A DNA stretch of 64,000 bases from an uncultured Oscillospiraceae bacterium (lineage in GTDB: Bacteria; Bacillota; Clostridia; Christensenellales; CAG-138). Numbering within the stretch: the first letter of the stretch is position 1; every line of letters starts with the position of its first letter. The stretch covers positions 18,859 to 82,858 of the forward strand of contig CAYPKG010000001.1 in the NCBI GenBank assembly GCA_964411275.1, given 5' to 3'. A model generated the notes under the pieces. That model saw only the letters and a list, made by a program, of their open reading frames with translations. It did not search any database and had not been told where the DNA came from. The position numbers were made by a program, and so were the translations under genes. Below are positions 1-64,000 of the stretch, piece after piece.

Positions 1-910
1 CGAACACATCGTCCGTGACCTCCATCTCCGGCATGCCGAATTTCTCAAATATGCTTTGCCCGATTGTGGTTTTGGTGTCGTGGAAGGAGGGGAGGCAATG
101 CATAAATATCGCCCCGGGCGCGGCTTTCGCCATGATAGTCGCGTTGACCTGATAGGGCTTTAGCTGCTCCACCCGGCTTTGCCAAACATCGTCCGGTTCG
201 CCCATGGACACCCAGATGTCAGTGTAGATTACGTCTGCGTTTGCGGCGCCCGCGTCCACATCCTCAGTGAGGGCGATGGTGCAACCATTTTCCTTGGCAA
301 TGGCCCGGGCGGTATTGACGAGCTCCCGGGCCGGAAACAGCGCCTTGGGTGCGCAGGCGGTGAAGTTCAGCCCCATTTTGGCGCAGCCGATCATAAGGGA
401 ATTGCCCATATTGTTTCTGGCATCCCCGAAATAGGTGAAGTTTACGCCCTTCAGGCGGCCCAGCTTTTCCTCGATTGTGAGCAAATCGGCCAGTATCTGG
501 GTGGGGTGGAACTGATCCGTGAGGCCGTTCCAGACGGGCACCCCGGCATACGCCGCCAGGGTTTCTACAAGCTCCTGGGAATAGCCCCGGTATTCGATGC
601 CGTCATACATCCGGCCCAGAACACGTGCGGTGTCCGCGATGCTTTCCTTTTTGCCCATTTGGGAGCTGCCGGGATCGAGATATGTGACCCCCATCCCTAG
701 ATCCATGCCCGCCACCTCGAAAGCACAGCGGGTCCTGGTGGAGGTTTTTTCAAACAGCAGCACGATGTTCTTCCCCTCGAGATAGCGGTGGGGCGTTCCA
801 TTGCGCTTCATATTCTTAAACTCCCGGGAAACGTCCAGCAAATAGCGCATTTCATGGGGTGTATAGTCCAGCAGCTTCAAAAAATGTCTTCCCCGAATAT
901 TGACCGGCAT
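1..910 (-). CDS. argF: Ornithine carbamoyltransferase, about 303 N-terminal codons; the 3' end runs off the window
   Basis: Absent from the ORF track because there is no in-window stop. My reverse translation from the ATG (complement of 908-910) gives [25 protein letters not shown]...[18 protein letters not shown]...[13 protein letters not shown]...[19 protein letters not shown] and HCLP are the classic OTCase signatures. Anabolic argF versus catabolic arcB cannot be decided from sequence alone. Confidence 0.9.
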
Positions 911-942
911 AATCGGTTCCCCCTTGGTAAAAATGTACTCCA

Positions 943-971
943 ATTATATGACAGATGCATAAACATGTCAA
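943..971 (-). promoter_or_regulatory. Sigma-A type promoter for the OTCase gene
   Basis: On the minus strand: TTGACA (complement of 966-971), a 17-nt spacer, then TATAAT (complement of 943-948), about 30 nt upstream of the ATG. Confidence 0.6.
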
Positions 972-991
972 TTATATTCATAAAAATACAT

Positions 992-1879
992 TCATCCAAG
1001 ACCCAGCAGCTTTGCGGCAGTGGCGACGATGAAACAGCACAGCATGCCCATGATGGTTGGGACGAGGAAGGAAATCCCGGTCCATTTCAGGCTTTGGGTT
1101 TCCTTGTGAATGGTAATGAGGGCGGTGGAGCAGGGCCAGTGCATGAGGGAGAACAGCACTGTGCAGATGGCTGTCACCCATGTCCAGCCATGATCTACCA
1201 ATAGCGTGCGTAAGGCCTCCATGCTGTTTAGCTCCATGAGGCTCCCGCTCATGGTATAGGCCATGATGATGATGGGGATGACGATTTCGTTTGCGGGAAA
1301 GCCCAGAACGAACGCCAGGAGTATCACGCCGTCCATGCCCAGAAGCCTGCCAAAGGGGTCTAAAAATCCGGCACAGTGGGAGAGGAGGGTAGTGCCGCCG
1401 ACGCTGAGGTTTGCCATCAGCCACAGAAGAAGCCCGGCGGGGGCTGCCACCGCCGCCGCCCGGCCCAGCACGAACAGCGTCCTGTCCACGATAGAGCGGA
1501 CGATCACTTTCCCGATTTGGGGCCGCCGGTATGGGGGCAGCTCCAGCGCGAATGAGGATGGAATGCCCTTTAATATGGTTTTAGAAAGCAGCAGAGACAT
1601 GAGAAATGTCATGCCGATCCCCAGGACGATGACCGCGGTCAATAAAAGGGCGGATATGAGGGTACCGCCAAGGCCCGTGATGCTGCCCACGAAAAACAGG
1701 CTGATGAGGGTTAAAATCATGGGAAAGCGGCCGTTGCAGGGCACGAAGTTGTTTGTAATGATGGCGATGAGCCGTTCCCTGGGGCTATCGATAATGCGGC
1801 AGCCTACGATCCCTGCCGCGTTGCATCCAAACCCCATGCACATGAGCAGGGGAAATAAGGATACCGTTTTTATTTTTGA
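992..1879 (-). pseudogene. feoB: FeoB (ferrous iron transporter) C-terminal membrane fragment; the 5' part including the G-domain is missing
   Basis: The 283-aa track ORF starts MCMGFGCNAAGIVGCRIIDSPRERLIAIITNNFVPCNGRFP, which is the conserved gate region of FeoB, followed by multiple TM segments. The FeoB-like frame extends only 12 more codons upstream (SKIKTVSLFPLL) to the TAA at 1880-1882. No GTPase domain or feoA is present anywhere in the window. Confidence 0.7.
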
Positions 1880-3097
1880 TTACCAGCTTACCCACTTGGG
1901 CACCAGACCTTCTACGGTGATGTCATACGTTACCTTGATATACCCCTGATAATAGTGCGCTGGCCCGTTTATCCCGCACCACAAGGTAATCTGATCGGTG
2001 GACGGACCGCGATCGCTCCAATATTCCGCGTAATCGATAAAAACGGGCATATCCCACAGCTGAAACATCGTTGCAAGCTCGCCGGACGTTTCATTTTTTT
2101 TAATGAAATCCAGGACGTCCCCCACGGTGGTTTCGTACCACCAGGAAAAATCGTCTACACTCAGGGGCAGTTCTTGTTCCAGAATTGGGAATGTCAAAAA
2201 AAACTCCTTTTTGCGAACCTTTACCATCATGGTCAAATCTTCCTCATGGCCGGGGGCGATATAAAGCTCCTCGAGCCGGTCTTCGTGAATCCGATAGAGT
2301 TCCCAGGATTCCCATGTGCCAATGCCATTGGTTACTGTCTGATGGGAAAGAAATAGCATTGTTTCACGTCCTTCCCCGTTTCTGCCAACGACACGCCGTA
2401 AAAATGGACTCGGTTCATCCAACCCGGCGTACGGCATCCCCTGATAGCTATAACGAAGATAATCTTTACGGATGACATGCTTTGTATCGTTGATCCAAAT
2501 TTCCAGGTTGCCGGTATACCGAAGCTCTACATCCATTGCTGCCCCGCGGCGTGTCCACGTGAAAGCTTGCAGCAATTTTCCTTGCGGCAGCATCTCAAAG
2601 CGCAGTTCTCCATTGCGGTTCTTTATCTCAAACACCAGCGGGTTTTCCACCTGGGCAGGTAATTTCCAGCATTCCTCATAGTTATCTTCATTGAATAACG
2701 CGGAACAGAAAAGCTCCGTCTCTTCATCAAACCAGACGAGATAGCTGAGTGTCTGATCATCGAAATGGACTTGAATACACCCGCCGGACCAAATTTTATC
2801 TTCCTTATCGAAAACCGCAGGTTGCGCTCTGCTAATATAGTCCGCAAAATAGTCCTGCAGCGCCTGATCAATGGGCAGTTTATGCATTCCGCTGTCTGGA
2901 ATGTCCCAGATATATGCCGTAATGGCCCTCGCATTCGTCCCGTATGGAAACGCGCCCGGCGCGGGGGTTTCCTGGGCGTTTTTTGCGTCTTTCACGGGTG
3001 GTGTCGGTTTCATCTGTGTTGGAGCGCAGGCAAACAGTATGCAACAAATGAAAATAATGATCAAGAATGCCGTTATATGATGATGATATTTCTTCAC
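1880..3097 (-). CDS. Hypothetical lipoprotein (405 aa)
   Basis: GTG start preceded by AAGGAGA. The N-terminus MKKYHHHITAFLIIIFICCILFAC has a signal peptide and a lipobox Cys. I recognise no domain. The region is AT-richer than its surroundings, and a TATAAT lies upstream at about 3128-3133 on the minus strand. Confidence 0.7.
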   Translation of the reverse strand: MKKYHHHITAFLIIIFICCILFACAPTQMKPTPPVKDAKNAQETPAPGAFPYGTNARAITAYIWDIPDSGMHKLPIDQALQDYFADYISRAQPAVFDKEDKIWSGGCIQVHFDDQTLSYLVWFDEETELFCSALFNEDNYEECWKLPAQVENPLVFEIKNRNGELRFEMLPQGKLLQAFTWTRRGAAMDVELRYTGNLEIWINDTKHVIRKDYLRYSYQGMPYAGLDEPSPFLRRVVGRNGEGRETMLFLSHQTVTNGIGTWESWELYRIHEDRLEELYIAPGHEEDLTMMVKVRKKEFFLTFPILEQELPLSVDDFSWWYETTVGDVLDFIKKNETSGELATMFQLWDMPVFIDYAEYWSDRGPSTDQITLWCGINGPAHYYQGYIKVTYDITVEGLVPKWVSW

Positions 3098-3214
3098 TGC
3101 AATCTCCTTAATGAAATGATACTTGTATTATAACAGGATTGAAATGCAAAATGAAATAGTAAGCGCATAAAGGGTCTTATTTCTATTTACCAACCATGGG
3201 TTCGTCTATCACAA

Positions 3215-4747
3215 TCATGCCGGATTAAACCGATACCGGATTTTGATCCTCTGGTATTTCAGGCCATCTTTATAATGGCCTTGGGAAATCTCGATTTTGT
3301 CCACGCAGGCCGCCAAAATGGCGGGTGTCAGGGCGGCAAGGGGGAGGGGGAGCGCCATTGACAAATCACACTCTGGGGCGGGCGGCGTGAGAAGGGTTAT
3401 CTTTGCATTTAAGTCCGCCTGCTCCGCCTGAAACCTTCTGAGCAGTTGAAGAAATTGCGCTTCCTCCAATTGTCCGCCGATGCGATCCTCATACAAGCGC
3501 TCCACGATGCGTTCCACCCGGCGCAAGCGCTCAAGGAGCTTACCTCGGGCGGCATCGCCGGTTTTGCTTTGGGCGGTTTGATCCGCTTGGGAAAGGGCCC
3601 GCCGCTCCCGGTCGCTGGGCGCAAGCAGTACATTCAGCTCTTGTAGCACAACCTGGTACAGGGCATCATAATCCATGAAATGATTGCTGCATGCATCCCG
3701 GCCGTTGAGCTTATACTGTCCGCATGCGAGATTATACCGGGCGCCCTTTTTGTTGGAGGCGCTCAGCGACATGGCGCGGCCGCAGTCCGCGCAGAAAACC
3801 AGCCCAGCGAACACATTTTGAAACGTACCCTTTGCCGGACGCCTGCGCACACCCACCGCCCGCCTTGCCCGGTCGAACAAGGCTTGGCTTACGAGGGGCG
3901 TATGCATATCGGGCACCACAATCCAATCCTCCCGGGGCTTACGTTTTACCTGAGGGCTTTTGAAGGAAAGCTTCGTGGTTTTTCCCTGGACGATGTGACC
4001 AAGGTACACGGGGTTTCTGAGTATTTTAGCCACGCCGGTTCCTGTCCAGCCAGCGTTGGCTTTTACAGGAGCAGCCGGCCCTCCCGTGACAGCCCGATAC
4101 TGTAGCGGCGGCAGAATGCCCCGAAAGTTTAAATCCCCCGCGATTTCCCCGGTGGTGCGCCCGTTCGCTGCCTGCTGAAATATATCCAGCACCACTGCCG
4201 CAGACAAAGGGTCGGGCATGAGCTGATTTTTATTTTCCGGATTTTTTTGATAGCCGTAGGGGGCAAAATTGCCGATATAGGCGCCTTCCAGCATCTTTGT
4301 GCGCAGGGCGCTGCGGATTTTTTTTGACGCGTCCCGGGCGTACAGCTCGTTGACGATGTTTTGAAAAGGCGCAAGGGCCGTGCCTGGGCCCTCTGTGTCA
4401 AAGCCGTCGTTTACGGCGATGACCCGCACCCCTTTGTCGGGAAAATATAGCTCCGTATACTGTCCGGCGGCGATATAGTCCCGGCCCAGCCGGGAAAGAT
4501 CCTTTGTCAGCAGCAGATTGACCCGTCCGGCTTCAACATCACGAATGAGCCTTTGCCAGCCGGGCCGGTCAAACGTGGTGCCGGAATAGCCGTCGTCCAC
4601 GTATTCTTGATACACCAAATAGCCATGCTGCGCGGCATAAGCCTGGAGCAGGGCGCGCTGGTTTTGAATGCTTTCGCTTTCGCCCCCCGCATCGTCATCT
4701 TTTGACAGGCGCAGGTAAAGGGCGGCACGGTATGCTTGTGGCATCAT
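3215..4747 (-). CDS. Large serine recombinase (resolvase/invertase N-terminal domain, recombinase domain, zinc-ribbon)
   Basis: Begins MMPQAYRAALYLRLSKDDDAGGESESIQNQR...YVDDGYSGTTFDRPGWQ...LLLTKDLSRLGRD, with the catalytic Ser in the YLRLS motif. A Cys cluster (FCADCGRAM...LACGQY...CSNH) and a coiled-coil tail follow. The start was moved from the track ORF (4846) to the internal MM at 4747. Confidence 0.9.
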   Translation of the reverse strand: MMPQAYRAALYLRLSKDDDAGGESESIQNQRALLQAYAAQHGYLVYQEYVDDGYSGTTFDRPGWQRLIRDVEAGRVNLLLTKDLSRLGRDYIAAGQYTELYFPDKGVRVIAVNDGFDTEGPGTALAPFQNIVNELYARDASKKIRSALRTKMLEGAYIGNFAPYGYQKNPENKNQLMPDPLSAAVVLDIFQQAANGRTTGEIAGDLNFRGILPPLQYRAVTGGPAAPVKANAGWTGTGVAKILRNPVYLGHIVQGKTTKLSFKSPQVKRKPREDWIVVPDMHTPLVSQALFDRARRAVGVRRRPAKGTFQNVFAGLVFCADCGRAMSLSASNKKGARYNLACGQYKLNGRDACSNHFMDYDALYQVVLQELNVLLAPSDRERRALSQADQTAQSKTGDAARGKLLERLRRVERIVERLYEDRIGGQLEEAQFLQLLRRFQAEQADLNAKITLLTPPAPECDLSMALPLPLAALTPAILAACVDKIEISQGHYKDGLKYQRIKIRYRFNPA

Positions 4748-4875
4748 ACCTGATCTACGGCGTTTGATAAAGCTTGCATCATCATGTGCAGCAGATGGAG
4801 CTTGGTTTCCTCCGGCAGGAATTCCCGTTCCACCGTGATGACGCAACCTGCTTCCTCATACATGGCGATGGACAT
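4744..4875 (-). CDS. Possible 43-aa small ORF translationally coupled to the recombinase
   Basis: My translation is MSIAMYEEAGCVITVEREFLPEETKLHLLHMMMQALSNAVDQV. Its TGA overlaps the recombinase ATG (ATGA). The SD is weak (GGGGG). It is too short for the ORF track. Confidence 0.25.
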   Translation of the reverse strand: MSIAMYEEAGCVITVEREFLPEETKLHLLHMMMQALSNAVDQV

Positions 4876-4914
4876 AAAAACACCCCCGCAGTAACCTATG
4901 CGGGGGCGCTTTTG
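4876..4914 (-). terminator. Rho-independent terminator after kynU
   Basis: A 7-bp GC stem (CCCCCGC 4883-4889 / GCGGGGG 4900-4906) is followed on the minus strand by a T-run (complement of 4876-4880). It begins 11 nt downstream of the kynU stop. Confidence 0.6.
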
Positions 4915-4924
4915 TCCTATTCCC

Positions 4925-6205
4925 TTACGCTATGGTTCCCCGTTCGCCGGAGAAGGCCTCGTAAGCCCTGGTCTGCATAATATCCACCAGGATGTCCACG
5001 AGATTGTACACATCGGTATAGCTGCAGTAGAGCGCCACCGGCGCCAAACGGATGACGTTGGGCGCGCGGAAGTCAGGCACCACGTTACGGGTTTTCAGGG
5101 CTTCGTTGATGCGTATGGCGTCGTCATGCTCCAGCGCCACATGCCCGCCCCGCCGGGCGTCGTCCCGGGGATTGCCCACGGTGAACCCGTATTTTGAGAG
5201 CCGCTCATCGATGAGATACATGAGATACCTGGTGATTTTCAGTGACTTTGCCCGGACATCCGCCATGGAAAGCCCTTCGTAAATATTGAGCGCCCCCTCC
5301 GTCGCGGCCATGCTCAGCACAGGCTGGGTGCCGGTCTGCCAGCCGCCCGCGTTCATCACAGGCTCAAACTCCGGCAAAAGATCAAACTGGGTATCCTTGC
5401 GGTTGCCCTGCCAGCCCGATAGTCCCGGCATAACGCCGAAATGCCTCTGATTGATGTACAACCCCGCGATGGCTCCGGGGCCGCCGGAAAGGTATTTGTA
5501 ATTGCACCATACTGCAAAGTCGCAGTCGATGGCCTTGAAATCATGATCCACCGCACCGATGGAGTGGCAAAGGTCGAACCCGATTGTTATGCCGCGCTTA
5601 TGGGCTTCCTGGGTCAGCCATGCCATGTTCAATAGCTGGGAGCTGCGGTACAGCACCGCGGGCAGGAGTATGAGGGCCACGTCCGGCGTCATAGCGGCGA
5701 TCACATCCTCCTCCAGGATCATGCGGCCGTCCCGGCTTTTTACCACCTTGACGGCTTGCGCCGGGTCATATCCTTTCAGGCGTACCTGGCTTGCCACGGC
5801 GTAGCGGTCGGTGGGGAAGTTCAGCTCGTCTACGAGTATTTTATACCGCTCCTTGGTGGGATGATAAAACGTGGCTACGCATTGATGGATGTTGATTGTG
5901 GTGTTGGTGCAGACGGTACATTCATCCGCATCGGCGTTGATGAGCTTGGCGAGCTTTGCGCCTAAAATATCCTGATACAGGAAATAATCGGTGGCAGCGC
6001 CGCTCCATATGCCGATGCCGTAGGTTTTCCAGTCGGACAGCGCCCTTAATACCGCTTCCTCCGCATCCTTTGAGCAAAGGCCCAGGGAGTTGCCGTCCAT
6101 ATAAATCTGCTCTTCCTGGATGTAAAAACGGTCGCGTACCGGACTTAACGCGTCCTGCTGATCCAATAACGCCGCGCAATCAGGGTGTATGGTAAAAGCG
6201 TCCAT
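4925..6205 (-). CDS. kynU: Kynureninase-family PLP enzyme (426 aa)
   Basis: Full-length similarity to kynureninases, including WCNYKYLSGGPGAIAGLYI (the PLP-lysine motif in YKYL) and the N-terminal RDRFYIQEEQIYMDGNSLG. Confidence 0.8.
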   Translation of the reverse strand: MDAFTIHPDCAALLDQQDALSPVRDRFYIQEEQIYMDGNSLGLCSKDAEEAVLRALSDWKTYGIGIWSGAATDYFLYQDILGAKLAKLINADADECTVCTNTTINIHQCVATFYHPTKERYKILVDELNFPTDRYAVASQVRLKGYDPAQAVKVVKSRDGRMILEEDVIAAMTPDVALILLPAVLYRSSQLLNMAWLTQEAHKRGITIGFDLCHSIGAVDHDFKAIDCDFAVWCNYKYLSGGPGAIAGLYINQRHFGVMPGLSGWQGNRKDTQFDLLPEFEPVMNAGGWQTGTQPVLSMAATEGALNIYEGLSMADVRAKSLKITRYLMYLIDERLSKYGFTVGNPRDDARRGGHVALEHDDAIRINEALKTRNVVPDFRAPNVIRLAPVALYCSYTDVYNLVDILVDIMQTRAYEAFSGERGTIA

Positions 6206-6347
6206 AAAGAAGTCCTCCTTATAATAGATCAGAATAATAGATCAGGTACATATTTTTATCATAGCGCATTCCAGGGAGAAAGCAAGCACCCAGCTGGGAA
6301 AAACAGCGTATTATGATAGGAAATGTCATATGTAGGAGGGCGACCGC

Positions 6348-6770
6348 ATGGAACAAAATGTAAATACGACACCGGGAGGCAGGTCAATCTGGCAATTTCC
6401 GGAAGAAACCCCACAAACCACGGCCCGGGGCATGATGGGACAGCAGCCGATGAGGAACATGCCCCAGCTGACGGCGAGGCGAAGCCCACAACTGGACGGC
6501 CGGGAGATGCCGGAGGCGCTGGCCGAGGCTACCGGGCGGTTTATCCAGGTGTGGTTTTTAATCGGAACCAGCGCGATGCAAAGCGCGATGGGGATACTGG
6601 AAACGGTAGGGAACAGCTTTTTAACGCTGAATGACCCATGCACGAATGTGAAAACCACGTTTGATTTCTATTCGCTAAAGGCATGGAGCGTGTATCCTGC
6701 GGGCATGCCGAACATCAGTGAGTATTGTGGGACGCGAATGACCAGGGACAATACTATGATGCCGCAATAG
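6348..6770 (+). CDS. Hypothetical protein (140 aa)
   Basis: A good RBS (AGGAGGG 7 nt upstream of the ATG). No recognisable domain. The N-terminal part is low-complexity and Gln/Pro/Met-rich. Confidence 0.5.
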   Translation: MEQNVNTTPGGRSIWQFPEETPQTTARGMMGQQPMRNMPQLTARRSPQLDGREMPEALAEATGRFIQVWFLIGTSAMQSAMGILETVGNSFLTLNDPCTNVKTTFDFYSLKAWSVYPAGMPNISEYCGTRMTRDNTMMPQ

Positions 6771-6797
6771 GGGGCAAAAAACCGCCGTCGGATCGCT

Positions 6798-6846
6798 GTA
6801 GCGCTCAGTGCTTTTATAATTATTCTTTGTATGCATTGAGCGCTAC
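6798..6846 (+). terminator. Long hairpin, possibly the terminator of the 6348-6770 gene
   Basis: A perfect 10-bp stem (GTAGCGCTCA 6798-6807 / TGAGCGCTAC 6837-6846) is followed by the T-rich CCCCTTTTGGTTTCTTTT. The loop is unusually large (29 nt, AT-rich). Confidence 0.4.
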
Positions 6847-6909
6847 GCCCCTTTTGGTTTCTTTTCAGCGCTGATGCCCAGTATTTCTACGTTTTTCTGA
6901 TATTCCGGT

Positions 6910-6938
6910 TTGACAGAGCAGGGCGTTTGTGATAAACT
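6910..6938 (+). promoter_or_regulatory. Sigma-A type promoter of the rplU operon
   Basis: TTGACA (6910-6915), a 17-nt spacer, then TAAACT (6933-6938). Confidence 0.6.
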
Positions 6939-7030
6939 CATCCGGTGAGCCGCGCTGTGACGGCGTTTTAACATGTGCATTTTGCACAGGCCGGACATGG
7001 GCGAGACTGGTAAGAGGAGGTAGCAAACGT
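6939..7030 (+). promoter_or_regulatory. Structured 5' leader of rplU (in the position of the Firmicute L21-leader autoregulatory RNA)
   Basis: About 90 nt between promoter and RBS with hairpins, for example GTGCA-TTT-TGCAC. Assignment to the L21-leader family rests on position only; no covariance model was run. Confidence 0.35.
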
Positions 7031-7336
7031 ATGTATGCGATCATTCAAACGGGTGGCAAGCAGTACAAGGTGGAGGCCGGTGACGAGGTTATCGTTGAAA
7101 AGATCAACCTGGAACCCGGCGAGGAAATCGCCTTTGATGTGCTGTTGGTATCCGATGATGCCGGCGTAAAGGTGGGCAAGCCCATCCTGGACGGCGTAAA
7201 GGCAAACGCGAAGGTTGTGGAGCATGGCAAGGGTAAGAAGATTGTTGTATTAAGGTACAAGCCCAAAAAGAATTACCGCAAAAAGCAGGGACACCGCCAG
7301 CCCTTCACGAAGGTTGAAATCCTGTCCATTGGGTAA
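7031..7336 (+). CDS. rplU: 50S ribosomal protein L21
   Basis: [20 protein letters not shown]...; RBS AAGAGGAGG. The track ORF start at 6929 was rejected as an upstream extension. Confidence 0.95.
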
Positions 7337-7342
7337 AAAACC

Positions 7343-7672
7343 ATGATTAAGGTGTGTATGCTCCGGGAAAATGGCCTGACGGTGGGGTTTTACATGGAGG
7401 GGCACGCGGGTTACGGTGAGTATGGCGCGGACATCCTTTGCAGCGCGGCCTCAGCCATCGCGCAAACGGCGGTGATGGGACTGACAGAGCGCATCGGAGT
7501 TAACCTGGCGCTGTCCATCGATGAAGAGACCGGCATCCATTGCGTCCTAGAGAAAGGGGAAACCCGCCTTATGGAGGCGGACTTGATCCTCACGACCATG
7601 GAGTTGGGCCTTCGATCCTTAGAAGAGTCTTATGGAAAAGAATACCTCGACATTACGGAAAGGGAGGTGTAA
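7343..7672 (+). CDS. prp: Ribosomal-processing cysteine protease Prp (YsxB/DUF464)
   Basis: Sits in the conserved position between rplU and rpmA. Contains the [19 protein letters not shown] motif with the catalytic His/Cys pair. Confidence 0.9.
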
Positions 7673-7676
7673 CGCT

Positions 7677-7967
7677 ATGATGATGAATTTGCAGCTATTC
7701 GCTCACAAAAAGGGCGTTGGTAGCTCTCGTAACGGCCGGGACAGCCAGTCGAAGCGTCTGGGGCCCAAGCGTGCGGACGGTCAGTTCGTACTGGCAGGCA
7801 ACATTCTGGTTCGGCAGCGCGGCACTCATTTCCACCCCGGCAACAACGTGGGAATCGGCAAGGACGATACCCTGTTTGCCAAGGTGGACGGTGTGGTTCG
7901 CTTTGAGACCAAGCACAACAAACGCAAGCAGGTCAGCGTGTATGCGCAGGAGGCTGCGGCACAGTAA
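7677..7967 (+). CDS. rpmA: 50S ribosomal protein L27 with a Prp-cleaved N-terminal extension
   Basis: [29 protein letters not shown]...; RBS AGGGAGGTG at 7661-7669. The track start at 7632 was rejected. Confidence 0.95.
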
Positions 7968-7976
7968 CAAAAAAGC

Positions 7977-8015
7977 GGCGGTGCGACGATAATTTGCGTT
8001 GCACCGCCATTTTTA
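7977..8015 (+). terminator. Rho-independent terminator of the rplU-prp-rpmA operon
   Basis: GGCGGTGCGACG / CGTTGCACCGCC stem (7977-8008) followed by TTTTT. Confidence 0.7.
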
Positions 8016-8271
8016 TATGAAAAAAATCCCAAATGAACCATTCATTCTCATGACCAAAGAGTAAATATTATATGTACAGCGTATGACAGATGTATTGCAT
8101 GGGTGATAAAACCCCCTAAACAGGAGGTTTTTGTTTTGGTTCCAAGAAATTTGCTGGGAAAAACAGGTCCGCTTACCGGTCAATAACCATTGTTCCTTTC
8201 ATCTAAATCACCGAAAATGAGGGTGCGGCAAGCAAAAAGGGCTTGCATGATGGATAGGAGGTATGATTGAA

Positions 8272-9432
8272 ATGTTCACAAACAGGAACAGGGCGCTGGC
8301 CATTGGTTTGATTGTGGCGCTGATCCTGGGGCTTATGCCCATGGTTGCCCTGGCTGCGGCCGATACAAACACGATCACTGCGGAAGGTGTCTCGATTACG
8401 TATGAAAAAAGCGAATTGGCCAATTCCGAGCAGGACGCGTCCGTAACGTATCAGATTTATGTGGATGGCGAGAGAAAAGCCAAGGAAAAGGTGAAGTATG
8501 GCGCGGCAGAAACCCCCAGCGTGACAATTGACGGCGGCAGCGACGCCACATTGTCCAGGGTAACATTTGGCGCGAGCAAAGACGTGGGGGAAAACGATCC
8601 CCTAGCGGCTGACGAAAACGACAAATATGTCATAACGAAAATGGAAGCGGGTGGGAAAAAGTACCTAGCAGCCTACTTCAAGACAAAAGCCGAGCCTACG
8701 CCGACGCCGACAGCGACGCCCACGGCCACGCCAACAGCGACGCCCACAGCGACGCCGACGGCCACGCCAACCGCGACACCCACAGCAACGCCCACGGCCA
8801 CGCCAACAGCGACGCCGACGGCGACACCTACCGCAACGCCTAGCCCAACCCCGGACGACCCGGACGAGTTCACGGTATGGTTTGATAGCAATGGCGGCAC
8901 CCGAGTCAAACAGCAGCGCGTGGAGCGCAACGAGCTTGTAAAAAGGCCTGACGATCCGGTGCGCGCGGGCTATGCCTTTGGCGGCTGGTATGAGGACAGC
9001 AAGCTGCAAAAACCCTGGAACTTCAGGAAAGACCGTGTCACCGGCATGATGACGCTGTACGCGAAGTGGGTCAAAACCGAGTACCCCAACGTGTATACCA
9101 TAAACATCATCTCCGAGGGCAAGGGCAGCACCAGTGTAAGCGGGCTTGTGGACGTCAGGGCGGGCGACGACCTGAAGGTCACGTTCAAACCCAAGAGCGG
9201 GTATGTGGTGCAATCCGTATTTGTAGACGGCAAAAAGGTCAGCGCCACAAAGAGCTACACATTCCGGGATATCAGCGGCAGCCATACGCTGCACGTTTTG
9301 TTCGCCAAGGCGGGGACCATCATCGTTCCCAGTACGGGCGGCGCCGGAATGGAATTCATCGGATATGCCATGATCGCATTCGTCCTGGCGGCATCCGGCG
9401 GCCTCCTGCTCAAACGGCGGCGGCAGAAATAG
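8272..9432 (+). CDS. Cell-surface protein with a TP-rich linker, a Listeria-Bacteroides (Flg_new) repeat, an InlB-B-repeat-like domain and a sortase-type C-terminal signal
   Basis: Signal peptide MFTNRNRALAIGLIVALILGLMPMVALAAA. About 11 copies of (ATPT). FTVWFDSNGG...AGYAFGGWY...TLYAKW matches the Flg_new repeat. The C-terminus is VPSTG, then a hydrophobic stretch, then KRRRQK. The second ATG was chosen because the RBS is too close to 8263. Confidence 0.8.
   Translation: MFTNRNRALAIGLIVALILGLMPMVALAAADTNTITAEGVSITYEKSELANSEQDASVTYQIYVDGERKAKEKVKYGAAETPSVTIDGGSDATLSRVTFGASKDVGENDPLAADENDKYVITKMEAGGKKYLAAYFKTKAEPTPTPTATPTATPTATPTATPTATPTATPTATPTATPTATPTATPTATPSPTPDDPDEFTVWFDSNGGTRVKQQRVERNELVKRPDDPVRAGYAFGGWYEDSKLQKPWNFRKDRVTGMMTLYAKWVKTEYPNVYTINIISEGKGSTSVSGLVDVRAGDDLKVTFKPKSGYVVQSVFVDGKKVSATKSYTFRDISGSHTLHVLFAKAGTIIVPSTGGAGMEFIGYAMIAFVLAASGGLLLKRRRQK
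8695..8850 (+). repeat. In-frame 12-bp tandem repeat encoding (A/P)TPT, about 11-13 units
   Basis: Read directly: ACGCCGACAGCG / ACGCCCACGGCC and so on, with synonymous variation between units. Confidence 0.9.
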
Positions 9433-9445
9433 CAGACGAAATGTC

Positions 9446-9482
9446 AACGGGCTCTGTATGATTTGCAGGGCCCGTTTTCTAT
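9446..9482 (+). terminator. Rho-independent terminator of the surface-protein gene
   Basis: AACGGGCTCTG (9446-9456) pairs with CAGGGCCCGTT (9466-9476) with one G-U pair, followed by TTTTCT. Confidence 0.7.
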
Positions 9483-9498
9483 TTCAAGCTTTTTTGGA

Positions 9499-9527
9499 TT
9501 GACACGCAAGCGTTTACGGAATATAAT
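9499..9527 (+). promoter_or_regulatory. Consensus sigma-A promoter
   Basis: TTGACA (9499-9504), a 17-nt spacer, then TATAAT (9522-9527). A leader of about 175 nt runs to the ATG at 9705. Confidence 0.65.
9505..9518. promoter_or_regulatory. Imperfect LacI/PurR-type palindrome inside the promoter spacer
   Basis: CGCAAGCGTTTACG has a central CG. It is related to the perfect palindrome at 9657-9670 (10 of 14 positions symmetric). Confidence 0.35.
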
Positions 9528-9656
9528 GATGATGGTATTAATCGCGACATATCAATTTTATGAGTTTTTACGGTTATCCGTCCCATTAAGTGAAAGAACA
9601 GCCCTGTAATTCCTTGCTCGATTTTCAAATAAAAGCGTATTTTTTTTAATTATTAA

Positions 9657-9670
9657 CGCAAACGTTTGCG
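9657..9670. promoter_or_regulatory. Perfect 14-bp LacI/PurR-type palindromic operator candidate
   Basis: CGCAAACGTTTGCG is its own reverse complement. With flanks, aACGCAAACGTTTGCGg matches 15 of 16 positions of the symmetric PurR-box ACGCAAACGTTTGCGT. It lies 35 nt upstream of the ATG. Confidence 0.45.
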
Positions 9671-9704
9671 GAAATTGTTTCAATATAAAAAGGAGGTTTA
9701 GGGG

Positions 9705-12671
9705 ATGAAAACAAAGCGGATATTGGGGTTGTTGCTGACGATGGCAATGCTGCTTCCACTCTGTTTGGGGGCGGCCATGGCGGAGGAGGAAAACTGGTGG
9801 GAAGCGGATATCTGGCCGCTTGAGCGCCTGCTGGAGTTGGGGGCGGAGCCGCCGGCGTACAATGCGGCTACCGGCCAATATGAGATCAGCAACGCGAAGC
9901 AGCTGCTGTTTATGACCGGCAAATGGAAGCCGGAGGACACAAATGGCGACGGCATGCGCGACGCGCCACGGGACGGCTATTATATCCTGACGGCGGATAT
10001 TGACATGACCGATGTACTACAGGAGATCGGGGATACGCTCACGGAGCTTTCCGGAAAAACCACGGTGGGCTATATGCCACCCATCAGCTGTAACAAGAAA
10101 GAAAGCGCCGACAAAGAGGACGGGTTCTTTATAGGCACTTTTGATGGCAACCATCACGCCATCCTCAACCATCGCGTGGAGCGGCATGGAAGCAAGTACG
10201 CGGGCCTGTTCGGCTACCTTGGCTATAAAACAAACAAATGTTATATCAAGGATCTGGCGCTGCTCAACATTACCGTCATCGGCGTTAAGGATGTGTCCCC
10301 GCTGTCCGGCGGCTGCTATGGGACGGTTTCCAACTGTGTATTCACCGGCCAAGTGTTCGGCTATGAGGCGGTTGGCGGCCTTTGCTCCTCCGTGAAATCC
10401 GCTGGAGGCGATTTTTACGGCCTCATCGAAAACTGTTTTGTAAACGTATCTGTCAACGGCACGCTGGTGGCGGGCGGGTTGACCGGCGAAGTAGCGGGTC
10501 TTGTACGCAACTGCTTTGTTACGGGCTCCGTGACGGCTGGAGATGAGCCGTTTGACACCGTGGGCGGCATTGCAGGGCTGTATGAAGCGGGTATGGGCAT
10601 CGGCAACAGCGCTGTTGCGCTCAACGGTATTTTCTCTAAGGCTGGTGGCGTGAAGGTCGACCGGATTGTTGGCAGCATGGAGGGGGACAGCGGCCAGTCT
10701 ATATCCGGCAACCTGGTGTGGGAAGGCATGACGGTGGAAGGAAACCCCAGCTTAGAAACCGCAAAGGGCAGGCTGATGGCCTATGCCACCGCAGACGAGC
10801 TGATGGCGAAAAGCACCTACCTCGAAAAGCTGAACTGGGATTTTTCAAAGGATTGGGAATGGATCGGCGAAGAAAATCATGGGCACCCGCTGCCCGCCGG
10901 ATTTGGCGCGCTTAAGCTCAATTATTTGGCGGATATCGAGGGCAACCTGACGGCGGAAAGGCCTGTGCTATTGCCGGATAACCCGGTGGTGCGCGAAGGC
11001 AACGCAAACGAGGACGTGACGATCAGCGCCCGGCTGATACTACCGGGAACCGCAAAGGAAGCGACTCTTTCGCTTGTTTACGGCGAGGGGCCTGATGCTG
11101 GGGCATATCGTGAAAGCGTACCCATGGAGGCTGCCGGGGACGGGTATGCGGCTGTATTCCCCCTAAAAGAGGAGGGCGAGTACGGGTATTATCTGAAGGC
11201 GGTTGTGGATGGAAAGACGCTGACATATCCCACGGACAGCAGCAATGCAATTCCTTATGTGGTAAAAACTTCCGTTGTGGACGCTACCCCGTATCAGGTC
11301 ACCGTGGCGCCTGGCGGCGACTGTGAAAGCCTCGGCTTTAACTGGCTGACCGATGCGGATGCCGAGGAGGCGGAGCTTCGCTATCGTTTGGTGGGGGAGA
11401 GCCAATGGCAAAGCGCCAAGAGCACGTCCTATCGGTCCTATCTTGAAGAGGGCTGGGAAGAGGTGCGCAGCCACAGCGTGGACGTCGAGGGGCTGACACC
11501 TGGAACGGCGTATGAATACATGGTTGTGGGGATTGCCAATAACGAGGAATTCCAGGGGGAACAATATACCGTAAGCACACTGCCTGAGGGAGCTGCGTTC
11601 AACGTCATGGTGCTGTCTGATTTGCAGGCAGAGACTGCGGATCAATACGACCCGTTTGTAGCGACCTACGGGGAATTTATTCAGGAGAAGCTTGGAGGGG
11701 TGGACTTTATCGTAACAACGGGCGATAACGTGAAGGACGGATATAAATCCGGCCAGTGGGCGGATTTGTTCGACAAATGTGAGGAAATATTCACGTCAGT
11801 GCCTACAATTCTGCTGCCCGGCAATCACGAGTATTCCGGGGACCTGTTCTACAAGAATTTCACCGCCCGCACCAACCTGCCCAATGGTTATGACGATCCT
11901 GTTATCGGGGAGTATACGGGTTGGTTTACCGTTGGCGACGCGTGCTTTGTCATGGTGTCCACTGAGATTTACACCGACGCGGCGGATGGAGACCAGCTTT
12001 TGAAGGACAGGGCGGAATACTTCCAAAAGCAAAAGGCATGGGCGAAAGAGGCGTTTGAGGAGTCGGGCTGCCGTTGGCGGGTTGTCTTGACCCACAGGGG
12101 GCCTTATACCACAAACCACAACGGCCTGTTGGATGTGCCGGAAATGGTCGAGTTTTGCGATGAGCTGGGAGTTGACCTGTATTTGAACGGACACGACCAC
12201 AGCTACATTCGGGTTACCGCAAAGGGCAACGAGGCGGTTGCGGTTGGCGAGGGCACGAATTACCTCACAACCAGCCCCATGGGTATCAAGTTCGATGATT
12301 TTGTGGAAGGGATTATAGACGACAAAGTTGCGGCGCGCTCCGGCAGCGAGGAGCATGAGCGGCAGAAGTTCACATGGCTGACATTTGGTGACAATGGGAT
12401 TGATGTGAGCGTGTACGAGCTGGGAGAAGCGGGGGACTGGGGCTCGTATCAGGTGATCGATGCCTTTACATTGACGAAGAACCAGTCCGGGGTGATTGGC
12501 AGGATGGAGGCTGAAGCCCCCGCTGTCAACGATCCTGAGCAGCCCGTGAATACCGAGCAACCAACACAGAAGCAGGGGAATGCCGGGCTGTGGGTTGCGC
12601 TCATCATATTGGCGGCGGCAGGTGTGGTGATAGCGGTGGTTGTTATGCGCAAAAAGAAAAAGGCCAAATAA
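9705..12671 (+). CDS. Secreted, C-terminally membrane-anchored metallophosphoesterase (purple-acid-phosphatase-like) with an N-terminal GLUG-repeat domain (988 aa)
   Basis: Signal peptide. GLUG-type repeats (AGLFGYLG, VGGLCSSV, AGGLTGEVAGLVRNCFVTGSV, VGGIAGLYE). A PAP-N-like beta domain (LGFNWLTD...LRYRL...GLTPGTAYEYMV). Calcineurin-like motifs (VLSDLQ, GDNVKDG, LPGNHE, LTHRGPY, NGHDHSY). C-terminal TM segment followed by RKKKKAK. Confidence 0.85.
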   Translation: MKTKRILGLLLTMAMLLPLCLGAAMAEEENWWEADIWPLERLLELGAEPPAYNAATGQYEISNAKQLLFMTGKWKPEDTNGDGMRDAPRDGYYILTADIDMTDVLQEIGDTLTELSGKTTVGYMPPISCNKKESADKEDGFFIGTFDGNHHAILNHRVERHGSKYAGLFGYLGYKTNKCYIKDLALLNITVIGVKDVSPLSGGCYGTVSNCVFTGQVFGYEAVGGLCSSVKSAGGDFYGLIENCFVNVSVNGTLVAGGLTGEVAGLVRNCFVTGSVTAGDEPFDTVGGIAGLYEAGMGIGNSAVALNGIFSKAGGVKVDRIVGSMEGDSGQSISGNLVWEGMTVEGNPSLETAKGRLMAYATADELMAKSTYLEKLNWDFSKDWEWIGEENHGHPLPAGFGALKLNYLADIEGNLTAERPVLLPDNPVVREGNANEDVTISARLILPGTAKEATLSLVYGEGPDAGAYRESVPMEAAGDGYAAVFPLKEEGEYGYYLKAVVDGKTLTYPTDSSNAIPYVVKTSVVDATPYQVTVAPGGDCESLGFNWLTDADAEEAELRYRLVGESQWQSAKSTSYRSYLEEGWEEVRSHSVDVEGLTPGTAYEYMVVGIANNEEFQGEQYTVSTLPEGAAFNVMVLSDLQAETADQYDPFVATYGEFIQEKLGGVDFIVTTGDNVKDGYKSGQWADLFDKCEEIFTSVPTILLPGNHEYSGDLFYKNFTARTNLPNGYDDPVIGEYTGWFTVGDACFVMVSTEIYTDAADGDQLLKDRAEYFQKQKAWAKEAFEESGCRWRVVLTHRGPYTTNHNGLLDVPEMVEFCDELGVDLYLNGHDHSYIRVTAKGNEAVAVGEGTNYLTTSPMGIKFDDFVEGIIDDKVAARSGSEEHERQKFTWLTFGDNGIDVSVYELGEAGDWGSYQVIDAFTLTKNQSGVIGRMEAEAPAVNDPEQPVNTEQPTQKQGNAGLWVALIILAAAGVVIAVVVMRKKKKAK

Positions 12672-12690
12672 AAAGTACGGAAAATACCTG

Positions 12691-12728
12691 AGGATGTCTG
12701 CGAAAATTTACGCAGACATCCTTTTTTG
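12691..12728 (+). terminator. Rho-independent terminator
   Basis: A perfect 12-bp stem (AGGATGTCTGCG / CGCAGACATCCT) followed by TTTTTT. Confidence 0.8.
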
Positions 12729-12886
12729 GTTTTGGGATAAACAAATTTTACAAGAATTTGATCCTGCCTGTATTTGGTCATAACAAGGGTTCGATATGAT
12801 AAGAGCGTAAGCAATCCGCCAAATGGTGGTTTTTCAGCGGGTTCGGTTTACATTGCTTAGGCTAAATAATGAAGGAGAGAAAGAAA

Positions 12887-13795
12887 ATGAAGAGAGTATT
12901 GGGAATTACACTCGCACTGGTGATGATTTTAACTTTGGCGGCTGGCTGCGCCAACAGCACGGAACCTGCCGCCACCCCCACAGAACCGGCTGCGCCCGCT
13001 TTGAGCTTTGACAGGGGCAGGGAAATCAATGTCAACTCCCGTGAAGATGGCTCCGGTACCCGTGGTGCGTTTATCGAGCTGTTCGGGGTAGAGCAAAAGG
13101 ACGCAGAAGGCAACAAGGTGGACATGACTACTTTGGAGGCCAGCATCACCAACAGCACCAGCGTCATGATGAGCGCGGTCAACGGCGACCTGTATGGTAT
13201 TGGCTATATTTCCCTGGGCTCCTTAAACGATACGGTAAAGGCCCTGCAAATTGATGGCGCAGACGCTACGGTGGAGAACATCAAGGCTGGCTCCTACACG
13301 ATCGCCCGGCCCTTCAACATCGCTACCAAGGGGGAGGGGAGCGAAGCCGCACAGGCGTTTATCGATTACATTTTGAGCGCCGACGGCCAGAAGGTCATCG
13401 AGAACAGCGGCTACATTAGCATAGCCGAGGGCGCCGCCTATGGGGGAAAACAGGTTGTGGGCAAGGTGGTGGTGGCCGGCTCGTCCTCAGTCACGCCAGT
13501 TATGGAAAAGCTGAAGGAAGCGTATCTCATCGTTAACCCCAGCGCCGAAATTGAAATCCAGCAGTCCGACTCCTCCACCGGCATGAACTACACCATCGAC
13601 GGCATCTGCGACATCGGCATGGCTTCCCGGGAGCTTAAGGACAGCGAGCTTGAGGCGGGTCTCACCCCCACCGTCATGGCAATGGACGGCATCGCCGTGA
13701 TCGTAAACAAGGATAACCCGTTAACGGGCCTGACAACACAGCAGGTCATGGGCGTGTACATTGGCGAGAACCTAAACTGGAGCGAGCTTTCGTAA
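12887..13795 (+). CDS. pstS: Phosphate ABC transporter substrate-binding lipoprotein
   Basis: MKRVLGITLALVMILTLAAGC lipobox. PBP-like-2 features (GSGTRGAF, AGSSSVTPVMEKL, GYISLG). RBS GAAGGAGAG. Sits in a pstSCAB context. Confidence 0.9.
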   Translation: MKRVLGITLALVMILTLAAGCANSTEPAATPTEPAAPALSFDRGREINVNSREDGSGTRGAFIELFGVEQKDAEGNKVDMTTLEASITNSTSVMMSAVNGDLYGIGYISLGSLNDTVKALQIDGADATVENIKAGSYTIARPFNIATKGEGSEAAQAFIDYILSADGQKVIENSGYISIAEGAAYGGKQVVGKVVVAGSSSVTPVMEKLKEAYLIVNPSAEIEIQQSDSSTGMNYTIDGICDIGMASRELKDSELEAGLTPTVMAMDGIAVIVNKDNPLTGLTTQQVMGVYIGENLNWSELS

Positions 13796-13847
13796 AGCCC
13801 ACCTATGGCCCTGCCATAAACGAAGCTGGATAAACAGAGGATGGGAT

Positions 13848-14702
13848 ATGAAAAAACAAACCTGGGAAAAAATCGCACAAATCGGATTTCTTGCGGCTGC
13901 CTGCGTCAGCATTCTGGCAGTGGGACTCATATGCGTGTTTCTATTCGCCAACGGGCTTCCCGCCATCGGGAAAATCGGGCCTGGGAATTTCCTCCTTGGC
14001 GAAACCTGGCGGCCGGGCAACGATCTCTATGGGATATTCCCCATGATTGTAGGAAGCATTTATGTGACGGCGGGGGCAATCCTCATCGGCATGCCCATCG
14101 GCCTATTGACCACCATCTATCTGGCAAGGTTCGCAAAGCCGAAAATGCGCAGGATACTGCAGCCTGGGGTGGAGCTTTTGGCGGGGATCCCCTCGGTGGT
14201 GTACGGTTTTTTTGGCGTTGTCGTGCTGGTGCCCTTTATAAGAAACCAGTTTGGAGGCAAGGGCTTTAGTATGCTGGCAGCCTGTTTTCTCTTGGGGATC
14301 ATGATATTGCCCACAATCATCACCGTGAGCGAAAGCGCAATCAGGGCGGTGCCGGAAAGCTATTATGAAGGGGCGCTGGCTCTGGGGGCCACCCATGAGC
14401 GCAACGTGTTTCGGGTGATATTTCCCGCCGCCCGCTCCGGGGTGACGGCGGGAGTGATACTTGGGATTGGCAGGGCGATTGGCGAAACCATGGCTGTGAT
14501 CATGGTGGCGGGAAACCAGCCCCGGATGCCGGAGGGCATATTGAGGGGACTTCGGACAATGACCGCCAATATTGTCATCGAAATGGGGTATGCGGCGGAC
14601 CTGCACAGGGAGGCGCTGATCGCCACCGCCGTGGTGCTGTTCGTATTTATTCTCATCATCAACCTCCTGTTCTCCATCATCAAAAGGAGGTCGAACACAT
14701 GA
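13848..14702 (+). CDS. pstC: Phosphate ABC transporter permease PstC
   Basis: Multi-TM permease with the EAA-type loop SYYEGALALGATHERNVFRVIFPAARSG; operon position. Confidence 0.9.
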   Translation: MKKQTWEKIAQIGFLAAACVSILAVGLICVFLFANGLPAIGKIGPGNFLLGETWRPGNDLYGIFPMIVGSIYVTAGAILIGMPIGLLTTIYLARFAKPKMRRILQPGVELLAGIPSVVYGFFGVVVLVPFIRNQFGGKGFSMLAACFLLGIMILPTIITVSESAIRAVPESYYEGALALGATHERNVFRVIFPAARSGVTAGVILGIGRAIGETMAVIMVAGNQPRMPEGILRGLRTMTANIVIEMGYAADLHREALIATAVVLFVFILIINLLFSIIKRRSNT

Positions 14703-15538
14703 AAAACGCCACTTTAATTTCCCGGCGCATCGGCGCAGGATTTCAGCGTTGGGCTGTCCGAGTTTCAGCTGGCCTGACAATGGCTATGCTGCTGTTCCTG
14801 ATGGGGTATATCCTGGTAAAGGGCGTACCGCACCTGTCGCCTCAATTGTTTCAATGGAACTACACATCAGAAAATGTGTCATTGACGCCGGCTTTACTTA
14901 ACACCATCCTTATGACGCTGTTGTCCCTTATGATTGCGACGCCTCTGGGGATATCCGCGGCCATCTATCTCGTGGAGTACGCGCGCCGGGGAAACAAATT
15001 CGTGGAGGTGGTACGCATCACCGCGGAAACGCTCACAGGAATTCCCTCCATTGTATACGGGCTGTTCGGCTCGCTGTTTTTCGTACTGGCGCTGGGTTGG
15101 GGATTAAGCCTGCTCTCCGGGGCGTTCACACTGTCCATCATGATACTGCCGGTGATTATGCGCACCACGGAGGAGGCATTGAAGGCTGTTCCGGACGCGT
15201 ACCGGGAGGGGAGCTTTGGCCTTGGCGCGGGGCGGCTTCGGACGGTGTTTCGCATCGTATTGCCCTCGGCAATCCCAGGCATTCTCGCAGGGGTGATCCT
15301 GGGGATTGGCCGGATCGTCGGCGAGACCGCCGCGCTGATATTTACGGCGGGGGCGGTGGCGGAGTTGCCCAAAGGCGTATTTAGTTCCGTGCGCACTCTT
15401 TCGGTGCATATGTACGCCCTCTCCAACGAGGGGTTGCATGTGGATCAGGCTTATGCCACCGCCGTAGTGCTGCTTGTGATCGTCATCGGAATGAACGCAC
15501 TGTCCGCCATTGTTGCGAAAAAAATCTCGAAGGGATGA
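14699..15538 (+). CDS. pstA: Phosphate ABC transporter permease PstA
   Basis: AYREGSFGLGAGRLRTVFRIVLPSAIPG; overlaps the pstC stop (ATGA). Confidence 0.9.
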   Translation: MKNATLISRRIGAGFQRWAVRVSAGLTMAMLLFLMGYILVKGVPHLSPQLFQWNYTSENVSLTPALLNTILMTLLSLMIATPLGISAAIYLVEYARRGNKFVEVVRITAETLTGIPSIVYGLFGSLFFVLALGWGLSLLSGAFTLSIMILPVIMRTTEEALKAVPDAYREGSFGLGAGRLRTVFRIVLPSAIPGILAGVILGIGRIVGETAALIFTAGAVAELPKGVFSSVRTLSVHMYALSNEGLHVDQAYATAVVLLVIVIGMNALSAIVAKKISKG

Positions 15539-16294
15539 ATGCAGATGGAGAAATTTGAAATCGCGAACCTTGATTTATACTACGGCTCCTTTCAGGCGCT
15601 CAAGTCCATCGATTTCTGCATCGGCGAGAAGGCAATTACCTCGTTCATCGGCCCGTCCGGCTGTGGAAAGTCCACGCTGCTAAAATGCCTGAACCGGATG
15701 AACGATCTCGTGGAGGGATGCCGCATCACAGGACAGGTGCAACTCGACGGACAGGATATCTACGGGAAGCTTGATCCGAACATGCTTCGAAAGCGGGTGG
15801 GGATGGTCTTTCAAAAGCCCAATCCATTTCCCATGAGCATATACGACAATGTGGCCTTCGGCCCCCGCACCCATGGAATGCGTGGCAAGGCAAAGCTGGA
15901 CGATTTGGTGGAACGGTCTTTGAGAAAAGCGGCTATCTGGGAGGAATTGAAGGACCGGCTCAAAAAAAACGCATTGGGGCTCTCCGGCGGGCAACAGCAG
16001 CGGCTTTGTATTGCCCGGGCGCTGGCGGTAGAGCCGGAGGTGCTGCTGATGGATGAGCCCACCAGCGCCCTCGACCCAATTTCCACTTCCAAAATTGAAG
16101 ACCTTGCGGTGGAGCTCAAGGAAAACTATACTATAGTTATTGTGACGCATAACATGCAGCAGGCGGCGCGCATTTCCGACAAGACGGCGTTCTTCCTTTT
16201 AGGGGAAGTGGTGGAGTATGGGCATACTGAGGCGATATTCTCCCGCCCAGAGGACAGGCGCACCGAGGACTATATCACGGGGAGGTTCGGCTGA
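15539..16294 (+). CDS. pstB: Phosphate ABC transporter ATP-binding protein
   Basis: Walker [10 protein letters not shown], signature [14 protein letters not shown], Walker [12 protein letters not shown]; typical PstB length. Confidence 0.95.
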
Positions 16295-16947
16295 TGAGGA
16301 TGAGGTTCGACGAGCAATTGAGTTTATTGAACACGGAATTGCTTACAATGGGTGCGCTGATTGAGCGGGCCATTTCAAGCGCCTCCGCCGCGCTGGTTTT
16401 ACAGGACGCGCAGGAGGCCAACAAAGCCATCGCCTTTGAGCGGGAGGTGGATCAAAAGGAGCGGGAGATCGAAAGCCTCTGCCTGAAGCTGCTGCGCCAG
16501 CAGCAGCCAGTGGCCCGGGATTTACGGCTGATTTCCGCAGCCTTGAAAATGATCACGGACATGGAGCGCATTGGCGACCAGGCGGCGGATATTTCGGAAA
16601 TCGTGTTGCAGCTTATGGGGAAAAAACATATCAAGGAGCTTGTGCACCTGCCCCAAATGGCGAAAACCGCCGGGAGAATGGTCACGGGCGCCATCGACGC
16701 GTTTGTCAAAAACGATGTGGGGATTGCCCACAGCGTAATCAAGATGGACGATGAGATGGATGCTTTGTTCGACGTGATTAGGGAGGAGCTTGTGGTGCTG
16801 ATGAGTGGCGATAAAAGCATCAGCGGGCAGGCCATCGACCTGCTTTTGATCGCCAAGTATTTCGAGCGCATCGGTGACCACGCGGAAAACATTGCGGAGT
16901 GGGCAGAGTTTGCCATGACCGGGCTGTATCAAGGGGAGGTGCTGTGA
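16294..16947 (+). CDS. phoU: Phosphate signalling complex protein PhoU
   Basis: Two PhoU repeats with the conserved E/D-x3-D motifs (ITDMERIGDQAADI and AKYFERIGDHAENI). Confidence 0.9.
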   Translation: MRMRFDEQLSLLNTELLTMGALIERAISSASAALVLQDAQEANKAIAFEREVDQKEREIESLCLKLLRQQQPVARDLRLISAALKMITDMERIGDQAADISEIVLQLMGKKHIKELVHLPQMAKTAGRMVTGAIDAFVKNDVGIAHSVIKMDDEMDALFDVIREELVVLMSGDKSISGQAIDLLLIAKYFERIGDHAENIAEWAEFAMTGLYQGEVL

Positions 16948-17624
16948 TGATTTATTACGTGGAGGATGATGAGAATATCCGAGAGCTGGTGATCTACACC
17001 CTGAACCAGAGCGGGTTTTCCGCCATGGGTCTTGACCGTGGGGACGCGCTTTTTGAAACGCTCAAGGACAAGAACGCAGAAAAGCCGGAGCTTGTGATGC
17101 TGGACATCATGCTGCCTGGGGAAGACGGGATGTCCATCTTAAAAAAGCTAAGGCAGGACAGCGATTTCAAAAACATCCCCGTTATCATGGTCACGGCCAA
17201 GGGCGCGGAGTATGACAAGGTGCTGGGCCTGGACAGCGGCGCTGACGATTACATCGCAAAGCCCTTCGGCATGATGGAGCTTGTCAGCCGGGTTAAGGCC
17301 ATGTTGCGCCGGACTGCACCGCCAAAGGACGGGGAGAATATGCGTGCGGGCGGGCTTGTGATGGACACCCGCCGTTACGCGGTGTTTGTGGACGGCCAGG
17401 AAGCGCCCCTCACCCACAAGGAGTTTGAACTGCTGCGCTGTCTGATGGAAAACCGGGGCGCTGTGTTTAGCCGGGAGCAGCTTTTGAAAATCGTCTGGGG
17501 GTACGATTATGACGGGGGTACCCGTACGGTGGACGTGCATGTCCAGACGCTCAGGCAGAAGCTTGGCGAAAACGGGAGCCATGTGGAAACCGTGCGGGGC
17601 GTGGGCTATCGGTTTGGAGAGTAA
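16947..17624 (+). CDS. phoP: OmpR-family response regulator, PhoP/PhoB-type by context
   Basis: Receiver domain (MIYYVEDDENI...LDIMLPGEDG...TAKG) plus a winged-helix domain (TRTVDVHVQTLRQKL...VRGVGYRF). The start overlaps the phoU stop. The symbol is inferred from linkage to pst-phoU. Confidence 0.8.
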   Translation: MIYYVEDDENIRELVIYTLNQSGFSAMGLDRGDALFETLKDKNAEKPELVMLDIMLPGEDGMSILKKLRQDSDFKNIPVIMVTAKGAEYDKVLGLDSGADDYIAKPFGMMELVSRVKAMLRRTAPPKDGENMRAGGLVMDTRRYAVFVDGQEAPLTHKEFELLRCLMENRGAVFSREQLLKIVWGYDYDGGTRTVDVHVQTLRQKLGENGSHVETVRGVGYRFGE

Positions 17625-17628
17625 CGGG

Positions 17629-19299
17629 ATGAAAAAGAAAATATTCCGCAGTGTTTTTCTTGCGGCAATGGTTGCCATGCTCACCACAAGCGCCCTGATC
17701 ATCGCGGTGCTGTATCGCTCCTTTCATGTACAAACAGCCGCCATCATGCGCGGGGAGGCCGAGTATATCGCCAAGGCGATAGCGATGGTTCCGGACGCCA
17801 AGGAATACCTTAACAGCTTGGGGGCATATGAAACCCGCCTCACGCTGATTGCGGCGGACGGAACGGTGCTGTTTGATACTCTCGCGGATCCCGCTAATAT
17901 GGAGAACCATCTGGACCGCCCTGAGGTGGAGAAAGCCCTTCACGTCGGCGGGGGAGAGAGCTCCCGCTATTCCAGCACGTTAAGCGAAAAAACGCTGTAT
18001 TACGCGCAGCGGCTTGCGGATGGAAGGGTACTGCGGCTTGCGAATACCCAGCGAAGCGTCCTGGGGTTATTGTACAGCATGATCACTGCGTTTGTGCTGA
18101 TACTGGTGGGGATTGGCATCTTAAGCGCGGTGATGGCTGGGCGGATGTCCGTCCGGGTGCTAAAGCCGTTAAACCATCTCAACCTTGAACAACCGCTGGA
18201 GAATCAGGTGTATGACGAGCTGTCACCGCTGCTTATTCGCATGGAACACCAGAAACGGCGCATTGCCCATCAGGTATCGGCTCTCACGGAGCAGCGGCGC
18301 GCCTTCGCCGCGGTAGCTGACAACATGCGCGAGGGCATGGTGCTTCTTGACGGCGAAAGCAATGTGCTGATGATCAACAAAAGCGCGTCCCGACTCTTTG
18401 GCGCTGACGAGTCAACTTGTCTTGGTAAAAACATTCTCGCTCTCAACCGCAGTGAAAGCCTGCAAACGTTGGTGGAAAAGGCGAAAAAGGGCGGGTACGC
18501 AGAGGAACAGTTGAGCTGGCGGGAGCGCTGTTATCAGCTGATCGCCAACCCGGTACCCGGCGGGAATGGGGAGGTGGCGGGGGCAGTGATCCTTATTCTG
18601 GACGTGACGGACAAAGAAAGCGCGGAACGGCTTCGTCGTGAGTTTAGCGCCAATGTGTCCCACGAACTCAAAACGCCGCTGACGTCCATTGCTGGCTATG
18701 CTGAAATAATGGAAAACGGCCTTGCCAAGCCCGAGGACATGCCGGCTTTTGCAGGACGCATCCATCTGGAGAGCAAGCGTCTCATTGCGCTGGTGGAGGA
18801 CATATTAAAACTGTCAAAGCTGGACGAAAAATCAGACGCCCTGAACAAGGAACAGGTGTCCCTCCTCCACGAGGTGGAGGACGCGGTTTTAAGGCTTATG
18901 CCCCTCGCCGCAGAAAAGGGGATTGCCCTTATGGCAAAAGGGGGTGCGCCGGACATTTTGGGCGTGACCCAGGTTGTCAACGAAATGCTGTATAACCTCA
19001 TCGATAACAGCATTAAGTATACCATGGCCGGCGGTACGGTACTGGTCAACCTTAGCGCAACGCCGAAGGAAGCTGTGGTCACCGTATCCGACACGGGCAT
19101 CGGTATCCCTCCGGAGTATCACGAAAAGGTGTTTGAGCGGTTTTACAGGGTGGATCAAAGCCACAACAAGAAAACAGGGGGCACGGGGCTGGGCCTGTCC
19201 ATCGTCAAGCACGGCGCTGTTCTTCACGGCGCGCGGGTAAAGATGGACAGCGCGCCTGACCGGGGGACCACCATTACCATCCGGTTTCCGCTGACATAA
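17629..19299 (+). CDS. phoR: Sensor histidine kinase, PhoR-type by context
   Basis: Two TM segments, a PAS-like region, an H-box (FSANVSHELKTPLTSI), and N/G boxes (DNSIKYT, DTGIGIP, GGTGLGLSIV). The track start at 17509 was rejected. Confidence 0.8.
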   Translation: MKKKIFRSVFLAAMVAMLTTSALIIAVLYRSFHVQTAAIMRGEAEYIAKAIAMVPDAKEYLNSLGAYETRLTLIAADGTVLFDTLADPANMENHLDRPEVEKALHVGGGESSRYSSTLSEKTLYYAQRLADGRVLRLANTQRSVLGLLYSMITAFVLILVGIGILSAVMAGRMSVRVLKPLNHLNLEQPLENQVYDELSPLLIRMEHQKRRIAHQVSALTEQRRAFAAVADNMREGMVLLDGESNVLMINKSASRLFGADESTCLGKNILALNRSESLQTLVEKAKKGGYAEEQLSWRERCYQLIANPVPGGNGEVAGAVILILDVTDKESAERLRREFSANVSHELKTPLTSIAGYAEIMENGLAKPEDMPAFAGRIHLESKRLIALVEDILKLSKLDEKSDALNKEQVSLLHEVEDAVLRLMPLAAEKGIALMAKGGAPDILGVTQVVNEMLYNLIDNSIKYTMAGGTVLVNLSATPKEAVVTVSDTGIGIPPEYHEKVFERFYRVDQSHNKKTGGTGLGLSIVKHGAVLHGARVKMDSAPDRGTTITIRFPLT

Positions 19300-19306
19300 C
19301 CTTGCA

Positions 19307-19350
19307 ATAAAAAAGCCCGGTCTGGATCAAACCAAACCGGGCTCATTTTC
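19307..19350. terminator. Bidirectional terminator between phoR (+) and rpmB (-)
   Basis: AGCCCGGT (19314-19321) / ACCGGGCT (19336-19343), flanked by an A-run and a T-run. Confidence 0.7.
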
Positions 19351-19375
19351 GTGTATGCGTCCGCTTATGGGGCGG

Positions 19376-19567
19376 TTAGACGCTGCGGACGACCTTGCCG
19401 GAACGGAGGCAACGGGTGCAAACATCCATTTTCTTCGGCGTGCCGTTTACGACCACGTGTACACGCTGGATGTTGGGCGCCCAAGATCGCTTGGTCTTGT
19501 GGTGGGAATGGCTCACCAAATTCCCGGACATGGTGCCCTTCTTGCAGACTTCGCAGTACTTACCCAT
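19376..19567 (-). CDS. rpmB: 50S ribosomal protein L28
   Basis: MGKYCEVCKKGTMSGNLVSHSHHKTKRSWAPNIQRV... is a typical L28. Confidence 0.95.
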   Translation of the reverse strand: MGKYCEVCKKGTMSGNLVSHSHHKTKRSWAPNIQRVHVVVNGTPKKMDVCTRCLRSGKVVRSV

Positions 19568-19658
19568 CCTTAAAACACCTCCTTACAGCTAACGGCAGAA
19601 AATCAAACATATGCATTCTACCACGCACAGAGGTGTTTTGCAAGCATTAAATTTTATT

Positions 19659-19877
19659 CTAGCAATGGTTCAACCATAGCCACGCGGCCACGGCCAGGGC
19701 TACAAGGCACATGAGAACCATACACCACAACGGGCAGCACAGAAGCAGGATCAACAAAACAAACGACCCAAGGCCGAGAAAGCAGGGGAGCACCGGCTTG
19801 GCCGTCCTGAGCCGCCGCCGGGTGCAGGGGTATGTGCGCACATTGCGGTGGCATGTCTTGGAGCGGGAGTGATGCAT
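19659..19877 (-). CDS. Small Cys-rich membrane protein (72 aa), hypothetical
   Basis: AAGGAGAG lies 6 nt upstream of the ATG (MHHSRSKTCHRN...). A basic N-terminus is followed by about 45 hydrophobic residues (LPCFLGLGSFVLLILLLCCPLWCMVLMCLVALAVAAWLWL). The overlapping 82-aa frame looks like GC noise. Confidence 0.45.
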   Translation of the reverse strand: MHHSRSKTCHRNVRTYPCTRRRLRTAKPVLPCFLGLGSFVLLILLLCCPLWCMVLMCLVALAVAAWLWLNHC

Positions 19878-20016
19878 CGCTGGCTCTCCTTTCACGGCCC
19901 AAAAGACCGGGTTTCTTTCAATATATGCGTCCCTGCATTATAATGTGCGCTTCTCACCTTAATGGGCGAATTCGAATACCCTATTTATAGAATACTTCAT
20001 GTATTGGAGGCAGGAT

Positions 20017-20793
20017 ATGAACGCAATTGTTGTCGAATTCGATCACGTTTGCCTGACCTATCACGAACCGCATGCGGAAACGCTGGCAATAGATGACTTA
20101 TGTATGGAGATCCGCCAAGGGGAATTTGTGGCCGTTGTCGGCCCTTCAGGTTGTGGAAAGACATCGATGCTAAGCCTTCTAGCGGGGCTGATAAAGCCCT
20201 CCGCCGGGACGGTGAAGATATTGGGGGAGCCCGTAAAGGGCCCTGGGCAAAACGTAGGCTATATGCTCCAGCGGGATCATTTGCTGGACTGGCGCACCAT
20301 TGAGGGGAATGTGCTCTTAGGGCTGGAGGTTAAGCGCATGCTGAACGAGGAAACAAAAAGACATACCCTTGATTTGGTGTCAACCTATGGATTATCGGAA
20401 TTTATCGACCATTATCCCCGGCAGCTTTCGGGGGGCATGCGCCAGAAGGTGGCATTGATCCGCACGCTGGCATTTGATCCGGATTTGCTGTTGTTGGACG
20501 AACCTTTTTCCGCCCTTGATTATCAGACGCGGCTTAGGGCCTCGGACGAAATCCACGGAATAATCAAGAAGGAGAATAAAACCGCCGTACTTGTCACCCA
20601 TGACATTGCGGAGGCCATTTCTATGGCCGACCGGATACTGGTGTTTTCCGCCCGTCCAGCCCGGGTGAAATGCGAGCATGTGATCACCCTTACCGCGCCG
20701 GAGGGCAACCCCATTTCCAGGCGCAACGCACCGGAGTTTCACGGGTATTTCGACGAGATTTGGAAGGAGCTGGATACATATGAAGAAACATGA
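20017..20793 (+). CDS. ABC transporter ATP-binding protein (NitT/TauT, SsuB-like family)
   Basis: GPSGCGKTS, LSGGMRQKVALIRTLA, LLLLDEPFSALD; RBS GGAGG before MNAIVVEF. Confidence 0.85.
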   Translation: MNAIVVEFDHVCLTYHEPHAETLAIDDLCMEIRQGEFVAVVGPSGCGKTSMLSLLAGLIKPSAGTVKILGEPVKGPGQNVGYMLQRDHLLDWRTIEGNVLLGLEVKRMLNEETKRHTLDLVSTYGLSEFIDHYPRQLSGGMRQKVALIRTLAFDPDLLLLDEPFSALDYQTRLRASDEIHGIIKKENKTAVLVTHDIAEAISMADRILVFSARPARVKCEHVITLTAPEGNPISRRNAPEFHGYFDEIWKELDTYEET

Positions 20794-21601
20794 GATTTCA
20801 GGGTCGCTGGAGCATCAGAAATATATTAAGGGACTGAAAAGAAAAGACCGGTTTGTTTCCGCCATGCAGTACGCGCTGCTGGTGTTCTTTATCATTCTTT
20901 GGGAGGTGGCGGCGAGATACGGCTGGATCGACGCGTTTATCACAAGCAGCCCCAGCCGGTTTCTAAAAACAATCCTGAACCTGTACCGGGACGGGACGCT
21001 GTTTATGCACATATTTGTGACGCTTTATGAAACCGTGGTTAGCTTCCTATTAGGAACCCTTTTGGGAACCGCGGTGGCGGTGCTGCTGTGGTGGAGCGGA
21101 ACGCTGTGTAAAATACTCGACCCCTATCTGGTGGTGTTGAACGCGCTGCCGAAAATCGCCCTGGGGCCAATATTGATCGTATGGATTGGCACGTCCAGCA
21201 AATCCATCATCGCCATGGGGCTCCTGGTTTCCCTGGTGGTGACAATCATGACCGTTCTAACCGGGTTTTTGGAGATCAGCGAGGAAAAACAGCTTTTGAT
21301 GCGAACGCTGGGCGCCACCAAATGGCAGATATTCTCTAAGGTGGTGCTGCCCGCGTCTGTCCCCACAGTGATCGCCGCTTTGAAAATCAGCGTCGGCATG
21401 AGCTGGGTTGGGGTAATCGTAGGCGAATACTTGACTTCCAAGGCCGGCTTGGGGTATCTGATCGTGTATGGCGGACAGGTGTTCCAGCTGGATCTGGTGA
21501 TGGCAAGCATCATCGTGCTATGCGTATTGGCAGCCCTCATGTACTATGCCGTGGCATTTTTGGAAAAACGCATCGTCCGCTGGCGCAGCAGCGGCAGTTA
21601 A
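20780..21601 (+). CDS. ABC transporter permease (SsuC/TauC-like)
   Basis: Six TM segments with an EAA-like loop (EEKQLLMRTLGATKWQIFSKVVLPASVP). Overlaps the ATPase gene. Confidence 0.85.
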   Translation: MKKHEISGSLEHQKYIKGLKRKDRFVSAMQYALLVFFIILWEVAARYGWIDAFITSSPSRFLKTILNLYRDGTLFMHIFVTLYETVVSFLLGTLLGTAVAVLLWWSGTLCKILDPYLVVLNALPKIALGPILIVWIGTSSKSIIAMGLLVSLVVTIMTVLTGFLEISEEKQLLMRTLGATKWQIFSKVVLPASVPTVIAALKISVGMSWVGVIVGEYLTSKAGLGYLIVYGGQVFQLDLVMASIIVLCVLAALMYYAVAFLEKRIVRWRSSGS

Positions 21602-21625
21602 AACGCGCAAAGACAAAAGATATGG

Positions 21626-21653
21626 AAAAAACGGGCGATTTCGCCCGTTTTTC
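21626..21653 (+). terminator. Rho-independent terminator
   Basis: AACGGGCGA / TCGCCCGTT stem (21630-21649) followed by TTTTT. Confidence 0.8.
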
Positions 21654-21655
21654 CC

Positions 21656-21684
21656 TTGACAGTGGGGATTTGCTTTGTTACAAT
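21656..21684 (+). promoter_or_regulatory. Sigma-A promoter of rplM-rpsI
   Basis: TTGACA (21656-21661), a 17-nt spacer, then TACAAT (21679-21684). Confidence 0.65.
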
Positions 21685-21786
21685 GATCCTTGTGTGTTCG
21701 ATATGATTGGTGCAGTGCGGCCACTAGCCCCGGAAGCCTGCGTACAAGCATAAACGACGAAATTTACTACCAATTGGAGGAACGCC
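21685..21786 (+). promoter_or_regulatory. 5' leader of rplM (in the position of the Firmicute L13 leader)
   Basis: About 100-nt leader with GC-rich pairing potential (GCGGCCACTAGCCCCGGAAGCCTGC). Family assignment is by position only. Confidence 0.3.
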
Positions 21787-22218
21787 ATGAAAACCTATAT
21801 GGCAAAAGGCGAAACTGTCCAACGGAATTGGTATGTGGTCGATGCGGAAGATCTGGTTCTTGGCCGGATGTCTTCCCGGGTGGCCGCCATCCTCCGTGGA
21901 AAGCACAAGCCCATATACACCCCCCATGTAGATACCGGGGATCATGTGATCATCATCAATGCCGCGAAGGTCGTACTGACCGGCAAGAAACTGGACCAGA
22001 AAATCTATTATCGTCACACCGGTTATCCCGGCGGCTTAAAGGAGACCTCGTATCGTACGCTCATGAGCACCAAGCCGGAATTTGCTGTGTATGAAAGCAT
22101 TCGCCGCATGATGCCGAAGGGCCCCTTGGGCCGCCAGATGCTCAAAAAGCTGCGTGTTTACGCTGGCCCCGAGCATGAAAACGCAGCCCAGAAGCCCCAG
22201 CCGCTCGTGCTGAAGTAA
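21787..22218 (+). CDS. rplM: 50S ribosomal protein L13
   Basis: [52 protein letters not shown]... Confidence 0.95.
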
Positions 22219-22240
22219 TAATAGGGAAGGAGAAACGCAA

Positions 22241-22633
22241 ATGGCACAAACGCAATATCTTGGCACCGGAAGGCGCAAAAAGTCCATCGCCCGCGTTCGC
22301 TTGCTTCCCGGCAGCGGCACCATCACCGTGAATAAGCGGGATGTGGAGGAGTACTTTGGACTGGAAACACTCAAGATGATCGTGCGCGCACCTCTGGTGC
22401 TGACCGACAATCTTGGCAAGTTTGACGTGAAGGTCAATGTCTATGGCGGCGGTATCAGCGGCCAGGCAGGCGCCATCCGTCATGGCATCTCCCGCGCGCT
22501 GCTCGTCGCTAATCCTGAGCTTAGGCCCGCCCTCAAAAAGGCCGGCTTCCTCACCCGCGACCCGCGCATGAAGGAGCGTAAGAAGTACGGCCTGAAGGCC
22601 GCACGCCGCGCGCCCCAGTTCTCCAAGCGTTAA
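22241..22633 (+). CDS. rpsI: 30S ribosomal protein S9
   Basis: ...[19 protein letters not shown]...[25 protein letters not shown]. Confidence 0.95.
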
Positions 22634-22648
22634 TTCGCCAATGGATGC

Positions 22649-22676
22649 AAAGCTCCGGGAAATCCCGGAGCTTTTA
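22649..22676 (+). terminator. Rho-independent terminator after rpsI
   Basis: AGCTCCGGG (22651-22659), loop AAAT, CCCGGAGCT (22664-22672), then TTTT. Confidence 0.8.
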
Positions 22677-22896
22677 TGCCATCGACAAAGCCTTGGCTTT
22701 GTCGATGGGGTCACTGCGGTGGGTTTTCCATGCAGCTGCGACCTCGGACGATTGCATCGTCTGTCGGTCTTGCCCCATGCAAGGTGTCAAAATCACCGCG
22801 CATGTCGCTGATTTTGACGGATTTTACTCCAACCACTGCATCTTTTGAAAGGGCAAAATGGCGGGGCATTTTGCCACTTACTTTGTTGGTGGTCTG
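22677..22896 (+). other. Hairpin-dense non-coding segment (candidate structured RNA or palindromic element)
   Basis: Four strong hairpins: 22679-22708 (12 bp), 22740-22769, 22786-22818 (10 bp) and 22852-22875 (9 bp). There is possible long-range pairing between 22712-22722 and 22841-22850. No ORF here has an RBS. Confidence 0.3.
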
Positions 22897-22929
22897 AAAG
22901 CTCCGGGATGTTTCCCGGAGCTTTCTTTT
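22897..22929 (+). terminator. Second terminator, with a stem identical to the one at 22649-22676
   Basis: AGCTCCGGGA (22899-22908), loop TGTT, TCCCGGAGCT (22913-22922), then TTCTTTT. Confidence 0.7.
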
Positions 22930-23031
22930 GCCTGGGCCCGGGAACATATTGAAGCGAATGGGTTCTATACGCTACTCTCATTTTGTGTTTGGCCATAGGA
23001 TATGGTACTATACTGGGCAGGAGTGATTACA

Positions 23032-23619
23032 ATGGATTGCCAAAAAATCGGGCGGCTGATCGCTGGCTTTCGCAAGGAACAGGGCTTGACGCAGCAGAAC
23101 ATGGCGGACGCCCTCAATATCAGCAACAAAACCGTGTCCAAATGGGAATGCGGCCTTGGCTGCCCCGATGTTTCCCTTTGGCCGGAGCTTTCCGTAATCC
23201 TGGGCGTGGACATGGCCCAGATGCTGGAAGGGGAGATCACGAAAAACCGTCCCGACGCCGGAAACATCGACAGGGTAAGGTTTTATGTGTGCCCCACCTG
23301 CCAAAATGTATTGACGAGCACGGGCAGCGCCTCCATATTCTGCTGCGGGCGCAAGATGGAGGCCCTCATCCCCAAAGATAACGCCCCAAGGACACAGGCT
23401 CTGTTCTCGGACGGGGAGTATTACATCACAATCGATCACGAGATGAATAGGGCGCATTACATTCTTTTCGCCGCCTTTGTCAAAAGCGACCGCGTGTACT
23501 TGCGGCGGATGTATCCCGAGCAGGACGCGGCGGTGCGTTTTCCCTTGGAGCACGGCGGAAAACTGTACCTTTACTGCGTTAGCCACGGGCTGACGGCCCA
23601 AGCTTTGGACTTGCCATAG
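23032..23619 (+). CDS. XRE-family HTH protein fused to a desulforedoxin-like Cys4 motif and a superoxide-reductase-like (desulfoferrodoxin) domain (195 aa)
   Basis: N-terminal HTH_3 (IGRLIAGFRKEQGLTQQNMADALNISNKTVSKWECG). Then FYVCPTCQNVL-x-FCCGRKM, a CxxC...CC pattern. Then IDHEMNRAHYILF...YPEQDAAVRF...YLYCVSHGL, which I align by eye to the SOR segments HPMEEKHYIEWI...KPGDAPEAEF...EYCNLHGHW. RBS GGCAGGAG. Confidence 0.7.
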   Translation: MDCQKIGRLIAGFRKEQGLTQQNMADALNISNKTVSKWECGLGCPDVSLWPELSVILGVDMAQMLEGEITKNRPDAGNIDRVRFYVCPTCQNVLTSTGSASIFCCGRKMEALIPKDNAPRTQALFSDGEYYITIDHEMNRAHYILFAAFVKSDRVYLRRMYPEQDAAVRFPLEHGGKLYLYCVSHGLTAQALDLP

Positions 23620-23732
23620 GGGCCAATTACCCGCTATAATTGTATGGATCATTATTTGCCCAGGAGGAATGCACAAGTCCAAGCAATATCATCCGGGTTT
23701 GAATTACAAGGCTTAAGCGAGAAAGGAAAGAC

Positions 23733-25130
23733 ATGATCAACCGAATGGATCCGAATTCCCAGGCGCTTTTGGAGCAGCGGCGCATTGCACACACCCTTCG
23801 TGGGGAGATTGCGCCCCGGAATTTGACATATCATATTGAAAGCTACGGTTGCCAGATGAACGCCCACGATAGCGAAAAGCTTTCCGGCATGCTGCTGAGC
23901 ATGGGCTTCGCCCCGGCGAAGGAGAAGCAAAAAGCGGACCTTATATTGTTCAACACCTGCTGTGTGCGGGATCACGCGGAAAAGCGGGTGTTTGGAAACG
24001 TGGGCGCCCTTAAAAAGCGCAAGGATGAAAATCCCGGGCTTTTGATCGGCGTATGCGGCTGCATGATGCAGCAGCAGCAGGTGGCCAAACGCTTGTATGA
24101 GCGGTTTCCCTTCGTCAATCTGGTGTTCGGCACCCACAGCCTGTACGAGCTGCCACAGCTGATGCAGAAGGCGTTAAACGGGGAACGGGCATTCTCTGTG
24201 CATGACACGGAAGGGGACGTGGTAGAGGGGCTGCCTGTGCAGCGCGCCCCCGGCGTCAGCGCCAGCGTGACCATCATGTATGGCTGCAACAATTTCTGTT
24301 CCTATTGTATCGTGCCCTATGTACGCGGGCGGGAGAGATCCCGGGCGCCGGAACAGATCATAGAGGAGATTAGCGGGCTTGTTGCGGCGGGCTACAGCGA
24401 GATAACGCTCCTTGGGCAAAACGTGAATTCCTATGGAAAGGATATTCCAGGCTGCACGTTTGCCGGGCTATTAAAGCGGGTAAACGATGTGGAGGGGGTG
24501 GAGCGCATCCGCTTTATGACTTCACATCCCAAGGATTTAAGCGGCGAGCTCATCGACGCCATGGCGTCCCTGCCCAAGGTCTGCCACCACATTCATTTGC
24601 CCATCCAGTCGGGAAGCGACCGGGTATTAAAGGAAATGAACCGGGTGTATACCACAAAGGATTATCTCACGCTTGTGGACAAGCTTCGCGCCCGGGTACC
24701 GGATGTGGAGCTGACCACAGATGTGATCGTGGGCTTTCCGGGGGAAACCGAAGCTGATTTTCAGGAAACACTCAATCTCATGGAGAGGGTGGGCTTCGCG
24801 GCGGCGTTCACGTTTATGTATTCGCCCCGGGCGGGGACAAAGGCAGCCGGCATGCCTGAGCAGTTGTCGGATGAGGAAAAGAAATCCCGGCTTCTTCGCC
24901 TCAACGCCCTCCAGGAGCAGCAGACCCGGCTGAACAATGAAAAATACATCGGCCGCCGGGGCTGTGTGCTGGTGGAAGGCTTTGACGAGCGGGAGACGCC
25001 CTTATGCTATGGCAAGCTTGGGAGCTTCAAGATGGTGTATTTCCCGGGAACCATCGACATGATCGGCACGTATCGCGAGGTTTTGGTCGAAAACACGCAG
25101 AAAAACTCGCTGATCGGAAGATTGGTATAA
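23733..25130 (+). CDS. miaB: tRNA-i6A37 methylthiotransferase
   Basis: UPF0004 N-domain (ESYGCQMNAHDSEK), radical-SAM CNNFCSYCIVP, C-terminal TRAM domain. Confidence 0.9.
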   Translation: MINRMDPNSQALLEQRRIAHTLRGEIAPRNLTYHIESYGCQMNAHDSEKLSGMLLSMGFAPAKEKQKADLILFNTCCVRDHAEKRVFGNVGALKKRKDENPGLLIGVCGCMMQQQQVAKRLYERFPFVNLVFGTHSLYELPQLMQKALNGERAFSVHDTEGDVVEGLPVQRAPGVSASVTIMYGCNNFCSYCIVPYVRGRERSRAPEQIIEEISGLVAAGYSEITLLGQNVNSYGKDIPGCTFAGLLKRVNDVEGVERIRFMTSHPKDLSGELIDAMASLPKVCHHIHLPIQSGSDRVLKEMNRVYTTKDYLTLVDKLRARVPDVELTTDVIVGFPGETEADFQETLNLMERVGFAAAFTFMYSPRAGTKAAGMPEQLSDEEKKSRLLRLNALQEQQTRLNNEKYIGRRGCVLVEGFDERETPLCYGKLGSFKMVYFPGTIDMIGTYREVLVENTQKNSLIGRLV

Positions 25131-25150
25131 AACATACGGAGGTATAGAAA

Positions 25151-25543
25151 GTGATTTTAGAAAAAGCAAGGGCTCTTGGCGTGGCATTGAGCGAAAGCGA
25201 AGAATTCAGCCATATGGCGTCGGCCCGGGCCGCGCTGGAGGAAAACGAGGCGGTCAGCGCCATGCTTTCAGAATACCAGCAAAAGCAGGAGCAGATTATA
25301 GAGCTCTTATCCGCGGACGAAATGGACAGGCAAATGGTGGCCACCCTTTCTTCGGATGTGGAGGTGTTGCAGGGGCAGCTGATGGAAAACCCGCTGTTTA
25401 TGGAGGCGATAGAAGCGCAAAACACGTTTCAACAGCTGATGACGAATGTGAATAGGGAAATCGGCGTCTGCATCGGCGTAATGCCCCATGAGCATGCGGA
25501 TGGCTGTTCCCACGACTGCGGCTCTTGCGGCGGCTGCCACTGA
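25151..25543 (+). CDS. YlbF/YmcA-family protein with a Cys/His-rich C-terminal tail
   Basis: GTG start. A helical YlbF-like body (ARALGVALSESEEF...MLSEYQQKQE...) ends in HEHADGCSHDCGSCGGCH. Confidence 0.7.
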   Translation: MILEKARALGVALSESEEFSHMASARAALEENEAVSAMLSEYQQKQEQIIELLSADEMDRQMVATLSSDVEVLQGQLMENPLFMEAIEAQNTFQQLMTNVNREIGVCIGVMPHEHADGCSHDCGSCGGCH

Positions 25544-25584
25544 ACCGAGTTTTTCATAATAAGCGTTAGAGAGGGGAACCGCTT

Positions 25585-28197
25585 ATGCCCGGCAACATCA
25601 CGCCCATGATGCGCCAGTATCTCGACCTGAAGGAAAAATACAGCGATAGCCTGCTGTTTTTCCGTCTGGGCGATTTTTATGAAATGTTTTTTGAAGACGC
25701 CCAGACCGCCTCCCGGGAGCTGGAAATCGTGCTCACCGGCCGGGACTGCGGCCTTAAGGAGCGCGCGCCCATGTGCGGCGTTCCGTACCATTCGGTGGAC
25801 GGCTATATCAACCGGCTGATCCAAAAGGGATACAAGGTCGCTATCTGCGAACAGATGACCGATCCGGCGCTCTCCAAAGGGCTTGTGGAGCGGGATGTCA
25901 TCCGCATCATAACCCCTGGCACCGTCATCGAGGAGAACATGCTCGATGAGGGCAAAAACAACTACATCGTGGCTTTGTTTTATCAGGAAAACCGCATCGG
26001 CTTTGCCTATGCGGACGTGTCCACTGGCGGATTTTTTGTAGGCGAACTTACGTCGGAGGACTTTGGGACAAAGCTTATGGATGAAATGTCCCGTATCGAG
26101 CCCACGGAGATCATCGCAAACGACGCCCTGTTTTTGCAGGCAGGACTCGTGAGACCCTTGAGCGCTTCATACTATATTGCCCCCTATGGTGGCGGAGCGT
26201 TCGCCCTGAAGGGGGCAAAGGAGCGGCTGAATAAGCATTTCCATGTAGCGTCGCTGGACGGATTTGGGCTTGCCGGCAAGGACTATGGAGTGATGGCCGC
26301 CGGCGCGCTGATGGCATACCTTGAGCAGACGCAGAAAAACGCTCTGACCCATATCAGCCAAATTACCTGGGTCAACCGGGACAGCTTTATGCCTTTGGAC
26401 GCGTCCACCCGGCGAAATTTAGAGCTGACCCGCCCGCTTCGCACAGGCGGAAGCAAGAAAAACACCCTGCTGTATCTCTTGGACAGGACGCAAACAGCTA
26501 TGGGCGGGCGTATGCTTCGAAGCTGGATTGACCAGCCGCAGACGGAGTTTAGCGCCATCGAGGAACGCCTTACGGCGGTGGAAGCCCTTCATCAGAATAT
26601 TGTGGAACGGCGGCGGCTTCGCGACGCCCTTCATGGCATATATGATATTGAGCGGCTTTGCAGCCGCATCGCGTATGGCACTGTAAACGCCAGGGACTGC
26701 GCGGCGTTAAACGCGTCCCTAAAACGGCTTCCGGCTGTGATCGAGGCTGCAAAAAACCTGAACTGCCCCGTGCTTTCCTCAATCGCGGACAGCATCGACC
26801 GCATGGAAGAGATTGAAGCGCTGATCGGGCGGGCTATTGTAGATGACCCTCCGCTGTCCGTCAAGGAGGGCGGCTTTATCCGGGAGGGATACGATGAAAA
26901 AGTGGACGAGCTTCGCAGCGCGTCCATGAATGGGAAGCAATGGCTCAGCGAGCTCGAGGCGAAGGAGCGGGAGCAGACTAAAATCAAAAACCTCAAGATC
27001 GGCTTCAACAAGGTGTTTGGCTATTATATCGAGGTGACCAAATCCTATCAGCATCTGGTGCCCTATCACTATCAGCGAAAGCAGACATTGGCCAACGCGG
27101 AGCGATATATTACGCCGGAATTAAAGGCCATGGAAGAAACCATACTCGGCGCGGAGGAAAAGCGCATTGAACTTGAGTATGCGCTGTTTGTCAAGATCCG
27201 TGAAATACTCATCACCTGTACCACCCGGCTGCAAAACGACGCCCGGCAGCTGGCGGCTTTGGACTGCTTTCAATCCATGGCTGAGGTGGCTGCCGCCAAC
27301 CGGTATTGCAGGCCAAAGATCGTGAAGGACGGACAGCTTTCCATCAAAAACGGGCGGCACCCGGTAGTGGAACAGGCGTTGAAGGACGGTTTTATTCCCA
27401 ACGATGCCCTCCTTGACCTGGAGGAAAACCGGCTGTTGATCCTCACCGGCCCCAATATGGCGGGAAAAAGCACCTACATGCGCCAGGTGGCCCTGATCGT
27501 GCTGATGGCGCATATCGGCAGCTTTGTGCCTGCGGACGAAGCGGTCATCCCGGTGACAGACCGGATCTTCACCAGGGTGGGCGCGTCGGACGATCTCGCC
27601 GCTGGGCAGAGCACCTTTATGGTGGAAATGAGCGAGATGGCCAACATCCTTCGCAACGCCACGAAAAACAGCCTTTTGATACTAGACGAAATCGGCCGGG
27701 GCACCAGCACGTTTGACGGCTTGTCCATCGCCTGGGCGGTGCTCGAGCACATCGCGGACAAGACCCTGTGCGGGGCGAAAACCCTGTTCGCCACCCATTA
27801 TCACGAGCTGACGGAGCTGGAGGGCCGGCTTCCCGGGGTTAAAAACTACCGGGTCACCGTCAAGGAGATGGGGGACGACATCCTGTTTTTACGCAAGATC
27901 ATGCGCGGTGGCGCGGACAAGAGCTTTGGCGTGCAGGTGGCGCAGCTTGCGGGGCTGCCCCAGGCGGTCATCGGGCGGGCCAGAGTGATTTTACGCGAGC
28001 TTGAAAGCGCGGACATCAACCGGCCTTCCGGCGGCTTTCGGCAGGCCCCCCAGCACCAGATGTCCCTGTTCGCTTCGGACGAGCAGCAGGCGGTGCTGAT
28101 GGCGCTCGGAGAGCTGGACGTGGACGCCTTGACGCCCCTGCAGGCGCTCAATACATTGAACGAGCTGCATCAGCGGGCAAAAGTATGCAAGCCGTAA
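25585..28197 (+). CDS. mutS: DNA mismatch repair protein MutS
   Basis: TPMMRQYLDLKEKY...FFRLGDFYEMFFEDA; Walker A GPNMAGKSTYMRQ; 870 aa. Confidence 0.97.
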   Translation: MPGNITPMMRQYLDLKEKYSDSLLFFRLGDFYEMFFEDAQTASRELEIVLTGRDCGLKERAPMCGVPYHSVDGYINRLIQKGYKVAICEQMTDPALSKGLVERDVIRIITPGTVIEENMLDEGKNNYIVALFYQENRIGFAYADVSTGGFFVGELTSEDFGTKLMDEMSRIEPTEIIANDALFLQAGLVRPLSASYYIAPYGGGAFALKGAKERLNKHFHVASLDGFGLAGKDYGVMAAGALMAYLEQTQKNALTHISQITWVNRDSFMPLDASTRRNLELTRPLRTGGSKKNTLLYLLDRTQTAMGGRMLRSWIDQPQTEFSAIEERLTAVEALHQNIVERRRLRDALHGIYDIERLCSRIAYGTVNARDCAALNASLKRLPAVIEAAKNLNCPVLSSIADSIDRMEEIEALIGRAIVDDPPLSVKEGGFIREGYDEKVDELRSASMNGKQWLSELEAKEREQTKIKNLKIGFNKVFGYYIEVTKSYQHLVPYHYQRKQTLANAERYITPELKAMEETILGAEEKRIELEYALFVKIREILITCTTRLQNDARQLAALDCFQSMAEVAAANRYCRPKIVKDGQLSIKNGRHPVVEQALKDGFIPNDALLDLEENRLLILTGPNMAGKSTYMRQVALIVLMAHIGSFVPADEAVIPVTDRIFTRVGASDDLAAGQSTFMVEMSEMANILRNATKNSLLILDEIGRGTSTFDGLSIAWAVLEHIADKTLCGAKTLFATHYHELTELEGRLPGVKNYRVTVKEMGDDILFLRKIMRGGADKSFGVQVAQLAGLPQAVIGRARVILRELESADINRPSGGFRQAPQHQMSLFASDEQQAVLMALGELDVDALTPLQALNTLNELHQRAKVCKP

Positions 28198-28228
28198 CCA
28201 AACCATTTACCCAGGAGAAAGGGAAAGC

Positions 28229-30133
28229 ATGAGCAGGATTATCGTATTGCAGCCGGTTGTTGCCAACCAGATCGCCGCGGGCGAGGTGGTGGAGCGGCCA
28301 GGAAGCGTAGTCAAGGAGCTTTTTGAAAACAGCGTCGATGCGGGCGCCAGCGCCATCACCGTGGAAATCCAAAATGGCGGCATCGACTATATCCGGGTTA
28401 CGGACAATGGCGGCGGTATTCCCGAGGAGGACTGTCTCGTTGCATTTACACGGCACGCCACCAGCAAAATCAGAGTTGCCGACGACCTTACCCATATCGA
28501 AACCCTTGGCTTTCGGGGTGAGGCGCTTTCCTCCATCGCATCGGTGACGCGGATGCATCTGAAAACCCGGTGTGTCGGCGCGCAAACAGGTACGGAGGTG
28601 GTCATAGAAGGGGGCGAAGTAAAGCGTAGCGGCCCCGTGGCCTGTCCCGAGGGCACCACCATCGAGGTCAGCGACCTATTCTATAATGTTCCTGCCAGGC
28701 GCAAGTTTTTGAAGGCCCCCCGGACGGAGGCCAGCTATGTGGGGGAATACCTCTCGCGGATGATATTGGCGCGGCCTGATATTTCCGTAAAGCTTATCGT
28801 AAACGGCAAAACCCAGTATCACAGCCCAGGGGACAACAACCTTCAAAACGCCATTTATTGCGTATACGGCGGGGAGGTGCTCCCCCAATTGCGGCCCATA
28901 AGCTTTGACGACGGGTATGTGATGCTGTCGGGGTTTGTGGGAACCGCTAACCTTGCACGCCCTAACCGGAGCCATCAGTCGTTTTTATTGAATGGACGCT
29001 ACATCCGCAGCGCGCTTTTGTCAAGCGCGCTTCAGCAGGCCTACGACACCAGGCTGATGGGCGGAAGGTTTCCTTTCGCTGTCGTGGCGATACGGATTTC
29101 CAGCTTTGAAGTGGACGTAAACGTGCACCCCAATAAGCTTGAGGTGCGCTTTATCAATGAAGGGCGCATACAAGACGCCATGCGCAGCGCGACTGCGAAA
29201 GCGCTTTTAGGCGACGCCGTCCCCAGCGTTAAATGGTCTCCCACAGGGCTGGAGCCTAAAATTTCCCCGCGTGAGGTGCAATTCCCAGCCCGGATTTCTC
29301 CTGAGGGACGGGTTCGGACTGTTCCGGACCTCACGAAGCCGCCGGCAGCGGCGCCGCCTTTGCGGGAGGCCGCCCATGCCGGAATGACCCCGGACTGGAC
29401 GGGGCCTGTCAAGCCGGAAAGAGCGGAGCAGGATACAGACAAACCGGAGCGAAGGCACAAGCCGAATTCGCCGCCGGTTTTGGATAAGCCGCCTGTGATC
29501 GCAATCCCATCTGGCGCGGCGAAGCAGAAACTTCATGAGGAAGAGCAGGCGAAGTTTGGCATAGAACCGTATGCCATTGCGGGACAGGTCTTTGACACAT
29601 ATTGGATCGTGCAGCAGGGGGAACGGGTGTTTTTTATCGATCAACACGCCGCCCATGAGCGCAGGCTGTATGAGCGGCTCATGGGCGCCTCGGGAGAGAC
29701 GGCGTCCCAACAGCTGTTGTTGCCCGAAACGATCACATTAACCTATCCGGAGCAGGACACATTCGACAGGCAGGGGAGCTTGCTTTCGGAAATCGGTTTT
29801 GTGATTGAGCCCTTCGGCCCTTTGTGCATCAGGGTCACCGCCGTACCCTCCATATTGGAGTCGCGCAATGTGGCAAGCCTTATCCACGAGGCCCTGGATC
29901 TGATCGCCCGGCAGGGCAGGGCGGCCACGAAGGAGCTTAGAAAGGACGCCATCGTACAGCTTGCCTGCAAGCATGCGGTGAAGGCGGGGGATGCGCTAAG
30001 CGCAGAGGAGATTGAGATGCTTTTGCGGGAGTTTGCCAAGGAGGGCGCGCCCATGACATGCCCCCACGGGCGGCCCGTGATGGTGCAGATGACAAAAAGG
30101 GAGCTGGAGAAGCTGTTTAAGCGGGTGCTGTGA
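28229..30133 (+). CDS. mutL: DNA mismatch repair protein MutL
   Basis: IAAGEVVERPGSVVKELFENSVDAGA...GFRGEALSSI; C-terminal dimerisation/endonuclease region (FFIDQHAAHERRLYE). Confidence 0.97.
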   Translation: MSRIIVLQPVVANQIAAGEVVERPGSVVKELFENSVDAGASAITVEIQNGGIDYIRVTDNGGGIPEEDCLVAFTRHATSKIRVADDLTHIETLGFRGEALSSIASVTRMHLKTRCVGAQTGTEVVIEGGEVKRSGPVACPEGTTIEVSDLFYNVPARRKFLKAPRTEASYVGEYLSRMILARPDISVKLIVNGKTQYHSPGDNNLQNAIYCVYGGEVLPQLRPISFDDGYVMLSGFVGTANLARPNRSHQSFLLNGRYIRSALLSSALQQAYDTRLMGGRFPFAVVAIRISSFEVDVNVHPNKLEVRFINEGRIQDAMRSATAKALLGDAVPSVKWSPTGLEPKISPREVQFPARISPEGRVRTVPDLTKPPAAAPPLREAAHAGMTPDWTGPVKPERAEQDTDKPERRHKPNSPPVLDKPPVIAIPSGAAKQKLHEEEQAKFGIEPYAIAGQVFDTYWIVQQGERVFFIDQHAAHERRLYERLMGASGETASQQLLLPETITLTYPEQDTFDRQGSLLSEIGFVIEPFGPLCIRVTAVPSILESRNVASLIHEALDLIARQGRAATKELRKDAIVQLACKHAVKAGDALSAEEIEMLLREFAKEGAPMTCPHGRPVMVQMTKRELEKLFKRVL

Positions 30134-31101
30134 GGATGGAAGAAATAGAAAAAATCAAGATCGGCGTCCTTCTCGGGCCGACGGCTTCCGGGAAAACCGC
30201 CTGCGCCATTCAGGCGGCAGGTCGCTTAAACGCGGAAATCATATCCGCCGACAGCATTCAGGTGTATCGGGGGATGTCCATCGGCTCCGCAAAGCCCACC
30301 AAGGAGGAAATGCGGGGAATTCCCCATCACCTTCTTGATGTAGCGGATCCGGATAAGGGGGATTTTAGCGTTGCCATGTTTCAACGGTTTGCCGCAGCTT
30401 GTATTAGGGATATTCATGCCCGGGGGAAATTTCCTCTCGTGGTAGGCGGGACGGGGCTGTATATCAACGCCCTTACCTATCCTTTGGCCTTTTTAGCCGT
30501 GCCGGGCAACCCTGAAATCCGCCAGGCGCTGGAGCGCGAAGAGGAGGCGGCCCCTGGGAGCGCCTACACGCGGTTAAAAGAGGTTGACCCGGTGAGTGCC
30601 AGCCGCCTACACGAAAATGACAGGAAGAGGGCAATCCGGGCGCTGGAGGTATATCTTAGCTCCGGGCGGACGATGTCAAGCTTTGGCACGGATTTCGCAA
30701 ACGAAAGCAACCGGGAAGCGCCATACGATCCGGTGATCGTTGGGCTAAGTATGGAGCGGGAGCTTTTATACGCGCGCATTAACCGCCGGGTGGATATGAT
30801 GCTGCAGGCGGGACTTGTGGACGAGGCAAGAGCCTTGTACGACGCGGGGCTGCCCGTGACATTGCCCGCCATCCAGGGCCTGGGCTACCGGCAGCTGTAC
30901 CGGTATTTTGACGGGGACTGCACGCTCTTGGAGGCGGCAGAGGCCATCAAGCAGCAGACCCGGCATTTTGCCAAGCGGCAAATGACCTGGTTTCGCCGGG
31001 ATGGGCGCATACAATGGATACCGGTAACTGAGAATTCGGACGCGGCGGCTTTGGGCGCGAAAATCGCTATGATCATGGAGGGGAAGGATGGGAACGAGTA
31101 A
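30130..31101 (+). CDS. miaA: tRNA dimethylallyltransferase
   Basis: GPTASGKTACAI...ISADSIQVYRGMSIGSAKPT. The alternative start at 30136 is equally possible. Confidence 0.93.
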   Translation: MRMEEIEKIKIGVLLGPTASGKTACAIQAAGRLNAEIISADSIQVYRGMSIGSAKPTKEEMRGIPHHLLDVADPDKGDFSVAMFQRFAAACIRDIHARGKFPLVVGGTGLYINALTYPLAFLAVPGNPEIRQALEREEEAAPGSAYTRLKEVDPVSASRLHENDRKRAIRALEVYLSSGRTMSSFGTDFANESNREAPYDPVIVGLSMERELLYARINRRVDMMLQAGLVDEARALYDAGLPVTLPAIQGLGYRQLYRYFDGDCTLLEAAEAIKQQTRHFAKRQMTWFRRDGRIQWIPVTENSDAAALGAKIAMIMEGKDGNE

Positions 31102-31318
31102 TATTCAGGATACCGTACTCAATCAGCTGCGCAAGGAAAAGATACCCTGCGCCATTCGCCTGACAAACGGCTTTCAGATCAAGTCGGCCATTGTAGAGGG
31201 GTTTGACAACTTTGTCATATTGGTGAGTACGGAAGGGGAGAAGCAGATGATGCTCTACAAGCATGCCATCTCCTCCCTGACGCCAGGGCGGAGCGTATCC
31301 TGCCTGCCGGAAAAATAG
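31088..31318 (+). CDS. hfq: RNA chaperone Hfq
   Basis: IQDTVLNQLRKEKIPCAIRLTNGFQIKSAIVEGFDNFVILV...QMMLYKHAIS (Sm1/Sm2 motifs). Confidence 0.93.
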   Translation: MGTSNIQDTVLNQLRKEKIPCAIRLTNGFQIKSAIVEGFDNFVILVSTEGEKQMMLYKHAISSLTPGRSVSCLPEK

Positions 31319-31326
31319 GAGGTTCA

Positions 31327-32598
31327 ATGGAACAGGGATTTGGGTTTTTGCCGGGAGTAGAACAAATCGTTCTCGCGGCACAAAAGGATATTCAGCCGGT
31401 GTTCGCGCGGCTTGATGAAATCGAGGCGGTGAACCAGCAGCGGGTTCTCAAGGCGTTTCAGGCGGAGGGCGTGGCCCAGCGGCATTTTTCGCCTACCACG
31501 GGCTATGGCTATGACGACATCGGCCGGGATACCCTGGACCGGGTGTTTGCCCACGCGCTGCAGTGTGCGGACGCGCTGGTGCGGCCGCAGTTTGTCAACG
31601 GCACCCATGCGCTGTATACGGCGCTTGCGGGGGTACTGGAGCCGGGTGAGGACATGCTGTCCATTTCGGGAAAACCCTATGACACGCTGGAAGAGGCCAT
31701 CGGCATTCACGGGGACGCGCCGGGAAGCTTAAAAAAACTTGGAATTGGCTACCGGCAGGTGGACTTGTTGGACGGGGGAGAACTGGATATTCCAGCTATC
31801 CTGGAGGGCCTGCGCGACCCCAAGGTGCGGGTTGCGTATTTACAGCGCTCCCGGGGCTATGCCTGGCGGCAAGCCATCGACCTTACGAAAATGGAAGAGG
31901 CGTTTTCGGCGATCGGCCATGCGCGGCCCGGCATCGCCATTATCGTAGACAATTGTTATGGCGAGTTCACGCAAGACCGGGAGCCTTCCAGCCTTGGCGC
32001 AGACCTCATCGTGGGTTCGCTCATCAAAAACCCTGGCGGCGGGATCGCGCCTACCGGCGGGTATATCGCGGGGAAGCCCGATCTTGTGGAGCGGGCGGCC
32101 AACCGGCTGACGGTGCCTGGAATGGGACGGGAGGTGGGCTCCTACGCCCAATCCTATATCCCCTTTTACCAGGGCCTATTTCTGGCCCCTCATGTCACAA
32201 ATCAAAGCTTGAAAACCGCCGCGCTGTTTGCGCGGGTGTTTGAGCTTGTGGGGATGCAAACCCTTCCAGCCAGTGGCGAAGCGCGCAACGACATCATACA
32301 GTCCGTCCGCTTTCCATCGGCAGAGGCCCTTGTGGCCTTTTGCCAGAGCTTACAAAAAGCGGCCCCGGTGGACAGCTTTGTCACGCCGGTGCCGTGGGAC
32401 ATGCCCGGCTACAGCCACCAGGTGATCATGGCCGCCGGTGCGTTTATACAGGGTTCCAGCATAGAATTGAGCGCGGACGCCCCCATCCGGGAGCCGTACA
32501 TCGCCTACGTTCAGGGCTCATTAACATATGCCCATGGCAGGATCGCCGCGATGCTGGCGTTAGACGCGCTTGTGCGGGCGCAGGTAATAAAGCTTTAG
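31327..32598 (+). CDS. Aluminium-resistance / YnbB-like PLP-dependent enzyme (Cys/Met-metabolism fold)
   Basis: RVLKAFQAEGVAQRHFSPTTGYGYDDIGRDTLDRVFA...SLIKNPGGGIAPTGGYIAG. Sits in the conserved position after hfq, as in other Firmicutes. Confidence 0.8.
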   Translation: MEQGFGFLPGVEQIVLAAQKDIQPVFARLDEIEAVNQQRVLKAFQAEGVAQRHFSPTTGYGYDDIGRDTLDRVFAHALQCADALVRPQFVNGTHALYTALAGVLEPGEDMLSISGKPYDTLEEAIGIHGDAPGSLKKLGIGYRQVDLLDGGELDIPAILEGLRDPKVRVAYLQRSRGYAWRQAIDLTKMEEAFSAIGHARPGIAIIVDNCYGEFTQDREPSSLGADLIVGSLIKNPGGGIAPTGGYIAGKPDLVERAANRLTVPGMGREVGSYAQSYIPFYQGLFLAPHVTNQSLKTAALFARVFELVGMQTLPASGEARNDIIQSVRFPSAEALVAFCQSLQKAAPVDSFVTPVPWDMPGYSHQVIMAAGAFIQGSSIELSADAPIREPYIAYVQGSLTYAHGRIAAMLALDALVRAQVIKL

Positions 32599-32631
32599 CG
32601 AGGTAATAATCGCCTATAGGGTCGATAAAAA

Positions 32632-32659
32632 TTGCGCAGCGTTATAGGTTCCTGCGCAA
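32632..32659. terminator. Bidirectional terminator between the ynbB-like gene (+) and lexA (-)
   Basis: TTGCGCAG (32632-32639) / CTGCGCAA (32652-32659). An A-run upstream gives a T-run on the minus strand. Confidence 0.55.
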
Positions 32660-32672
32660 TGTACAGTTTGAC

Positions 32673-33290
32673 CTAGTAGCTGCGGATCAGGCCGATGACC
32701 TTGCCCACGATGGTGAGGCCTTCATAGGAAGTGTAGATCGGCTCCATATTGGCGTTTTCCGGTTGCAGCCGCACCCGGCCCTGTTCCCGGAAAATGCGCT
32801 TGACGGTGGCGGCTTCCCCCTCAACCCGGGCGACAACAATATCCCCGTCTGTGTAATCCAGACCGTTGTGGACGATAATATAGTCGTTCGTGAACATGCC
32901 GATGTCGATCATGCTGTCGCCGGTGAGCCTAAGGAGAAACACCTCGTCCTTGGACGCGCCGTGCAAAAGCTCCCGGGGTAGCGGCAGCACCGTTTCGATG
33001 TTCTCTACGGCGAGGATGGGCAGGCCCGCAGCCACATTACCCACCAATGGCACAGGCTGGGCCTCCGCCGAGGACTGGGGCCTGTTGACGACGATGGAAC
33101 GCTGCTTGGACGGCTTGTGGGAAATCAGCCCCCGTTGCTCCAGTTTGGTTAGATGGGCATGCACCGTGGAGGTAGAGCTTAGCCCAACCGCCTTGCAGAT
33201 TTCGCGCACGGTGGGCGGGTAGGAATGCTCTTCATAGAAAGAAATAATGAATTCGTAAATCACCTGTTGCGAATTTTTAAGTTTTTTCAT
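32673..33290 (-). CDS. lexA: SOS repressor LexA
   Basis: N-terminal winged HTH (PPTVREICKAVGLSSTSTVHAHLTKLEQRGLI). AG cleavage site (VAAGLP). S24 peptidase Ser/Lys (GDSMIDIG ... VKR). RBS GGGAGGAAA. The track start at 33314 was rejected. Confidence 0.93.
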   Translation of the reverse strand: MKKLKNSQQVIYEFIISFYEEHSYPPTVREICKAVGLSSTSTVHAHLTKLEQRGLISHKPSKQRSIVVNRPQSSAEAQPVPLVGNVAAGLPILAVENIETVLPLPRELLHGASKDEVFLLRLTGDSMIDIGMFTNDYIIVHNGLDYTDGDIVVARVEGEAATVKRIFREQGRVRLQPENANMEPIYTSYEGLTIVGKVIGLIRSY

Positions 33291-33350
33291 GCGGGCTTTC
33301 CTCCCAAACCTCAATTGTTATATGTAGTATAACATAATAAAACCAATTTA

Positions 33351-33364
33351 AAAACGTTCGTTCG
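33351..33364 (-). promoter_or_regulatory. LexA (Cheo-type) SOS box
   Basis: The minus-strand sequence CGAACGAACGTTTT matches the Firmicute consensus CGAACRNRYGTTYC at 13 of 14 positions. It overlaps the -35 region of a TGnTATACT extended -10 promoter for lexA and lies 27-40 nt upstream of the divergent gene. Confidence 0.6.
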
Positions 33365-33390
33365 CATATTTTTTTCGAAACTTGGAGGAC

Positions 33391-33759
33391 ATGATGAAGT
33401 ATTGCGTGCTGGATGGCGAAAAGCTTTGCGACGAGTGCGGCGCGTGCGACCGCTGCGACCTTGATCCCAACAAAATCTGCGACAATTGCTGCAAATGCAT
33501 CCAGCAACCGGAGGAGGATTACGCGAAAATCTCCGTGCTGGACGTTGTGATGGAGCAGCCGGAGGCCTACCTGGCGGCCTTACACGCGCAGGATATTGAG
33601 CCTGGCATTGGGGACGCCACATTATATCTTGAGGAGGTAGAACCCGCGCTGCAGGCTGAATGGGAGAAAAAGTTACGGGCATTGGAGGCGCGGGAGGAAG
33701 CGCAAAAGGGAAAAATACCTGGGGCCGGACTCCATGGCACGAGAAAAAAACGGGAATAG
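33391..33759 (+). CDS. Small cysteine-rich protein, hypothetical (122 aa)
   Basis: MMKYCVLDGEKLCDECGACDRCDLDPNKICDNCCKCI has 9 Cys in the first 36 residues, followed by an acidic, helical tail. GGAGGA RBS. The exact ATG (33391 or 33394) is uncertain. Confidence 0.6.
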   Translation: MMKYCVLDGEKLCDECGACDRCDLDPNKICDNCCKCIQQPEEDYAKISVLDVVMEQPEAYLAALHAQDIEPGIGDATLYLEEVEPALQAEWEKKLRALEAREEAQKGKIPGAGLHGTRKKRE

Positions 33760-33762
33760 CAT

Positions 33763-34281
33763 TTACCAAGCTTTCATCGCGGACAGTATTTCCTCATAGA
33801 GGTCGTCCCGGTTTTCGGGGGTTAGTGTGAATACCAGCGCATTCGGGTGGGAACGCACCTCATTCAAAAAGGGAATGTCGTAGCGGGCCTTCACCGTAGC
33901 AAGCACTGGAATTTCCCCGTTAAGCGCCTCAGATACCGCAGAAAGAAATTCCGGGGAGCCAGTCTCCATAAATCCCAATTCGTCCATGAGAATAACCCCA
34001 CCGGGCTTTGCGGATCGTATGTACTGGACGCCGAATGTATCAAACGCGGCGGGATTGACCTCCCGTATCTTTTGATTGCACAGGCCGATCCGGTTTACCG
34101 CCGTGTATGCCCGCGCAGACGATCCGGCGGGATGGATGTAGATAGGGTGAAAGCCATTGTCATTGGCAGGAAGGCTTTTCGTAATAAACCCGTACACGGG
34201 AAGCGCGATTGTAGAGAGAAGCCTGGCCGCTATGGTGCTTTTCCCTACGCCCCGCTCGCCATTGATCAATATATGCTTCAT
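33763..34281 (-). CDS. P-loop NTPase (THEP1/DUF265-like)
   Basis: Walker A INGERGVGKST, Walker B VILMDELG; 172 aa. Confidence 0.7.
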   Translation of the reverse strand: MKHILINGERGVGKSTIAARLLSTIALPVYGFITKSLPANDNGFHPIYIHPAGSSARAYTAVNRIGLCNQKIREVNPAAFDTFGVQYIRSAKPGGVILMDELGFMETGSPEFLSAVSEALNGEIPVLATVKARYDIPFLNEVRSHPNALVFTLTPENRDDLYEEILSAMKAW

Positions 34282-34325
34282 GCTTTGAACGTCTCCTTTC
34301 GCTGCTGCCGCAGCGCCCGTTGCTT

Positions 34326-35345
34326 TTATTGCCTTCTTACTCTGGCCCGGTGCTCGATGAGCTCCGCCGCTACGCTGATGGCGATTTCCGCCGGTGTCTC
34401 CGCCAGGATCGGCAGGCCGATGGGATTGTGAATGCGGGCGAAGCTGCTTGGATCAATCCCAGCTGCCAGCAGCTTTGCATGAGTGGCCGCCATCTTTGTC
34501 TGGCTGCCTATGATCCCCACATATGTGGCGTCAGTCCTAAGCGCCTGTTCCAGCACGATATAATCCGCCCCATGCGCCCGGGTCATGATGATGATATAAT
34601 CGTGAGGCTTCACGGTCAGATACTCGTGGATACGAGAAAAATCCCCAAGGATGGTGGCTTGCGCCCCTGGAAACAGTGCCGGATCCGTGAACCGTTCCCT
34701 GTCGTCAAACACCACAGGCGCAAAGCCTACCCCGGCGATGACGGGAACCAGGGCCTGTGCTACATGCCCGCCGCCGAATATGTAGGTGCGGCTTGATGAA
34801 ACAAGGGGCTCAATGTAATAGGCAGGTTCGCCATTCACCAGGATACCGTTGGCGCATGCATGGGGGAGAATGTCCGATTTTTCTCTACCTTCAAGAAAAT
34901 GCAGCGCTCCGCCTGCATAAATTCCCATTTGGGCCAGGCTGTCCTCCTGAATGACGGTAATCAACCAGGCGTCCTCCTGCTGGGAAAATAGCTCCATGGC
35001 GTATGTGAGCATGCTTCTGGTTTTTGCGTCTGCAGCGCCCAGAAACTGAAAATATACCGTCGCTCTGCCGCCGCAGATCATTCCAAGCTCCGCTTTGTCG
35101 TTTGCCGAAAGGTCGAAGCCCTTGACCAGAGAGGCCCGTGAGACATGAACAGAGGCTGCTTGCAGGATGCACGCGTGTTCCACCACGCCGCCGCCAATGG
35201 TGCCATAGCTTGTGCCGTCAGAAAGCACAATCATCTTTGCGCCCGCGCCCCTGGGTGTGGATCCGCTCGACGCGATGACGCTGCATAAAACCGCATCTTT
35301 CCCCGCCGATATGGTATTGTGTAATACTTCAAACAGTTTACGCAT
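34326..35345 (-). CDS. XdhC/CoxI-family molybdoenzyme maturation protein
   Basis: N-terminal XdhC_CoxI domain (AVLCSVIASSGSTPRGAGAKMIV...GTIGGG) plus a C-terminal Rossmann-like domain (IFGGGHVAQALVPVA...IMTRAHGADY). Confidence 0.8.
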   Translation of the reverse strand: MRKLFEVLHNTISAGKDAVLCSVIASSGSTPRGAGAKMIVLSDGTSYGTIGGGVVEHACILQAASVHVSRASLVKGFDLSANDKAELGMICGGRATVYFQFLGAADAKTRSMLTYAMELFSQQEDAWLITVIQEDSLAQMGIYAGGALHFLEGREKSDILPHACANGILVNGEPAYYIEPLVSSSRTYIFGGGHVAQALVPVIAGVGFAPVVFDDRERFTDPALFPGAQATILGDFSRIHEYLTVKPHDYIIIMTRAHGADYIVLEQALRTDATYVGIIGSQTKMAATHAKLLAAGIDPSSFARIHNPIGLPILAETPAEIAISVAAELIEHRARVRRQ

Positions 35346-35489
35346 ACGCTATTTTTCAGCCTTTCAATTTATTGCAGGAAACATATTGCCCATATCATGG
35401 GCTGACGAATAATATTATAAAACAATTCGCTTTATTTTACAAATCATAGGAGGAGAAAATGCAGCAGGGGTGGCAATGGCTGAACAGCA

Positions 35490-35520
35490 TTAAAAAATCC
35501 CCGGCTGCAAGGCGCGGGGA
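35490..35520 (-). terminator. Probable terminator of the amidase/gerQ-like unit
   Basis: On the minus strand: CCCCGCGCCTTGCAGCCGGGG followed by ATTTTTTAA, about 25 nt downstream of the stop at 35542. Confidence 0.5.
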
Positions 35521-35541
35521 GGAAGGTCCTTACCTTAGGCG

Positions 35542-36207
35542 CTACGGATTGGATGGCTGATCCGGATTTTGCATTGTGCGCTGCATTTGCTGCTGTGTGA
35601 AGAATTCAGGGGACAGCGGCGCAAACGGGAAATCAACACTGGGTTCGCTTGGGAATTGCTCCGGTAAAATCCAGGGTTCACCGTCCTCCTGCCCGCTTAT
35701 TTCGGCTGATCCATATGCCATGTAATTTGACGGCTCAGGCCACGATGACGTGTGCGCTGTCAATGTGCTGGGGCCGGTGGGGATGGACGTGAATACCCGG
35801 TTTTGCTGCTGTCTTTTTACCCGTTCCCGCCGCTCCAATTGTTGCTGCTTTGAGTAGCTGCCAGCTGGGAAAAACGTTACGAATTTCAGGGCATACAGGT
35901 CACAAGACACAAATGCTTCATTGATAGCATCAAACAGCAGGAAATAGTTTTGCCCAACCTGGGTGAGAATTCCGTCCTGGGTGTGGATGCTGTTGGTGCC
36001 GATGAGAAACTCACAGATCACATACCGGCCGATCAATGCCGAAATAATCTCATGATAATTTGTCGGGCTGACCTTGCCCATTGTGCCATGGAGGATGTCG
36101 TTCACAGATTGCTGTTGTTGAGGGGACAGAGTGAAAGAGCCCTCCTCTGGGATGGCGATCGTGCTGTCAGGAAAGACGTTTTGCGAAGAAGCGCGGGATT
36201 GTTCCAT
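35542..36207 (-). CDS. GerQ-like spore coat protein
   Basis: The central region HEIISALIGRYVICEFLIGTNSIHTQDGILTQVGQNYFLLFDAINEAFVSCDLYALKFVTF resembles the GerQ/YwdL core. It has Gln-rich flanks, and GerQ is a transglutaminase substrate. Confidence 0.6.
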   Translation of the reverse strand: MEQSRASSQNVFPDSTIAIPEEGSFTLSPQQQQSVNDILHGTMGKVSPTNYHEIISALIGRYVICEFLIGTNSIHTQDGILTQVGQNYFLLFDAINEAFVSCDLYALKFVTFFPAGSYSKQQQLERRERVKRQQQNRVFTSIPTGPSTLTAHTSSWPEPSNYMAYGSAEISGQEDGEPWILPEQFPSEPSVDFPFAPLSPEFFTQQQMQRTMQNPDQPSNP

Positions 36208-36270
36208 AATAACCTCCTGTTTTAGGTATTTACATGCAAATTTGTTGGCGCGTAAAACCCGCCGCTCTGT

Positions 36271-37005
36271 TTACACTCGAACGTATGCCTTGTTTGCGTA
36301 GCCGGTGTTTCCGCCGTATTCTACAACATACCAGTCGCCCCCCGGGTCGCCAACGATTAAAAGCTGCGCGCCGTTCGGGGCTTGGGCTACGATCCTGCTG
36401 GCGGTGGAGGGAAGGCTTCTGATATTCAGCCTTCCGGTATTCACCGCGACTGTACCGGTTTTCGTCCCCTGGGGCCACACAAATGGGATGCCGAAATACT
36501 CTGTCAGCGCCCTGACCAGCGTTTGGGCGATGAGGTCTGTGTTGTCGGTGATCCATTGGGCGTCCTGAGGGTTGTCATGATACGCCAGCTCCAGAAATAC
36601 CGACGGCGCCCGGGTGCGGGTGACCTCTCCTATTCTGGTGGTAGGCAACGCGCGCACTAGCCCTGGGTAAATGTCGGAAATATTGTCCTGGAATATCCGT
36701 GCAGCCCGCTGCCCGCCAACGCTTACCGGTGAGTAATAGATGTCCGAGCCCCGGACGGTGCCATACTCCCCATCCGGCGCGGCGTTGGAGTGAAGCGCCA
36801 GATGCAAGTCGTAATTTCCGGCGTTTGACGCGCGGATGGACGAGGCCGCGGTCATGTCCGGGGTGTTGCGGGTGAACTCAATGCCGCTGGCCCTAAGGTA
36901 TTGCTCCATAGCATCGGCCAGTATATTCATGTGATATTCCTCTGTGCCGCCTGTGACGTATAGATTGTTTTCCTGTGTGGAAGGACTCAGATAGATGGTA
37001 GGCAA
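36271..37005 (-). CDS. N-acetylmuramoyl-L-alanine amidase (Amidase_3) with a C-terminal SH3b domain
   Basis: TTG start with RBS GGAGGG. LSPSTQENN...LHLALHSNAA...FLELAYHDNPQDAQW are the zinc-ligand regions. The C-terminal SH3b is GTVAVNTGRLNIRSLPS...GDWYVVEYGGNTGYANKAYV. Confidence 0.85.
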   Translation of the reverse strand: MPTIYLSPSTQENNLYVTGGTEEYHMNILADAMEQYLRASGIEFTRNTPDMTAASSIRASNAGNYDLHLALHSNAAPDGEYGTVRGSDIYYSPVSVGGQRAARIFQDNISDIYPGLVRALPTTRIGEVTRTRAPSVFLELAYHDNPQDAQWITDNTDLIAQTLVRALTEYFGIPFVWPQGTKTGTVAVNTGRLNIRSLPSTASRIVAQAPNGAQLLIVGDPGGDWYVVEYGGNTGYANKAYVRV

Positions 37006-37166
37006 AGGGGTTCCCTCCTAGCGAAATTCAATACTTCACTATATGCTCGTTAGCCTTTGCGTGCGCCATAGGGCCTTTTCAGGCGCATAGCAAAACCATC
37101 CCCTGGAAACAGTAACATTAATACGGCGGCGCTTTTACCGCCATGAAACCGGGGGAGTAAAACGAT

Positions 37167-37865
37167 ATGCTGATCCTGTTTTTGAGGGCAATTTTTCTAT
37201 ATACGCTGGTATTTGTTGTGATGCGCCTGATGGGGAAGCGGCAGGTCAGCGACCTACAGCCCTTTGATTTGGTGGTGACGCTCTTAATAGCGGACCTTGC
37301 CAGCGACCCAATTACGGACACAGGCATTCCGCTTATCTATGGAATCATGCCCATTTTTGCCCTGTATCTCATGCAGCAGCTCATGAGCTGGCTGTCATTA
37401 AAAAGCGAGCGGGTGCGGGGAATATTATCGGGCAAGCCTATTATCGTGGTGGTAAAAGGGGTGGTTCAAGAGGACGCCATGCGCAAGGGGTGTTATACCC
37501 TGAACGATCTCCTGGAACAGCTGCGCACAAAGGATGTGTTTCACATAAGCGAGGTGGAGTACGCCATCATCGAGACCGACGGAAGCCTCAGCGTTTTGAA
37601 AAAAGGTAAGTTTCAGCAGCCTTCCATGCAGGACATGAATATCAAGGCGCCCAAAGTGGCGCTGCCGGATCTTTTGATATTGGACGGAAAGGTACATGAA
37701 AGAGCGCTGCAAAAAAGCGGGCATACAGGAGAATGGCTTACGGCGCAGTTAAAGACCATGGGCTTTCAAACAGAGAAAGAAGTGTTCTTTTTAAGCTATG
37801 ACGCAGCCACAGGTACGCTCAACGCCCAGGAACGGGTAGGAAAACAAAAAAGGCCCCCCGGGTAA
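37167..37865 (+). CDS. DUF421 (YetF-like) membrane protein
   Basis: LRAIFLYTLVFVVMRLMGKRQVSDLQPFDLVVTLLIADLAS... is a typical DUF421 N-terminus, followed by the C-terminal soluble domain. Confidence 0.8.
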   Translation: MLILFLRAIFLYTLVFVVMRLMGKRQVSDLQPFDLVVTLLIADLASDPITDTGIPLIYGIMPIFALYLMQQLMSWLSLKSERVRGILSGKPIIVVVKGVVQEDAMRKGCYTLNDLLEQLRTKDVFHISEVEYAIIETDGSLSVLKKGKFQQPSMQDMNIKAPKVALPDLLILDGKVHERALQKSGHTGEWLTAQLKTMGFQTEKEVFFLSYDAATGTLNAQERVGKQKRPPG

Positions 37866-37895
37866 TCAGACTTGACGTGGGAAGGAAGGCCCAAA

Positions 37896-38276
37896 ATGGC
37901 TAAAAGAATTTTTACGGTATTCGTGTTGATTGCGCTGTTGTTCCTGTTTATTTTTCCGGCGCGTTTTTTAGAGCAGCTGTCGACTGAGCTTGTGACGGCA
38001 GCGAAAGCCGCCATAGAGGCGGCTCTCGACGACGACTGGGGACAGGTGTATGAGGGTCTTACCGGCGCTTATGACAGGTTTTTGCGCGTTCAGGACTATC
38101 TACATTTGTTTCTCGACCATGAGGAGGTGCTGGAATTGGAGGTGGGGCTTCAAAGCTCCGTCGCCCTCGCCAGAGCCCAGGATCTAGGGCAGCTGATGCC
38201 GGAGTTAAGCGTGGTGATTTCTCAGGCTCAGTACCTCAACAACATCGAAAACTTCAACATATTTACATTGCTGTAA
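37896..38276 (+). CDS. DUF4363-like small membrane-anchored protein
   Basis: MAKRIFTVFVLIALLFLFIF TM anchor followed by a helical domain. This is the usual downstream partner of DUF421 genes in Clostridia. Confidence 0.6.
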   Translation: MAKRIFTVFVLIALLFLFIFPARFLEQLSTELVTAAKAAIEAALDDDWGQVYEGLTGAYDRFLRVQDYLHLFLDHEEVLELEVGLQSSVALARAQDLGQLMPELSVVISQAQYLNNIENFNIFTLL

Positions 38277-39081
38277 TGGCGCGCCTGGCGGCAGCCACCG
38301 CGCTAAAATCAGGGACGATCCCTGTATAGAGAATGAACGCGGCCACCCCCTGCCACAGCAGCATGGAAAGCCCCGGCATGACCGCAAGGCCAGCCATTTT
38401 GGCTGCTGTAAGAAGCTCTGTATCGGCAGGGTTATAGACCATATCGCACACGATGGCGTGGGAAGGAAGCAAGCTGATAAATCCGATGTCGGAAAACGGC
38501 GGTTGCCCCCGCATGCCCAGCGGCGTTGCGTTGATGAGTATGTCGCAGTCCTCAAAACCTGCGTGTTTCATATCGCCGCAGGAAAGCGCGCAATTCCCAT
38601 TTGGAAGGGCATTCAAAAGCGCCTCCGCCTTTTTTTGATCCCGCGTAGCGATGGTGAGGGATTTGGCCTTCCGCGCCGTGCAAAGCGCCACGGCTTTAGC
38701 CGCGCCGCCAGCGCCAAGGAGTATGACCCGCCTATCTGCAAACTCATGCCCAAGCTCCTGCAGCGCCCGGGCAAAGCCCTCCCCGTCGGTGCTGTACCCG
38801 TGAAAATTGCCCTGCCCGTCCACGAGAACCGTGTTGACGCTGCCGGCTTCTAGCGCGTCGGGGGACAGGGTTTTGCAATAGGGGAGTATGGTCTCTTTAT
38901 GGGGCATCGTCACGTTAAACCCCGAGAGAGTCCGCAGCCGGGGCAGCGCAAGGGCCAGAGCATTTTCCGGGACGGTGATGGCGTCATAGCTTGCGTCAAT
39001 CCCGAGCCGCTCAAATAGCGTACGGTAGAGGAGGGGAGACCGGCTGTGACCGATGGGGTCTCCGATTACGGCAAATTGCAA
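38263..39081 (-). CDS. aroE: Shikimate dehydrogenase
   Basis: TTG start. VIGDPIGHSRSPLLY...GFNVTMPHKE...NTV...GYSTDG...LLGAGGAAKAV. Confidence 0.9.
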   Translation of the reverse strand: MQFAVIGDPIGHSRSPLLYRTLFERLGIDASYDAITVPENALALALPRLRTLSGFNVTMPHKETILPYCKTLSPDALEAGSVNTVLVDGQGNFHGYSTDGEGFARALQELGHEFADRRVILLGAGGAAKAVALCTARKAKSLTIATRDQKKAEALLNALPNGNCALSCGDMKHAGFEDCDILINATPLGMRGQPPFSDIGFISLLPSHAIVCDMVYNPADTELLTAAKMAGLAVMPGLSMLLWQGVAAFILYTGIVPDFSAVAAARRAITAM

Positions 39082-39153
39082 AAAAATACCCTTCCTTTCT
39101 TGTTTCGCCTGGAGTATGATAGAGGCTAGCCCGAATAATGCCGGAGGCGAAAG

Positions 39154-39600
39154 ATGAAAAATTTAAAAACAATACTTATTCTAAACGGCCCCAATCTCAA
39201 CCTGACAGGCGTCCGGGAGCCCGGCGTTTACGGTTGTGAAACGCTGCGCTCCATCGAGGACGCGGCTGTGCGCGAAGCACAGAGCCTGGGGTTTAGTGCC
39301 GAATGTTTTCAGTCCAATCACGAGGGCGCGTTGATCGACCGCATTCATTTGGCGCGGGAAGAGGGCGTTTGCGGGATCGTATTCAATCCCGGCGCGTTCA
39401 CCCACTATTCCTACGCCCTTCGGGACGCCATCGCCGCGGTGAACATCCCCACAGTGGAGGTGCACCTGTCAAACGTTTTTTGCCGGGAGGCGTTTCGCCG
39501 GGAGAGCGTGATTGCGCCTGTATGCCTGGGGCAGATCGCGGGGCTTGCAGGCCACGGATATTCCCTTGCGGTGCGGTATCTCGCCACCATTTTCGCATAG
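39154..39600 (+). CDS. aroQ: Type II 3-dehydroquinate dehydratase
   Basis: [21 protein letters not shown]...[11 protein letters not shown]...[17 protein letters not shown]...VEVHLSN. Confidence 0.93.
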
Positions 39601-39783
39601 CATATAGTATAGACAAAGGCGGCAAAAGCCGCAACCATAATTGTGACAAAGAGTTACAGGGAAATATCAAGGAAAGTTCACGTTGCGTTCATGGGTGGTT
39701 CATGAAGGGATTGTATAGTAATGGTGTCAAAGGTTAATTCTGATGACACCCCCCCAACACGCTGGATTTTTTGTCCAGTGCCG

Positions 39784-39818
39784 CCCTGCCGGTCTCCCCG
39801 TCGGCGGGGCATATTTTT
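39784..39818 (+). terminator. GC-rich hairpin plus T-run inside the long aroQ-PBP intergenic region
   Basis: CCC(T)GCCGG / TCGGCGGG is an 8-bp stem with one bulge, followed by GCATATTTTT. Confidence 0.45.
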
Positions 39819-39969
39819 GAATTTTTACAGATAATTCACACGAGTTTCTATCTTGCGTGATAAAATGAAATTATCATGATATTGATATGAAACAGCGCAA
39901 ACTCCACGCTCTGGATTGGCAGCTGGAACGTGTGAGGAATAATCGCAGGATTGGGAACTCGCGATTTGC

Positions 39970-39998
39970 AAAAACCCGGGCATGAGCCCGGGCTTTTG
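39970..39998 (+). terminator. Rho-independent terminator
   Basis: CCCGGGC (39975-39981), loop ATGA, GCCCGGG (39986-39992), then CTTTT. An A-run upstream makes it potentially bidirectional. Confidence 0.65.
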
Positions 39999-40138
39999 CG
40001 TAAGTTGGGCCACAAAGCCTTAGGCTTTTCCTGGCGGGGCCGCTGGGGTGGGGATTTACCTAATTTTTTAGTTGTGGTATACTGTTGTTTAATTAAAAAA
40101 TATGGACAGTGGGCGAAAATCTGCCCCCATGGAGCGGT

Positions 40139-43054
40139 ATGCAGAAAATAAAGCTTTTTTTTCTGAAATTAAAATATCGCGTCAAAAAGGCTTGGCGCCG
40201 GTTTGAGGACTGGTTGTCGGCCCTGTTTGGCGGCAAACAAAAGAGCGGGACCCTGTTTGATAATACCCGTGAAACCTCTGTTCGCCCTGATGCCGGGACG
40301 TATCAGGATGGAGAAACCAGGCTGTTTACCCCGGTCAATGGCGAAGAATACGCGCAAGAGGAGCAGGAGGAAGCATTGTTCACAGAACGTGGGCAGCCCC
40401 GGCCGTTCGTGCTTAGCATCCTGTTTTCAAGCGTGAAATTAATGCTTCTCCTGGTGGCGTTGTTGGGATTTGGTGTGCTGGGTGCCGCGGTTGGTATCGC
40501 GAAGGCATATGTGGAGACCACGCCGACGCTGGACCGCGCGCAGCTGACGAAGTCGGACAGGACAAGCTACCTTTACGACAAGGACGGCAATCTCATCACC
40601 AGCATCGCGGACATCGAATACCGGGATTGGGTGGACATAGAAAACATTCCAGCCCGGCTGACAAATGCCTTTGTGGCCGTGGAGGACGTGCGCTTTTACA
40701 AGCATGAGGGCGTGGATATCAAGCGGCTTATGAAGGCTGCCATTGAGGTGCTGGGCAACTCCAACTCCTCAGGCGGCAGCACGATTACCCAGCAGCTCAT
40801 CAAAAACAAGGTGTTGACGGCGGAGCGCAACTACAAGCGTAAAATACAGGAGGCATATCTGGCGCTGGAGCTGGAAAAGGAAATCAACAAGGATGATATT
40901 CTTGAGGCATATCTCAACGATATTCACCTTGGAGGCTCAAACTATGGCGTAAAGACAGCGGCGAAGGACTATTTCAACAAGGAATTGAACGAGTTGACAA
41001 TCAAGGAATGCGCAATGCTGGCAGGCCTTACGCAAAATCCGTACCGCTATAACCCCCGGCTGAACAAGTATTCCAACGGCGGCACAAACTGGAAGTACAC
41101 GGAGGACCGAACCAATACGGTCCTGATGCTGATGTATAAAAACGGTTTTATTACCCAGCAGGAGTACGAGGCTGCCAAGGCCGAGGACGTGTATATCGTC
41201 GAGATTTCCCATCAAAAACAGATGTATCAGATGCCGCATTTTGTGGAATACGCCATCCATGACGTGGTGACGCATTTGCTGCAGCAACGGGGGCTTCCGG
41301 ACACGAATGTCAACAGAAACACCGTGGAAAACGAGCTTCGCACCGGCGGCTATCGGATCTATACCACGTTGGATCCTAAAATCCAGAACACGGTCCAGGA
41401 AACCCTGGAAACCTGGGAGAAATATCCGCCGCTTGCCAACCCCGACAAGGGGAAGACCGTGGGAACGCTTTCGGACAATTCCGTCATTGAAACAGTGCAG
41501 CCCCAAGCGTCGGCTGTGGTGCTGGATTACCGCAAGGGCGAACTGCGGGCTGTGGTAGGCAGCCGCACCACCCCAATAATCCGCAAAAGCCTCAACCGTG
41601 CGCGCCAAAGCTATATGGAGGTGGGCTCCTCCATAAAACCCCTGGCGGTGTACGGCCCGGCGCTGGATGCCGGCGTTTCCCCCGCCACTGTCATCGCGAA
41701 CCTGGCGGCGCCCATTTCGGGCTGGGGGACGGAACAGGGATATCCCGCCATCGGCAACAGCAAATGGGTTGGCCCGGTGACCGTAAGGCGGGGCATCGTT
41801 TCCTCGCTGAACGTGGTGGCGGCCCGGACGCTGTTTGAATACGTGTCCCCGGAGGTGGCGGCTGAGTATCTGGTGAACATGGGCGCCATCACCTCGGAAA
41901 TCAATGTGGACGGCCCTGGCCTCGCGCTGGGCACCTCGGGATTGACCACCATCCAGATGGCGGGGGCTTTCGGGACCATCGCAGGCGGTGGCGAGTATAA
42001 GGAACCCCTGAGCTTTACAAAGGTGGTGGACGGCGCGGGAAACATTATACTCGATGCGGAAGCCATCCGGGTGCGCCGCCAGGTATTTTTGCCCTCCACC
42101 GCATGGCTGCTTGTGGACATGTTACAGGATGCCGTGGATAGCGGCACCGGCACCAACGCCAAGATCAAGGGGATGAGCGTTGCGGGCAAGACCGGCACCA
42201 ATGCCGATAATAAAAGCGTATATTTTGCGGGCATGACGCCCTATTATGTGGGGACTATCTGGATTGGCCATGACCAGCCCAGCAATCCCCTTAAAAGCGG
42301 TTCCAGCGGCGGAACCTACGCGGCTCCCGTATGGCAGGCATTTATGTCGAAAATTCACACGGGGCTTTCAGACCGCAATATCATCGATGCGTCCGTGTCG
42401 GAGCTGGGACTTGTGAAAAAGACGGTATGCAGCGTTTCGGGCCTGCTAGCCACCGACGCTTGCGCCGCCGACAGCGACGGCCATGAGCCTGTGGAGGACT
42501 GGTTCCTGTATGAGAACGCGCCCACGGAGTTTTGCGACATGCACGTGGCGGTTCATGTCTGCAGCGAAACCGGCCAGCTGGCCACAGAGGATTGTCCAGC
42601 ATCATATGTGACCTCCGGCGCGCAGGTGTTGATCCGCCCCGGCAACTATTACGACCAGTTTACGGATGAGCAGCTGGCCACCGGCTTTACAATGGCCGTG
42701 CGGACCAGCATGACTCTCGAGGAATACGAAAGCTATCTTGCCGGCGCGCGAAGCGTTTGCGCCCTTCACGGCGGCGGTAGCGAGGACGGCGGAGATGACG
42801 ATGACTCAGCCCTGGAAAGGGAAGCGAGAGAATTGGGCATGAAGCTGGATGAGATCATTGCAAACGAAAGCCTGTCCCAATCGGAAAGCCAACAGCTTAG
42901 GCAGCTTCGAATGCAGATTTCAAACGCGCTGTCCGCCGGGCGGTATCAGCAACTTGAAACAGCCATGGAAAAAGCCAAGGAGGCGGTCAGCCGCTATAGC
43001 GACGATACGGGAGAGGCTGAAGAAGATAGCGAGTCTTCGGATGATGTTGCTTAG
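40139..43054 (+). CDS. Class A penicillin-binding protein (glycosyltransferase GT51 plus transpeptidase) with an acidic C-terminal tail
   Basis: GT51 motifs (VAVEDVRFYKHEGVD, GGSTITQQLIKN, RKIQEAYLALELEK). Transpeptidase motifs SSIKP, SLN and KTGT. An N-terminal TM segment. The track GTG start at 40109 was replaced by the ATG at 40139. Confidence 0.92.
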   Translation: MQKIKLFFLKLKYRVKKAWRRFEDWLSALFGGKQKSGTLFDNTRETSVRPDAGTYQDGETRLFTPVNGEEYAQEEQEEALFTERGQPRPFVLSILFSSVKLMLLLVALLGFGVLGAAVGIAKAYVETTPTLDRAQLTKSDRTSYLYDKDGNLITSIADIEYRDWVDIENIPARLTNAFVAVEDVRFYKHEGVDIKRLMKAAIEVLGNSNSSGGSTITQQLIKNKVLTAERNYKRKIQEAYLALELEKEINKDDILEAYLNDIHLGGSNYGVKTAAKDYFNKELNELTIKECAMLAGLTQNPYRYNPRLNKYSNGGTNWKYTEDRTNTVLMLMYKNGFITQQEYEAAKAEDVYIVEISHQKQMYQMPHFVEYAIHDVVTHLLQQRGLPDTNVNRNTVENELRTGGYRIYTTLDPKIQNTVQETLETWEKYPPLANPDKGKTVGTLSDNSVIETVQPQASAVVLDYRKGELRAVVGSRTTPIIRKSLNRARQSYMEVGSSIKPLAVYGPALDAGVSPATVIANLAAPISGWGTEQGYPAIGNSKWVGPVTVRRGIVSSLNVVAARTLFEYVSPEVAAEYLVNMGAITSEINVDGPGLALGTSGLTTIQMAGAFGTIAGGGEYKEPLSFTKVVDGAGNIILDAEAIRVRRQVFLPSTAWLLVDMLQDAVDSGTGTNAKIKGMSVAGKTGTNADNKSVYFAGMTPYYVGTIWIGHDQPSNPLKSGSSGGTYAAPVWQAFMSKIHTGLSDRNIIDASVSELGLVKKTVCSVSGLLATDACAADSDGHEPVEDWFLYENAPTEFCDMHVAVHVCSETGQLATEDCPASYVTSGAQVLIRPGNYYDQFTDEQLATGFTMAVRTSMTLEEYESYLAGARSVCALHGGGSEDGGDDDDSALEREARELGMKLDEIIANESLSQSESQQLRQLRMQISNALSAGRYQQLETAMEKAKEAVSRYSDDTGEAEEDSESSDDVA

Positions 43055-43078
43055 GCTAGAAGCGAGAGGTAGCAGTGG

Positions 43079-43702
43079 ATGGGCAATGAAAGGGCAGCGC
43101 AGGCTAAGCTAAACGAACTGTATGAAGCGGAGCGGCTGCGCCTGCAAAGAGTATCGCAGCAGGCGGATGCGCCGATGGGAGCCTATGCTTCGCCGGTATT
43201 TGGTGAGGGAAATGCTTTGCCCCGGCTGGTTTTGGTGGGCGAAGCCCCCGGCGCGGAGGAAACCAGGCTTGGACGGCCCTTTGTGGGGCGGGCGGGTCAG
43301 CAGCTAAGCGCGCTTTTAACGCTTGCAGGAATGTCCAGGGAGGAATTATACGTGACAAACGTCGTAAAATACCGCCCGGAGGCCAGAAGCGCCCGGGGTA
43401 CGAAAAACCGTACGCCTGGTCAAAAAGAAATAGTAGAGGGGCTGCCGCTTTTGGAAAGAGAGCTCCAAATACTCAAGCCGGAAATAGTGGCAACACTTGG
43501 AAATGTACCGCTGATGGCCCTGTATGCCATCGTGAATATGCCCAAATCGACAGTTGGCGCGGTGCACGGCATACCGCAGCAGGTGCGCCTTTGCGGGCGG
43601 GAGCTCATTCTTTACCCGCTGTACCACCCCGCCAGCACCATCTATAACCGGGCGCTGTTGCCCGTTTGTGAACTGGACGCGAAGGGATTGGGAGCGCTGT
43701 GA
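43079..43702 (+). CDS. Uracil-DNA glycosylase, family 4
   Basis: LVLVGEAPGAEETRLGRPFVGRAGQQL...YVTNVVKYRP...HPAS are the family-4 UDG motifs. Confidence 0.85.
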   Translation: MGNERAAQAKLNELYEAERLRLQRVSQQADAPMGAYASPVFGEGNALPRLVLVGEAPGAEETRLGRPFVGRAGQQLSALLTLAGMSREELYVTNVVKYRPEARSARGTKNRTPGQKEIVEGLPLLERELQILKPEIVATLGNVPLMALYAIVNMPKSTVGAVHGIPQQVRLCGRELILYPLYHPASTIYNRALLPVCELDAKGLGAL

Positions 43703-43804
43703 AGAAATCGTGAAACAGCCCACGCCTTTGCCGATGGAATGGAAGATTATGCTATACTATGGACAAGCCTGAATGACCCGCTTGTCCCCAAAGGGGGAAG
43801 TTGA

Positions 43805-44944
43805 ATGAAGCGCAAAATACTCCTGCTGATGATCAGCGTCGTGCTGCTGGCCTTGTTTGTGCCCGCGGCCATGGCCGCCGCCCGGCAGTTTGGCCAGGTG
43901 ACGGGGCAGGATGTGCGGCTTCGCAAAGAAGCGAATACCGAAAGCGAGGTCATTGCGCAGCTCCCTTTGAACGCTAGCGTGGAAGTCCTTGACGAAACTG
44001 GCGGATGGTACCGGATCATGTACGGGGACGATGTAGGATATGTAAGGCAGGACTATGTCTTTACCAGCGCCATGGGCAGCCGGGCGGCGTATGTCCTGGA
44101 GGACGGCGTAAAGCTCAGGGGCGGCCCGGACCAGACCGCGTATGCCGTGGCGGAATTGTCCGCATCCCAAGGGGTCAAGGTCAAGCAGATGCTGGGCGAG
44201 TGGTATTTCGTGGTGGCTGGTGACAGCGCGGGATATGTGCACCGAAATTATCTTACCATGACGAAGGCTACAAACACCGCGAGCATCCTACTGAAGGCGG
44301 GTATGGAAGGCCAGGAAGTCAAACGGATGCAGACAAAGCTTTACGACAAGGGATTTCTGTCAAAGGCGAACGTTACCGGCGTGTTCGGCGGAAAGACGCG
44401 GGAGGCTGTGTCGGATTTTCAGGAAGCCTGCGGCTTTGACGCGGACGGCGTGGCGGGAATGGTCACCCTTGAAGCATTGTACGACAGCGCCAACAAGGTC
44501 ACGAAAGCCACCGCTTCCGCTACACAGGTTAAGGGTTCCGTGATCATGAAGGACTGGTTTAAGGGCGGAAACGAATGGCTGGCGAGATACAGCAAGTTTG
44601 AGGTGATCGACGTTAAGACCGGGCTGTCGTTCCAGGCGCGGCGGTTTGGCGGCTGGTATCATGCCGACAGCGAGCCGCTGACGGCAAAGGATACCGAAAT
44701 CATGAAAAAGATTGCGGGCGGAAAATGGTCCTGGAACAGGCGGCCAATTTGGGTGCGTTACCGGGGGGTGACGGCGGCGGCCAGCATGCATTGCATGCCC
44801 CATATGGCGAACCCCACCAAAAGCAATAATTTTCCGGGACATTTTTGCATCCACCTGCTCAATTCCAAGGTGCATGAAACCAGCAAAACCTGCCCGCGTC
44901 ATCAGGCCTGCGTGCAGCAAGCATATCGCGAAGGGCGCGCGTAA
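43805..44944 (+). CDS. Secreted cell-wall-binding protein: 2x SH3b, a PG_binding_1 domain, and an uncharacterised His/Cys-rich C-terminal domain
   Basis: Signal peptide. SH3b repeats (VRLRKEANTESEVIAQL...GWYRIMYGDDVGYV and VKLRGGPDQTAYAV...EWYFVVAGDSAGYV). PG_binding_1 (GQEVKRMQTKLYDKGFL...DGVAG). The C-terminal about 130 aa contains WYHADSEP, HCMPHM and GHFCIHLLNSKVH. Confidence 0.75.
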   Translation: MKRKILLLMISVVLLALFVPAAMAAARQFGQVTGQDVRLRKEANTESEVIAQLPLNASVEVLDETGGWYRIMYGDDVGYVRQDYVFTSAMGSRAAYVLEDGVKLRGGPDQTAYAVAELSASQGVKVKQMLGEWYFVVAGDSAGYVHRNYLTMTKATNTASILLKAGMEGQEVKRMQTKLYDKGFLSKANVTGVFGGKTREAVSDFQEACGFDADGVAGMVTLEALYDSANKVTKATASATQVKGSVIMKDWFKGGNEWLARYSKFEVIDVKTGLSFQARRFGGWYHADSEPLTAKDTEIMKKIAGGKWSWNRRPIWVRYRGVTAAASMHCMPHMANPTKSNNFPGHFCIHLLNSKVHETSKTCPRHQACVQQAYREGRA

Positions 44945-44976
44945 CGCCCGCCAATACAAAAAAGGGGGAACACCCA

Positions 44977-45660
44977 ATGCGTATTCTCATTGCGGATGAC
45001 GATCCGGTTGTACACGAGTCTCTGGGGATTTATCTGAAGGCGGAAGGCTTTGAGCCCTTGGATGTTTATGACGGGGAGGCCGCGGTGGAGAAAGCCGCGG
45101 AACAGGATGTCGGCCTTTGCGTGCTGGACATCATGATGCCGAAAAAAACCGGTATTGAGGTCTGTAAGGAGCTTAGAAAAACCACCCAGCTGCCCATCAT
45201 CATGCTGACGGCAAAGGGCGAGGAGGTTGACCGGATTATCGGGCTGGAGCTGGGCGCGGATGATTACATCGTCAAGCCCTTCAGTCCCCGGGAGGTTGTG
45301 GCCCGCATCAAGGCTGTGCTTCGGCGCACCCAAGAGCAGCAGGAAGGGAGCAGCGACGGGGTGCTGAACTTCAACGGACTGACAATTGACCTAAAAAGCT
45401 ACACCGTGACCCTGAAGGGGCAGCCCGTGGTGTGCACGCCTAAGGAAATCGAGATACTGCACATGCTTGCCAGCAATCCAGGGCAGGTGTTTACCAGAGA
45501 GCAACTTTTAAACCGGGTCTGGAGTTATGATTTCGCGGGGGAAACCCGCACGGTGGACACCCACATCAAGCGCATTCGCGCCAAGCTCGAGAACAACGGA
45601 CTTGGCTGGAGTATCAAAACCATTTACGGCGTTGGATATAAATTTGAGGTGGATGCATAA
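44977..45660 (+). CDS. OmpR-family response regulator
   Basis: MRILIADDDP...LDIMMPKKTG...LTAKG...DDYIVKPFSPREV plus a winged helix (TRTVDTHIKRIRAKL...IYGVGYKF). Confidence 0.9.
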   Translation: MRILIADDDPVVHESLGIYLKAEGFEPLDVYDGEAAVEKAAEQDVGLCVLDIMMPKKTGIEVCKELRKTTQLPIIMLTAKGEEVDRIIGLELGADDYIVKPFSPREVVARIKAVLRRTQEQQEGSSDGVLNFNGLTIDLKSYTVTLKGQPVVCTPKEIEILHMLASNPGQVFTREQLLNRVWSYDFAGETRTVDTHIKRIRAKLENNGLGWSIKTIYGVGYKFEVDA

Positions 45661-45663
45661 GAT

Positions 45664-47805
45664 ATGCGCAGCGTATTTCTCTGGCGGTTGCTGATTGTTT
45701 TGATGATAACGGTGTTTTTCGCCTCCCTGTTCATGATGGGAGGCTATCTGTTTTTGAGCCGCGACGCTTATCGGGCCATCAAGCTTTCAGAATTGATGCC
45801 GGACGTGGAGACGGTTGTGCAAATGCTCAGCGAGCGGCGCTCAGGCGACCTTTCCGCATATGGGTTTGACCGGATGATGGCGCGGATGGTGGACTCGTCG
45901 AATTCCATGTGCGTTTTGCTGGACGAAAATGGCAAGGTGGTCAACTACTATTGCGACAAAACCATTCCGGTTGTAAATGCGGAACAAATCGAAAGGCTGT
46001 TTCAGCGGGAAATATCGGATGTATTGGCGGGATATAAAGTTCATCGTGAAAACCTGATGCTGCCCGACGGAAGCAACGCCATGGGCGTGGGCCAGCGGGT
46101 GGAGTATGGCGAAGAGGTAGCGGGAGCTGTTTTGTTTTTGAAGTCCGCTCAGGAGGTGAACGCTACCACCGGACAGCTGAACCTGGCGCTGATGATGGCG
46201 GCTGCGGTGGTGTTTCCGGTGTCATTGATCCTGTCTACTGTGGGCCTGCGCAAGGTTACAAACCCGCTGCACCGTATGGGCGAGGCGGCCATCGAAATGA
46301 GCAAGGGCGACTTTGAAATACGGGCAGACGAGACGGAGGCGGGGGAGGTGGGGCTGCTTGCCCGGGCGCTGAACACATTATGCGATAATCTGTCAAAGAC
46401 CATATACCAGCTTCGTGCGGAGAAAAGCCAGCTCAACCAGATTCTTCTGAGCTTTACAGAAGGCATCGCCGCCACGGACAGCCTTGGCTTTCTGACCCAC
46501 TATAATCCGGCATTGATGCGCCTGTTTGGCGCGGTGCGGGTCAACTCCCGGACGGACCTCGTTCCGGATGAAAGCATATGGGCTGCCTTTGACGCGGTGT
46601 ATGAAAGCGGCGAGGGGCAAAGCATGCAATATCCCCTGCCAGGCGACCGGATGCTGTGGATTACAATCTCCCCGGTGACCACTGAGGACGGAATACGCAC
46701 AGGGGTTGTGGGCTTGTTTAAGGACATGACGGAGATGGAGCGGCTGGAGCGCACCAGAAGGGAATATGTGGCGAACGTCAGCCACGAGATGCGCACGCCG
46801 CTGACAGCGGTGCGCGGTTTGTTGGAGCCGCTGGTGGACGGCATGGTGAAAACCGAGGAGGATCGGGAGCGGTATTATAAAATCATGCTGCGCGAGGTTT
46901 TAAGGCTGTCCCGGCTGATTACCGACATGCTGGAATTAAGCCGGCTGCTGTCCGGCACCGGCTATATGGAAATGACGGAAGTGGATGTCAACGGGCTGCT
47001 GAGCGATATCGTGCAAAGCTATGGCAAACAGGCGTCAGAGCATGGGGTGGAGCTTAGGTTGGACGCGCCGCCATTGCCCAGCGTATTAACCGACCCGGAC
47101 CGGGTGGAGCAGGTGCTGGTGATCCTGTTGGACAACGCGATGCGCTACACCCCAGAGGGGGGCACCATCACCATCCGGGCGCAGAATGGCCCCAGGGTCA
47201 ACATAGCGGTGGAGGATACCGGCTACGGCATCCCGCCTGAGGACATTCCCCATTTGTTCGAGCGGTTTTATAAGGTGGATAAATCAAGAAAAGAGGGGGG
47301 CACCGGCCTTGGACTTTCCATCGCCCAGTTCGTCATCGAAAAGCTGGGAGAGAAAATAATGGTGGAAAGCGAAATCGGCAAAGGTACCAGCTTCCGCTTT
47401 ACGTTGAAGAAATATGTGGTCAACGCCATCCAGCTTGGGCCTGCCCTGGATGATTGGTCCGGTACGGGGGTTATCGAGATCAGCCCTGAGGAGGTATGGG
47501 CGGCGGAGTCCAAAACAGAGGTACGGCCTGAGGACGCGCCCTATGAGGTATTGCCGGAAGAGGAAAAGGCCGCTAAGGAGAAGGCTGCGAAGGAAAAGGC
47601 TGCGAAGGAAAAGGCTGCCAAGGAGAAGGCTGCGAAGGAAAAGGCCGCCAAGGAGAAGGCGGCGAAGGAGAAAGCCGCCAAGGAAAAGGCTGAAAAAGCC
47701 GCGAAGGAAAAGGCGGAGCGTGAGAAAAAAGAAGCCATGCGGCCCATGAAGCCGCTGATGATCCAGACGAAAACGGCGGAGACGCCGAAAAAACGCCCGC
47801 GCTAG
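45664..47805 (+). CDS. Sensor histidine kinase (TM-HAMP-PAS-HisKA-HATPase) with a roughly 130-aa C-terminal extension containing (KEKAA)n repeats
   Basis: H-box VANVSHEMRTPLTAV; N/G boxes LDNAMRYTP, DTGYGIP, GGTGLGLSIA. After the ATPase domain (FRFTLKKY) there is an acidic segment, then EEKAAKEKAAKEKAAKEKAA... and a basic end. Confidence 0.9.
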   Translation: MRSVFLWRLLIVLMITVFFASLFMMGGYLFLSRDAYRAIKLSELMPDVETVVQMLSERRSGDLSAYGFDRMMARMVDSSNSMCVLLDENGKVVNYYCDKTIPVVNAEQIERLFQREISDVLAGYKVHRENLMLPDGSNAMGVGQRVEYGEEVAGAVLFLKSAQEVNATTGQLNLALMMAAAVVFPVSLILSTVGLRKVTNPLHRMGEAAIEMSKGDFEIRADETEAGEVGLLARALNTLCDNLSKTIYQLRAEKSQLNQILLSFTEGIAATDSLGFLTHYNPALMRLFGAVRVNSRTDLVPDESIWAAFDAVYESGEGQSMQYPLPGDRMLWITISPVTTEDGIRTGVVGLFKDMTEMERLERTRREYVANVSHEMRTPLTAVRGLLEPLVDGMVKTEEDRERYYKIMLREVLRLSRLITDMLELSRLLSGTGYMEMTEVDVNGLLSDIVQSYGKQASEHGVELRLDAPPLPSVLTDPDRVEQVLVILLDNAMRYTPEGGTITIRAQNGPRVNIAVEDTGYGIPPEDIPHLFERFYKVDKSRKEGGTGLGLSIAQFVIEKLGEKIMVESEIGKGTSFRFTLKKYVVNAIQLGPALDDWSGTGVIEISPEEVWAAESKTEVRPEDAPYEVLPEEEKAAKEKAAKEKAAKEKAAKEKAAKEKAAKEKAAKEKAAKEKAEKAAKEKAEREKKEAMRPMKPLMIQTKTAETPKKRPR
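47560..47730 (+). repeat. In-frame 15-bp tandem repeat (about 9-10 units) encoding KEKAA
   Basis: AAGGARAAGGCNGCS units read directly. The copies differ mainly at synonymous positions. Confidence 0.9.
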
Positions 47806-47872
47806 TGCCCTATCAACGAAAACGATACAGGGCACTAAGGGGGATCATGGGGGAAAAGGGGAAAAGCGAAGC

Positions 47873-49405
47873 ATGCTTGCCAACATCAAAAGCTATGGCC
47901 TGACGGGGATCGACGGGTTTCAGGTGCAGGTGCAGGTGGACATTTCAAACGGCTTGCCCGCCTATGAAACAGTAGGACTTCCCGACGCCGCGGTGCGCGA
48001 AAGCAAGGAGCGGGTGCGGGCCGCCATCAAAAACAGCGGGTACGAATTTCCGATTAACCGCATCACCGTCAACCTGGCGCCTGCCGGGCAACGCAAGGAA
48101 GGGCCGATTTACGACCTGCCTATCGCGGTGGGCATCCTGGGGGCCGGCGGTACGCTGCCGCTGACACAAGCCAGGATGCCGGTGCTGTTGGGAGAATTGG
48201 CTCTGGACGGGGCGGTGCGGCCCATACCGGGGGTTTTGCCCATGGTGATCGACGCTCGGATGAAAGGGGAAACCGCAATCCTGCTGCCGGCGGGGAACGC
48301 GGCGGAGGCCTCGTATGTGGAGGGGATTACAATATTCCCCGTGCAGTCGCTGCGGGACGCAGTGGAGCATTTGTCCGGAAGGATAGCGATCGAGCCGGAA
48401 CCGCTTCGCATTTGGAATCCGGAGCTTGTCCAGTATCCCGCCGATTTTTCAGAAATTCGCGGCCAGCATTCCGCCAAGCGGGCCACAGAGATCGCGGTGG
48501 CGGGCAATCACAACCTGCTGCTGATCGGTACCCCCGGTTCCGGGAAAACAATGCTCGCCAGAAGCATCCCATCTATATTGCCGGACATGACATTCGAAGA
48601 AGCATTGGAAATCACAAAAATTCATTCCGTTGCAGGCACCACCAGAACCGCCCCTGGCCTGGTGGAGCAGCGGCCTTATCGCGCGCCCCATCATGGGGCT
48701 AGCTCCGCTGCGCTTGTGGGCGGCGGACAGCGGGCGATGCCTGGGGAAATCAGCCTTGCCCATTGCGGCGTGTTGTTTCTAGATGAATTTCCGGAATTCT
48801 CCAAGGACGTGCTGGAGTCCCTGCGCCAGCCGCTGGAGGATGGGGTGGTGTCCATCACAAGGGCCGCGGCAAGCGCCACATATCCCGCCCGCTTTATGCT
48901 GATCGCGGCCATGAACCCCTGTCCCTGCGGGAATTACGGCAGCAGGATAAACCCGTGCCGCTGCAAGTCCTATGAAATTCGCCGGTATCAAAACCGCATT
49001 AGCGGGCCGCTTCTCGACCGGTTGGATCTGCACGTGGAAATGACAGAAGTGGGGTATTCTGACATCGCGGGCAAGGGAAAGTCCGAAACAAGCCTTGCCA
49101 TCCGGGAGCGTGTCAACTGCGCCAGGGCCATTCAACAGGCCCGGTATGCGGCGGAGGGCATTACCTGCAACGCCCAGCTGACAAACCGGATGATTAAGAA
49201 ATATTGCAAAATGGACGCCCCCTCCCAACGGCTGCTGCAACAAGCCTTTAACAGCCTTCGCTTAAGCGCACGGGCGTATAACCGGATATTGAAGGTATCC
49301 CGCACCATTGCGGATTTGTCCGGCAGCGATGAGATTGGCGAGGAGCATGTGGCGGAAGCCATTCAATATCGCAGCCTGGAAGGGAAATACTGGAAAGAGG
49401 GATGA
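47873..49405 (+). CDS. comM: YifB/ComM-family Mg-chelatase-like AAA+ ATPase
   Basis: N-terminal Lon-like domain (GLTGIDGFQVQVQVDIS.GLP), Walker A GTPGSGKTMLA, Walker B VLFLDEFPEF, C-terminal ARAYNRILKVSRTIADL. Confidence 0.9.
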   Translation: MLANIKSYGLTGIDGFQVQVQVDISNGLPAYETVGLPDAAVRESKERVRAAIKNSGYEFPINRITVNLAPAGQRKEGPIYDLPIAVGILGAGGTLPLTQARMPVLLGELALDGAVRPIPGVLPMVIDARMKGETAILLPAGNAAEASYVEGITIFPVQSLRDAVEHLSGRIAIEPEPLRIWNPELVQYPADFSEIRGQHSAKRATEIAVAGNHNLLLIGTPGSGKTMLARSIPSILPDMTFEEALEITKIHSVAGTTRTAPGLVEQRPYRAPHHGASSAALVGGGQRAMPGEISLAHCGVLFLDEFPEFSKDVLESLRQPLEDGVVSITRAAASATYPARFMLIAAMNPCPCGNYGSRINPCRCKSYEIRRYQNRISGPLLDRLDLHVEMTEVGYSDIAGKGKSETSLAIRERVNCARAIQQARYAAEGITCNAQLTNRMIKKYCKMDAPSQRLLQQAFNSLRLSARAYNRILKVSRTIADLSGSDEIGEEHVAEAIQYRSLEGKYWKEG

Positions 49406-49408
49406 TCC

Positions 49409-50521
49409 ATGCGGGAGTTTACCAAAGAAGAATGCCTTTGGCTTTGGCTCAATAGCGTCACTGGTCATCATGTGAAGCTGTTTCACAGGATTTATGCCCA
49501 GTTTGACTCCATGGAGGAATTGTACCGGCTTGCGGGCAAGGGCGGCCTTCCTGCCCTTGAAGGGGTTGACGACAAGGTGATTGAAAAGCTCAAAGCCTCC
49601 GCCAACGAGCGGTATATCGCCCAATATGTAAGCTGGCTTAGAAAACGGGAAATTGATGTGGCAATCGCTACGGATGAAAGCCGGTATCCCGCATTATTAA
49701 ATGAAATTCAAAGCCCGCCTACAGTGCTGTTCATCAAGGGGCGGCTTGACCCTGAGCCGGAACTGCCCATCGCCATGGTGGGGATGCGCAATAATTCCAT
49801 CTATGGCGAGCGGATGGCCAGGCGGCTGGGGATGGAGCTTTGTCAATGCGGGGCCACCATCGTCTCCGGCATGGCGGATGGCATCGACCGGTTTTCCGCC
49901 CTGGGCGCTTTAAGTGTTGTGGACAGCGCCAATCCCACGGTGGCGGTACTTGGCTGCGGTGTGGACGTCATTTATCCGTCGGGAAATGACGCCCTGTATC
50001 ACAGCATTGTGGAACGGGGCGCGGTTGTGTCGGAGTTTTTGCCCAAGACGAGGCCGCACAAGGGGAATTTTCCCATACGAAACAGGATCATCAGCGGCTT
50101 GAGCCTGGGTACCGTTATCGTCGAGGGCGGGAGCCGCTCCGGCGCATCCATCACGGCGAATTACGCGCTGGAGCAAAACCGGGACGTGTTTGCCGTGCCG
50201 GGGGAAATCGATCGGGAAACCAGCGCATGCCCCAACCGGCTGATCCGCCAGAATTGGGCGAAGCCGGTATTTCATGTCAATGATATTTTAGAGGAATATG
50301 ACAGGCATATGGTGACGCCGGAGGAAGGGGCTGCCTTGGATCAAAGCCGATGGCCAGAGGTCAACCGCCGGATCTACGAGGCGCTAAAACGCGGGCCGAT
50401 GAGCGCGGACGAATTATGCGAAATGCTGTCGCTGCCTGCCGCACAGGTGAATTCAGCCTTGACATCTATGGAGTTTTCAGGAATAATGAAGCAATTACCG
50501 GGCAGAGTGTATTCAATTTAA
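49409..50521 (+). CDS. dprA: DNA processing protein DprA (Smf)
   Basis: SGMADGIDR...AVLGCGVDVIYPSGN...FPIRNRIISGLS...VVEGGSRSGASITANYALEQNRDVFAVPG. Confidence 0.92.
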   Translation: MREFTKEECLWLWLNSVTGHHVKLFHRIYAQFDSMEELYRLAGKGGLPALEGVDDKVIEKLKASANERYIAQYVSWLRKREIDVAIATDESRYPALLNEIQSPPTVLFIKGRLDPEPELPIAMVGMRNNSIYGERMARRLGMELCQCGATIVSGMADGIDRFSALGALSVVDSANPTVAVLGCGVDVIYPSGNDALYHSIVERGAVVSEFLPKTRPHKGNFPIRNRIISGLSLGTVIVEGGSRSGASITANYALEQNRDVFAVPGEIDRETSACPNRLIRQNWAKPVFHVNDILEEYDRHMVTPEEGAALDQSRWPEVNRRIYEALKRGPMSADELCEMLSLPAAQVNSALTSMEFSGIMKQLPGRVYSI

Positions 50522-50577
50522 CGTCCGGACGGCCGAACCCCGTATTCTGGGGCAGGCAAATACGCAAGGAGAGAAAT

Positions 50578-52674
50578 ATGGCGGATAATCTGGTCATTGT
50601 AGAATCGCCCGCCAAGGCGAAAACAATCGGAAAATTTTTAGGCAGCAAATACAAGGTCGTGGCGTCCAACGGGCATGTGCGGGATCTTCCCAAAAGCCAG
50701 ATGGGCATTGACTTTGAACATAATTTCCAGCCGAAATACATTACATTGCGGGGCAGGGGGGATGTGCTGGAGCGCATTCGCCGGGAGGCGAAAAGCGCAA
50801 AAAAAGTGTATCTCGCCACGGACCCTGACAGGGAAGGCGAGGCGATCTCCTGGCATCTGGCGCATGTGCTGAAGCTGGATGAAAACTCCAAATGCCGGAT
50901 CGTGTTCAACGAGATTACCGCCTCGGCGGTAAAGGGCTCCTTAAAAGGCGTGCGGCCCATCGACATGCGGCTGGTGGACGCCCAGCAGGCCCGCAGGCTT
51001 CTCGACCGGATCGTGGGATATTCCATCAGCCCCATCCTCTGGGCAAAGGTTCGAAAAGGATTGTCCGCCGGACGGGTGCAGTCCGTCGCAACCAGGATCG
51101 TGTGCGACCGGGAGCAGGAAATCCAGGCGTTTAATCCGGAAGAATATTGGGTGATCAACGCTCATCTGCATACAAAAGGCGCAAAAAAGACATTCGACGC
51201 CAAGTTCTATGGGTTCAACGGCAAAAAGAGCGACTTACATAATGAAGAAGAAGCCAAAGCGGTTTTGGCGAAGGTGGACGGCGCTAATTTTGTCGCGACA
51301 GACGTCAAAAGCGGGCAGAAAACAAAGCATGCCCCCGCGCCCTTTACCACAAGCTCCTTGCAGCAGGAAGCGTCCAGAAAGCTTGGGTTTACCACCAAGC
51401 GCACCATGCTGGTTGCCCAGCAATTGTATGAGGGCGTAGAGCTTAAGGGAAAAGGCTCCACAGGTCTTGTGACATACATCCGTACCGACTCCGTCCGTGT
51501 GGCCAACGAGGCGCAGCAGGCCGCATTGGAGCATATCAAGGCCCAGTACGGCGCGCAGTACGTGCCTGGAAAACCCAATGTTTACAAAGGCCGGGCCAGC
51601 GCCCAGGACGCCCATGAGGCCATCCGCCCCGCTCATATCGATTATGCCCCGGCGGACATCAGGGAGTCGCTGTCCAACGACCAGTACAAGCTATATAAAC
51701 TGATTTACGAGCGGTTTCTCGCCAGCCAAATGGTCCAGGCGAAGTATGAAACCTGCACCGTCACAATCGACGCCAACGGCTGCACGTTCCGCGCCAACGG
51801 CGTGCGCACGTTGTTTGACGGGTTTACGGTGATCTACACCGAGGGCCGGGACGACGCGCAGGAGAAGGAAACCACCCTGCCGCCCATCGCCGCTGGGGAT
51901 CCGCTGACGGTCAAGAAGATCGACAGCGACCAGCGCTTTACACAGCCGCCTCCCCGGTATACGGAGGCGTCATTGGTGCGCATGCTGGAGGAAAAAGGGA
52001 TTGGGCGGCCCAGCACGTATTCCCCCACAATCTCCACCATCATTGACCGGGGGTATATCTCCCGGGAAAAAAAGCTGCTGATCCCCACGGAATTGGGATT
52101 TGTGGTCACCCAGCTTATGAAAGAAAACTTCCCGGACATCGTGAATGTGGAGTTTACGGCGAACATGGAAAATCAGCTGGACAGCGTCGAGGATGGCGAA
52201 AACACCAGCGAGGCCGTACTGGAAAAATTCTATGGGCCGTTTAAGGATACCATCGAAGCGGCTTCGGCTAACATCGAAAAGGTGGACATTCCCGACGAGG
52301 TGTCCGATATCCCCTGTGAAAAATGCGGGGCCATGATGGTATACAAAATGGGCCGGTTCGGCCGGTTCCTTGCCTGCCCGAATTTTCCCAACTGCCGCAA
52401 CACAAAGCCCATTCTTGAAAAGATCAATGTTCCCTGTCCCCAGTGCGGGGCGGAGCTGATCAAGAGAAAGAGCAAGCGCGGGAAAACGTTCTTCGGCTGT
52501 GAAAAGTATCCGGCCTGCGATTTTGTGTCCTGGGACAAGCCTGTACAGGAGCGATGCGAAAAATGCGGGGCCATGATGGTGCAGAAAATGGGCCAGAACG
52601 GCAGCTTCGTTTCCTGTACCAACAAGGATTGCGGGAATGTATTGCGAAGAAAGGAAAAGGAAGATGCCGAATAA
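50578..52674 (+). CDS. topA: DNA topoisomerase I
   Basis: MADNLVIVESPAKAKTIGKFLG (Toprim); the active-site region YIRTDS; three C-terminal Cys4 zinc ribbons. RBS AAGGAGAG. The track start at 50350 (inside dprA) was rejected. Confidence 0.96.
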   Translation: MADNLVIVESPAKAKTIGKFLGSKYKVVASNGHVRDLPKSQMGIDFEHNFQPKYITLRGRGDVLERIRREAKSAKKVYLATDPDREGEAISWHLAHVLKLDENSKCRIVFNEITASAVKGSLKGVRPIDMRLVDAQQARRLLDRIVGYSISPILWAKVRKGLSAGRVQSVATRIVCDREQEIQAFNPEEYWVINAHLHTKGAKKTFDAKFYGFNGKKSDLHNEEEAKAVLAKVDGANFVATDVKSGQKTKHAPAPFTTSSLQQEASRKLGFTTKRTMLVAQQLYEGVELKGKGSTGLVTYIRTDSVRVANEAQQAALEHIKAQYGAQYVPGKPNVYKGRASAQDAHEAIRPAHIDYAPADIRESLSNDQYKLYKLIYERFLASQMVQAKYETCTVTIDANGCTFRANGVRTLFDGFTVIYTEGRDDAQEKETTLPPIAAGDPLTVKKIDSDQRFTQPPPRYTEASLVRMLEEKGIGRPSTYSPTISTIIDRGYISREKKLLIPTELGFVVTQLMKENFPDIVNVEFTANMENQLDSVEDGENTSEAVLEKFYGPFKDTIEAASANIEKVDIPDEVSDIPCEKCGAMMVYKMGRFGRFLACPNFPNCRNTKPILEKINVPCPQCGAELIKRKSKRGKTFFGCEKYPACDFVSWDKPVQERCEKCGAMMVQKMGQNGSFVSCTNKDCGNVLRRKEKEDAE

Positions 52675-54010
52675 TTCCCCATTGGCCGCCAGTGTCGTAG
52701 GCGCGGGTCTGGCGGGGTGTGAGGCGGCATGGCAATTGGCGAACCGGGGGGTATTCGTGACCCTCTATGAAATGAAGCCCCATGAAAAATCCCCCGCCCA
52801 TCAGGCGGACGGGTTTGCGGAGCTGGTGTGCTCCAATTCCCTGCGCTCGGATCGGCTGCAAAACGCGGTCGGCCTGTTGAAGGAAGAACTGCGGCGGCTT
52901 GACTCCCTTATTTTGCAGGCGGCGGACGCAAACCGGGTGCCCGCCGGCGGCGCGTTGGCGGTGGACAGGGATGGGTTTTCCGGGTTTGTCACGGAGAAAA
53001 TCAGAAATCATCAAAACATCCAGGTGGTGGAGCAGCGTGTGGATCATATTCCCGAAGGGCCGGCGGTTATCGCGACAGGCCCGCTGACACAGGGGCCAAT
53101 CAACGGCGCCATCGAGGCGCTTTTGGGCTCAGACGGCAAGCGGCTGCATTTTTACGACGCGGCAGCGCCGGTTATCACGAAGGAAAGCCTGGACATGAAT
53201 ATCGTGTTTTCAGCCTCCCGCTATGGGCGGGGCGGGGATGATTATCTCAACTGCCCCATGACCAAAGAGGAATATTTTCGCTTTTACGAGGCGCTCATCG
53301 GGGCAGAAACCGCGCCCCTTAACGACTTTGATCAGCGCCCGAAGGTGTTCGAGGGCTGTATGCCCATAGAAATCTTGGCAAAGCGCGGGGAAATGACGCT
53401 GTGCTTTGGCGCGCTAAAGCCAGTGGGGCTCTCTCAGGCGCAGGAGGATGGCAGTCACATTAGGCCCTTTGCGGTGGTGCAGCTTCGCCAGGATAACCGG
53501 GAGGGAACCCTTTATAATATCGTGGGCTTTCAAACCAATCTGAAATTCAAAGAACAGGCGCGGGTGTTCCGCATGATCCCCGGATTGGCGCAGGCGGAAT
53601 TCGTCCGTTATGGGGTGATGCACCGCAACACTTTTTTGCAGTCCCCAGGGATACTGGGCGCTGATTTCCGCTTTCTTGCCCGGGAAGACCTGTATTTTGC
53701 CGGCCAGATGACCGGCGTAGAAGGGTATGTGGAAAGCGCCGCCAGCGGGCTTACTGCCGGGGTGTCTCTCACAAGGCGGCTTCACGGCCTTTCGCCCATG
53801 GACTTTGGCCCGGAGACCGCCATCGGCTCTCTCGGGCATTATGTGGCCCACTACAACGGCGGGGATTTCCAACCCATGAACGCAACGTTTGGCCTTATTG
53901 AGGGGCTTCCCAAACGGATTAGAAACAAGCAGGAACGCTATGCCCAGATGGCGGAGCGGGCGCTCATGCGAATTGACATAATCGTGGAGGATTTGAAAAA
54001 TAACTGTTAA
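52664..54010 (+). CDS. trmFO: Methylenetetrahydrofolate-tRNA-(uracil54-C5)-methyltransferase TrmFO (Gid)
   Basis: VVGAGLAGCEAAWQLANRG...ELVCSNSLRS...FAGQMTGVEGYVESAASG. Confidence 0.92.
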   Translation: MPNNSPLAASVVGAGLAGCEAAWQLANRGVFVTLYEMKPHEKSPAHQADGFAELVCSNSLRSDRLQNAVGLLKEELRRLDSLILQAADANRVPAGGALAVDRDGFSGFVTEKIRNHQNIQVVEQRVDHIPEGPAVIATGPLTQGPINGAIEALLGSDGKRLHFYDAAAPVITKESLDMNIVFSASRYGRGGDDYLNCPMTKEEYFRFYEALIGAETAPLNDFDQRPKVFEGCMPIEILAKRGEMTLCFGALKPVGLSQAQEDGSHIRPFAVVQLRQDNREGTLYNIVGFQTNLKFKEQARVFRMIPGLAQAEFVRYGVMHRNTFLQSPGILGADFRFLAREDLYFAGQMTGVEGYVESAASGLTAGVSLTRRLHGLSPMDFGPETAIGSLGHYVAHYNGGDFQPMNATFGLIEGLPKRIRNKQERYAQMAERALMRIDIIVEDLKNNC

Positions 54011-54172
54011 CCCTAATGGCTTTTTTACCGCTTTCCCCCAGGGTATGGTATGATGAATGAGATGGAGTGCGCTGTCAAAAAACATTGGGGATGATCAAAA
54101 CGTGCATCCTCAAAAAGCGCAAGCTGCCTTAGCAGCGGCGGTTTTTTGACTTTTGAAGAAGGAGGACATAAC

Positions 54173-54706
54173 ATGGGTCTCAAGGGCACGACAATCATCG
54201 CCGTACGGCGAAACGGCAAAACTGCCGTCGCCGGTGACGGCCAGGTCACGATGGGCCAGTCTACGATCATGAAGCATACGGCCAGAAAAGTGCGCAGGCT
54301 ATATCACGGCAAGGTCGTGGTAGGGTTTGCGGGTTCTGTGGCGGATGCCTTTTCCCTGTGCGAGCGGTTTGAAAACAAGTTGGAGCAATATAGCGGCGGC
54401 CTGACCCGGGCGGCGGTGTCCCTGGCCCAAGACTGGCGAAGCGACAAGGCGCTAAGGCAATTGGAGGCCATGCTCATCGCCGCGAATAAGGACGAGCTTC
54501 TCGTCATATCCGGCTCCGGCGAGGTAATCGACCCGGACGATGGCGTGACGGCCATCGGTTCCGGCGGCATGTTCGCCCTTTCAGCGGCCAAGGCGCTTAT
54601 GCAGAACACCGATTTGTCCGCGAAGGAGATCGCCGAGAAGGCGCTGAAGATCGCTGGGGAAATCTGCGTGTTCACCAACGGCAATATCGTGGTGGAGGAG
54701 GTATAA
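54173..54706 (+). CDS. hslV: ATP-dependent protease subunit HslV
   Basis: [26 protein letters not shown] has the N-terminal Thr nucleophile after processing. RBS AAGGAGG. Confidence 0.93.
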
Positions 54707-54709
54707 GAA

Positions 54710-56092
54710 ATGCTGACTCCCAAAGAAATCGTAGACGCTCTTGATAAATACATCGTGGGCCAGGACAAGGCAAAGCGGGCTGTGGCGGTGGCGCTGAGAA
54801 ACCGCTATCGCAGGAGCCGTTTGCCGGAAGAATTGCGCGAGGAAATCACGCCCAAAAACATCATCATGATGGGGCCCACCGGCGTTGGCAAAACCGAGAT
54901 TGCGCGCCGGCTTGCCAAGCTGGTGGAAGCGCCGTTCGTCAAGGTTGAGGCCACAAAGTTTACGGAGGTTGGCTATGTGGGCCGGGATGTGGACAGCATG
55001 GTGCGCGACCTTGTGGAGGCGTCCATCCGTCTTTGCAAGGATCAGCGCCGGGCGGATGTAAGGCTGATGGCGGAGACAGCGGCGGAGCAGCGGCTGGTGG
55101 ATCTTTTGGTTCCCCTTCGAAAGTCAGAAACCCAGCCTCCCGCCAATCCACTTCAACTGCTTCTGGGCGCGGGCCAGCCGCAAAAGGAGCCACAGATGAG
55201 CGAGGAAGAAAAGCGGGCGCATTTCTCCCGCAGGGACCGTGTGCAGGCTGAACTTCGCGCCGGACGGCTGGAGGACGAGATCGTGGAGGTGGAGGTGGAA
55301 GAACAGTCCGCCGGAAGCGATACCATGATCGCCATGGGCATTGATATTAACATCAATGAGATGCTGGGCGGTATCATGCCGAAAAAGAAAAAGCGCCGGA
55401 AGGTGCCGGTATCCGAAGCCCGGCGCATCCTGGTTCAGGAGGAGTCGGACAAGCTCATTGACATGGATGAGGTCATCCGCGAGGCCGTGAACAAGGCTGA
55501 GCAGGACGGCATTATATTCATCGACGAAATCGATAAGATTGCGGGAAGCGGCTCCCACGGCGGCCCGGATGTATCCCGGGAAGGGGTGCAACGGGACATC
55601 CTGCCCATCGTGGAAGGGAGTACCGTCAACACCAAATACGGCCCCGTCAAAACGGACTATATGCTGTTTATCGCGGCGGGCGCATTTCATGTGGCCAAGG
55701 TGTCCGATCTCATTCCGGAGCTTCAGGGCCGGTTCCCCATCCGGGTAGAGCTTTTGGCATTGACCGAAGAGGATTACGCCCGGATTTTAACACAGCCGGA
55801 GCACGCGGTCACAAAGCAGTACGCTGCGCTTTTGAAAACCGATCATATTGACCTGGTGTTTCGGGAGGACGCGCTTTTGGAAATCGCCCACTATGCTTTT
55901 ATCACCAATGAAACGGCGGAAAATATTGGCGCGCGGCGGCTGCATACCATCATGGAAAACATGTTGGAGGATATTTCCTTTAACGCCACCGGCGACCATC
56001 CGGACATCGAGGTGGTGATCGACGGGGCGTACGTGAAGGAACGGCTCAAGGACGCGCTTGTGGAGCAGGATATTAGGAAATATGTATTGTAA
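54710..56092 (+). CDS. hslU: ATP-dependent protease ATPase subunit HslU
   Basis: [34 protein letters not shown]...[15 protein letters not shown]...[10 protein letters not shown]. Confidence 0.96.
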
Positions 56093-56108
56093 GTGGCGGG
56101 AATGCGGG

Positions 56109-57119
56109 ATGCGGTTACTGGCCGCCTGCCTGTTCATACCATTGCTCCTCACCGCCTGCGCGCCTGCTGAGACATCACAGGCGCAGGCGGGATTGGACGC
56201 GCCCGCTGACATTGAATTTCACGCGCCGGACACCCCTCAGCCAACCCCCACATCTACGCCGGAAATGACCCATGAGCCCACGGCAACGCCAAACATGATA
56301 CATCAGACACCGGCAGGGGTGGCCCCGCTGTCCGCGATTGTTACGCCCAAACCCACCCTTTCGCCTGAACCAAGCCCCGATATAAGCGGGCCGGCAATGG
56401 CCCTAAAAAACGTGAACAATGAGAAGGGGTATGTGCTGGCTCACGATGTAAACTTGCGCCAGGGGCCTGGGACGGAGCATCCCATCGTAGGCGTGCTAGA
56501 CTATCATACAAAGCTTGTCATCACCGCGAAAACCACAGAGCTTGAGGATATTTGGTACCGCGTCACCATTGGGGACAAGCAGGGCTTTATGCTGAAGTCG
56601 TTTGTAGGCCTGGGAGATATTCCCACCCCAACCCCGACGCCAAAGCCTACCCCCAAGGCCACGGCGAAACCAAAGGCCACGCCCAAGCCCACCGAAAAGC
56701 CTGCGGCTATCGAGACACCCGAGCAGGAGGAGAGCATCCCTCAGGGCGATACAGGTGATTACAGCAGCGGCGATATATATCTTGCGGCAAAGCTCATCTA
56801 CGCGGAAGGGAAGGACCAGTCCACTTCAAGCTTCAAGGCGATGGCAAATGTCCTGTATAACCGCTGCGCATCCAGAAAGTTTGGGGGCACGGTAACACAA
56901 GAAGTTTACCGAAGCGGCCAGTTTACCGTTGTTACGTATGACAGCTTTGAGGGTTTGACGCCAAGCAGCAAGGCCATAACCGCGGCGGAAGCCATTTTCA
57001 ATGGCGGCGAGCGGGTGCTTCCATCGGACGTGATGTTTTTTAGAGCTTCCCGCTCCAGCAAGTCCTGGGGAAGCCGGACGTATTATAAAACCATCGGCGG
57101 CAATGATTACTACAGTTGA
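56109..57119 (+). CDS. Lipoprotein with an SH3b domain, a TP/KP-rich linker and a SleB/CwlJ-type cell-wall hydrolase domain
   Basis: MRLLAACLFIPLLLTAC lipobox. SH3b (VNLRQGPGTEHPIVGVL...WYRVTIGDKQGFM). TPTPTPKPTPKATAKPKATPKPTEKP linker. Hydrolase_2-like C-terminus (LAAKLIYAEGKDQS...MANVLYNR...QVYRSGQFT). Confidence 0.8.
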   Translation: MRLLAACLFIPLLLTACAPAETSQAQAGLDAPADIEFHAPDTPQPTPTSTPEMTHEPTATPNMIHQTPAGVAPLSAIVTPKPTLSPEPSPDISGPAMALKNVNNEKGYVLAHDVNLRQGPGTEHPIVGVLDYHTKLVITAKTTELEDIWYRVTIGDKQGFMLKSFVGLGDIPTPTPTPKPTPKATAKPKATPKPTEKPAAIETPEQEESIPQGDTGDYSSGDIYLAAKLIYAEGKDQSTSSFKAMANVLYNRCASRKFGGTVTQEVYRSGQFTVVTYDSFEGLTPSSKAITAAEAIFNGGERVLPSDVMFFRASRSSKSWGSRTYYKTIGGNDYYS

Positions 57120-57139
57120 CGGGGAAGGGAGCCGCATGC

Positions 57140-58447
57140 ATGCGCGTAACGGAACTGATTGAAAAGAAAAAACAGGGTGAACGATTGTCAACCGATGAAA
57201 TCCATGGGTTGATTGAGGGTTATGTGCGGGATGAAATCCCTGATTATCAAATGGCCGCGTTTTTGATGGCGGTATGCCTTTCGGGCATGGATGCGGAGGA
57301 AACCGCGGAGCTAACGCATGCCATGATGCATTCAGGCGACGTGGTGGACTTAAGCGAAATTCCTGGCGTCAAGGTGGATAAGCATTCCACCGGCGGCGTT
57401 GGGGACACCACCACCCTGGTGGTAGCGCCGTTGGTGGCGGCCTGCGGCGGCAAGGTAGCCAAAATGAGCGGGCGCGGGCTTGGGCACACCGGCGGAACGC
57501 TGGACAAGCTGGAGAGCATCCCTGGGCTTAGCGTAGAGCAGCCTCTTGAACGGTTTATCGATCTTGTCAAGAAAAATGGCCTTGCGGTCATCGGGCAGTC
57601 GGGCAACCTGGTGCCGGCGGATAAAAAGATGTACGCCCTTCGGGACGTAACCAGCACGGTTTCCAGCGTGCCGCTCATCGCGTCGAGCATCATGAGCAAA
57701 AAGCTGGCTGCCGGTGCGGACGCCATCGTGCTGGACGTAAAGACCGGATCGGGCGCGTTTATGCAGACGCTGGAGGGCTCCAGGGCGCTGGCGCGCACAA
57801 TGGTGGATATCGGGAAAAACTTAAATCGCCGGGTAGTGGCCCTGATCACCGACATGGATCAGCCCCTGGGACTTGCCGTGGGCAACGCCCTGGAGGTCCG
57901 GGAAGCGGTTGAGCTTTTGTCCGGGCGCATCCCGGCGGGCGATCCCCTGTACGAGGTTTGCATGCTGCTGGGCTCCTACATGCTGGAATTAAGTGGCCTT
58001 ACAAGCGGCAAGGCGGACGCCCGGGGGCAGTTGGAGCGGGCGCTTTCTTCCGGGGCGGGACTTCACAAGTTGCAGGAAATGGTAGCTGCCCAGGGCGGCG
58101 ACGCAAGCTATATCGATATGACCCGCATCGACCGGCTGTGCCAGGTGCGGGAGAAAATCCCCGTCAAGGCTACGGGCGTCGGCCGGGTTACGGCCATGGA
58201 CGCCAGCCGTATCGGCCATGCTGCCCAGATGCTGGGCGCAGGCCGGGCTACGAAAGCGGACGTCATCGACCCTGCGGTAGGGCTTGTGATGCACAAGCGA
58301 TTAGGCGACGCGGTGGCGGCAGGGGAAAACCTTTGCACGCTGTATGTCAACGATGAAACCCGGGTGGAGGAGGCAGTGCGCACCCTTCGGGAAGGTATCG
58401 TTGTACAGCAAAACCGGCCCACCATGGTATATGGCGTGGTGGAATAA
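57140..58447 (+). CDS. pdp: Pyrimidine-nucleoside (thymidine) phosphorylase
   Basis: MRVTELIEKKKQGERLSTDEI...DKHSTGGVGDTTTLVVAPL...SGRGLGHTGGTLDKLE. Confidence 0.93.
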   Translation: MRVTELIEKKKQGERLSTDEIHGLIEGYVRDEIPDYQMAAFLMAVCLSGMDAEETAELTHAMMHSGDVVDLSEIPGVKVDKHSTGGVGDTTTLVVAPLVAACGGKVAKMSGRGLGHTGGTLDKLESIPGLSVEQPLERFIDLVKKNGLAVIGQSGNLVPADKKMYALRDVTSTVSSVPLIASSIMSKKLAAGADAIVLDVKTGSGAFMQTLEGSRALARTMVDIGKNLNRRVVALITDMDQPLGLAVGNALEVREAVELLSGRIPAGDPLYEVCMLLGSYMLELSGLTSGKADARGQLERALSSGAGLHKLQEMVAAQGGDASYIDMTRIDRLCQVREKIPVKATGVGRVTAMDASRIGHAAQMLGAGRATKADVIDPAVGLVMHKRLGDAVAAGENLCTLYVNDETRVEEAVRTLREGIVVQQNRPTMVYGVVE

Positions 58448-58468
58448 AATATAAAGGAGTCGTTTAGC

Positions 58469-59644
58469 ATGAACGTGGGTTTGTTTTGCGATACATTCCC
58501 GCCGGAGCTGGACGGTGTAGGCATGGTGGTGGCAAGCTATGCCAGGGAGCTTACCGCATTACAGGAAAACTGCTTTCTGGTGTCTCCGAAAGCGCCTGAC
58601 GGGCAGGAACATGCATATCCCTGTCCCGTTATTCCGTATCATGGGGTCAGGCTTCCCCAGGCGCCGCAGTATCGGGCAGGACTGCCTGTTCTGGACAATG
58701 CTTACCGGCGGCAAGCGCATAAAGTACAGCTGGATTTGCTGCACGCCCACAGCCCCTTTGGGGCTGGGGTGGAGGCGCTGCGGCTCTCTAGACTACATGA
58801 CGCACCGTTAATCGGCACGTTTCACTCGAAATATTACGATGATTTTTATCAGGCCACCGGCAGCGAGGTCATCGCGGAGGCGGGGGTCAAGCTGATCGTG
58901 AGCTTTTACAATGCCTGCTTTGAGGTGTGGACGGTCAACGAGGCTACGGCCAAGGTGCTGCATGAGTACGGCTATAAACGCGACATCGTCATTATGCCAA
59001 ACGGAACGGACCTGTGGTTTCCCACCCAGGCGGACCGGGACGAGGCCAGCGCCCTATATGGGCTGGGGGACGGGGACGTCTTTTTGTTTGTCGGCCAGCA
59101 GAACTGGAAGAAGAACATCCGCCTGAGCGTTGAGGCGCTGGCGCTGTATAAGAAAGAGAGGCCGCGCTTCAAAATGGTAATGGTGGGCCAGGGGCCCCAT
59201 CAACAGGAAATCAAGGATTTGGTGCATAGACTCAACATGGACGAACAGTTCGTGTTTACTGGGCAGTTGTCCGACCGCAACCGCATGATGGGCCTGTACG
59301 CCCGGGCGGACGCGTTCTTGTTTCCATCGCTTTATGATACGGCAGGGCTGGTGGTACGCGAGGCCGCTGCATCCGGAACGCCGTCGGTGCTGGTGCGAAA
59401 CTCCTGCGCCGCGGAGTGCATTCGGGAAAACGAAAACGGATTTTTATGTGAGGAGACCCCTGAGGATTTATGCCATACCCTCATCAGGATCATGGAGAAC
59501 CCAAAGCTTCGCGAGCGGGTGGGCACAAAGGCAAGGGAAACAATCCCTATACCCTGGCACCGGATCATGAAGGACGTTCAGGTGCGGTACCAGCAGGTAC
59601 GGGAGGAATATGATATGCGTGAAATCCGCATGGAAAAGGAATAG
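58469..59644 (+). CDS. Glycosyltransferase family 4 (GT-B fold)
   Basis: N-terminal FPPELDGVG..., C-terminal EX7E-type region (FLFPSLYDTAGLVVREAAASGTPSV). The substrate is unknown. Confidence 0.8.
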   Translation: MNVGLFCDTFPPELDGVGMVVASYARELTALQENCFLVSPKAPDGQEHAYPCPVIPYHGVRLPQAPQYRAGLPVLDNAYRRQAHKVQLDLLHAHSPFGAGVEALRLSRLHDAPLIGTFHSKYYDDFYQATGSEVIAEAGVKLIVSFYNACFEVWTVNEATAKVLHEYGYKRDIVIMPNGTDLWFPTQADRDEASALYGLGDGDVFLFVGQQNWKKNIRLSVEALALYKKERPRFKMVMVGQGPHQQEIKDLVHRLNMDEQFVFTGQLSDRNRMMGLYARADAFLFPSLYDTAGLVVREAAASGTPSVLVRNSCAAECIRENENGFLCEETPEDLCHTLIRIMENPKLRERVGTKARETIPIPWHRIMKDVQVRYQQVREEYDMREIRMEKE

Positions 59645-59651
59645 AAGAAGC

Positions 59652-62225
59652 ATGGGTAATTTGATTGCCATTGACGGCAACAGTCTTTTGCACAGGGCAT
59701 ATTACGCGCTTCCCAGCATGACCACCAGGGACGGGATACCCACCGGCGCGTTGCACGGATTTTTAAGCATGCTCATCAAGCTGCTGGAGCGGCAGCCCGA
59801 TTATCTGCTGGTGGCATTCGATATGCACGGGCCGACGTTCCGGCACGAGACATACCCCGAATACAAGGCTGGGCGCCGGGAAACGCCTGATGATCTCAGA
59901 ACCCAGTTTCCGCTGCTAAAAGAGATTTTGACCGCCATGGGCATCGCCATCTGCGAGTGCCCAAGCTATGAGGCGGACGATATACTGGGGACATTCGGCA
60001 GGCGCGCAGCAGAGGCGGGGGAGAACGCTCTTCTGGTTACCGGCGACCGGGACGCGCTGCAGCTTGTTTCCGACACCACACATGTGCTGTTAACAAAACG
60101 GGGCATCACGGAGACAATCGAGTATGACCCGGATGCCCTGATGAGCGCTTATGGCCTGACGCCAGACCATATGCGGGATTTGAAGGGGCTTATGGGCGAC
60201 AGCTCAGACAACATCCCCGGTATCCCCGGGGTGGGGGAAAAGACGGCGCTCAAGCTTCTTGGCCAATATGGGACATTGGAAGAGGTTCTTGCCCATGGCC
60301 ATGAAATCAAGGGCAAGCTGGGAGAGAAAGTCACAAACAATGCGGATTTGGCCAGGCTAAGCTACCGCCTTGGAACAATCGACGTCAACGCGCCGTTGGA
60401 GATGACGCTTACGGAGTGTGCGTTTGACCCTCAGCGGCTTGGGGATGCTGCGGGGATTTTGCAGCGGTTGGAGCTTCGGGCGATTTATGCCCGCCTTCCC
60501 GGGCCTGCGGCAATGAAAGTGGCGAAGGCAACGCCGCAAGAAGCCGCCGCCACCATCAGGGTGGAGGACGAAATTACCCTGGGGCAGGTGGTGGAAACGC
60601 TCAAAAAGGCAAAGCGGCTTGCCCTGGCGCTGGCGGAGGATGTGCTGTATCTCACTGCCACGGGCGCCGACCAGTACGCAGTATCGTTTCAGGGGACGCT
60701 ACTTGAGCCGGGGCTGAACCCCAAAGACGTATTTCAATGCCTTATTCCCCTGCTTGAGAACCCTAAGATTGAGAAAATGCTCTTTGACGCCAAGTGGTGG
60801 ATGCATGCAATCGATAAGCAGGGCGGGCATATTGCGGGCGTCACATTTGACGCCATGATCGTGGACTATTTATGCAACGCCATCCGCCCGGCCCAAACCC
60901 TGCAGGGGCTCCTGGACACCCGTTTGGGGCCGGGGACGAAGGCGGACGCGGCGGCGCTTTTTCACCTGTACGGGCCCATGATGCAGGAGCTTCGCGACAA
61001 CGGCCTTTACAAGCTTTATGAAGAGGTGGAGCTTCCGCTCATCATCGTATTGTATGATATGGAGCGGGAGGGGTTCGCTGTGGACGCCGACATATTGCGG
61101 CAACTGCAGGGGTCTTTCAGCACCCGCATTGAGGAGCTTGCGGGCGAGATATATGAGCTTGCGGGCGAACGCTTCAACATCCTCTCCACAAAGCAATTGG
61201 GAAACGTGTTGTTTGAAAAATTGGGGCTTCCGGCAATGCGAAAAACAAAAACCGGGTACTCCACCGATGCGGACGTGCTGGAGCAGCTTTCAGATAAACA
61301 CCCCATCGTGGCTTTGGTGCAGGAGTATCGGTTTTTGACAAAGCTGAAAAGCACGTTTGTGGATGGGCTTCTCAATATGCTGGATCAAAAAACCGGCAGG
61401 GTTTATACCAGCTTTAATCAAAACGTGACGGCGACTGGCCGCATTTCCAGCACGGAGCCAAATTTGCAAAATATCCCCGTGCGCACAGCGTTGGGCAGGG
61501 AAATCCGAAAAGCGTTTGTGGCAAGCCCCGGGCGGGTTCTATTGGGGGCGGATTATTCCCAGATTGAGCTGCGGCTTCTCGCCCACATCAGCGGGGACCA
61601 GACAATGATCAATGCTTTCCTGGATGGGGGCGACATTCACACACGCACGGCAAGCGAGGTGTTTCACACGCCTCTTGATGAGGTCACGCCTGAGCAGCGC
61701 AGCGCGGCCAAAGCGGTGAACTTCGGGATCGTATACGGCATCAGCGGCTTTGGCTTGGCGCGGAACCTCTCAATCTCGAGAAAACAGGCGGAGGAATATA
61801 TCAGCCGGTATCTCGAGCGGTATCCGAAGGTGCACGCATTCATGCTGGAAAGTGTGCAGCGGGGGAAGGAAGAGGGCTGCGTGCGGACGCTGATGGGCCG
61901 AATTAGGGCGCTGCCTGAGCTGAAGAGCGGCAATTATAATACCCGCTCCTTTGGGGAGCGTGTGGCCATGAACATGCCCATACAGGGCACTGCGGCGGAC
62001 ATCATTAAGCTGGCCATGGTGCGGGTGCACCGGGCGCTTGCTAAGAAGGGATTTCAGGCAAAGCTGATTTTGCAGGTACATGACGAATTGATTGTGGATA
62101 CGCCCATTGAGGAAACGGATGCGGTCAGCGTGCTTTTGAAGGACTGCATGCAGGATGTGATGAAGCTTTCCGTGCCTCTTTTGGCGGACGTAAAAACCGG
62201 CCAAAGCTGGTTTGAAACCAAATGA
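59652..62225 (+). CDS. polA: DNA polymerase I
   Basis: 5'-nuclease domain (LIAIDGNSLLHRAYYA...GIPGVGEKTA). Pol motifs A (LLGADYSQIELRLLAH), B (RSAAKAVNFGIVYG) and C (LQVHDELIV). Confidence 0.96.
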   Translation: MGNLIAIDGNSLLHRAYYALPSMTTRDGIPTGALHGFLSMLIKLLERQPDYLLVAFDMHGPTFRHETYPEYKAGRRETPDDLRTQFPLLKEILTAMGIAICECPSYEADDILGTFGRRAAEAGENALLVTGDRDALQLVSDTTHVLLTKRGITETIEYDPDALMSAYGLTPDHMRDLKGLMGDSSDNIPGIPGVGEKTALKLLGQYGTLEEVLAHGHEIKGKLGEKVTNNADLARLSYRLGTIDVNAPLEMTLTECAFDPQRLGDAAGILQRLELRAIYARLPGPAAMKVAKATPQEAAATIRVEDEITLGQVVETLKKAKRLALALAEDVLYLTATGADQYAVSFQGTLLEPGLNPKDVFQCLIPLLENPKIEKMLFDAKWWMHAIDKQGGHIAGVTFDAMIVDYLCNAIRPAQTLQGLLDTRLGPGTKADAAALFHLYGPMMQELRDNGLYKLYEEVELPLIIVLYDMEREGFAVDADILRQLQGSFSTRIEELAGEIYELAGERFNILSTKQLGNVLFEKLGLPAMRKTKTGYSTDADVLEQLSDKHPIVALVQEYRFLTKLKSTFVDGLLNMLDQKTGRVYTSFNQNVTATGRISSTEPNLQNIPVRTALGREIRKAFVASPGRVLLGADYSQIELRLLAHISGDQTMINAFLDGGDIHTRTASEVFHTPLDEVTPEQRSAAKAVNFGIVYGISGFGLARNLSISRKQAEEYISRYLERYPKVHAFMLESVQRGKEEGCVRTLMGRIRALPELKSGNYNTRSFGERVAMNMPIQGTAADIIKLAMVRVHRALAKKGFQAKLILQVHDELIVDTPIEETDAVSVLLKDCMQDVMKLSVPLLADVKTGQSWFETK

Positions 62226-62839
62226 GCGCCAGGGGATTTCAGCGAATTGGGCTGACAGGCGGCATCGGCTCGGGGAAATCTACCGTCAGCCGCCGCCTGA
62301 AAGCGCTTGGCGCGCATGTGATCGATGCGGATGAGGGCGCGCGGGCGGTGGTAGAGCCGGGAACACCTGGATTGCTGGCTGTTGCCGCCCGCTTTGGCCG
62401 GGATATGATACGCCCGGACGGAAGCCTTGACAGGAGCAAGCTGGGGCGGCTTGTGTTTCAGAACCCGGGGGAGCGGGAAGCATTAAACGGGATATTGCAT
62501 CCACATATCCGGCGCTGGATGCTGGCACAGGAAGCAAGCGTCGCAAAGCCTGGGGGATTTGTCATATGGGACGTGCCGCTTTTGATCGAGGTGGGCATGC
62601 AAAAGGAGATGGATGCGGTTTGGCTGGTTGTAGCGAACGAGTCTGTAAGGCAGAACCGCATCGCGAAACGGGACGGCTGCACCATAGAGGAGGCCCGGCT
62701 GCGCATAAAAGCGCAGATGCCTGAAGGGGAAAAGCGCAAATACGCGGACGTGATCATTGACAACAGCGGGGATTTGGCGGCTCTTTATCGACGGGTGGAC
62801 GCGCTTTACGCGCGGGAAAACGAGGAACATGGAACGTAG
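62222..62839 (+). CDS. coaE: Dephospho-CoA kinase
   Basis: IGLTGGIGSGKSTVS...VIDADE...WDVPLLIE. Confidence 0.9.
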   Translation: MSARGFQRIGLTGGIGSGKSTVSRRLKALGAHVIDADEGARAVVEPGTPGLLAVAARFGRDMIRPDGSLDRSKLGRLVFQNPGEREALNGILHPHIRRWMLAQEASVAKPGGFVIWDVPLLIEVGMQKEMDAVWLVVANESVRQNRIAKRDGCTIEEARLRIKAQMPEGEKRKYADVIIDNSGDLAALYRRVDALYARENEEHGT

Positions 62840-63431
62840 AGATGGAAAACAGCGCGTGCGGCGCAGAGGTATGCTGGTGATAGCGGGCGTGCTGCTGATA
62901 GTAATGGCGGCAGTGGCGGCCTTTTATGTGAGCCGTGTTTTGGAAAAGCGCACCTATCCCATGGTATATCCTGATTTGATCGAGAAATATGCCCTGGAGT
63001 TTGATATCGATCCGTACCTGGTAGCGGCGGTAATCCACACGGAAAGCAGCAATATAAAGGACGCGGTCAGCTCCTCCGGGGCGGTGGGGCTGATGCAGGT
63101 GATGCCCACCACCGGCGAGTGGATTGCGGGAAAACTGGACATTTTAGACTTCACCACAGAGCGGCTGTACGAGCCGGAGTTGAATGTTCGCTTCGGCTGC
63201 TGGTATTTGAGATTTCTCGCGGACCGCCTGGATGAGGACAGGGCTTTGATGCTGGCTGCCTATAATGCCGGCCATGGAAACGTGGATAAATGGCTGAACG
63301 ATCCGGAAATCTCCGAAAACGGCCAGCTGATCAATATTCCGTTCCCGGAAACCAAACGATATGTTGAAAAGGTGCAACGCGCATATGAAAAATACACAAA
63401 CCTATATCCGGATCAATGGGATGAAGCATAA
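62829..63431 (+). CDS. Membrane-anchored lytic transglycosylase (SLT domain)
   Basis: N-terminal TM segment. VAAVIHTESSNIKDAVSSSGAVGLMQVMPTTGEW has the catalytic Glu in the TES motif, and AYNAGHGNV follows. The start was moved from 62757 to 62829 (RBS GAGGA). Confidence 0.85.
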   Translation: MERRDGKQRVRRRGMLVIAGVLLIVMAAVAAFYVSRVLEKRTYPMVYPDLIEKYALEFDIDPYLVAAVIHTESSNIKDAVSSSGAVGLMQVMPTTGEWIAGKLDILDFTTERLYEPELNVRFGCWYLRFLADRLDEDRALMLAAYNAGHGNVDKWLNDPEISENGQLINIPFPETKRYVEKVQRAYEKYTNLYPDQWDEA

Positions 63432-64000
63432 ATGCATTGCCATTCTTTTGTGCGTGCTGCTGGCGGTTTTGCCTGCTGGCTGCAAGCGGCAGGAGAATGA
63501 ACCGCAATCCACGCCCACGCCCACAGAGATTGCCATGGCGACAGCGTCTCCCGTGCCGTTGCAAGGGGGGGAATTTTCGCTGCCTATGCCCATCAACCCC
63601 TTTACATCAGAGACTGATACCGGCACCGGCGTCACGCCGCTGACAATCAACACCGAGGAGATGCGCAACATCTGCTCTCTCATCAGCGAGCCGCTGGTAC
63701 GCTGCGACGCCAACAACCGGATCGTCCCCAGCCTAGCCGAAAAATGGAGCGTAGATGAAACCGGACTGGTGTGGACATTTCAGCTTCGAAAGGGCGTACG
63801 CTGGCACGACGGAACAGGCACCTTGAGCGCCCAGGACGTGCTGTATACATACGATCAGATCCGGGCTATGAGTGATAGTTGCTATTATTACAGTTTTCTT
63901 GAAGAGTTCGTGTCCGGCTGCGAACAGATCGACGAGCTGTCCGTGCGTGTCACGATGAAAAGCAAGGGATATATGAGCCTTTATGCCATGCTTTTTCCCA
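63421..64000 (+). CDS. ABC transporter substrate-binding lipoprotein, family 5 (peptide/nickel type), N-terminal part; continues beyond the window
   Basis: My translation is MKHKCIAILLCVLLAVLPAGC (lipobox)...SLAEKWSVDETGLVWTFQLRKGVRWHDGTGTLSAQDVLYTY, which is SBP_bac_5-like. It is missing from the ORF track because there is no stop in-window. Confidence 0.75.
   Translation, partial: MKHKCIAILLCVLLAVLPAGCKRQENEPQSTPTPTEIAMATASPVPLQGGEFSLPMPINPFTSETDTGTGVTPLTINTEEMRNICSLISEPLVRCDANNRIVPSLAEKWSVDETGLVWTFQLRKGVRWHDGTGTLSAQDVLYTYDQIRAMSDSCYYYSFLEEFVSGCEQIDELSVRVTMKSKGYMSLYAMLFP

Follow-up and report, generated by a model that had tools for sequence, protein, structure and literature searches.

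A candidate XRE-type transcription factor with a partly degenerate superoxide reductase module from an uncultured Oscillospiraceae bacterium

Results and Discussion

The C-terminal half of a 195-residue protein encoded by an uncultured Oscillospiraceae bacterium is homologous to the 2Fe superoxide reductases (SORs, or desulfoferrodoxins), albeit in a partly degenerate form, and follows an N-terminal DNA-binding domain of the XRE type. This fusion is real, its architecture has been known since 2011, and the family that carries it is large and uncharacterised. The reading preferred here, at a probability of roughly one half, is that the protein is an XRE-type transcription factor in which the degenerate 2Fe-SOR serves as effector and dimerisation domain, functioning as an iron- or redox-controlled switch and not as an enzyme. 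The gene was analysed within a stretch of 64,000 nucleotides, referred to throughout as the window, and its features are as follows.

23032 to 23619, + strand: complete open reading frame of the HTH-Dx-SOR-type regulator, 195 aa plus stop (ORF list and sequence)
23032 to 23226, + strand: XRE/HTH_3 DNA-binding domain, aa 1-65 (Pfam HTH_3; AlphaFold2 model)
23227 to 23268, + strand: flexible linker, aa 66-79 (AlphaFold2 pLDDT)
23269 to 23355, + strand: desulforedoxin-like domain, aa 80-108 (aligned to desulfoferrodoxin residues 3-30)
23356 to 23616, + strand: SOR-like beta-sandwich, aa 109-195 (HMMER alignment to 2ji2; Foldseek)

Domain architecture and homology to superoxide reductase

The initial annotation placed an HTH_3 domain at residues 1-65, and Pfam confirms this assignment with a match of HTH_3 (PF01381) to aa 13-62 (E 4.7e-9, 36.6 bits vs a cut-off of 23). 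The domain forms five helices in the AlphaFold2 model and has SNKTVSKWE as its recognition helix; Lys33, Ser36, Lys37, Trp38, and Glu39 are invariant among 85 homologs, and the cysteines of the domain, Cys3, Cys40, and Cys44, are clade-specific. In the linker that follows, pLDDT values are 58-64 in the residue blocks spanning 61-80 and fall below 50 at residues 70-73.

Homology of the remainder of the protein to 2Fe-SORs is supported by both profile and structural comparisons. The NCBIfam model TIGR00320 matches aa 81-187 over profile positions 4-121 of 125 (E 2.2e-6). A phmmer search of the PDB recovered the D. baarsii SOR (2ji2/1vzg) at E 1.5e-4, and a profile built from the family did so at E 4.4e-10. 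The AlphaFold2 model (pLDDT 88) aligns in Foldseek with 1dfx/2ji2 at E 1.3e-9 and TM 0.70, with an rmsd of 2.9 Å over 121 columns and a sequence identity of 23%; the top Foldseek matches of the SOR-like part are 2Fe-SORs. The by-eye alignment to SOR on which the original proposal was built is thereby borne out, and the structure prediction suggested as its check returned the 2Fe-SOR fold. In Pfam, PF06397 reaches 13.3 bits, below its curated cut-off of 23, and PF01880 gives no match in the window protein. Because these desulfoferrodoxin domains fall below the cut-offs, the protein carries no name in databases beyond 'helix-turn-helix domain-containing protein'.

Centre I of the 2Fe-SORs is an Fe(Cys)4 site with the motif C-x2-C-x15-C-C, and centre II is formed by four histidines and one cysteine in the pattern (E)(K)H...H-x5-H...C-x2-H (PMC11980386). 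The desulforedoxin-like CxxC...CC arrangement that had been pointed out in the window protein is indeed present and aligns with desulfoferrodoxin; it reads C87-x2-C90-x13-C104-C105 (codons 23290-92, 23299-301, and 23341-46), with a spacer two residues shorter than that of the enzymes. Centre II is incomplete. His136, His142, Cys182, and His185, the four of five ligands originally proposed to be retained, coincide with the enzyme's HPMEEKH and C-N-I-H motifs in the HMMER alignment to 2ji2. The fifth ligand, which is the first His of the motif, is missing together with the other two residues of the EKH loop, Glu and Lys, and APRTQ aligns in their place. In D. baarsii numbering, the four remaining ligands are presumably His69, His75, Cys116, and His119.

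The window protein thus shares with the 2Fe-SORs of D. baarsii (2ji1/1vzg) and D. desulfuricans (1dfx) the fold, a Dx domain joined to an immunoglobulin-like SOR domain, the Cys4 centre I, and the motifs H-x-M-x3-H-Y and Y-C-x2-H-G, but differs from them by the added N-terminal HTH and by a loop that is eight residues shorter and lacks the Glu, the Lys, and the first His. Without the catalytic Glu/Lys/His loop, the protein is most sensibly read as having a non-catalytic role, in agreement with the initial annotation. In overall layout, the protein resembles the HTH_3-cupin regulators (PuuR, 1y9q), in which an N-terminal HTH_3 domain and a linker likewise precede a C-terminal beta-rich effector, although that effector is a cupin rather than a module derived from Dx and SOR. 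Whole-chain Foldseek matches to regulators of this type have E values of ~1e-4, with an rmsd of at least 13 Å over the whole chain.

The HTH-Dx-SOR family and its putative metal ligands

The combination of an HTH with an SOR module was initially regarded as an unusual design. The architecture itself, however, was listed in 2011, when SORGOdb (Lucchetti-Miganeh et al., PMC3116461) defined a class HTH-Dx-SOR of 19 proteins. No function, operator, or regulon was given for the class (PMC3116461), and SORGOdb was the sole mention of the architecture found in the literature, with no characterised HTH-SOR fusion. The domain order of the class, HTH followed by a desulforedoxin-like and then an SOR-like domain, is that of the window protein. 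SORGOdb collected its entries on the presence of an SOR active centre II (PMC3116461), and the class is defined accordingly, whereas the window protein has four of five ligands and lies under the Pfam cut-offs. From the architecture, rather than from a comparison with the 19 founding sequences, the class would appear to be the family of the window protein.

A genome scan detected the family in at least 589 species, most of them Clostridia; among the cultured carriers are Faecalicatena contorta, Robinsoniella peoriensis, Lacrimispora defluvii, Alkaliphilus transvaalensis, and an Anaerotignum sp. Members with E <= 1e-30 form 183 clusters at 50% identity. The four cysteines of centre I are kept in all 75 genome homologs and in 75 of the 81 representatives of 50%-identity clusters. 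Such a Cys4 site could also be a structural zinc site, a point that runs counter to the preferred reading.

Conservation of centre II is more graded. Among the 75 genome homologs, His136 is present in 100%, His142 and Cys182 in 96% each, and His185 in 83%; all five ligands are found in 38 and four in 24 more. About half of the members therefore have the complete site, the window's clade has four of its five ligands, and other members have lost it, with His142 replaced by Asp or Asn and Cys182 by Ser in the degenerate members. Since some members have a degenerate centre II, a switch based on that site cannot be the family-wide mechanism. The initial annotation also took the EKH segment to be absent, which holds for the window protein but not for the family: its loss is restricted to the window's clade, where no loop His is found, and most other members keep (D/E)-x-H, the residue directly before the loop His being rarely Lys. 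Cys40 and the loop His are associated (25/28 vs 17/47, counted without regard to phylogeny).

A conserved operator and its candidate regulon

The family is associated with a conserved candidate operator, TCTAC-N5-GTnnA, a 15-bp imperfect palindrome that directly abuts the -35 hexamer and has its arm centres 10 bp apart. The family loci, 902 kb in total, contain 62 sites scoring 15 bits or more, compared with 4-6 in shuffled sequence. The operator lies upstream of the regulator gene or its operon in 54 of 74 loci, and several further loci have weaker versions at the same place. Its distance from the ATG is fixed at about -66, it adjoins promoters resembling TTGxxx-17-TATAAT, and its arms co-vary, as in TCCAC..GTGGA at one locus (L049) and TCTAC..GTAGA at another (L087). 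The co-occurrence suggests that the HTH-Dx-SOR family itself binds this element, another factor being conceivable.

Among 170 distinct operator sites, the downstream gene is the regulator itself in 100. The others include the genes of an operon encoding a GIY-YIG-like protein (p117), DUF6530, and an AAA+-vWA protein (p117/DUF6530/AAA_5-vWA, behind 22-29 sites), members of the CAT family (19), flavodoxin-like reductases (6), and Mef-like MFS transporters (3), and some operator-preceded target genes occur in loci that have no regulator gene. The p117 operon is the cargo of an integrative mobilisable element and shows 84-98% DNA identity across families. Searches of this operon with PADLOC and PHROGs recognised no known defence system; they returned a weak match of p117 to GIY-YIG homing endonucleases and CobS/CobT-like matches of the AAA+-vWA protein. 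A literature search for DUF6530 yielded nothing.

The presence of the operator at the family's own promoters and before other genes supports a role as transcription factor, and thereby gives independent backing to the regulator function first proposed for the window protein. The proposed context of oxidative-stress or iron sensing did not fare as well, as no iron homeostasis or classic ROS-defence genes are linked to the family, and neither rubrerythrin, SOR, nor flavodiiron genes were seen behind the operator. The gene set instead suggests a response to xenobiotics or redox-active drugs more than a classic oxidative-stress defence.

The same gene set raises the possibility that the protein senses a small molecule, such as a drug or xenobiotic. 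The desulfoferrodoxin module would then be a dimerisation and ligand-binding scaffold in which any metal is only structural: the Cys4 site would form a zinc or iron knuckle, the former centre II pocket would bind an organic effector, and no iron redox chemistry would take place. The resistance-like genes behind the operator (CAT family, Mef-like MFS, and flavodoxin-like FMN reductase) are consistent with this, as are the carriage of the operon on a mobilisable element, the nearly universal Cys4 alongside partial loss of the centre II ligands, and the C-terminal fusions of some family members to DUF2087 or to TipAS, an antibiotic-recognition domain. However, retention of five ligands in 38 of 75 homologs and of four in 24 more would be difficult to account for if no metal were bound, the adjacent-cysteine desulforedoxin arrangement is exactly retained, and there is no known ligand. 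A small-molecule sensor is accordingly regarded as a tentative alternative, appreciably less probable than an iron- or redox-controlled switch.

Genomic setting of the window copy

The regulator gene of the window sits between rpsI and miaB, and three features precede it.

22896 to 22925, + strand: terminator-like hairpin and T-run, 106 nt 5' of the open reading frame (terminator scan; inverted repeat I5)
22949 to 23011, + strand: stretch with the sole hand-picked promoter candidates and no family operator (sequence reading; PWM scan)
23020 to 23023, + strand: Shine-Dalgarno GGAG, 8 nt 5' of the ATG at 23032 (read from the sequence)

The GGAG at 23020-23023 favours a start at 23032 over an upstream in-frame ATG at 23002, and the resulting N-terminus, M-D-C, is invariant in close homologs. 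Because the hairpin separates rpsI from the open reading frame, the gene probably has a promoter of its own. Two candidates were picked by hand, TTGAAG (22949-54)-18-TACTCT (22973-78) and TTGTGT (22983-88)-17-TGgTACTAT (23003-11); the promoter scan upstream of the open reading frame called nothing and reported neither of them. Rfam searches of the structured upstream region and of the window as a whole matched no family. Upstream similarity to relatives is limited to the RBS-proximal ACTATACT...GGAG stretch, and alignment of the region with the 3' end of the relatives' AAA+-vWA gene was not convincing.

A PWM scan of the 64-kb window found no family operator of at least 15 bits. Four hits reach 10 bits, none of them in 22949..23011, and the best (14.5 bits, position 3498) is no better than expected by chance; the segment 22930-23031, which had been put forward as an autoregulatory EMSA target, lacks the family operator. 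Nor did tblastn detect in the window any of the operon partners or any CAT, flavodoxin-like, DUF2087, or p117 gene. The window copy is therefore an orphan, having neither operator nor partner genes within 64 kb, and its targets must lie elsewhere.

This isolation could mean that the gene is a remnant with little or no function, a copy detached from the mobile operon and drifting between rpsI and miaB. All of its closest relatives (72-74% identity) are found in the four-gene operon, from which the window copy is set apart by the missing partners and operator, and the promoter scan called nothing upstream of it. Its first SOR strand is unusually divergent (RTQALF vs KITVEE in relatives), and a relative with a 71% identical MutS has no regulator gene before miaB. 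Yet the open reading frame is intact, has a good RBS, and retains every family-invariant residue. The GC content of the gene is in line with that of its surroundings, so it is not a recent insertion. Moreover, the exact protein sequence recurs in several samples (protein P0001, 100% identical, on 4-5 public contigs). Loss of function thus appears improbable.

Least probable by far is that the HTH tethers an active superoxide reductase to DNA, localising the working enzyme there or enabling its autoregulation: SORGOdb does file the architecture among SORs (PMC3116461), and about half of the family has the full His4Cys set with an acidic residue at the second position ahead of the loop His, but none of the EKH residues, the loop His included, is present in the window protein, Lys rarely precedes the loop His elsewhere, TIGR00320 scores 27.9 bits against an equivalog cut-off of 146.9, and the operator and target genes point to a specific transcription factor.

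A putative iron- or redox-controlled switch

On the preferred reading of an iron- or redox-controlled switch, the XRE-type regulator is probably dimeric, and the desulfoferrodoxin-like module would hold two HTH domains in register for the palindromic operator. The oxidation or occupancy state of the putative iron centre(s) would alter DNA binding, such that an oxidant or redox-active compound could switch the regulon through them, and the window protein would not itself be a superoxide-detoxifying enzyme.

A more specific proposal draws on SoxR. In non-enteric bacteria, SoxR is a MerR-family [2Fe-2S] sensor of redox-active compounds, with a MerR-type HTH and a C-terminal CX2CXCX5C [2Fe-2S] motif. 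The HTH-Dx-SOR family might be its iron-based counterpart in anaerobic Firmicutes and some spirochaetes, an idea that is speculative and, as it stands, rather unlikely. Oxidised desulfoferrodoxin-type iron would then switch binding to TCTAC-N5-GTnnA, the trigger being either the redox-active antibiotics or xenobiotics themselves or the superoxide or oxidants to which they give rise. The regulon so controlled would be partly mobile, comprising the CAT-family acetyltransferase, the Mef-like pump, the flavodoxin-like reductase, and the GIY-YIG-like/DUF6530/AAA+-vWA operon. In the window's clade, one of the HTH cysteines beside the recognition helix, Cys40 or Cys44, might serve either to complete the iron site or to sense it, which would couple the metal state directly to DNA binding.

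The likeness to SoxR is an analogy of working only, namely that both would be iron-centre regulators responding to redox-active drugs, with few target genes, these being for efflux pumps and for reductases or modifying enzymes. The DNA-binding folds are unrelated (MerR vs XRE), the metal centres differ, and the SoxR operator lies in the -35/-10 spacer, whereas that of the HTH-Dx-SOR family is upstream of the -35 hexamer. The window protein is not a member of the SoxR family: it has no MerR match, its HTH is HTH_3, and its cysteines are arranged as CxxC-x13-CC.

Regulators named in the literature on oxidant sensing by anaerobes include PerR, Rex, sigma-B, and the Spx-like OseR. OseR is a C. difficile repressor of the Spx/YusI family that senses O2; neither it nor TrtA of Treponema denticola, a 104-aa XRE protein without a desulfoferrodoxin module, is related to the window protein.

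Implications

The window copy itself is of lower value, being a degenerate orphan whose targets were not located in the window. How obligate anaerobes detect oxidants and redox-active drugs is understood only in part. In this family, a transcription factor seems to have gained its sensor domain by taking over a whole enzyme module, that of desulfoferrodoxin. The operator and candidate regulon open the family to direct tests, such as EMSA on a defined 22-mer (candidate operator DNA 5'-AACTCTACGGAGCGTTTATTGA-3'), spectroscopy, and mutants. As part of the regulon resembles antibiotic-resistance cargo on mobile elements, the family could matter for the regulation of resistance in gut Clostridia.

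Domain architecture of the regulator

The XRE-type HTH that the initial annotation placed at the N-terminus of the window protein was recovered by Pfam (HTH_3, aa 13-62, E 4.7e-9), whereas for the desulfoferrodoxin part of the proposal the Pfam model Desulfoferrod_N stayed below threshold (13.3 bits; cut-off 23) and Desulfoferrodox gave no match. The ORF was delimited as follows:

23020-23023, + strand: Shine-Dalgarno-type GGAG ahead of the regulator ORF
23032-23619, + strand: regulator ORF, 195 aa

Since the N-terminus M-D-C is invariant across the close homologs, the start was placed at 23032; use of an alternative in-frame ATG, at 23002, would lengthen the protein by ten residues.

Both HMM and structure comparison yielded significant similarity to SOR and desulforedoxin. 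Profile positions 4-121 of the 125 in TIGR00320 (NCBIfam) align with aa 81-187 (E 2.2e-6), phmmer against the PDB matched the Desulfoarculus baarsii enzyme (E 1.5e-4), and a profile built from 85 homologs matched 2Fe superoxide reductase (E 4.4e-10). In the AlphaFold2 model (pLDDT 88) residues 67-77 form a flexible linker, and the top PDB matches are the 2Fe-SORs 1dfx, 2ji2 and 1vzg (Foldseek E 1.3e-9, TM 0.70), with an rmsd of 2.9 Å over 121 columns. The window protein is thus homologous to the whole 2Fe superoxide reductase, and the fusion is real and significant.

The ligand alignment previously made by eye proved correct in every point. HMMER alignments pair the centre-I (desulforedoxin-type) cysteines with Cys87, Cys90, Cys104 and Cys105. 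In centre II, the SOR His4Cys site, the enzyme's HPMEEKH motif and its C-x2-H motif are matched by His136, His142, Cys182 and His185 (His69, His75, Cys116 and His119 in D. baarsii numbering). The absence of the EKHVP segment was likewise borne out: the region is eight residues shorter than in the enzyme and reads APRTQ, so that the Glu-Lys-His (EKH) loop with the first His ligand has no counterpart. The first SOR strand is also more divergent (RTQALF, against KITVEE in relatives); all family-invariant residues are intact. The window protein shares the fold and centre I with the 2Fe-SOR enzyme family, but scores below its cut-offs and lacks the full centre-II motif.

Conservation of the metal ligands

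Ligands were counted in 75 genome homologs and in 81 near-full-length cluster representatives.

Conservation of metal ligands (genome homologs; cluster representatives)
Centre I, four Cys: 100%; 75/81, with CCCH in five more
His136: 100%; 71/81
His142: 96%; 51/81, with Asp or Asn in 23
Cys182: 96%; 47/81, with Ser in 16
His185: 83%, with Asp in eight; 36/81

These counts establish centre I as a universal feature of the family. Roughly half of the family has a complete centre II, and the other members retain part of it or have lost it. All five ligands occur in 38 of the 75 genome homologs, and four occur in a further 24, the window's clade included. Met138 is invariant in all 75. Loss of the EKH loop is clade-specific. 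Most homologs carry (D/E)-x-H-x-(I/L)-x-(V/I)-E at the position of the enzyme's E-K-H-V-P-V-I-E, as at locus L059, which reads D-E-K-H. The residue directly before the loop His, Lys in the enzyme's EKH, is rarely Lys in the family.

The window's clade has additional cysteines in the HTH domain, Cys3, Cys40 and Cys44, the latter two within WECGLGCPD, which replaces the common WERGxxxPD and substitutes Cys40 for the usual Arg:

23149-23151, + strand: Cys40 codon of the regulator ORF
23161-23163, + strand: Cys44 codon of the regulator ORF

By counts that ignore phylogeny, Cys40 is found in 25 of 28 homologs lacking the loop His versus 17 of 47 possessing it, an association that could reflect compensation or plain shared ancestry. 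BLASTP with the N-terminal domain of 434 repressor places these cysteines in the loop that follows the recognition helix; in the structure of 434 repressor this loop is close to both the DNA and the dimer contact.

A conserved, predicted operator and its candidate regulon

The upstream regions of the homologs have in common aaCTCTACGGAGCGTttATTG, located about 66 nt 5' of the ATG, an imperfect palindrome of the form TCTAC-N5-GTnnA. Its right arm directly adjoins a TTGxxx hexamer, with a TATAAT-like hexamer 17 nt further (TTGACG-17-TATAAT at locus L071), which puts the operator at about -36 to -50. Its two arms co-vary, as in TCCACGGACCGTGGA at L049 and TCTACTGATCGTAGA at L087. With a threshold of 15 bits, a PWM detected 62 sites across 902 kb of family loci, compared with 4-6 in shuffled sequence. 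Such a site occurs in 54 of 74 loci, just 5' of the regulator gene in 30 and at the start of an operon ending in it in 24; several others show a weaker copy of 12-15 bits at that position, and an exact-pattern scan of metagenome contigs added at least 120 operator loci. The invariance of K33, S36, K37, W38 and E39 in the recognition helix fits the conserved operator. The co-occurrence of family and operator, the standard inference of comparative genomics rather than proof, points to the operator as the predicted binding site of the family. The near-consensus promoters would suggest repression, but activators more typically bind upstream of -35, as would be the case here.

The tally of downstream genes covered 170 distinct sites scoring 16 bits or more. 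The HTH-Dx-SOR gene lies behind 100 of these and is the first gene in 79, while p117 (small and GIY-YIG-like), DUF6530 and a CobS/CobT-like AAA_5+vWA protein are encoded behind 22-29. Genes for CAT-family acetyltransferases (PF00302), for which fusion to DUF2087 is common, follow 19 sites, those for flavodoxin-like FMN reductases six and those for Mef-like MFS transporters three. Loci with the operator ahead of stand-alone target genes were:

L092, L098, L117, L119, L140, L153, L168: operator 5' of stand-alone CAT-family genes
L122, L176, L188: operator 5' of flavodoxin-like FMN-reductase genes
L011, L013, L014, L028: operator 5' of Mef-like MFS genes

Such loci often have no regulator gene, as expected for a trans-acting factor. 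Together these genes form a candidate, resistance-like regulon. With its acetyltransferase, efflux pump and flavin reductase, the set looks like a response to drugs or xenobiotics; genes for rubrerythrin, SOR, flavodiiron proteins or iron uptake were not seen behind the operator sites. The exact operator string also lies just 5' of NqrC-like genes on metagenome contigs without a regulator gene (L139, L144, L185, L192), probably by coincidence or in a different context.

A mobile four-gene operon

One type of operon encodes all of the window protein's closest relatives (72-74% identity), in the order p117 (114-123 aa), DUF6530, AAA_5+vWA (~680 aa) and HTH-Dx-SOR, with the operator at its start:

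L013, 3062-6597: four-gene operon
L214, 3072-6636: four-gene operon
L208, L210, L213 and others: four-gene operon

Its DNA is 84-98% identical across members of the Lachnospiraceae, Oscillospiraceae, Clostridiaceae and even Cohnella, and at L214 it sits between relaxase/MobC genes and an integrase. The operon is therefore recently mobile cargo, and its L214 flanks suggest an integrative mobilisable element as the carrier. PADLOC matched it to none of its known defence systems.

Distribution of the family

A word-indexed search returned 772 homologs at E <= 1e-3, of which the best 120 are all ~195 aa long, 64-75% identical to the window protein and named at best 'helix-turn-helix domain-containing protein'. 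An exhaustive profile search (E <= 1e-30) resolved the family into 183 clusters at 50% identity, and a pattern scan in which each species was represented by a single genome detected a relative in at least 589 species; those among the matches listed are mostly Clostridia, with Treponema, Sphaerochaetaceae, Eggerthellaceae, Cohnella and Tumebacillus. Some longer homologs carry an extra C-terminal domain: a clear TipAS antibiotic-recognition domain in P0172, a weak TipAS match in P0177, DUF2087 in P0183, and an LCM-type methyltransferase in P0140 that could be a gene-fusion artefact.

The design is therefore not the unusual one-off suggested by the initial annotation, because SORGOdb had catalogued it in 2011 as class 'HTH-Dx-SOR', with 19 proteins (PMC3116461), and it is widespread. 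The architecture is thus known, yet uncharacterised: apart from SORGOdb, no paper in the literature searched described a member or used the term. TrtA and OseR, also considered, are unrelated to the window protein.

Mechanism and the window copy

In the best-supported reading, the window protein would be a dimeric XRE-type transcription factor whose desulfoferrodoxin-derived module acts as dimerisation unit and metal-based switch. It would not be an enzyme, since the loop His is missing along with the Glu and Lys of the EKH motif, in line with the earlier non-catalytic proposal. 2Fe-SORs are homodimers and the operator is palindromic, both consistent with a dimer. The closest functional analogy, offered as analogy only, may be SoxR of non-enteric bacteria. 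The main alternative pairs a metal site of structural role alone with an organic effector. The resistance-like character of the regulon, the fusions to TipAS and DUF2087, and a centre II that has decayed in part of the family would favour this alternative; against it, 62 of the 75 genome homologs keep four or five of the centre-II ligands.

The window copy might, with lower probability, be a functionless orphan. Unlike its relatives it is solitary, between rplM-rpsI and miaB-ylbF-mutS, with no partner or target genes of the family within the 64-kb window and no operator there, the top match (14.5 bits at 3498) lying inside a coding region at chance level. Its GC content is normal, and a relative with a 71% identical MutS has no regulator gene ahead of miaB. 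MutS similarity places the host among uncultured Clostridia, with Eubacteriales and Christensenellaceae bacteria (66-69%) as top named matches. The 400 nt separating rpsI from the regulator gene contain:

22649-22674, + strand: terminator-like hairpin
22896-22925, + strand: terminator-like hairpin

A promoter scan reported no promoter between the second hairpin and the regulator ORF, where two weak candidates were picked by hand, and a terminator scan found none 3' of the gene.

The two hairpins are near-identical and belong to a structured stretch (22634-22935, + strand). The hairpin arm AAAGCTCCGGGA has four exact copies in the gap, against 0.59 expected window-wide at up to one mismatch, and the ~220 nt between the hairpins have very strong predicted RNA folding, with an MFE of -145.7 kcal/mol (shuffles -97.9 +/- 4.9, z -9.8). 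The stretch has no Rfam match; it could encode a novel structured sRNA, serve as a leader or attenuator, or have arisen by MITE-like insertion. A near-consensus, promoter-like TTGCCA-18-TATAAT (11/12; 23611-23640, + strand) overlaps the final codons of the regulator ORF and is probably the miaB promoter.

An active SOR tethered to DNA is unlikely.

The operator, candidate regulon, mobile operon and clade-specific loss of one iron ligand were not found in the literature searched, and they make the family testable. It is the family that merits experiment; the window copy is a degenerate orphan.
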